A DNA stretch of 8,611 bases, from positions 1 through 8,611 of IMG/VR virus record IMGVR_UViG_2563366981_000001; one strand, 5' to 3'. Both the position numbers and the translations under genes were made by a program. Numbering within the stretch: position 1 is the first letter of the stretch; every line of letters begins with the position of its first letter. Of this stretch, positions 1 to 8,611 are shown piece by piece. A model generated the notes under the pieces. It made no database searches and was not told the DNA's origin. It saw nothing but the letters and a program-made list of their open reading frames with translations. This stretch comes from a virus (lineage: Duplodnaviria; Heunggongvirae; Uroviricota; Caudoviricetes).

Positions 1-1254
1 ATGCTGGAACAAATGGGCATTGCCGCGAAGCAAGCCTCGTATAAATTAGCGCAACTCTCCAGCCGCGAAAAAAATCGCGTGCTGGAAAAAATCGCCGATG
101 AACTGGAAGCACAAAGCGAAATCATCCTCAACGCTAACGCCCAGGATGTTGCTGACGCGCGAGCCAATGGCCTTAGCGAAGCGATGCTTGACCGTCTGGC
201 ACTGACGCCCGCACGGCTGAAAGGCATTGCCGACGATGTACGTCAGGTGTGCAACCTCGCCGATCCGGTGGGGCAGGTAATCGATGGCGGCGTACTGGAC
301 AGCGGCCTGCGTCTTGAGCGTCGTCGCGTACCGCTGGGGGTTATTGGCGTGATTTATGAAGCGCGCCCGAACGTGACGGTTGATGTCGCTTCGCTGTGCC
401 TGAAAACCGGTAATGCGGTGATCCTGCGCGGTGGCAAAGAAACGTGTCGCACTAACGCTGCAACGGTGGCGGTGATTCAGGACGCCCTGAAATCCTGCGG
501 CTTACCGGCGGGTGCCGTGCAGGCGATTGATAATCCTGACCGTGCGCTGGTCAGTGAAATGCTGCGTATGGATAAATACATCGACATGCTGATCCCGCGT
601 GGTGGCGCTGGTTTGCATAAACTGTGCCGTGAACAGTCGACAATCCCGGTGATCACAGGTGGTATAGGCGTATGCCATATTTACGTTGATGAAAGTGTAG
701 AGATCGCTGAAGCATTAAAAGTGATCGTCAACGCGAAAACTCAGCGTCCGAGCACATGTAATACGGTTGAAACGTTGCTGGTGAATAAAAACATCGCCGA
801 TAGCTTCCTGCCCGCATTAAGCAAACAAATGGCGGAAAGCGGCGTGACATTACACGCAGATGCAGCTGCACTGGCGCAGTTGCAGGCAGGCCCTGCGAAG
901 GTGGTTGCTGTTAAAGCCGAAGAGTATGACGATGAGTTTCTGTCATTAGATTTGAACGTCAAAATCGTCAGCGATCTTGACGATGCCATCGCCCATATTC
1001 GTGAACACGGCACACAACACTCCGATGCGATCCTGACCCGCGATATGCGCAACGCCCAGCGTTTTGTTAACGAAGTGGATTCGTCCGCTGTTTACGTTAA
1101 CGCCTCTACGCGTTTTACCGACGGCGGCCAGTTTGGTCTGGGTGCGGAAGTGGCGGTAAGCACACAAAAACTCCACGCGCGTGGCCCAATGGGGCTGGAA
1201 GCACTGACCACTTACAAGTGGATCGGCATTGGTGATTACACCATTCGTGCGTAA
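1..1254 (+). CDS. proA: gamma-glutamyl phosphate reductase (glutamate-5-semialdehyde dehydrogenase), complete
   Basis: 417-aa ORF from ATG at 1 to TAA at 1252-1254; full-length collinear match to recalled enterobacterial ProA ([20 protein letters not shown]... through ...[12 protein letters not shown]). Followed by a tRNA-Thr as in the E. coli proBA-thrW locus. Confidence 0.96.
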
Positions 1255-1368
1255 ATAAAACCGGGTGATGCAAAAGTAGCCATTTGATTCACAAGGCCAT
1301 TGACGCATCGCCCGGTTAGTTTTAACCTTGTCCACCGTGATTCACGTTCGTGAACATGTCCTTTCAGG

Positions 1369-1444
1369 GCCGATATAGCTCAGTTGGTAGAGCAGCGCAT
1401 TCGTAATGCGAAGGTCGTAGGTTCGACTCCTATTATCGGCACCA
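1369..1444 (+). tRNA. thrW: tRNA-Thr (anticodon CGU), intact, thrW-type; integration target (attL side) for the adjacent prophage
   Basis: 76-nt sequence GCCGATATAGCTCAGTTGGTAGAGCAGCGCATTCGTAATGCGAAGGTCGTAGGTTCGACTCCTATTATCGGCACCA. Acceptor stem GCCGATA/TATCGGC pairs, anticodon loop carries CGT, T-loop GGTTCGACTCC, 3' CCA encoded. thrW is the known attB of P22/Sf6-type phages. Confidence 0.95.
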
Positions 1445-1458
1445 TTTAAATCAATAAG

Positions 1459-2622
1459 TTACACATCATTAGTACCTTCCTTATTTTTTGACTGGGACAA
1501 ATTTGGGACCGATGGGTTCAGGATCGAGTCTATTTGCCGTGCGTGTTCGGTAAGGTGATTAGGTGCAAGGTGAGCATATCGACGAACCATTTCGATAGAC
1601 TCCCAGCCTCCCATTTCCTGTAACACTGACAACGGGACTCCGGCTTGAACCAGCCAACTTGCCCAGGTGTGTCTCAAGTCGTGAAATCTGAAATCATCAA
1701 TACCAGCCCGTCTCAGCGCCGCTTTCCAGGCTGTGTTTGCGTCATACCGCATCTTCCTTACTGTTGGCGCTTTCGTTCCGTCTGGTTTGGTACAGCTTTC
1801 CTTGTACACAAATACCCAACGGTGATGATTCCCGATTTGTTTTTTCAATACGCGACATGCAGTATCATTCAGCGCAACGCCAATTGCGCGGTTTGATTTA
1901 CTCTCTTCCGGGTTTATCCATGCCACCCGGCGCTGCATATCTATTTGTTGCCATTCAAGGTTGATGATGTTCGAGCGTCTTAAACCTGTTGCCAGTGCAA
2001 ATTCAACAACAGACTTTAATGGCTCCGGACATTCATCAATCAGCCTTTGTGCTTCATGGGGCTCCAGCCAGCGGATCCGTTTATTCTTTGGTTGAGGCAC
2101 TTTAATAATTGGTGCCTTATCCAGCATTTTCCATTCACGCTCTGCGGCTCTTAGTAGGGCCTTTATAAATGAAAGATGCGTAGCCTTCGTTGCAACGGAC
2201 GCTGGTTTTGGCGTGTATTCTGGAACAGGTTTCCCTTTTTTTCTGCATGCTTCTGCCCTGAGTTTCCAGTTTTCCTCATGACGCCGGTTCGTCATTTTCT
2301 GCATTGCTGAATAAATTTTTGATTCAGTAATGTCTCTTAGTTGCATTCCTGCGAAATGTTGAAGCCAGAATCCGATCCGGCTTTTGTCATCGTCCAGTGA
2401 TTTTTTATGTGCTTTCTCTTCAAGCCACCTGACACACGCTTCCTCGAACGTTATATCAGGTATTTCACCAAGTTTGCTGACCCGCCATGCTTCAGCCTTT
2501 AGCTTGTCATGGAGTTCTGTCGCCTGCCTTTTGTCCTTTGTTCCAAGAGACTGTTTAAATCTTTTACCGTTCGGCAATGTGAAACTGGCGTACCATATTT
2601 CACCTCTGCGGAAGAGTGACAT
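1459..2622 (-). CDS. int: phage tyrosine integrase (P22/Sf6-like Int)
   Basis: 387-aa ORF; stop codon 14 bp from the tRNA 3' end and convergent with it (classic tRNA-int attL arrangement). N-terminus [22 protein letters not shown] matches recalled P22 Int; C-terminal catalytic region contains [15 protein letters not shown] ... VRRYAHL (R/H-x-x-R/Y tyrosine-recombinase motifs). Confidence 0.92.
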
Positions 2623-2849
2623 TTTCTTTCCTCTGTTATGCCATCACCCGCGCTCACCTGGACAGTATGCAGCGGAGACTGAAGAGCCGCAATGCAGGCT
2701 TGTCGTGTTGTGAGGTAAGGAGATTTATTCTTAGTGGGATCTTTGCGTGTTGCCTGAAGACGCCCTGTGCGTATCCAGTTAATGGCAGTCGGTCTGGATA
2801 TCTTGAGAAAATGACAGGCCTCATCGAGTGTGAGGCTGTATGGCTCCAT
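2499..2849 (-). CDS. xis: excisionase (P22-like Xis)
   Basis: 116-aa reading frame starting at the internal ATG (complement of 2847-2849) of the 144-aa track ORF: [40 protein letters not shown]..., which matches recalled P22 Xis. Lies immediately upstream of int and overlaps its 5' end (2499-2622). Confidence 0.78.
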
Positions 2850-3154
2850 TATTTCACCTCTTGCTGTGACATTGTTGAAAAATGGATACCAGCTCGTTGC
2901 TGCCAGACGATCCAACCGAGAGTCATATCCCATGCCATGTATTCGTTATCGCCGTTTTTTGCTCTCCGACGATCTACTAAGTCACCGAAACGCTTTTCCA
3001 TGAATAATTCATAAGCTTCGCGTTCATCTGGTTCTACTTCCAGCGATAGGAGTGCGATTTCATAAGCACGGCGCTCAATATCGTCTCGCACGTCAAGGCT
3101 GCTGATACGCTCTTTAATTTCTTTAATCAGTTCTTTGTCGGTAAAAGTGATCAT
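2849..3154 (-). CDS. hypothetical acidic phage protein, translationally coupled to xis
   Basis: 101 aa from ATG (complement of 3152-3154), preceded by GGAG 6 nt upstream (CTGGAGCATA-ATG). Its stop TAA overlaps the xis ATG (TAATG at 2847-2851). The track ORF start at 3178 is a TTG inside the IS1 inverted repeat and is rejected. No family recognised. Confidence 0.55.
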   Translation of the reverse strand: MITFTDKELIKEIKERISSLDVRDDIERRAYEIALLSLEVEPDEREAYELFMEKRFGDLVDRRRAKNGDNEYMAWDMTLGWIVWQQRAGIHFSTMSQQEVK

Positions 3155-3219
3155 TATGCTCCAGGGTGATGCTGCCAACTTACTGATTTAGTGTATGATG
3201 GTGTTTTTGAGGTGCTCCA

Positions 3220-3495
3220 GTGGCTTCTGTTTCTATCAGCTGTCCCTCCTGTTCAGCTACTGACGGGGTGGTGCGTAACGGCAAAAGCACCGCCGGACAT
3301 CAGCGCTATCTCTGCTCTCACTGCCGTAAAACATGGCAACTGCAGTTCACTTACACCGCTTCTCAACCCGGTACGCACCAGAAAATCATTGATATGGCCA
3401 TGAATGGCGTTGGATGCCGGGCAACAGCCCGCATTATGGGCGTTGGCCTCAACACGATTTTACGTCACTTAAAAAACTCAGGCCGCAGTCGGTAA
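3220..3495 (+). CDS. insA: IS1 InsA (transposition inhibitor / N-terminal part of InsAB')
   Basis: 91-aa ORF (GTG start) [43 protein letters not shown]... with zinc-finger Cys pattern; matches IS1 InsA. Confidence 0.95.
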
Positions 3496-3917
3496 CCTCG
3501 CGCATACAGCCGGGCAGTGACGTCATCGTCTGCGCGGAAATGGACGAACAGTGGGGCTATGTCGGGGCTAAATCGCGCCAGCGCTGGCTGTTTTACGCGT
3601 ATGACAGTCTCCGGAAGACGGTTGTTGCGCACGTATTCGGTGAACGCACTATGGCGACGCTGGGGCGTCTTATGAGCCTGCTGTCACCCTTTGACGTGGT
3701 GATATGGATGACGGATGGCTGGCCGCTGTATGAATCCCGCCTGAAGGGAAAGCTGCACGTAATCAGCAAGCGATATACGCAGCGAATTGAGCGGCATAAC
3801 CTGAATCTGAGGCAGCACCTGGCACGGCTGGGACGGAAGTCGCTGTCGTTCTCAAAATCGGTGGAGCTGCATGACAAAGTCATCGGGCATTATCTGAACA
3901 TAAAACACTATCAATAA
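3414..3917 (+). CDS. insB: IS1 InsB frame (expressed as InsAB' transposase by -1 frameshift)
   Basis: 167-aa ORF ...[28 protein letters not shown]... in the -1 frame relative to insA; the slippery TTAAAAAAC motif is present at 3469-3477 within the overlap. Confidence 0.9.
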
Positions 3918-3955
3918 GTTGGAGTCATTACCCAGGAATTGTTTCCAGAATATGA

Positions 3956-4330
3956 GGATCGGGAACGCTTCCTGATGATGTTATTGAAATTACAAGAGAA
4001 ACATATGAGCAATTTCTTGGGCTGCATCCAGAAGGGAAAGAAATTGGCGCTGACAGTTCAGGACGGCCAGTATGGATTAATTCCCCACCCCCTTCAAAAG
4101 AGGATGAGGTGTTGACGGCTGAAATGAAAAAAATATCTTTGGTTTCTGAAGTCAATACCTACATCAATACTCATCAGTGGCCTGGCAAAGCGGCGATTGG
4201 TCGTCTGAAAAGTGAGGAACTGGCGCAATATAATTTGTGGCTGGATTATCTGGACGCACTGGAACTGGTTGATACCTCCAGTGCGCCAGATATTGAATGG
4301 CCTACGCCTCCGGCAGTTCAGGCCAGATGA
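3956..4330 (+). pseudogene. tail fiber assembly protein, 5'-truncated fragment (Tfa/U-family C-terminal part)
   Basis: Open frame without stop from 3956 to TGA at 4328-4330 (ATG-initiated part 4109..4330), ending ...LWLDYLDALELVDTSSAPDIEWPTPPAVQAR. The DTS(S/T)APD(I/V)xWP C-terminal signature is that of lambda Tfa / Mu U-type chaperones. No plausible N-terminus; the frame begins 24 bp from the IS1 right end. Confidence 0.5.
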
Positions 4331-4904
4331 CATCCGGCGCGGTGCTGGTATCTGTTGCCGTCACCGCGTCAATGTAATCCAGCACAGCGTTAAGTCGGGT
4401 GTTTTCTGTCTGCGTCAGCTTCCGCCCGGCCTGTAATTTCAGTTGAATCAGACTGATGGAAGCCATTGCAGCATCAATCAGCGACTGGCGCTGTGCTTCT
4501 GCCGCTTCTACTGCGGCGCTATGCTGTGCCTCAGTATCGGTCACCCATTTCTCACCATCCCATTTATCGTATGGCGTTAACGGTGCGAGAGTGGTTGTAT
4601 TTTCGGGATAGTCGCCTGGTGCTGTGATTTCTTTAGCATCTCCCGTTTCGGTGTTATAGACAATTTCACCGCGATGGTCTGGCACATATTCCCATGAGTT
4701 AAAATCTGCAGAACGGCAGATTGCATAACCAGTTTTGTATGAGCCAGGAGCATCTAAACAGGAACATGCCGGAATGCCGACACCCACAGCAAGATATTCA
4801 GTTGATGTGAAAATATATTCCCGTGTTTCACCATCATAGTTATAAACCGTAATATTTCCTGCCTGGGTGGCGATAAATTCGTTATTTAATACATCGTAAT
4901 CCAT
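4302..4904 (-). CDS. tfa: tail fiber assembly protein (Tfa; lambda Tfa / e14 TfaE-like)
   Basis: 200-aa ORF; central ...EYVPDHRGEIVYNTETGDAKEI... and C-terminal ...DTSTAPDVIWPELPEA resemble recalled lambda Tfa (VEDHRGKTVYDVASGDA...; ...RVDTSTAPDIEWP). Start ATG overlaps the stop of the upstream tail-fibre segment (TAATG at 4902-4906). Confidence 0.85.
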   Translation of the reverse strand: MDYDVLNNEFIATQAGNITVYNYDGETREYIFTSTEYLAVGVGIPACSCLDAPGSYKTGYAICRSADFNSWEYVPDHRGEIVYNTETGDAKEITAPGDYPENTTTLAPLTPYDKWDGEKWVTDTEAQHSAAVEAAEAQRQSLIDAAMASISLIQLKLQAGRKLTQTENTRLNAVLDYIDAVTATDTSTAPDVIWPELPEA

Positions 4905-5404
4905 TATGCAGCCCTCACGATATAATTAAAGGCAATGTTACGAGGACGGTTTTCGTTTGCAGTTGGAACAACTCTGGAAGCATCAAATGTTACTCGCTTT
5001 GCATAACCACCTTTAATTGAATCAGATGAAGCATCTCCGATGACGCTGGTTATAAAAACGCCAGAGTCAGAAGGATAGGTATTAAACCTGACATCTACTA
5101 ATGCACCAATTATATTTCGAATGGTATCTCCCTGTGACGAAAGCAAGCTACGGTTAGTATCAATCCCTCTTCCATCATCCCAGCCACGAATAAACTCACC
5201 GCGTAAATCAGGCAATTTATTTGTCGGGTAAACCTTTGCCAGTTCCGGGTATTCTTCAGCAGAAAAAGCCGCTCCGTTGCATTTCAGCCAGCCTGTTGGC
5301 GGAGTGGCGGAAGGCCACGGAACAGGCACGCCAACGGGTAATGCCGAACCTTCTCCCAAACCAACGTTTATGAAAATGCAGAAATAACGAGCAGATGACA
5401 TCAT
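4904..5404 (-). CDS. side tail fiber protein, C-terminal variable segment (e14 StfE-like; lacks the constant N-terminal part)
   Basis: 166-aa ORF directly upstream of and coupled to tfa, with a hix/gix-like crossover site inside its first ~20 codons and an invertase gene adjacent. This is the arrangement of the Sv'/U' half of Mu G, P1 C and e14 P invertible segments. Not a stand-alone gene. Confidence 0.7.
   Translation of the reverse strand: MMSSARYFCIFINVGLGEGSALPVGVPVPWPSATPPTGWLKCNGAAFSAEEYPELAKVYPTNKLPDLRGEFIRGWDDGRGIDTNRSLLSSQGDTIRNIIGALVDVRFNTYPSDSGVFITSVIGDASSDSIKGGYAKRVTFDASRVVPTANENRPRNIAFNYIVRAA
5351..5376. promoter_or_regulatory. candidate invertase crossover site (pix/hix/gix-like 26-bp site, 12-2-12 with AA centre)
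   Basis: TTCTCCCAAACC-AA-CGTTTATGAAAA. Both half-sites fit the recalled Hin/Gin half-site pattern TTnTCnnAAACC (right half as reverse complement TTTTCATAAACG); 18/26 identities to recalled gix TTATCCAAAACCTCGGTTTACAGGAA. It sits at the 5' end of the stf variable segment, 55 bp from pin. Confidence 0.45.
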
Positions 5405-5430
5405 TCCTGCTTTTGTCAGGGAGATCTACC

Positions 5431-5985
5431 ATGCTTATTGGCTATGTACGTGTGTCAACAAATGACCAGAACACAGATCTACAACGTAATGCGCTGAACT
5501 GTGCAGGATGCGAGCTGATTTTTGAAGACAAGATAAGCGGTACAAAGTCCGAAAGGCCGGGACTGAAAAAACTGCTCAGGACATTATCGGCAGGTGACAC
5601 TCTGGTTGTCTGGAAGCTGGATCGGCTGGGGCGTAGTATGCGGCATCTGGTCATTCTGGTTGAGGAGTTGCGCGAACGTGGCGTTAATTTTCGCAGCCTG
5701 ACGGATGCTATTGATACCAGCACACCGATGGGGCGTTTTTTCTTTCATGTGATGGGGGCCCTGGCTGAAATGGAACGAGAACTGATTGTTGAACGAACAA
5801 AAGCTGGACTGGAGGCTGCTCGCGCACAGGGACGAATTGGTGGACGTCGTCCCAAACTTACACCAGAACAATGGGCGCAGGCCGGGCGATTAATTGCATC
5901 AGGCGTTCCTCGCCAGAAGGTGGCGATCATCTATGATGTTGGTATATCGACACTGTATAAGAAGTTTCCGGTCGGAGATAAATGA
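5431..5985 (+). CDS. pin: serine DNA invertase (Pin/Gin/Hin/Cin family)
   Basis: 184 aa from ATG at 5431 (AGGGAGA 7 nt upstream): MLIGYVRVSTNDQNTDLQRNAL... with catalytic Ser in the YVRVSTNDQ motif and a C-terminal HTH (GRIGGRRPKLT...VAIIYDVGISTLYKK). Near-collinear with recalled e14 PinE. The upstream ATG at 5395 is rejected as an N-terminal extension. Confidence 0.93.
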   Translation: MLIGYVRVSTNDQNTDLQRNALNCAGCELIFEDKISGTKSERPGLKKLLRTLSAGDTLVVWKLDRLGRSMRHLVILVEELRERGVNFRSLTDAIDTSTPMGRFFFHVMGALAEMERELIVERTKAGLEAARAQGRIGGRRPKLTPEQWAQAGRLIASGVPRQKVAIIYDVGISTLYKKFPVGDK

Positions 5986-6026
5986 AACCGTAGCACGTCG
6001 TATGCAAGATCGTGCTGCGGTTTATG
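5986..6026. terminator. candidate bidirectional rho-independent terminator between convergent pin and the GIY-YIG gene
   Basis: Imperfect hairpin AACCG-t-AGCACG ... CGTGCT-g-CGGTT (5986-6022) followed by TTTAT, in the 57-bp gap between the pin stop (5985) and the stop of the convergent gene (6043). Confidence 0.35.
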
Positions 6027-6042
6027 CTTATCACTTAAAGAC

Positions 6043-6912
<870 letters not shown>

Positions 6913-6991
6913 CTAAGCCTTTGAATTTACAAGTACAAAAAAGATACTTTTCCTCATAATGTGAATTAATTTTATGTTTCGTTTGATGATT

Positions 6992-7057
6992 GGACCGGTC
7001 TCGAAAACCGGAGTAGGGGCAACTCTACCGGGGGGGCAAATCCCCCTCTCTCCGCCA
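6992..7057 (+). tRNA. tRNA-Ser(CGA) 3' fragment (serU-like; anticodon stem to CCA end); pseudo-tRNA / att-site remnant, not a functional gene
   Basis: GGACCGGTCTCGAAAACCGGAGTAGGGGCAACTCTACCGGGGGGGCAAATCCCCCTCTCTCCGCCA matches the recalled 3' two-thirds of E. coli tRNA-Ser(CGA): anticodon loop CT-CGA-AA, long variable arm, acceptor 3' strand TCTCTCC + CCA. The 5' ~24 nt (acceptor 5' strand, D-arm) are absent, and the T-loop reads GGGCAAATC rather than the expected GTTCAAATC. Confidence 0.7.
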
Positions 7058-7640
7058 CTTTATCAATGACTTATCTCCCGACTTCCCGCCTTGCTTTTCC
7101 TAAACAGAACAATCGTAGAATATTCTTGAAGGGTTAGATCGTCACTGTTTTCTGTTCGATACTGTGACATTCAGCACTTGATTCGCTATGGATCTGACAG
7201 GAAGGTTTCGAGCGAAAATCTGCAGTTATTCAGTCGTTTTCTTATCGGTCACCATTATTCTTTTAGACATTGATCCTACAAAGCTGCCGCAAAGTTGGTG
7301 GTGGGAACTGAAGTTGCGTAGAGAAGGGGTCAATACCCGGAGGCAAACATGGGCTGGCAAAAGTGTAGCGGTATTAGGCGCAGCTATTTAGCCTAGTTAT
7401 GTTTTATGAAAACTTGATATCATATAAGTGTCTTACTTATTGGCTGTAAATAAGGTTTTCTAAGGAATTGTTTCTTTAGCATCATTTGTAACTGTAACGG
7501 AATTTATAATCCTTTACTTTATTTTTACGGTATTTTTTATCACACCCTATTTTTTATGTGGTTTTTTATACTAAAGTTTGGCAAAGTGAACTTTATATGC
7601 ATATACTTCATCCTGGTTTCAGTTAAATTGGGTGGATGAT

Positions 7641-8384
7641 ATGGCAACTACATGTTCAGTTATATTGATTTTGGAGTCCTTTGATGTTTATTTCGGAAAA
7701 GAGAGTGTGTTTCTGGATAGAGGTTTATCTGTACTTGTCGACTCTAGCTATAGAGATTTTTTCCTGACATATCCTGAAAGAGTGATAGTGGCGGATTTTG
7801 GCGCTGAGTTTATTAGTCGCTATTTGAAAGCTAATAACTTAAGGGATATTTCTGATTGTAGGGAATATCCATCTTATTTAAAAATAAACTTTGCTGACTT
7901 CAGTTTAATTAAAGGATTAATTAGTTGGGCTAATCACTGTGCTGAATATATAGAAATTTTTGATGAGTCTATTGCTTTTACATGTCTCTCTGCATTTTCT
8001 TCTGAAAAACAATTTGGAGTATTTCTGTTTGGATGTTTGAAAAGCACAGGGGCTAAAGTTAAAACGATTATTCATACGGATTTATCTGCACCATGGCATC
8101 TTAAGGATATATCATCAAGATTATATCTCAGCGAAAGTTTACTAAAGAGGAAATTGAAAGAAGAGGGGGTATCATTCAGTAAGATCATACTTGATGAGAG
8201 GATGCAAATGGCTGAATATTTACTCAGCACTCGTTGTTATCCTATTAGTAAAGTAGCTAAGGTCTGTGGTTATGCCAGTGTCTCATACTTTACTTATGTA
8301 TTTAGACGTTATTTTGGTGTTTCTCCAAGTCAATACTCTCAGAGGAGTTCAGAAAGTAAAATTCTTACTCACCAGGGAATCTAA
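7641..8384 (+). CDS. AraC/XylS-family transcriptional regulator (AppY/YdeO/EnvY-like)
   Basis: 247 aa from ATG at 7641 (GGTGGA 5 nt upstream; the track's GTG at 7632 is less likely). N-terminus MATTCSVILILESF parallels recalled AppY MDYVCSVVFICQSF and YdeO MSLVCSVIFIHHAF. C-terminal double HTH: ...PWHLKDISSRLYLSESLLKRKLKEEGVSFSKIILDERMQMA...CGYASVSYFTYVFRRYFGVSPSQY. The gene and its surroundings are visibly AT-rich. Confidence 0.85.
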   Translation: MATTCSVILILESFDVYFGKESVFLDRGLSVLVDSSYRDFFLTYPERVIVADFGAEFISRYLKANNLRDISDCREYPSYLKINFADFSLIKGLISWANHCAEYIEIFDESIAFTCLSAFSSEKQFGVFLFGCLKSTGAKVKTIIHTDLSAPWHLKDISSRLYLSESLLKRKLKEEGVSFSKIILDERMQMAEYLLSTRCYPISKVAKVCGYASVSYFTYVFRRYFGVSPSQYSQRSSESKILTHQGI

Positions 8385-8388
8385 TCAT

Positions 8389-8611
8389 TGTTCTTGCCCC
8401 CTTATTTCCAGACAGGGGGTGTATCTTAAGTTAACGTTACCCGCTGACGTCGATATTCTCGCGGAGAGCGATAACCCAACGCACTGTGCGGATGGTTTTC
8501 ATTGTAATGTTCGATCGCTACTGCAAGATTATGCAATGCCGTTCTTATATTCGGTTTCGGCATGAACGCGATGTAGTCTTCCTTCATCGTTTTCACGAAC
8601 CTTTCTGCCAT
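8389..8611 (-). mobile_element. IS2-group (IS3 family) insertion sequence, right end only; continues beyond the window
   Basis: Terminal sequence TTGCCCCCTTATTTCCAGACA (8395-8415) resembles the recalled IS2 right inverted repeat (TTTGCCCCTATATTTCCAGACA); a transposase C-terminus lies immediately inside. The exact terminal base (about 8386-8392) is uncertain. Confidence 0.6.
8426..8611 (-). CDS. IS3-family (IS2-group) transposase OrfB, C-terminal 61 codons (partial; N-terminus outside window)
   Basis: ...[55 protein letters not shown] closely parallels the recalled IS2 InsD C-terminus (...AESFVKTIKRDYISIMPKP...[25 protein letters not shown]), including the conserved Glu of the DDE triad in the N-x-x-AE-x-F motif. 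The ATG at the window edge is coincidental. Confidence 0.7.

Follow-up and report, generated by a model that had tools for sequence, protein, structure and literature searches.

A complete copy of the insertion sequence IS1 almost certainly marks an internal deletion of about 34 kb, bounded by the IS1 itself, in a prophage that Escherichia coli carries at the tRNA gene thrW. From its sequence, we assign this prophage to the SfIV/SfV-like temperate myoviruses that integrate at thrW. The window (the whole stretch of 8,611 nucleotides analyzed here) occurs in full, with 100% identity, in scaffold KB732702.1, part of the draft assembly GCA_000351525.1 of E. coli. Relative to the prophage of E. coli EC11, the missing DNA amounts to 33,694 bp; its left limit lies in the gene upstream of yfdT and its right limit at codon 15 of a gene for tail-fibre assembly. 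DNA has been deleted, the endpoints of the deletion fall exactly at the two IS1 termini, and the deleted segment lay inside the prophage. We infer that the loss was mediated by transposase acting from a single IS1 rather than by RecA acting between two copies.

The left arm of the prophage is preserved up to the IS1. Beyond proA (1-1254), the window contains the integration site thrW, a tRNA-Thr(CGU) gene on the forward strand (1369-1444; called by ARAGORN and scored at 71.8 bits with the Rfam tRNA model), and the attL core repeat (1399-1454), a 56-nt sequence shared with attR. Three intact genes are then found on the reverse strand: a tyrosine integrase (1459-2622; an ORF of 387 amino acids with a Pfam Phage_integrase match at E=3e-48, called by PGAP as 1459-2577), an excisionase (2499-2849; Pfam HTH_17, with an excisionase annotated under the match in SfIV, SfV, and SfII), and a yfdT homologue of 101 amino acids (2849-3154; also identified from the EC11 gene table), whose DNA is 100% identical to the annotated yfdT of many E. 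coli genomes. The exact integrase protein is present in 28,578 blocks of the collection. The nucleotides next to the IS1 (3155-3164) are the final 10 nt of an upstream phage ORF that was otherwise lost in the deletion. Over positions 1445-3164, the arm is 99.7% identical to SfIV, 99.2% to SfV, and 98.8% to SfII, the Shigella myoviruses that integrate at thrW (PMC3851460). P22-type phages match int-xis only, at 80% identity, and the label "P22-like" given by the initial annotation therefore stands at the level of the int-xis module and fails for the left arm as a whole.

The arm is shared by rather different prophages. In LR-17-1, the structural genes to which the identical int-xis-yfdT arm is attached are those of a lambda-like siphovirus, whereas in EC11 they are myovirus genes for an HK97-type head and a Mu-like tail. 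At the right end, LR-17-1 carries a GIY-YIG gene where EC11 presents other cargo (a DUF4145 gene and a hypothetical gene). These two prophages reveal strong module mosaicism at one att site.

The IS1 (3165-3932, forward strand) is of the IS1A type and is exactly 768 bp long. It starts with GGTGATGCTGCCAACTTACTGAT... and ends with ...ATCAATAAGTTGGAGTCATTACC, and its imperfect terminal inverted repeats of ~23 bp (IRL, 3165-3187; IRR, 3910-3932) were recovered as inverted arms by a repeat search. Both of its reading frames are on the forward strand: insA (3220-3495), with a full-length Pfam match to InsA, and the insB frame (3414-3917), with a full-length match to DDE_Tnp_IS1. The motif TTAAAAAAC at 3469-3477 includes the A6C site of -1 frameshifting (3471-3477, forward strand), and the three domains expected of the family (Zn_ribbon_InsA, HTH_Tnp_IS1, and DDE_Tnp_IS1) are all matched at full length. 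The element is identical at 768 of 768 positions to PGAP-annotated IS1A-family copies in other genomes. The length, the ends, and the domain matches all agree with the earlier description of a complete IS1 with canonical ends. We also observed that the flanking bases prolong the terminal inverted repeat by 5 nt (TCCAG at 3160-3164 and CAGGA at 3933-3937, 4/5 complementary), which is consistent with chance.

No direct duplication of 8-9 bp was found on either side of the IS1, as a simple insertion would have required. The 9-bp flanks are ATGCTCCAG on the left (3156-3164) and CAGGAATTG on the right (3933-3941), which verifies the earlier claim that they differ and that a target-site duplication is missing. 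That claim would have fallen if a repeat of 8-9 bp had appeared with shifted IS1 boundaries. When the boundaries were shifted, the longest direct word common to both junction zones was 5 nt, and only CAG belongs to the true flank on both sides. Near-identical genomes without the IS1 fix both boundaries to the base: EC11 is colinear with window positions 1-3164 and then continues with CCTCCGG where the IS1 begins, and ten uninterrupted tfa genes are colinear with the window from 3933 and carry ...TTTTTATCTG immediately upstream. Rescuing a duplication by moving the IS1 boundaries was therefore abandoned, CAG being all that the flanks share. As a positive control, the same script was applied to three other IS1 copies in the loci that we fetched (L002, L018, and L019), and perfect 9-bp duplications were recovered at all three. 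This indicates that our method would have detected a duplication at 3165-3932.

Both ends of the deletion coincide exactly with IS1 termini, which rules out an unrelated deletion that merely abuts the IS1. A later simple insertion of IS1 into an existing deletion scar does not fit either, since it would have left a duplication.

Intact relatives allowed us to reconstruct what was lost. EC11 possesses a 40-kb att-to-att prophage at thrW whose int-xis-yfdT arm matches the window at 100% identity between 2623 and 3164. This prophage presents, in order, early genes, an HK97-type head, a Mu-like contractile tail, baseplate J, YmfQ, a tail fibre, tfa, tfaE, an inverted fibre segment, and pinE. In STEC719, a full prophage of ~42 kb lies between thrW and paoD, with a right arm that shares 97% identity with the window and consists of tfa, tfaE, the fibre segment, pinE, a GIY-YIG gene, an AraC gene, an rve fragment, and the flank formed by a LysR fragment and paoD. 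Over 3933-8611, a draft genome (L009) matches the window at 99.9% identity; upstream, it runs uninterrupted into the tail-fibre, baseplate, tape-measure, and sheath genes. Both breakpoints thus coincide with IS1 termini (EC11 up to 3164 and L009 from 3933), with colinear flanks on either side. As proposed earlier, the interior that separates the int module from the tail-fibre/invertase module in uninterrupted thrW prophages is missing here, and no genome that we compared presented the same two flanks contiguous without an IS1.

The IS1 had been described as joining two unrelated phage modules. It is conceivable that two elements, either tandem prophages or one prophage and a distant locus, were fused, with chromosomal DNA perhaps missing between them. 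The int-xis-yfdT arm is indeed mosaic, as its association with lambda-like structural genes in LR-17-1 attests, and tandem elements at thrW do exist: a P4-like integrase is found after attR in EC11 and ykfI after attR in isolate 12. We nevertheless consider such a fusion unlikely. EC11 and STEC719 each hold both types of arm, in the same order and orientation, within one intact, att-bounded prophage at thrW, which identifies the arms as the two ends of one phage type and contradicts the notion of unrelated modules. In addition, SfIV, which matches the left arm, also shows similarity to tfa, and the remnant is flanked by a single attL and a single attR, with the same chromosomal genes beyond (a LysR fragment and paoD) as those found beside an intact prophage.

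The position of attR also defines the limits of the loss. The 56-nt repeat of the thrW 3' end (1399-1454) recurs on the source scaffold at window-equivalent positions 8874-8929, 263 nt beyond the right end of the window, and is followed by the LysR fragment and the pao genes as beside intact prophages. With attR retained, the deletion is wholly internal to the att-bounded element, and everything from 1455 to the window end lies within one attL-attR pair. The survival of attR leaves no place for the loss of chromosomal DNA that had been suggested as a possibility. An inversion was discarded as an explanation in place of a deletion; the right flank keeps the orientation and order of intact prophages (attR, LysR fragment, paoD).

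Several properties identify the element as the remnant of an SfV/SfIV-like prophage: its location at thrW, the attL/attR repeat, and the 99.7% identity to SfIV over 1445-3164. We detected none of the genes for an HK97-type head and a contractile Mu-like tail in the window, and these genes are present in the intact relatives at thrW; the window therefore holds a remnant and not a phage. The gene content relative to intact relatives shows that every gene for immunity, replication, lysis, the head, and the tail is missing, and we conclude, in line with the earlier proposal of a defective element retaining int/xis and cargo, that it is defective and can yield no phage. What has been retained comprises attL, attR, int, xis, yfdT, pin, a CMoRE/PD-T4-3 nuclease gene, and a likely orthologue of the patE gene. 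Excision may still be possible, given that int, xis, and both att sites were kept.

The window derives from a draft scaffold, and its left junction, between yfdT and the IS1, was seen in that assembly only. A short-read scaffold might have been mis-joined through a collapsed IS1 repeat, all the more as short-read contigs of other samples break inside the IS1. We regard such an artefact as highly improbable: the window is free of gaps, and the two flanks are arranged colinearly with those of intact prophages, as would be expected of a genuine deletion. Moreover, the junction between the IS1 and tfa was found, together with a private 1-nt deletion nearby, in contigs of three unrelated read sets, each of which starts 28 nt inside the IS1 end. 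These junctions were located by searching for the 73-aa frameshifted tfa product; the short-read contigs end within the IS1 and thus cover the right junction only. The recurrence of the right junction and of the 1-nt deletion in three independent read-set assemblies indicates that both are real and do not stem from a single assembly.

How the deletion formed must be judged from its product. Our favoured route, to which we give somewhat better than even chances, is an adjacent deletion from a single IS1. One IS1 would initially have entered the prophage by simple insertion, either 10 nt upstream of yfdT or within tfa. Its transposase would then have attacked a second site of the same prophage by intramolecular replicative transposition, the process known as adjacent deletion. 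The intervening DNA would have been discarded as a circle, leaving one IS1 whose flanks come from two different places and which consequently lacks a target-site duplication. We favour this route because it requires one prior insertion in the 34-kb interval instead of two and because IS1 is reportedly the classical former of adjacent deletions. IS1 in gal is the classical case of an IS-promoted adjacent deletion. IS copies that lack duplications are documented to arise both by adjacent deletion and by recombination between IS copies (PMC11708052).

The main competitor is RecA-dependent homologous recombination between an IS1 upstream of yfdT and a second, independently inserted copy of like orientation in tfa, by which the interior would have been looped out and a single hybrid IS1 left behind, with a flank from each of its parents. 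The final sequence expected is exactly the one observed and is identical to the product of an adjacent deletion. IS1 is abundant in E. coli, where it occupies up to at least 40 places per genome, and recombination of this kind is a recognized and frequent cause of missing duplications (PMC11708052). The two insertions needed are plausible as well: independent IS1 insertions were found in a tfa gene of the same cassette (isolate 12) and in the yfdR-yfdQ region, between these two genes (CE0007a). Against this, two independent events would have had to occur inside one 34-kb interval, and neither parental insertion was found in 5,426 E. coli genomes or in the viral, metagenome, and species-representative collections. 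The IS1 is also not visibly chimeric, being 100% identical to a common allele, although this is weak evidence. Overall, recombination between two copies is a serious possibility that we hold to be less probable than an adjacent deletion.

Ancestral forms were searched for in the same data. None of the 5,426 complete E. coli genomes, among which this lineage is thinly sampled, presented an IS1 with a duplication at either site, and exact patterns for the real and the hypothetical ancestral junctions yielded 0 matches in viral contigs, metagenome contigs, and species-representative genomes. Several partial matches were rejected. Those reaching ~30 nt to the left of the IS1 (H83, H87, and others) were chance extensions at unrelated loci (the tam and slp regions), and two that covered 87-88% of the junction query (H81 and H82) were two-piece matches in which the IS1 lies ~1 kb from yfdT in a CPS-53-like prophage. 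The IS1 in tfa of isolate 12 was not retained as an ancestor either: it lies elsewhere and points the other way, its sequence is a 96.9% variant, and a 9-bp duplication of its own flanks it.

That an IS1-bearing intermediate was found nowhere in the genomes and collections searched could also be read as a sign that there was none, the IS1 having been captured at a double-strand break or gap as the deletion formed, in one step, independently of transposase and with no earlier resident IS1. Events without duplications have been reported, and this route has been proposed for some IS5 and IS481 events (PMC11708052). However, missing intermediates are expected anyway for a rare lineage, such capture is undocumented behaviour for IS1, and in the long-term evolution experiment (LTEE) 14 of 14 cases of an IS plus a deletion were stepwise adjacent deletions (PMC11708052). 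We therefore view a one-step capture as very unlikely. If true, it would extend the unexplained route of IS5 and IS481 to IS1 and to natural isolates.

To the right of the IS1, the tail-fibre cassette bears the marks of the deletion. The first gene (3933-4330, forward strand; Pfam Caudo_TAP and alignment to ten intact copies) is the remnant of a 147-aa tail-fibre assembly gene, tfa. Its first 45 nt (15 codons) are missing, and homology resumes at 3933, exactly between codons 15 and 16. An additional 1-nt deletion (a G at ~3958, GGATGCGGG to GGATCGGG), located 26 nt further on, shifts the frame. This nucleotide is missing in none of the ten intact homologues, and its loss is common to the three independent read-set assemblies; it represents secondary decay after the truncation of the gene. 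The frameshift explains why tfa had appeared to start 24 bp from the IS1 when its homology in fact begins at the first base after the element.

The rest of the invertible cassette includes a second tail-fibre assembly gene (4302-4904, reverse strand; Pfam Caudo_TAP), which is intact and encodes a protein of 200 amino acids that recurs unchanged in many Mu-like and P2-like prophages. It is adjoined by an alternative C-terminal segment of the tail fibre (4904-5401, reverse strand; Pfam Collar and gene calls in L012 and L009), for which no constant N-terminal part is left for joining. Both the tfa fragment and this stf fragment are pseudogenes. The serine invertase gene pin (5431-5985, forward strand; 184 aa, Pfam Resolvase and HTH_7, annotated as pinE in relatives) is intact. 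A switch of the Pin/Gin/Hin type needs two crossover sites, and a single one survives (5350-5369), recognizable as the place where orientation switches between the window and two related loci (L010 and L013). We found no second, inverted copy of the site in the window. Its partner lies 488-507 nt upstream of the breakpoint in the intact locus L009, that is, in the deleted DNA. By removing one crossover site, the deletion has locked the tail-fibre cassette, which can no longer invert. Other prophages of the same cell could still be substrates for the intact Pin acting in trans. Just after pin, positions 5963-6019 (forward strand) gave a sub-threshold Rfam match to the Shigella sRNA CssrB (32 bits, where the gathering score is 76); this match covers only a terminator-like hairpin, which is probably a plain intrinsic terminator.

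The cargo genes at the right end have been retained. A gene on the reverse strand (6043-6816), labeled "LEM-3-like GIY-YIG", is predicted to encode a type IV restriction nuclease and is a near-exact copy of CMoRE/PD-T4-3: PADLOC reported PD-T4-3 at E=2.4e-140 over residues 1-256 of 256, and 253 of 257 residues (4 differences) are identical to PDB 9U75, the crystallized CMoRE of O157:H7. CMoRE is a single-gene type IV endonuclease that cuts the hmC/ghmC DNA of T-even phages (PMC12923530). The CMoRE/PD-T4-3 gene lies at the right end of thrW prophages and was kept in each decayed version that we examined. Further on, an AraC-family regulator (7641-8384, forward strand) shares 243 of 247 residues with the single AraC protein encoded in the thrW element of O157:H7. 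The tail-fibre genes of that element, together with the literature, indicate that it is CP-933H, from which PatE, an activator of acid resistance, comes; PatE is described as a CP-933H product (PMC11879457). The regulator of the window is thus probably the PatE orthologue, the identity of PatE being taken from secondary citations. The window ends within an IS3-type transposase fragment (8426-8611, reverse strand; rve_3, PF13683 gene call in L012), which is annotated in relatives as an incomplete integrase core domain and lies inside the att-bounded element.

Two further observations concern the segment between the nuclease and the regulator. Positions 6992-7080 reproduce, at 97.8% identity, the 3'-terminal 66 nt of the tRNA-Ser gene serU together with the next 23 nt downstream, and drew no ARAGORN call. 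This copy looks like the relic att site of a serU-integrating element within the right arm, which suggests that the AraC/rve segment came from another island. In strain 11PC (L001), the place of window positions 6965-7149 in the equivalent prophage arm is occupied by a corA-ysgD segment, around which lie two inverted IS1 copies (7847-8614 and 10321-11088), both without a duplication. Here, chromosomal genes were brought into the remnant by an IS1-mediated translocation or inversion.

The deletion resembles known cases. IS-promoted deletions, whether adjacent or between IS copies, share the loss of tens of kilobases, a single remaining IS, a deletion that ends at an IS terminus, and no duplication. 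We see no difference in kind; here the substrate is the interior of a prophage and the intermediate is unsampled. A documented case of IS-linked deletions is that of IS150 in the Lenski long-term lines (PMC11708052).

The element itself closely resembles CP-933H of O157:H7, and it should be labeled an SfV-like remnant equivalent to CP-933H rather than a P22-like remnant. The two share the thrW site and, at 97% DNA identity, the succession of tfa, tfa, stf fragment, pinE, GIY-YIG (CMoRE), AraC (PatE), and rve fragment, and both are internally deleted. They differ in that the deletion of CP-933H is independent and without IS1, joining a replication gene to a tail-fibre gene, and in that its int is truncated whereas cI, cro, and cII were kept. 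SfIV, SfV, and SfII share the attP-int-xis-orf arm (98.8-99.7%) and the set of head and tail genes seen in intact relatives, but carry gtr genes for O-antigen modification next to attP, where the present E. coli lineage has the Pin-invertible fibre cassette, CMoRE, and an AraC regulator. No ORFs for gtrA, gtrB, or gtr(type) were found between pin and the window end, a region that holds the GIY-YIG gene, the serU fragment, the AraC gene, and the rve fragment. A further parallel is provided by e14 of E. coli K-12, a defective prophage that likewise combines int/xis with a Pin-invertible stf/tfa cassette, after which comes mcrA, a type IV restriction gene. In contrast, e14 is located in icd, its decay is not known to be linked to IS1, and it has kept both crossover sites, such that its segment still inverts. 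PGAP gives e14 gene names (pinE, tfaE, ymfQ, and stfP) to genes in relatives of the present element.

Independent events have gutted the same thrW prophage in no fewer than four lineages of E. coli, represented by this strain, O157:H7, 11PC, and isolate 12. The deletion in 11PC joins int to baseplate J, and that in isolate 12 joins an exonuclease gene to a tail gene, with the IS1 in tfa as a separate event. In all four lineages, the right arm was kept with pin, the CMoRE/PD-T4-3 nuclease, and the AraC-type regulator that is likely the PatE orthologue. The phenomenon is already known, being ordinary and well-understood prophage decay in a known kind of element. For annotation, it means that the tfa and stf fragments are to be treated as pseudogenes and that the Pin switch is dead in this remnant. 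For the biology of these elements, the locus illustrates, cleanly and to the base, how a textbook process runs in nature, in which an IS turns an active prophage into a fixed remnant, and the recurrent pattern at thrW fits prophage domestication, with selection for useful cargo while the lethal functions of the phage are lost.

Follow-up and report, generated by a model that had tools for sequence, protein, structure and literature searches.

The analysed stretch of DNA (the window, 8,611 nucleotides) carries an apparently intact DNA invertase gene, pin, beside a tail-fibre segment with a single crossover site, which raises the questions of whether the segment is locked in one orientation and why pin has stayed intact. 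The contig L028 (GCA_000351525.1, KB732702.1) is 100% identical to the window and provided a 20.6-kb source locus. An Rfam scan of the window gave one match, a tRNA gene (thrW), and the att repeat at window 1399-1462 was found again at window-equivalent positions 8874-8937 of L028. The window holds a remnant of approximately 7.5 kb, which is the decayed right end of a prophage of the e14 type integrated at thrW. The intact form combines a lambdoid early region and a contractile tail of the Mu type with an invertible tail-fibre segment of the P type. We propose, with a probability of about 0.85 for the explanation as a whole, that an IS1-associated deletion took the partner site and froze the segment, and that pin is intact since the deletion is recent. 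The following anatomy was established:

1369-1444: thrW tRNA gene
3165-3932 (+): IS1, 768 bp, with insA/insB and terminal inverted repeats; marks the deletion joint
3933-4330 (+): tfa pseudogene remnant in the opposite orientation, cut by IS1
4302-4904 (-): intact tfa, 200 aa, inside the former invertible segment; PF02413 Caudo_TAP, E 2.3e-32
4904-5404 (-): variable C-terminal part of stf; PF07484 Collar, E 4e-15
5351-5376 (+): surviving 26-bp crossover site, the pin-proximal pix, identified by e14 identity, matrix score and the breakpoint in relatives
5351-5362, 5363-5364 and 5365-5376 (+): inner half, central AA and outer half of the site
5431-5985 (+): pin, serine DNA invertase, 184 aa, with Resolvase and HTH_7 domains
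5449-5516 (+): putative enhancer region, at the position of the cin enhancer (nt 19-86 of the gene)

Analysis of the crossover site established its identity. Its sequence, TTCTCCCAAACC-AA-CGTTTATGAAAA, has the 12-2-12 architecture and is the sole match at ≤3 mismatches in the window, with none of 200 shuffles giving a match. A weight matrix for half-sites, derived from 20 related sites, gave 5351-5376 a score of 31.3, compared with a median shuffle maximum of 7.4. The site is identical at 26 of 26 positions to the pin-proximal site of K-12 e14, and the published inverted repeat of the e14 P segment, CCTTCTCCCAAACCAA, corresponds to window 5349-5364. It starts 80 bp before the pin ATG, the same offset as in the relatives and in K-12 e14, and the inversion breakpoint in relatives, at 5350-5369, falls inside it. 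The idea that the 26-bp match to the 12-2-12 consensus is a chance resemblance is untenable in the face of the complete e14 identity, the lack of matches among the shuffles, the retention of the position in all relatives and the breakpoint within the site. The initial annotation was therefore right to call a Hin/Gin-type crossover site here, and its conservation in homologous elements was found in the shared position. The adjacency of site and pin likewise stands, whereas the distance between them measures 54 bp instead of the 55 bp claimed.

Comparison with related prophages established that the cassette exists in both orientations. All 12 relatives with a full segment, as well as K-12 e14, contain two inverted sites with the inner half TTCTCCCAAACCAA in common, and in every intact relative the second inverted site lies 1.5-1.9 kb away, its two halves being TTCTCCCAAACCAA and GGTTTTCGAGAG. 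Among other genomes the cassette, 99.7-99.8% identical, is present in both orientations, with a breakpoint that falls within the site: L025 runs collinear to the window (99.9% over 3933-8611), and in L026 and L029 the cassette lies the other way round, their breakpoint overlap being 5350-5369. Homology is continuous through the site in 915 of 5,426 complete E. coli genomes, and among the other matches listed, which were sampled from across the ranking, it ends at query positions 198-200 (window 5348-5350). In the intact relatives, Pin would recombine the two inverted 26-bp sites, the distal one within stf at the NLGLGE codons and the proximal one 54 bp upstream of pin, and inversion would change which variable stf end and tfa join the constant stf N-terminus. 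Protein alignment revealed that in L026 the variable part found in the window is fused at NLGLGE to a 95-aa constant N-terminus, forming a 249-aa fibre.

A functional segment of this kind has two inverted flanking 26-bp sites, a crossover sequence of the 12-2-12 family, a constant stf 5' part outside the segment and two opposed sets of stf end and tfa. The window retains a crossover sequence of this family at one site and one intact set (4302-5364), and the constant part is absent. The half-site matrix detected no second crossover site, the next best scores being 8.4 (window) and 8.6 (L028 locus, 20.6 kb), in agreement with the initial annotation, whose statement was confined to the window. 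Homology to intact prophages ends at 3164 and restarts at 3933; beyond these breakpoints the intact relatives continue with early genes on one side (9.4 kb in L013) and tail genes on the other (more than 9.6 kb in L025), so that at least 19 kb of prophage has been replaced by a single IS1. Among the DNA lost are the constant stf part, a gp53-like variable end and the distal site, which establishes the loss of the partner. As a single site remains, Pin would lack a partner in cis and the segment would be frozen, a state that the initial annotation had suggested and that the disappearance of the partner site with the IS1-associated deletion supports. The orientation kept is that with the Collar-type stf end beside pin, as in the K-12 reference sequence.

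Analysis of the IS1 element points to how the deletion may have arisen. InsA and DDE_Tnp_IS1 Pfam matches were found on the same genes in the source contig, and the element is 99.5% identical to the IS1 copies of L002. A target-site duplication of 8-9 bp is absent, as the flanking 9-mers are ATGCTCCAG (3156-3164) and CAGGAATTG (3933-3941); this indicates an IS1-mediated adjacent deletion or IS1-IS1 recombination rather than a simple insertion, a mechanism that we infer from the missing duplication only. The same IS1/tfa joint occurs in short contigs of other samples (L038 and L039, 99.96%; L040, 97.4%), SRR13172358 and ERR11477337 carry this junction, and neither IS1 junction was found in 5,426 complete E. 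coli genomes. One unrelated IS1/tfa junction, with 87% identity, turned up among those genomes.

The tail-fibre genes at the joint are those described initially: the Pfam domains support an stf variable segment and tfa on the minus strand, and the opposing tfa is indeed truncated by IS1. Relative to the 147-aa tfa of L025, this plus-strand gene lacks its first 45 bp (15 codons) and in addition carries a 1-bp deletion near 3959 that shifts the frame; the source assembly annotates just a 73-aa Caudo_TAP fragment there. The intact 200-aa Tfa occurs in exactly the same form in 205 blocks from e14-like, P2-like and lambda-like prophages. The stf reading frame consists of a 13-codon leader, whose coding sequence comprises the spacer on the pin side and the outer half-site, and an in-segment part at 4904-5364, and in both the window and L025 this short leader alone precedes the variable part. 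A look-up of the 166-aa stf frame returned no record, and the source assembly annotates 165 aa. That the variable part is promoterless, as had been proposed, is unproven. Like stfE as annotated in K-12, the frame begins with an ATG of its own that lies outside the segment, at 5404, and a published study assigned a function to the protein made from the leader after inversion (PMC12529663). A promoter/terminator scan of 3900-6200 yielded 6 promoter-like sites against 4.0 ± 2.0 expected, which is at chance level.

The pin gene starts at ATG 5431 according to its homologues and not at the in-frame upstream ATG 5395, and its product has the catalytic serine, the C-terminal HTH and a length within the ~180-195 aa of the invertase family (PF00239 Resolvase, E 8.9e-52; PF02796 HTH_7, E 5e-13, residues 138-180 of 184). 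An intact pin beside the remnant of a Gin/Cin/Pin-type invertible tail-fibre segment, as first described, is thus confirmed. Over residues 1-181 Pin aligns with two structures of Mu Gin, 3UJ3 and 4M6F (E 1e-93); Ser9 is kept, with MLIGYVRVS9TNDQ aligning to the serine of 4M6F, where 3UJ3 has Ala; Pin also matches the Hin DNA-binding domain 1HCR. Invertases dependent on Fis and the enhancer have basic residues at Hin positions 47/48/51 as well as Gln151/Arg154/Leu155 (PMC3798978). In the alignment, Pin possesses these residues: K46, K47 and R50 align with basic Gin residues, and AQAGRLI matches Gin EQAGRLL at its Q, R and L, the Hin numbering apparently being offset by one from that of Pin. The protein is 95% identical (175/184) to K-12 PinE and occurs unchanged in 2,963 blocks, complete prophages included, among them prophages whose cassette shows both orientations. 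Pin is presumably still active.

A functional segment also has a Fis-binding recombinational enhancer in cis. In the P7 record, a putative enhancer is annotated at nt 19-86 of cin, and the pin/cin alignment is ungapped; we therefore assign 5449-5516 as a putative enhancer by positional homology to cin only. Two Fis-core-like 15-mers of the form G-N13-C lie at 5452-5466 and 5501-5515, with centres 49 bp apart, but such pairs are common by chance, the 324 bp of the pin 5' region containing four, namely the pair at the expected place and three others. Comparison of pin, cin and gin revealed no excess conservation of third codon positions within nt 19-86 over the remainder of the gene (p = 1.0). 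The DNA of 5449-5516 is identical to that of inverting relatives. In the native Hin system, the enhancer lies ~100 bp from one site (PMC3798978). A 17-nt inverted repeat was also noted at 5275-5291 / 5761-5777; it was rejected as a structural element, with both arms coding and ~0.1 pairs expected by chance on a rough estimate, and is regarded as a coincidence.

Comparison of the window with L025 established how low the divergence is: over 4,680 bp the two differ by 3 substitutions and 1 indel, all lying outside pin and the site. The pin gene, the proximal site and the enhancer-equivalent DNA are unchanged relative to the intact relatives. At ~0.1% divergence only ~0.4-0.5 substitutions are expected in pin, so an unchanged pin is uninformative on selection, and its intactness most likely reflects a recent deletion rather than selection. 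Selection would be at work if Pin acted in trans, inverting tail-fibre segments with flanking pix sites in the genome's other prophages. Published precedents are inversion of the e14 P segment by PinQ, PinR and PinE alike, of the Salmonella H segment by Fin, and of both H and G by PinE (PMC12529663); the window Pin keeps Ser9 and the residues reported as specific to Fis/enhancer-dependent invertases. In all, 4,002 places matching the pix/pin region were found in the 2,399 genomes with a match, up to 9 per genome, and an independent IS1-truncated remnant, L004, also retains an identical Pin. However, the ~0.1% divergence from intact relatives makes such selection unnecessary, and the adjoining tfa pseudogene is preserved equally well; we consider this explanation unlikely. 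It is doubtful, too, that the right end was kept for the neighbouring defence gene with pin and the site hitchhiking, although the 6043-6819 (-) product matches PADLOC PD-T4-3, a GIY-YIG protein, over its full length (E 2.4e-140), this gene sits in the mcrA slot of e14, and pin, the GIY-YIG gene and an AraC-family gene co-persist in the decayed L001, L004 and L005. Recency again removes the need for selection in the window, and pin occurs without the GIY-YIG gene in some relatives, such as L006 and L012.

The recent deletion would leave the segment locked unless a distant partner, for example in another prophage, allowed large chromosomal inversions or deletions through 5351-5376. Serine invertases do act on sites of other elements, as the trans-action examples illustrate, and they also use secondary sites, such as the quasi-sites of Cin. 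Against this, neither the window nor the ~6 kb flanking it on each side in the source contig yielded a candidate scoring above the shuffles, and efficient inversion requires a suitable geometry of site and enhancer, making an unlocked segment very improbable. It is improbable, to a lesser degree, that the orphan Pin, possibly together with the orphan site, is active on pix-flanked segments in other prophages of the same chromosome. If it were, the remnant would be a trans-acting switch controller, as reported for PinQ/PinR, and might influence phage adsorption. In a related scenario, large chromosomal inversions would result from recombination between the single site and those of other prophages.

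The frozen remnant left by a recent IS1-associated deletion represents the decay of a known system, ordinary for prophages, and has little importance beyond annotation. It provides a clean natural case of such a deletion freezing a phase-variable tail-fibre switch, in which an intact invertase gene with a single site is by itself no sign of function, and its interest would rise only if Pin drives inversion at other loci. A recent study reported that orphan Pin recombinases govern an anti-phage phenotype by way of the e14 P segment (PMC12529663). The window and L004 are two independent IS1-locked remnants at thrW, frozen in opposite states, and together they could act as natural locked-off and locked-on controls for the anti-phage P-segment model.

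Among known systems, the closest likeness is to the P-pin region of K-12 e14 (stfP-tfaP / tfaE-stfE / pinE). The proximal site is identical, the relatives share the distal site, the order tfa / stf(Collar) / site / pin is the same, and the Collar-type end beside pin is a StfE homologue with 71% identity. In contrast to e14, which lies at icd, the window prophage lies at thrW; it lacks the distal site, the constant stf part and the stfP-type end, its second tfa is a pseudogene, and it carries the PD-T4-3 GIY-YIG gene where e14 has mcrA. In K-12 delta-stfP and delta-stfE strains, loss of one inverted repeat blocks inversion (PMC12529663); the window is the natural equivalent of the delta-stfP strain, except that its deletion is a natural, IS1-associated one and the rest of the prophage is gone too. 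The pinQ and pinR genes of Qin and Rac similarly combine an intact invertase with a decayed prophage and adjoining tail-fibre DNA that does not invert, and a BLAST survey revealed inversions in e14 alone and none in Rac or Qin (PMC12529663). PinQ and PinR, however, are 38% identical to PinE, whereas the window Pin is a close PinE relative, and their trans activity is demonstrated, whereas for the window Pin it is a candidate function. Mu G-gin and P1/P7 C-cin share the 12-2-12 site and the logic of an invertible stf/tfa cassette, with Gin aligning to Pin over residues 1-181 and cin having an enhancer annotated in the 5' part of the invertase gene; the title of Kahmann et al. 1985, cited in PMC3798978, places the gin enhancer inside the invertase gene as well. 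Unlike the window, these are complete systems with only ~72-73% DNA identity, and in P7 the site is located at the 3' end of cin.

Over its full 8,611 bases the window matches a draft E. coli chromosome scaffold at 100% identity (GCA_000351525.1 KB732702.1, the 20.6-kb source locus L028), and its features are arranged as follows:

1-1254, proA
1369-1444, thrW, tRNA-Thr(CGU)
1459-2622, minus strand, tyrosine integrase
2499-2849, minus strand, excisionase-like HTH gene
2849-3154, minus strand, 101-aa ORF with ATG at 3154
3165-3932, IS1, complete 768-bp copy
3933-4330, plus strand, tfa fragment
4302-4904, minus strand, tfa (Pfam Caudo_TAP, E 2.3e-32)
4904-5404, minus strand, stf ORF with Collar domain (Pfam Collar, E 4e-15)
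5351-5376, 26-bp site, exact sequence match
5431-5985, plus strand, pin (Resolvase and HTH_7 domains)
6043-6819, minus strand, GIY-YIG gene
7632-8384, plus strand, AraC-family gene
window right end, after the AraC-family gene, IS3-family fragment

The 64-bp repeat of the thrW 3' end (1399-1462) is present again in L028 at window-equivalent 8874-8937 (L028 5968-6031), and the prophage remnant therefore measures approximately 7.5 kb. The AraC-family regulator gene and the IS3-family transposase fragment (7632-8611) lie within the prophage borders because they are placed between pin and the second att repeat; this right-end block accompanies pin in many genomes. At 4302-4330 the 3' ends of the two convergent tfa genes share 29 bp, an overlap that recurs in all relatives.

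The sequence TTCTCCCAAACC-AA-CGTTTATGAAAA occurs exactly at 5351-5376, where the initial annotation had placed it, and is the single match in the window at up to three mismatches, with 0 of 200 shuffles matching. Three independent grounds show that it is a real crossover site. It is identical at 26/26 positions to the pin-proximal site of the P segment, the invertible tail-fibre segment of the E. coli K-12 cryptic prophage e14, which also has a distal site, TTCTCCCAAACCAA-GGTTTTCGAGAG, in inverted orientation; the published P-segment inverted repeat CCTTCTCCCAAACCAA corresponds to window 5349-5364 (PMC12529663). The match is conserved in homologous elements, with the same pair of sites, 1.5-1.9 kb apart, in every relative with a complete segment (L001-L003, L005-L012, L025, L026, and L029). 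The paired sites share a common inner half, and their outer halves differ and remain with the flanks. The cassette over 3933-5369 (99.7-99.8% identical) occurs in both orientations relative to pin, being collinear with the window in L025 and inverted in L026 and L029, with alignments overlapping at 5350-5369. In L026, the window's variable part follows a constant N-terminus of 95 aa, and the junction falls exactly at the site-encoded peptide NLGLGE. Homology continues through the site in 915 of the 5,426 complete E. coli genomes; in the remaining rows among the matches listed, which are a sample spread over the ranking, it ends at 5348-5350, where a different cassette starts.

The identical 200-aa Tfa, together with its stf/tfa cassette (DNA identity of 99.6-99.8% in L024, L027, and L032, and 94.8% in L023), was also found in P2-like and lambda-like prophages, adjoining different invertases of 187-188 aa and with slightly different distal sites (e.g., ...GGTATGCGAGAA); the invertible cassette thus travels as a module from one phage type to another. 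In O157:H7 (L001 9015-9725), the element at this locus keeps both crossover sites, with a replication-gene fragment, not the usual stf N-terminus, next to the DNA upstream of the distal site; this segment may still invert without yielding a usable fibre.

Like its annotated homologues, the pin gene begins at the ATG corresponding to 5431, and it adjoins the site as described earlier, with a gap of 54 bp rather than 55 bp. The description of pin as intact also holds: in addition to the Resolvase and HTH_7 domains, Pin residues 1-181 align to Mu Gin structures (E 1e-93) with Ser9 in place, and 175 of 184 residues are identical to K-12 PinE. In the assembly collection, 2,963 blocks contain the exact 184-aa Pin, most of them within complete prophages with Mu-type tails. 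A 17-nt inverted repeat (5275-5291 / 5761-5777), complementary at 16 of 17 positions, encloses the site together with the first 60% of pin and is kept in relatives with the Collar cassette; both arms are coding, and it is probably a coincidence.

Comparison with intact prophages revealed that homology stops at 3164 and resumes at 3933, on either side of IS1. The flanking 9-mers, ATGCTCCAG (3156-3164) and CAGGAATTG (3933-3941), differ, so no target-site duplication is present. Past these breakpoints, the early genes of intact relatives extend for 9.4 kb (L013 and others), and their tail genes occupy more than 9.6 kb, followed by head genes (L025 and L026). The DNA removed therefore amounts to at least 19 kb and included the distal site as well as the constant part of stf and its gp53-like variable end. 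The loss would have occurred via IS1-mediated adjacent deletion or recombination between two IS1 copies, either of which fits because a single IS1 without duplication remains. The opposing tfa is truncated by IS1, as previously noted, lacking 45 bp of its 5' end, and a 1-bp deletion (missing G) near 3959 relative to all intact copies adds a frameshift. The start codon of the 101-aa ORF (ATG at 3154) has IS1 10 bp upstream, and the element may affect expression of this gene.

With a weight matrix from 13 distinct half-sites (shuffles: median maximum 7.4, 95th percentile 12.7), the real site scores 31.3, and the next best scores are 8.4 in the window and 8.6 in the 20.6-kb locus. The absence of a second crossover site, as initially annotated, thus extends to approximately 6 kb beyond each end of the window, and the segment being locked in one orientation is well supported. 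In this frozen state the Collar-type StfE homologue stands beside pin, as in the K-12 reference orientation. That the stf variable part is promoterless, as initially inferred, is possible. Its ORF begins at an ATG of its own (5404), which lies in the spacer outside the segment, and annotated K-12 stfE is arranged likewise; a promoter scan around the ORF gave results at chance level. According to Kirigo et al. (PMC12529663), StfE2, the protein made from this leader after inversion, blocks T2 adsorption. A second, independent IS1-truncated single-site remnant at thrW was observed in L004 (8724-10555; GCA_900604235.1), with identical Pin, opposite IS1 orientation, and different breakpoints; because its pin-side leader runs into the gp53-like variable end (MPFARYLCIFINVGLGE...), the state in which it is frozen is the opposite one, 'StfE2-type'.

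The putative enhancer annotated in the P7 record (nt 19-86 of cin) aligns without gaps to pin 5449-5516, which contains two G-N13-C 15-mers with centres 49 bp apart, pairs of a kind frequent by chance. Conservation at synonymous positions there is no higher than in the rest of pin. The firmest statement is that relatives with inverting segments have exactly this candidate enhancer DNA.

Three substitutions (5052, 6869, and 7480) and one indel separate the window from L025 over 3933-8611, all of them outside pin and the site; in the left arm, L021 and L022 are 2-5 substitutions away. The same IS1/tfa joint appears in short contigs of other sequencing runs (L038 and L039, 99.96%; L040, 97.4% identity) and in 0 of 5,426 complete genomes, a distribution that points to a small, young lineage. 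At this divergence only about 0.4-0.5 changes are expected in pin, so its intactness is uninformative on selection.

The proposal that pin is retained for action elsewhere in trans appears unlikely. Such action is documented for related invertases, the e14 segment being inverted by PinQ, PinR, and PinE, with Fin acting on H and PinE on H and G (PMC12529663), and structure alignment indicated that the invertase-specific residues contacting Fis/enhancer are kept in Pin (residue list from PMC3798978); however, trans action is superfluous as an explanation for an intact pin. Just downstream, in the slot held by mcrA in e14, the GIY-YIG (LEM-3-like) protein gives a full-length match (E 2.4e-140) to PADLOC PD-T4-3, a single-gene anti-phage defence candidate. 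That the prophage end survives through this neighbouring gene competes with the trans-action reading, and we regard it as rather doubtful. Demonstrated trans activity would be the sole route to greater interest; the locus, whose features the initial annotation described correctly and with care, is otherwise an ordinary example of the known e14-type P-pin switch that has decayed recently, adding little new to that system.

Follow-up and report, generated by a model that had tools for sequence, protein, structure and literature searches.

Which event placed the 3′ part of a serine tRNA gene inside a prophage that occupies a threonine tRNA gene? The question is raised by positions 6992 to 7057 of the 8,611-nt stretch of viral DNA analyzed here in its whole length (hereafter, the window). 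The original prediction, made from the letters alone, took this fragment for the footprint of a second tRNA-targeting integrative element. Comparisons with complete Escherichia coli genomes, phage genomes, and viral and metagenomic contigs lead to another answer: judged by its sequence, the segment from 6992 to 7335 is a genuine serU attR with its adjoining host flank, which has been displaced and is not an active boundary. The kind of relic is ordinary; its history is unusual.

The 66 nt at positions 6992 to 7057 on the plus strand (GGACCGGTCTCGAAAACCGGAGTAGGGGCAACTCTACCGGGGGGGCAAATCCCCCTCTCTCCGCCA) correspond to the 3′-terminal 66 nt of the serU gene (90 nt) for tRNA-Ser(CGA), from the anticodon stem to CCA, with 64 of the 66 positions identical to serU of strains BL21 and MB15. 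Both the collinearity and the coordinates had been read correctly. The two mismatches, a change of TT to GG at 7035-7036 in the T-loop that had likewise been spotted, are the only differences, and they break the conserved T54-Psi55-C56 motif (GTTC in DNA). Alignment found no counterpart of serU positions 1 to 24, i.e., the 5′ acceptor strand and the D-arm, upstream of 6992, again as first noticed. ARAGORN called no tRNA at 6992 to 7057, its sole call in the window being thrW (1369 to 1444), and the Rfam tRNA model left the fragment unmatched, so that the tRNA callers bore out the original reading. With its incomplete cloverleaf, the fragment does not qualify as a functional tRNA-Ser. Folding of the RNA around it was not better than that of shuffled sequence (z = −0.26). 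A hidden complete tRNA was rejected on the grounds that neither program made a call, the 5′ half is missing, and the fold score is that of shuffled sequence; chance similarity was rejected because the 64/66 identity is followed by 278 nt of contiguous serU flank. Two Rfam matches on the minus strand, Plastid-psbI-rps4 at 7003 to 7054 (far below the gathering score) and Plastid-ycf2 at 1369 to 1442 (subthreshold), name plastid untranslated region families; we read them as antisense resemblance to tRNA genes rather than as independent features.

The copied segment extends well beyond the 66 nt first noticed. It is a block of 344 nt (6992 to 7335), in which the tRNA fragment is followed by the 278 nt of the native spacer between serU and yodB (7058 to 7335, plus strand; 97 to 99% identity to the tRNA-Ser locus), confirming that material from a serU locus lies next to thrW. 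As a query (query positions 33 to 376), the block matched the annotated tRNA-Ser locus with 97 to 99% identity in 5,406 of the 5,426 complete E. coli genomes. Aligned to the native locus, the homology stops sharply at GGGGTCAATA|CCCGGAGG (7335|7336). Within the spacer, position 7280 is A in all 34 tabulated copies that carry the cassette beyond this junction, versus G in the native copies examined. On the K-12 map, the window copy corresponds to a position about 1.8 Mb from serU, thrW having plus-strand and serU minus-strand orientation. A direct-repeat partner of the fragment was expected if it derives from integration. None was found within the window; the partner is serU itself, and the equivalent fragment of strain MB15, described below, does form a perfect 68-nt repeat.

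The origin of the left side became clear from a chimeric query composed of the left arm of the window, the core, the flank, and the native continuation toward yodB. This query was found complete in E. coli MB15 and RMDEC332 (98.3% identity over 1,036 nt) and at 87% coverage in three further genomes. In MB15, serU is occupied by a complete prophage of about 39 kb. The order at this locus runs from mtfA and serU through three cargo genes, int, a xis-like gene, and lambdoid early and lysis genes; it continues with an HK97-type head, a myovirus tail and baseplate, tail fibers, pinE, the GIY-YIG gene, the serU fragment, and yodB. The attL and attR sites of this prophage share a 68-nt perfect direct repeat (GGACC...GCCACT), which equals window positions 6992 to 7059; beyond it, phage DNA follows at attL and the native spacer at attR. 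The window shows the same succession toward its fragment. A pin-type DNA invertase gene of a tail-fiber switch (5395 to 5985, plus strand; Pfam Resolvase and HTH_7), annotated as pinE in the loci L002 and L008 and with an orthologue start in RefSeq annotations about 36 nt downstream of 5395, is followed by a LEM-3-like GIY-YIG gene (6043 to 6816, minus strand; Pfam PF22945), the last phage gene before attR, which has the same place at the end of the MB15 serU prophage and of thrW prophages. The spacer between the start of the GIY-YIG gene and the core (6868 to 6991, plus strand) abuts the serU fragment at the attR of MB15 and RMDEC332 and represents the phage (P) arm. At the 3′ end of pin, a partial Rfam match to CssrB (Shigella sRNA B) at 5963 to 6019 scored 32 bits against a gathering threshold of 76 and covered the terminal stem-loop only; it is probably a terminator-like hairpin.

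All three parts of an attR are thus recognizable in the window: a left arm that is phage DNA of a bona fide attR at serU, a core consisting of the 3′ part of the target tRNA gene (64/66), and a right arm (7058 to 7335) that is the chromosomal flank of the target, i.e., the bacterial (B′) arm. The original prediction considered it undecidable which side had been the element. Given the attR layout of MB15 and RMDEC332, sequence homology places the phage on the left, with pin and GIY-YIG, and the bacterial arm on the right. The wider notion that integration into a tRNA gene, with crossover near the anticodon arm, yielded an attR-type product is likewise supported. Position tells a different story, for the site lies neither at the end of its element nor opposite an attL at serU, a cognate integrase is missing, and the enclosing element is bounded by thrW repeats. 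We call the site a displaced attR because it conforms to the sequence definition, core and both arms, and departs from the positional one.

The enclosing element is a prophage remnant at thrW. Past proA (1 to 1254), thrW (tRNA-Thr CGT; 1369 to 1444, plus strand), recognized by ARAGORN and Rfam, forms its attL, and the adjoining tyrosine integrase gene (1459 to 2622, minus strand; Pfam Phage_integrase) encodes the integrase of the resident prophage. Small early-region open reading frames (ORFs) separate the integrase gene from an IS1 copy (3165 to 3932, plus strand) that has an exact left end (3165 to 3187), InsA and InsB ORFs, and a right end that was read. This IS1 sits between the early region (int, xis) and the tail-fiber genes; fragments of tail-fiber and tail-fiber assembly genes follow it, and then pin. 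Scaffold KB732702.1 of the E. coli assembly GCA_000351525.1 contains the window with 100% identity. There, the 3′ ∼47 nt of thrW recur with 46/47 identity at about 8873 to 8919 in window coordinates (with an exact 40-mer from 8880), ∼260 nt past the window end, and the pao genes come next. The remnant from thrW to this repeat spans 7.5 kb and holds the integrase gene, IS1, tail-fiber remnants, pin, the GIY-YIG gene, the serU block, an AraC-family gene, and an IS3 fragment, so that the serU fragment is internal, about 1.8 kb from the right end. A similar thrW-repeat geometry delimits a full lambdoid prophage in strain 2EC1 (L001) and the prophage of O157:H7 strain FRIK944 (L002); relatives retain full lambdoid or myovirus-tailed prophages at this site, compared with the 7.5-kb remnant here. 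In FRIK944 (L002, 14539 to 15929), a P4-like integrase gene and a satellite element directly follow the thrW repeat that closes the first prophage, a repeat that appears to have served as the target of a second, tandem integration.

These bounds bear on the reading with which the analysis began, namely, that a second, tRNA-Ser-targeting element inserted in situ and left the fragment as its local attL or attR boundary remnant. The fragment does have the shape of an att remnant, it parts two compositionally different regions, and the left arms of the copies compared below differ exactly at the core. However, the locus has neither a serU 5′ half nor an attB, serU-yodB spacer (278 nt) rather than local DNA makes up the right flank, and the fragment is internal to a prophage bounded by thrW. 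The resident integrase adjoining thrW, the only one present, is of a different type: it matches the integrase of the MB15 serU prophage with 31% identity over just 58 amino acids. By this match, the two enzymes are unrelated beyond the family level, and the type of enzyme that made the serU junction is therefore not encoded in the window. We therefore regard insertion in situ as extremely improbable, and the second element of the original prediction has to be given up. Its proposed boundary between the pin/GIY-YIG module and the AraC island is half right: phage DNA on the left does meet nonphage DNA on the right, but this is not the end of a local element, and the AraC cassette is a separate unit that begins 278 nt further to the right.

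At that point, the serU flank runs straight into a truncated IS630-family element, of which the terminal ∼56 nt are left (7336 to 7391, plus strand), consisting of the final codons (...PFPGGKHGLAKV), the stop codon, and the terminal repeat. Citrobacter amalonaticus, Yokenella regensburgei, Entomohabitans teleogrylli, and Intestinirhabdus alba share an exact 30-mer with this segment. The Citrobacter copy, part of an intact element, is located at the 3′ end of a 343-amino-acid transposase gene, with ∼56 nt alignable, and the encoded protein scored 254.7 bits against the NCBIfam IS630 transposase model; in the other three genera, the sequence flanking the 30-mer aligns through the 3′ end of the Citrobacter transposase gene. 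Since the serU flank here meets the interior of a truncated insertion sequence, the 7335|7336 join resembles an illegitimate or insertion sequence-associated event and not an integrase product. Comparison with native MB15-type sequence around window positions 7326 to 7346 places the cassette junction at the center of a palindrome, TCAATAATTGA, with the break after TCAATA.

The cassette itself contains an AT-rich AraC-family regulator gene (7641 to 8384, plus strand; Pfam HTH_AraC and HTH_18; GC content, 32 to 36%), a phage cargo bracketed by the IS630 remnant and a C-terminal fragment of an IS3-family (IS2-like) transposase gene. The latter (8426 to 8611, minus strand; Pfam rve_3, NCBIfam IS2 TnpB and IS3) runs off the window and is annotated as incomplete in both 2EC1 and FRIK944. 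The cluster names of the AraC protein offer a generic annotation only. The thrW prophage of O157:H7, OI-8 (CP-933H), shows the GIY-YIG gene, serU fragment, AraC gene, and IS remnant in the same order at ∼99% identity, and patE (z0321), an AraC-like regulator of acid resistance, is placed on OI-8 of strain EDL933 by a review (PMC10877973). Because the O157:H7 thrW prophage carries the AraC gene and OI-8 carries patE, the gene in the window is probably a patE orthologue, an assignment by shared location. Scanning of positions 6850 to 7700 for promoters and terminators found nothing in the serU-derived part; the one promoter-like site (7578 to 7607) falls inside the cassette. The serU block lacks signs of present function and, we infer, is an inert passenger.

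The block is not confined to prophages at thrW. Window positions 6996 to 7600 matched the complete genome records of the phages PhiR70_1, ev099, and mEp332 with 97.5 to 98% identity, and in all three the block sits between a tail-fiber assembly gene and the same AraC gene with its IS remnants. K-12 and E. coli C are the hosts listed for mEp332 and PhiR70_1. In ev099, the canonical lambda core (GCTTTTTTATACTAA) lies 2,055 nt after the junction and directly before lambda-type int and xis, which means that the serU fragment is not the working attachment site of this phage. The packaged genomes of ev099, mEp332, and PhiR70_1 thus contain a hybrid att site with contiguous host DNA, as is characteristic of specialized transducing phages. 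In GPEC1209, a prophage of this type at the bio side of the lambda site has the AraC cassette, but an IS1 occupies the place expected for the serU block. Among IMG/VR sequences, a scan for the 7335|7336 junction retrieved 28 viral contigs, and those with enough downstream sequence showed the thrW core at +1552 to +1554 or at +1818. Block and cassette together occur in ∼540 of the 5,426 complete E. coli genomes, ∼410 of these ∼540 with the left arm of the window. The presence of one and the same block in free phages, and of the AraC cassette at the lambda site as well, is a further argument against an element inserted in situ at thrW. Pattern searches retrieved no intact serU followed by the cassette from any of the 5,426 complete E. 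coli genomes or from the GTDB representative genomes, and native DNA to the right of the island was not found in the cassette-bearing loci. Literature searches located no description of the serU-derived block; the regulator has been described, not the block upstream of it.

Comparison of the copies points to a single origin of the captured block. All 34 cassette copies have the 7335|7336 junction and the derived base 7280A in common, and it is this combination of one junction and one derived base that argues for one capture. Three left arms nevertheless adjoin the one block: that of the window (class A), a close variant of it (class A′), and class B, a lambdoid serU phage arm that is also present at the true attR of O166:H15 strain JNE070796 and in the 'phage SerU-LTIIb' record (KU052038), whose annotation lists the fragment as a tRNA-Ser pseudogene beside yodB. 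Class A copies with TT at 7035-7036 have no other derived base in the block and, on this account, stand nearest to the ancestral state. This suggests that it was the pin/GIY-YIG phage that made the capture and that the other arms were gained later.

The T-loop substitution noticed in the original prediction turned out to be a derived polymorphism of one sublineage, not a property of the att site. TT is the state of native serU, of the true attR of MB15, of all class A′ copies, of four class A cassette copies, and of class B except for one copy. GG is restricted to a subset of class A, i.e., 13 copies, that of the window included, which are otherwise identical across the block. Intermediate GT was found on a class A arm (strain 41, L010) and on a class B arm (L032). 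With TT in native serU, in the MB15 attR, and in cassette copies of all three classes, GG is the derived state of one sublineage of a nonfunctional copy and a later mutation. Position 7035 appears to have mutated from T to G on more than one occasion, independently on two different left arms, and in the lineage of the window the second T changed afterward. Both steps extend a run of G (from G5 to G6 to G7), a pattern more suggestive of a mutational hot spot than of selection.

Three metagenome contigs, L011, L012, and L013, matched a pattern combining the serU 5′ half with the cassette junction; they fit a purely phage-borne history imperfectly and are not decisive. L011 and L012, from human gut metagenomes, join an intact serU via the 344-nt block to the AraC cassette. 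L011, assembled at 1.76-fold coverage, leads from mtfA-serU through the cassette into a thrW repeat and DNA of the pao side, an arrangement identical to that of the thrW locus in strain 41; either chimeric assembly across the 344-nt repeat or genuine serU/thrW recombination would explain it. L012 stops in an IS3 copy and is uninformative. The contig less easily set aside is L013 (OGIC01004537.1), a native serU locus with native-type flank alleles that contains exactly 40 nt of the IS630 remnant (window positions 7336 to 7375) at this same junction; the DNA to either side is native. None of the 5,426 complete E. coli genomes carries this 40-nt allele. L013 could be what remains of a chromosomal insertion predating the capture or a conversion tract derived from a cassette in the same cell.

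A chromosomal inversion or translocation between serU and thrW prophages, with no phage-borne intermediate, would account for contigs in which intact serU leads into the cassette, above all for L011 with its continuation into thrW-locus DNA, and the fragment at thrW and native serU would form long inverted homologies in the K-12 orientations. Yet just 278 nt of serU flank are present and the yodB-side chromosome is absent, no complete genome has the rearranged configuration, and the block resides in complete genomes of phages with K-12 or E. coli C as hosts as well as in lambda-site prophages. We give such a rearrangement hardly any credence. More weight, although still little, falls on a chromosome-first order of events, in which an IS-bracketed island (IS630, AraC, IS3) was inserted 278 nt downstream of serU and a neighboring serU prophage then took up attR, flank, and island together. 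L013 speaks for it, with its 40 nt of IS630 remnant at the same junction of a native serU locus and native DNA beyond; the right-hand join of this contig shares few bases, and an assembly artifact there is unlikely. On the other side, L013 is a single short contig that gene conversion within one cell could also have produced, both the 40-nt insert and an intact serU with the cassette number 0 among the 5,426 complete E. coli genomes, and no cassette-bearing locus has native DNA to the right of the island. On balance, a chromosome-first origin seems unlikely to us.

We consider it probable, with good though not full confidence, that the displaced attR was captured at serU by aberrant excision or recombination and then spread by the exchange of phage modules. 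According to this reading, a temperate phage resembling e14 and SfV, with a myovirus tail and with pin and GIY-YIG at its right end, would first have integrated into serU, a step documented by the homology to the MB15 prophage. Integrase-mediated recombination at the 68-bp core would have created the succession of phage arm, serU 3′ part, and serU downstream DNA. An illegitimate event would then have brought attR and 278 nt of adjoining host DNA into the phage genome, either through aberrant excision of the lambda-bio type or through recombination involving an insertion sequence, with the breakpoint inside the IS630-family element; the captured block would thereby have come to lie beside the AraC (PatE-type) cargo gene, immediately before the phage attachment site. 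The distribution of the copies suggests that the integration module was subsequently replaced by thrW-type and lambda-type modules, an exchange that would have left the block just inside the right end of thrW prophages (the window and OI-8) and of lambda-site prophages and also in free lambda-type phages. Integration at thrW would have been followed by decay of the prophage, including the insertion of IS1 and the loss of most genes, as its present state attests. The fragment would meanwhile have decayed neutrally, with TT changing to GG in the direction that the comparison of copies indicates.

The join between host and phage DNA lies inside a truncated IS630 end, which agrees with an illegitimate join. 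Other observations sit uneasily with capture by excision. An integrase of different specificity is present. Classical lambda-bio excision would remove the integrase side, but all of these phages keep integrases, so that at least one further module replacement must be assumed; likewise, the three left arms (A, A′, and B) on one block call for later exchange of arms. The contigs with intact serU, in particular L013, with the junction in a native locus, could mean that the junction predates excision and arose in a chromosome. One extension of the proposed history would be that the displaced attR is still a live substrate and, when provided with a serU-type Int and Xis, recombines with a serU attL or an incoming attP. 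Arm swaps at the core could then explain why A, A′, and B adjoin the same block, and contigs in which intact serU leads into the cassette would be in keeping with an occasional inversion of ∼1.8 Mb between serU and thrW. In that case, captured att sites would be portable crossover points that drive phage mosaicism. We regard present activity of the site as rather doubtful.

The nearest precedents for a captured attR of this kind are the specialized transducing phages lambda-bio and lambda-gal, whose genomes contain a hybrid att site and contiguous host DNA from beside the integration site. The serU block resembles them in the combination of hybrid att and adjacent host DNA and in its location at the b-region end, beside the att/int module. 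It differs in that the captured host DNA is 278 nt long and contains no gene, that the breakpoint lies in an insertion sequence remnant, that these phages still have a functional integrase module of another specificity (thrW or lambda type), and that the block is fixed in a widespread natural lineage instead of being a rare laboratory product. The serU attR sites of 'phage SerU-LTIIb' and MB15 have the same core and bacterial arm, and that of MB15 also has the same phage arm (pin, GIY-YIG). Those sites, however, lie at serU beside yodB with an attL partner on the element, whereas in the window copy the flank ends after 278 nt and no partner attL exists in its prophage. Cryptic prophages of K-12 carry pseudo-tRNA att remnants as well, such as the thrW-derived repeat of CP4-6 and the argW-derived repeat of CPS-53/KplE1. 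Like these, the fragment studied here is a nonfunctional 3′ tRNA repeat left by integration and free to decay; unlike them, it does not sit at the boundary of its own element in its own tRNA locus but has moved to another prophage at another tRNA locus.

The finding leaves general principles unchanged. It does mean that a pseudo-tRNA fragment near a tRNA integration hotspot need not mark the boundary of a local element, and programs that call genomic-island or prophage boundaries from tRNA-fragment repeats would divide the thrW prophage wrongly at this point, that of O157:H7 (OI-8) included. The AraC gene, probably that of a PatE-type regulator of acid resistance, is hereby placed in a cassette bracketed by IS remnants that travels with the serU block. 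The block itself preserves, in naturally fixed form, host DNA taken up from next to an attachment site and can be followed across phages of the serU, thrW, and lambda sites.

Follow-up and report, generated by a model that had tools for sequence, protein, structure and literature searches.

PatE, the product of Z0321, is an AraC-like regulator from O-island 8 (OI-8), which is prophage CP-933H, of Escherichia coli O157:H7 (PMC10877973, PMC3681947, PMC2907692). The O157 allele activates gadE, gadBC, and hdeAB-yhiD, which are unlinked core acid-resistance genes, through a cis-element extending from -132 to -45 of the hdeA promoter, and PatE raises acid survival and lowers LEE gene expression in EHEC (PMC10877973). 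The O157 allele has a promoter of its own, from which it is transcribed as cells enter stationary phase. Transcription of O157 Z0321 (patE) is approximately 6-fold RpoS-dependent (PMC2907692). Z0314 and Z0316 are tail-fibre genes of the same prophage (PMC4048457). PatE-type phage regulators are known to feed the GAD acid-resistance circuit and thereby to aid the survival of E. coli in gastric acid.

Several described regulators are comparable to PatE. The PsrA/PsrB-type regulators of EHEC (OI-50, OI-57) are prophage-encoded, AraC-like activators of gadE and hdeA that bind the same hdeA region as PatE (PMC10877973). AppY of the cryptic prophage DLP12 of E. coli K-12 is a prophage-borne AraC regulator that also feeds into acid resistance (PMC10057817). 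The host regulators YdeO, GadW, and GadX have the two-domain layout that is predicted for PatE and similar recognition helices, and the literature gives common target promoters for them. By contrast to these, patE is accessory and phage-borne, and it adjoins neither safA-ydeO nor the gad loci.

Here we describe a locus of this type in a stretch of DNA of 8,611 nucleotides, hereafter the window. In our reading, to which we assign a probability of roughly 0.88, positions 7641 to 8384 are an intact patE gene, a phage moron that encodes a YdeO/GadW/GadX/AppY-type activator of acid-resistance genes and is embedded in a serU-derived mosaic.

Organization of the locus

The window is E. coli DNA with an overall GC content of 0.46, and it contains a decayed relative of the O157:H7 prophage Sp1/CP-933H at their common proA-thrW site. 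The host element in the window is reduced to an integrase gene, an AlpA-like gene, IS1, tail-fibre scraps, pinE, and a GIY-YIG gene. In the related genomes of strains Sakai and TW14359, a matching 44-nt thrW repeat follows the IS stump, placing the attR of the prophage remnant past the end of the window. The exact arrangement of the window was absent from a collection of complete genomes, in which the best match covers 85% of it. The features are as follows.

1-1254: proA, GC 0.54
1369-1444, plus strand: thrW (tRNA-Thr CGU), attL of the prophage remnant (ARAGORN, Rfam)
1459-2622, minus strand: intact gene for a 387-aa tyrosine integrase
Between the integrase gene and pinE: AlpA-like excisionase gene, IS1, tail-fibre and tail-fibre-assembly fragments
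5395-6867: right end of a pinE/GIY-YIG tailed prophage, a type that natively integrates at serU
5395-5985, plus strand: pinE (Pfam)
6043-6867, minus strand: GIY-YIG (LEM-3-like) gene (Pfam, PHROG 5356)
6992-7057, plus strand: serU', the 3' 66 nt of tRNA-Ser(CGA) from the anticodon stem to CCA, core of a fossil attR (alignment to K-12 serU)
7058-7335, plus strand: native E. coli chromosome downstream of serU, towards yodB, 278 bp, GC 0.42
7336-7391, plus strand: right-terminal 56 bp of an IS630-family element, comprising the last 10 transposase codons and the terminal repeat (pattern scan, alignments)
7392-7483, plus strand: AT-rich spacer, 92 bp
7484-7640, plus strand: patE leader, GC 0.28
7641-8384, plus strand: patE allele with an ATG start, encoding a 247-aa AraC/XylS activator
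8389-8611, minus strand: partial ISEc48 (IS3 family, IS2 group), with the terminal repeat at 8389-8414 and the transposase C terminus from 8426, running off the window

Sp1/CP-933H has the same leader, serU fragment, IS630 stump, and ISEc48 stump, and there too patE is the final gene ahead of the thrW attR in a prophage adjoining proA-thrW. The element in the window differs from Sp1/CP-933H in that it has an intact 387-aa integrase and IS1 and lacks a cI/cro/O/P block.

The regulator as a probable allele of PatE

The encoded protein is identical at 243 of 247 amino acids (98.4%) to WP_000246059.1 of strain TW14359 and to ECs_0287 of strain Sakai, and it carries four substitutions relative to the O157 allele, namely D26E, L29S, Y37S, and H153R. 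Positions 5350 to 8611 are syntenic with O157:H7 at 97% nucleotide identity. In the curated Sakai annotation, the final gene of Sp1 at thrW, and its only one of AraC type, is ECs_0287 ("transcription regulator"). This gene is followed there by a partial ISEc48 (IS3 family), by the 44-nt repeat of the thrW 3' end that forms the Sp1 boundary, and then by the P4-like Sp2. The tail-fibre genes Z0314 and Z0316 correspond to ECs0280 and ECs0282, which gives an offset of 34 between the two numbering systems, and Z0321 is therefore ECs0287. Synteny, the presence of a single AraC gene in the prophage, and the locus-number offset together make a strong but indirect case that ECs_0287 is the published PatE. 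No "PatE" name was attached to the protein in a protein-cluster look-up.

The regulator is thus not an uncharacterised one; the gene is in all likelihood an allele of the published patE (Z0321/ECs_0287). An initial annotation of the window, made from the sequence alone, held that near-identity to a well-characterised core regulator in its native locus would speak against its interpretation. Near-identity to a characterised regulator is what we observed, but PatE is accessory and not core. The regulator itself is already known, and the finding is real but ordinary.

The ATG at 7641 is also the start annotated by RefSeq in related genomes; an alternative GTG start at 7632 would yield a protein of 250 aa. 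The stop codon occupies 8382-8384. Residues 161 to 238 match the Pfam models HTH_AraC (60.2 bits, cut-off 26.6) and HTH_18 (58.4 bits, cut-off 33.6), and the predicted layout consists of a YdeO/GadW-like N-terminal domain (approximately residues 1-135) followed by two C-terminal helix-turn-helix motifs (approximately residues 140-238). An N-terminal motif, MxxxCSVI, is common to the window protein, YdeO, GadW, and AppY, and both recognition helices of the window protein (SESLLKRKLK and SVSYFTYVFR) are conserved in YdeO, GadW, AppY, and GadX. These features bear out the description in the initial annotation of a 247-aa AraC-family protein with an AppY/YdeO-like N terminus and a C-terminal pair of helix-turn-helix motifs. 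The protein also belongs to PHROG 1450 (318 bits).

The homology search proposed at that stage places the protein in the YdeO/GadW/AppY group. In BLASTP comparisons, full-length identity was 34.7% to YdeO, 33.1% to GadW, and 28.4% to AppY. Matches to GadX (35%) and EnvY (39%) covered the C-terminal part only, and AdiY was 30% identical. The best NCBIfam match was the YdeO model NF007407, which aligned over the full length. Its score of 146.8 bits lies far below the equivalog cut-off of 348, and together with the 34.7% identity to K-12 YdeO this rules out that the protein is YdeO; it is YdeO-like only.

Among solved structures, the closest is the DNA-binding domain of GadX, which is 42-43% identical in sequence and superimposes with a TM score of 0.85-0.88 and an rmsd of 1.9 A. 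The AF2 model of the window protein is of moderate quality, with a mean pLDDT of only 67, and of 65-71 in the N-terminal beta strands. Foldseek aligned this model over its full length with CsvR, Rns, and ToxT (E = 1e-9), but the rmsd was 13-15 A.

Composition of the leader and candidate promoter

GC content is 0.28 to 0.34 across positions 7484 to 8384, the leader (7484-7640) having 0.28 and the coding sequence (7641-8384) 0.34; it is likewise 0.28 between 7400 and 7640. By contrast, the flank of serU (7059-7335) has a GC content of 0.42. The drop in GC content recognized in the initial annotation is thus real, but it begins at 7336 and not at 7058. The leader had been described as AT-rich with poly-T and poly-A tracts. 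There are indeed four T5-T6 tracts, at 7522, 7533, 7550, and 7562 (spanning 7522-7567), but the leader has no A tract of at least 5 nt. The low GC content and the T tracts are consistent with silencing by H-NS, which is plausible here.

A candidate sigma-70-like promoter in the leader consists, by match to the consensus, of a -35 element TTGGCA at 7578-7583 and a -10 element TATACT at 7602-7607 separated by an 18-nt spacer. A purine-rich GGGTGGA is located at 7630-7636, upstream of the ATG. The number of sites returned by the promoter and terminator scan did not exceed the expectation from shuffled sequence, and such sites were used only together with conservation. In this case, a core of approximately 50 nt (7570-7620) is nearly invariant, even in a relative with a coding sequence that is only 84% identical.

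The spacer at 7392-7483 had no match beyond patE loci in the comparisons made, and these gave no indication of its origin. In strain CH4793, an IS1 is inserted at the position equivalent to 7436.

Distribution of patE and its carriage by phages

patE together with its leader was present in 658 of 5426 complete E. coli genomes (approximately 12%), mostly in a single copy, and patE was found on three records of a plasmid collection. The isolated temperate phages ev099, mEp332, and PhiR70_1 encode a PatE protein that is 97% identical, and in all three of them patE is positioned between tfa and attP-int, in the non-essential b region. In strain CH4793, patE is located at the bio-proximal end of an att-lambda prophage. 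patE thus occurs well outside EHEC, in approximately 12% of complete E. coli genomes, as well as in free temperate phages, which makes the trait transmissible. This agrees with the earlier view of a horizontally acquired AraC regulator that is related to YdeO, GadW, and AppY and resides on prophages.

The relatives that are closer than YdeO and the other regulators compared above are all carried by phages. Proteins that are 83% and 54% identical occupy a position between the antiterminator gene Q and the holin gene of lambdoid prophages. The same slot, which differs from the prophage location of patE, is occupied in isolated lambda-like phages by a large group of 243-aa proteins that are 52% identical to the window protein and constitute a putative counterpart of the PsrA/PsrB-type regulators. 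As for AppY, its gene is located at the right end of a lambdoid prophage after tail-fibre assembly genes, similar to patE in ev099, but AppY is only 28% identical to the window protein and the flanking sequences differ.

Its carriage by viable phages, its low GC content, and its conserved candidate promoter core qualify patE as a phage moron. In being an AT-rich passenger with a candidate promoter of its own, patE resembles morons in general.

Function of the window allele and alternative interpretations

We propose that the allele in the window works in the same way as O157 PatE, that is, it would be transcribed from its own promoter in stationary phase in an RpoS-dependent manner and would activate the GAD genes. 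The mechanism is extended to the window allele because this allele retains 243 of 247 residues, both recognition helices, and the promoter core. It had been stated in the initial annotation that regulators of this type control unlinked or adjacent accessory genes. Control of unlinked genes is established for the O157 allele, in which case the targets are acid-resistance genes (PMC10877973, PMC3681947).

Alternatively, patE could be a silent relic in this strain: an unexpressed or functionally drifting passenger of a dead prophage, for example one permanently silenced by H-NS, that leaves the host unaffected. The prophage around it has decayed heavily, other lineages have knocked out patE through an IS1 in codons 4-6, and the composition of the very AT-rich leader suggests that it is a likely target of H-NS. 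Close alleles differ mostly by nonsynonymous changes, with 4-8 nonsynonymous versus 1 synonymous change clustered at residues 18-37; such an excess could reflect relaxed constraint, but these counts are tiny and the numbers are too small for interpretation. In the long term, by contrast, dN/dS is 0.17 in comparison with the 83%-identical relative. The open reading frame is intact and almost identical to an allele with a demonstrated phenotype, and the promoter core is conserved. Moreover, expression of ECs0287 is induced to a high level at the transition to stationary phase, although the prophage of the O157 allele is equally defective. We therefore regard a silent relic as improbable, and an active patE remains the preferred interpretation.

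It is still less probable that the gene is an orphan xenogeneic regulator from which adjacent cargo was removed by insertion of an IS, with a regulon located elsewhere or beyond the IS, as had been raised in the initial annotation. IS activity has clearly reshaped the locus, and IS stumps flank the cassette on both sides (IS630 at 7336-7391 and ISEc48 from 8389). The IS2-group end had been recognized correctly just past the stop codon: the ISEc48 terminal repeat, TGTTCTTGCCCCCTTATTTCCAGACA, begins at 8389, with 4 nt between it and the stop codon, is 96% identical at the nucleotide level to the end of ISEc48, and resembles the terminal repeat of IS2. The C terminus of the ISEc48 transposase, encoded on the minus strand (rve_3), is 74% identical to IS2 InsD, and the ISEc48 stump is truncated in every related locus examined. 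However, the junction between patE and ISEc48 is identical in thrW prophages, in the att-lambda prophage, and in free phages. The junction is therefore old, and no cargo travels with patE. In addition, no second gene accompanies the 83%-identical relative in its slot between Q and the holin gene, and the window matches it only over the leader and coding sequence (7484-8378), up to 6 nt before the end of the stop codon. Inspection of the DNA beyond the IS, which had been recommended, revealed in related genomes the end of the prophage (the thrW repeat) and then a separate P4-like element. Finally, the published targets of PatE are unlinked core genes (PMC10877973). A one-gene cassette, a junction that is invariant in the backgrounds examined, and known, unlinked targets thus speak against the idea of a severed cargo. 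The islet is explained, its regulon is no mystery, and there is no lost cargo to seek.

A role of PatE mainly in the control of phage late, lysis, or lysogeny genes, with an incidental effect on host acid resistance, is hardly tenable: relatives do occupy a moron slot in the late operon between Q and the holin gene, but in ev099, mEp332, and Sp1 the gene is located in the non-essential b region, beside attP or attR, the helices contacting DNA match the host GadX/GadW/YdeO group, the published regulon is made up of host genes (PMC10877973), and the gene is retained in prophages devoid of late genes.

The serU fragment and the native chromosomal flank

The initial annotation had bounded the islet by a tRNA fragment. 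There is such a fragment at 6992-7057, and it derives from serU, not from the neighbouring thrW. ARAGORN reported no intact tRNA at these positions, and an Rfam search of 6900-8611 identified no RNA family apart from a spurious plastid-UTR match on the tRNA fragment. We also considered whether the fragment is the att repeat of thrW, and rejected this: no piece of 12-48 nt from the 3' end of thrW recurs in the window. A tRNA fragment beside an island need not derive from the tRNA gene that houses the island.

The fragment and its flank (6992-7335) are identical at 334 of 344 positions (97%) to K-12 2,043,190-2,043,533. The first 278 bp (7058-7335) of what had been proposed as a xenogeneic islet are thus core DNA of E. 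coli. The segment containing the serU flank is also present in the phages ev099, mEp332, and PhiR70_1, and the module that the window has in common with lambdoid phages spans the stretch from exactly the serU fragment (6996-6998) to the end of the window.

At 7335/7336, the serU flank joins the IS630 stump. The 56 bp of this stump are 92-98% identical to the right end of elements of approximately 1160 bp that encode a transposase with HTH and DDE_3 domains. Full copies of approximately 1160 bp, named "IS630-like" in RefSeq, are found in Enterobacter, Citrobacter, Yokenella, a Klebsiella plasmid, and elsewhere. A 67-aa open reading frame at 7188-7391 was dismissed as a chance chimera; it has no Pfam match and straddles the junction between the serU flank and IS630.

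Origin of the mosaic

The mosaic consists, in this order, of the fossil serU attR, the 278-bp host flank, the IS630 stump, the single-gene cassette at 7484-8384, and the ISEc48 stump. Viable lambdoid phages and Sp1-type thrW prophages carry this module in identical form, and its left side is joined to two different phage arms, each of which also occurs at the native serU site. The prophage SerU-LTIIb (a partial record) is lambdoid, is integrated at serU, and ends in stf-tfa, a 62-nt serU fragment, and yodB. To the left of that fragment, SerU-LTIIb has a phage arm of 116 bp that shows 94-95% identity to the counterpart in ev099 and mEp332. For the other arm, the pinE/GIY-YIG end present in the window, we predicted and then found a contiguous arrangement of the GIY-YIG gene, the serU fragment, the flank, and yodB, which was present in five complete genomes with 100% coverage and 98.4% identity.

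Concerning the history of the module, we lean slightly towards one capture event at the serU locus, either through imprecise excision or through a deletion into an IS, followed by swapping of the module between unrelated phage backbones. An IS-bracketed patE cassette would once have been located downstream of serU, where a deletion may have joined the serU flank to the interior of an IS630 copy. A phage integrated at serU could then have taken up the attR, the flank, and the cassette by imprecise excision. Exchange of the module between phage backbones might have proceeded via the 340 bp of serU homology or via site-specific recombination of the serU type, so that the module would have reached phages whose present integration sites are att-lambda or thrW, including the right end of the decayed Sp1/CP-933H-like element studied here. 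We searched for the ancestral locus with chimeric queries. Neither a query combining mtfA-serU with patE, in the 5426 complete E. coli genomes, nor one combining an intact IS630-like element with patE, in complete E. coli genomes, gave a contiguous match.

In having a fossil attR and host flank beside a passenger gene in viable phages, the module is reminiscent of specialised transduction of the lambda gal/bio type and of morons. In contrast to lambda gal/bio transduction, the passenger is not a core gene of the host but an already foreign, IS-bracketed cassette. The mosaic provides a tidy and testable example of the acquisition of a moron through the capture of att-flanking DNA. Together with the IS stumps on either side of patE, the fossil serU attR yields a modest and apparently unreported account of the acquisition and movement of this gene. 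A minor feature of the serU fragment is a TT-to-GG change in the T loop, which we observed in the window only.

Disruption and allelic variation of patE

The patE gene (window 7641-8384, + strand) encodes an AraC/XylS regulator of 247 aa. In strain B-JRPT-4119 (NZ_CP106756.1), IS1A lies within patE codons 4-6, at the position equivalent to window 7651-7659, and is flanked by a 9-bp target duplication identical to window 7651-7659. The native PatE N-terminus is lost through this insertion. At least 10 other complete genomes gave the same two-piece IS1A match at the patE locus.

Comparison of window 7641-8384 with close patE alleles (loci L002, L003 and L010) identified 4-8 nonsynonymous changes versus 1 synonymous change. 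These changes cluster in N-terminal domain residues 18-37, with the addition of H153R, and the counts are too low to separate relaxed from diversifying selection. Relative to the 83% identical patE-like gene, a single-gene cassette between Q and a holin gene, dN/dS was 0.17.

Related regulators

In K-12 (566000-588500), appY follows tfaD/tfaX and so takes up, at DLP12's right end, the slot that patE occupies in the temperate phage ev099. By contrast with the initial annotation, which described EnvY as prophage-borne, envY (586147-586908) lies just beyond the annotated DLP12 boundary at 586056, and this label is therefore loose. A regulator of the same group as PatE, with 36% identity, is present at positions 4001-4714 of the Stx2k phage phiSTEC1575-Stx2k, directly upstream of tRNA genes and stx2. 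Phage regulators of this group can thus be linked to Shiga toxin genes. Overexpression of a gene named patE in E. coli Nissle 1917 (CIW80_12240) was reported to increase survival at pH 2.5 and the expression of AR2-5 genes (bioRxiv 10.1101/2025.08.01.668021).

The thrW element and its surroundings

The window's thrW element, a decayed relative of the O157:H7 prophage Sp1/CP-933H, and the adjacent tail-fibre region include:

Within 1459-5400, thrW element: intact integrase, 387 aa
Within 1459-5400, thrW element: AlpA-like excisionase (PHROG 2907)
3220-3917: IS1, adjoining truncated tail-fibre genes

Unlike Sp1, this element lacks the cI/cro/O/P block. Its exact arrangement was found in none of the complete E. 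coli genomes in the collection, the best coverage being 85%. Within window 4100-5985, tail-fibre and tail-fibre-assembly genes stand in opposite orientations beside the pinE invertase, an invertible-segment layout like that of the e14 and Mu-type host-range switches, although the tail-fibre genes are fragmentary here. An Rfam match to CssrB RNA at 5963-6019 (32 bits, below the gathering score of 76) corresponds to no more than a GC-rich hairpin at the pinE end, which is probably a terminator.

Host-derived DNA meets foreign DNA at a 56-bp remnant (window 7336-7391) of an element of the IS630 family. Because its breakpoint falls within the transposase gene, this junction stems from deletion or illegitimate recombination and not from transposition.

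The serU fragment, a non-functional tRNA relic, carries a two-base T-loop change (window 7035-7036) that is private to the window, reading GGCAAAT where K-12 serU, O157 and the phages ev099 and mEp332 have TTCAAAT.
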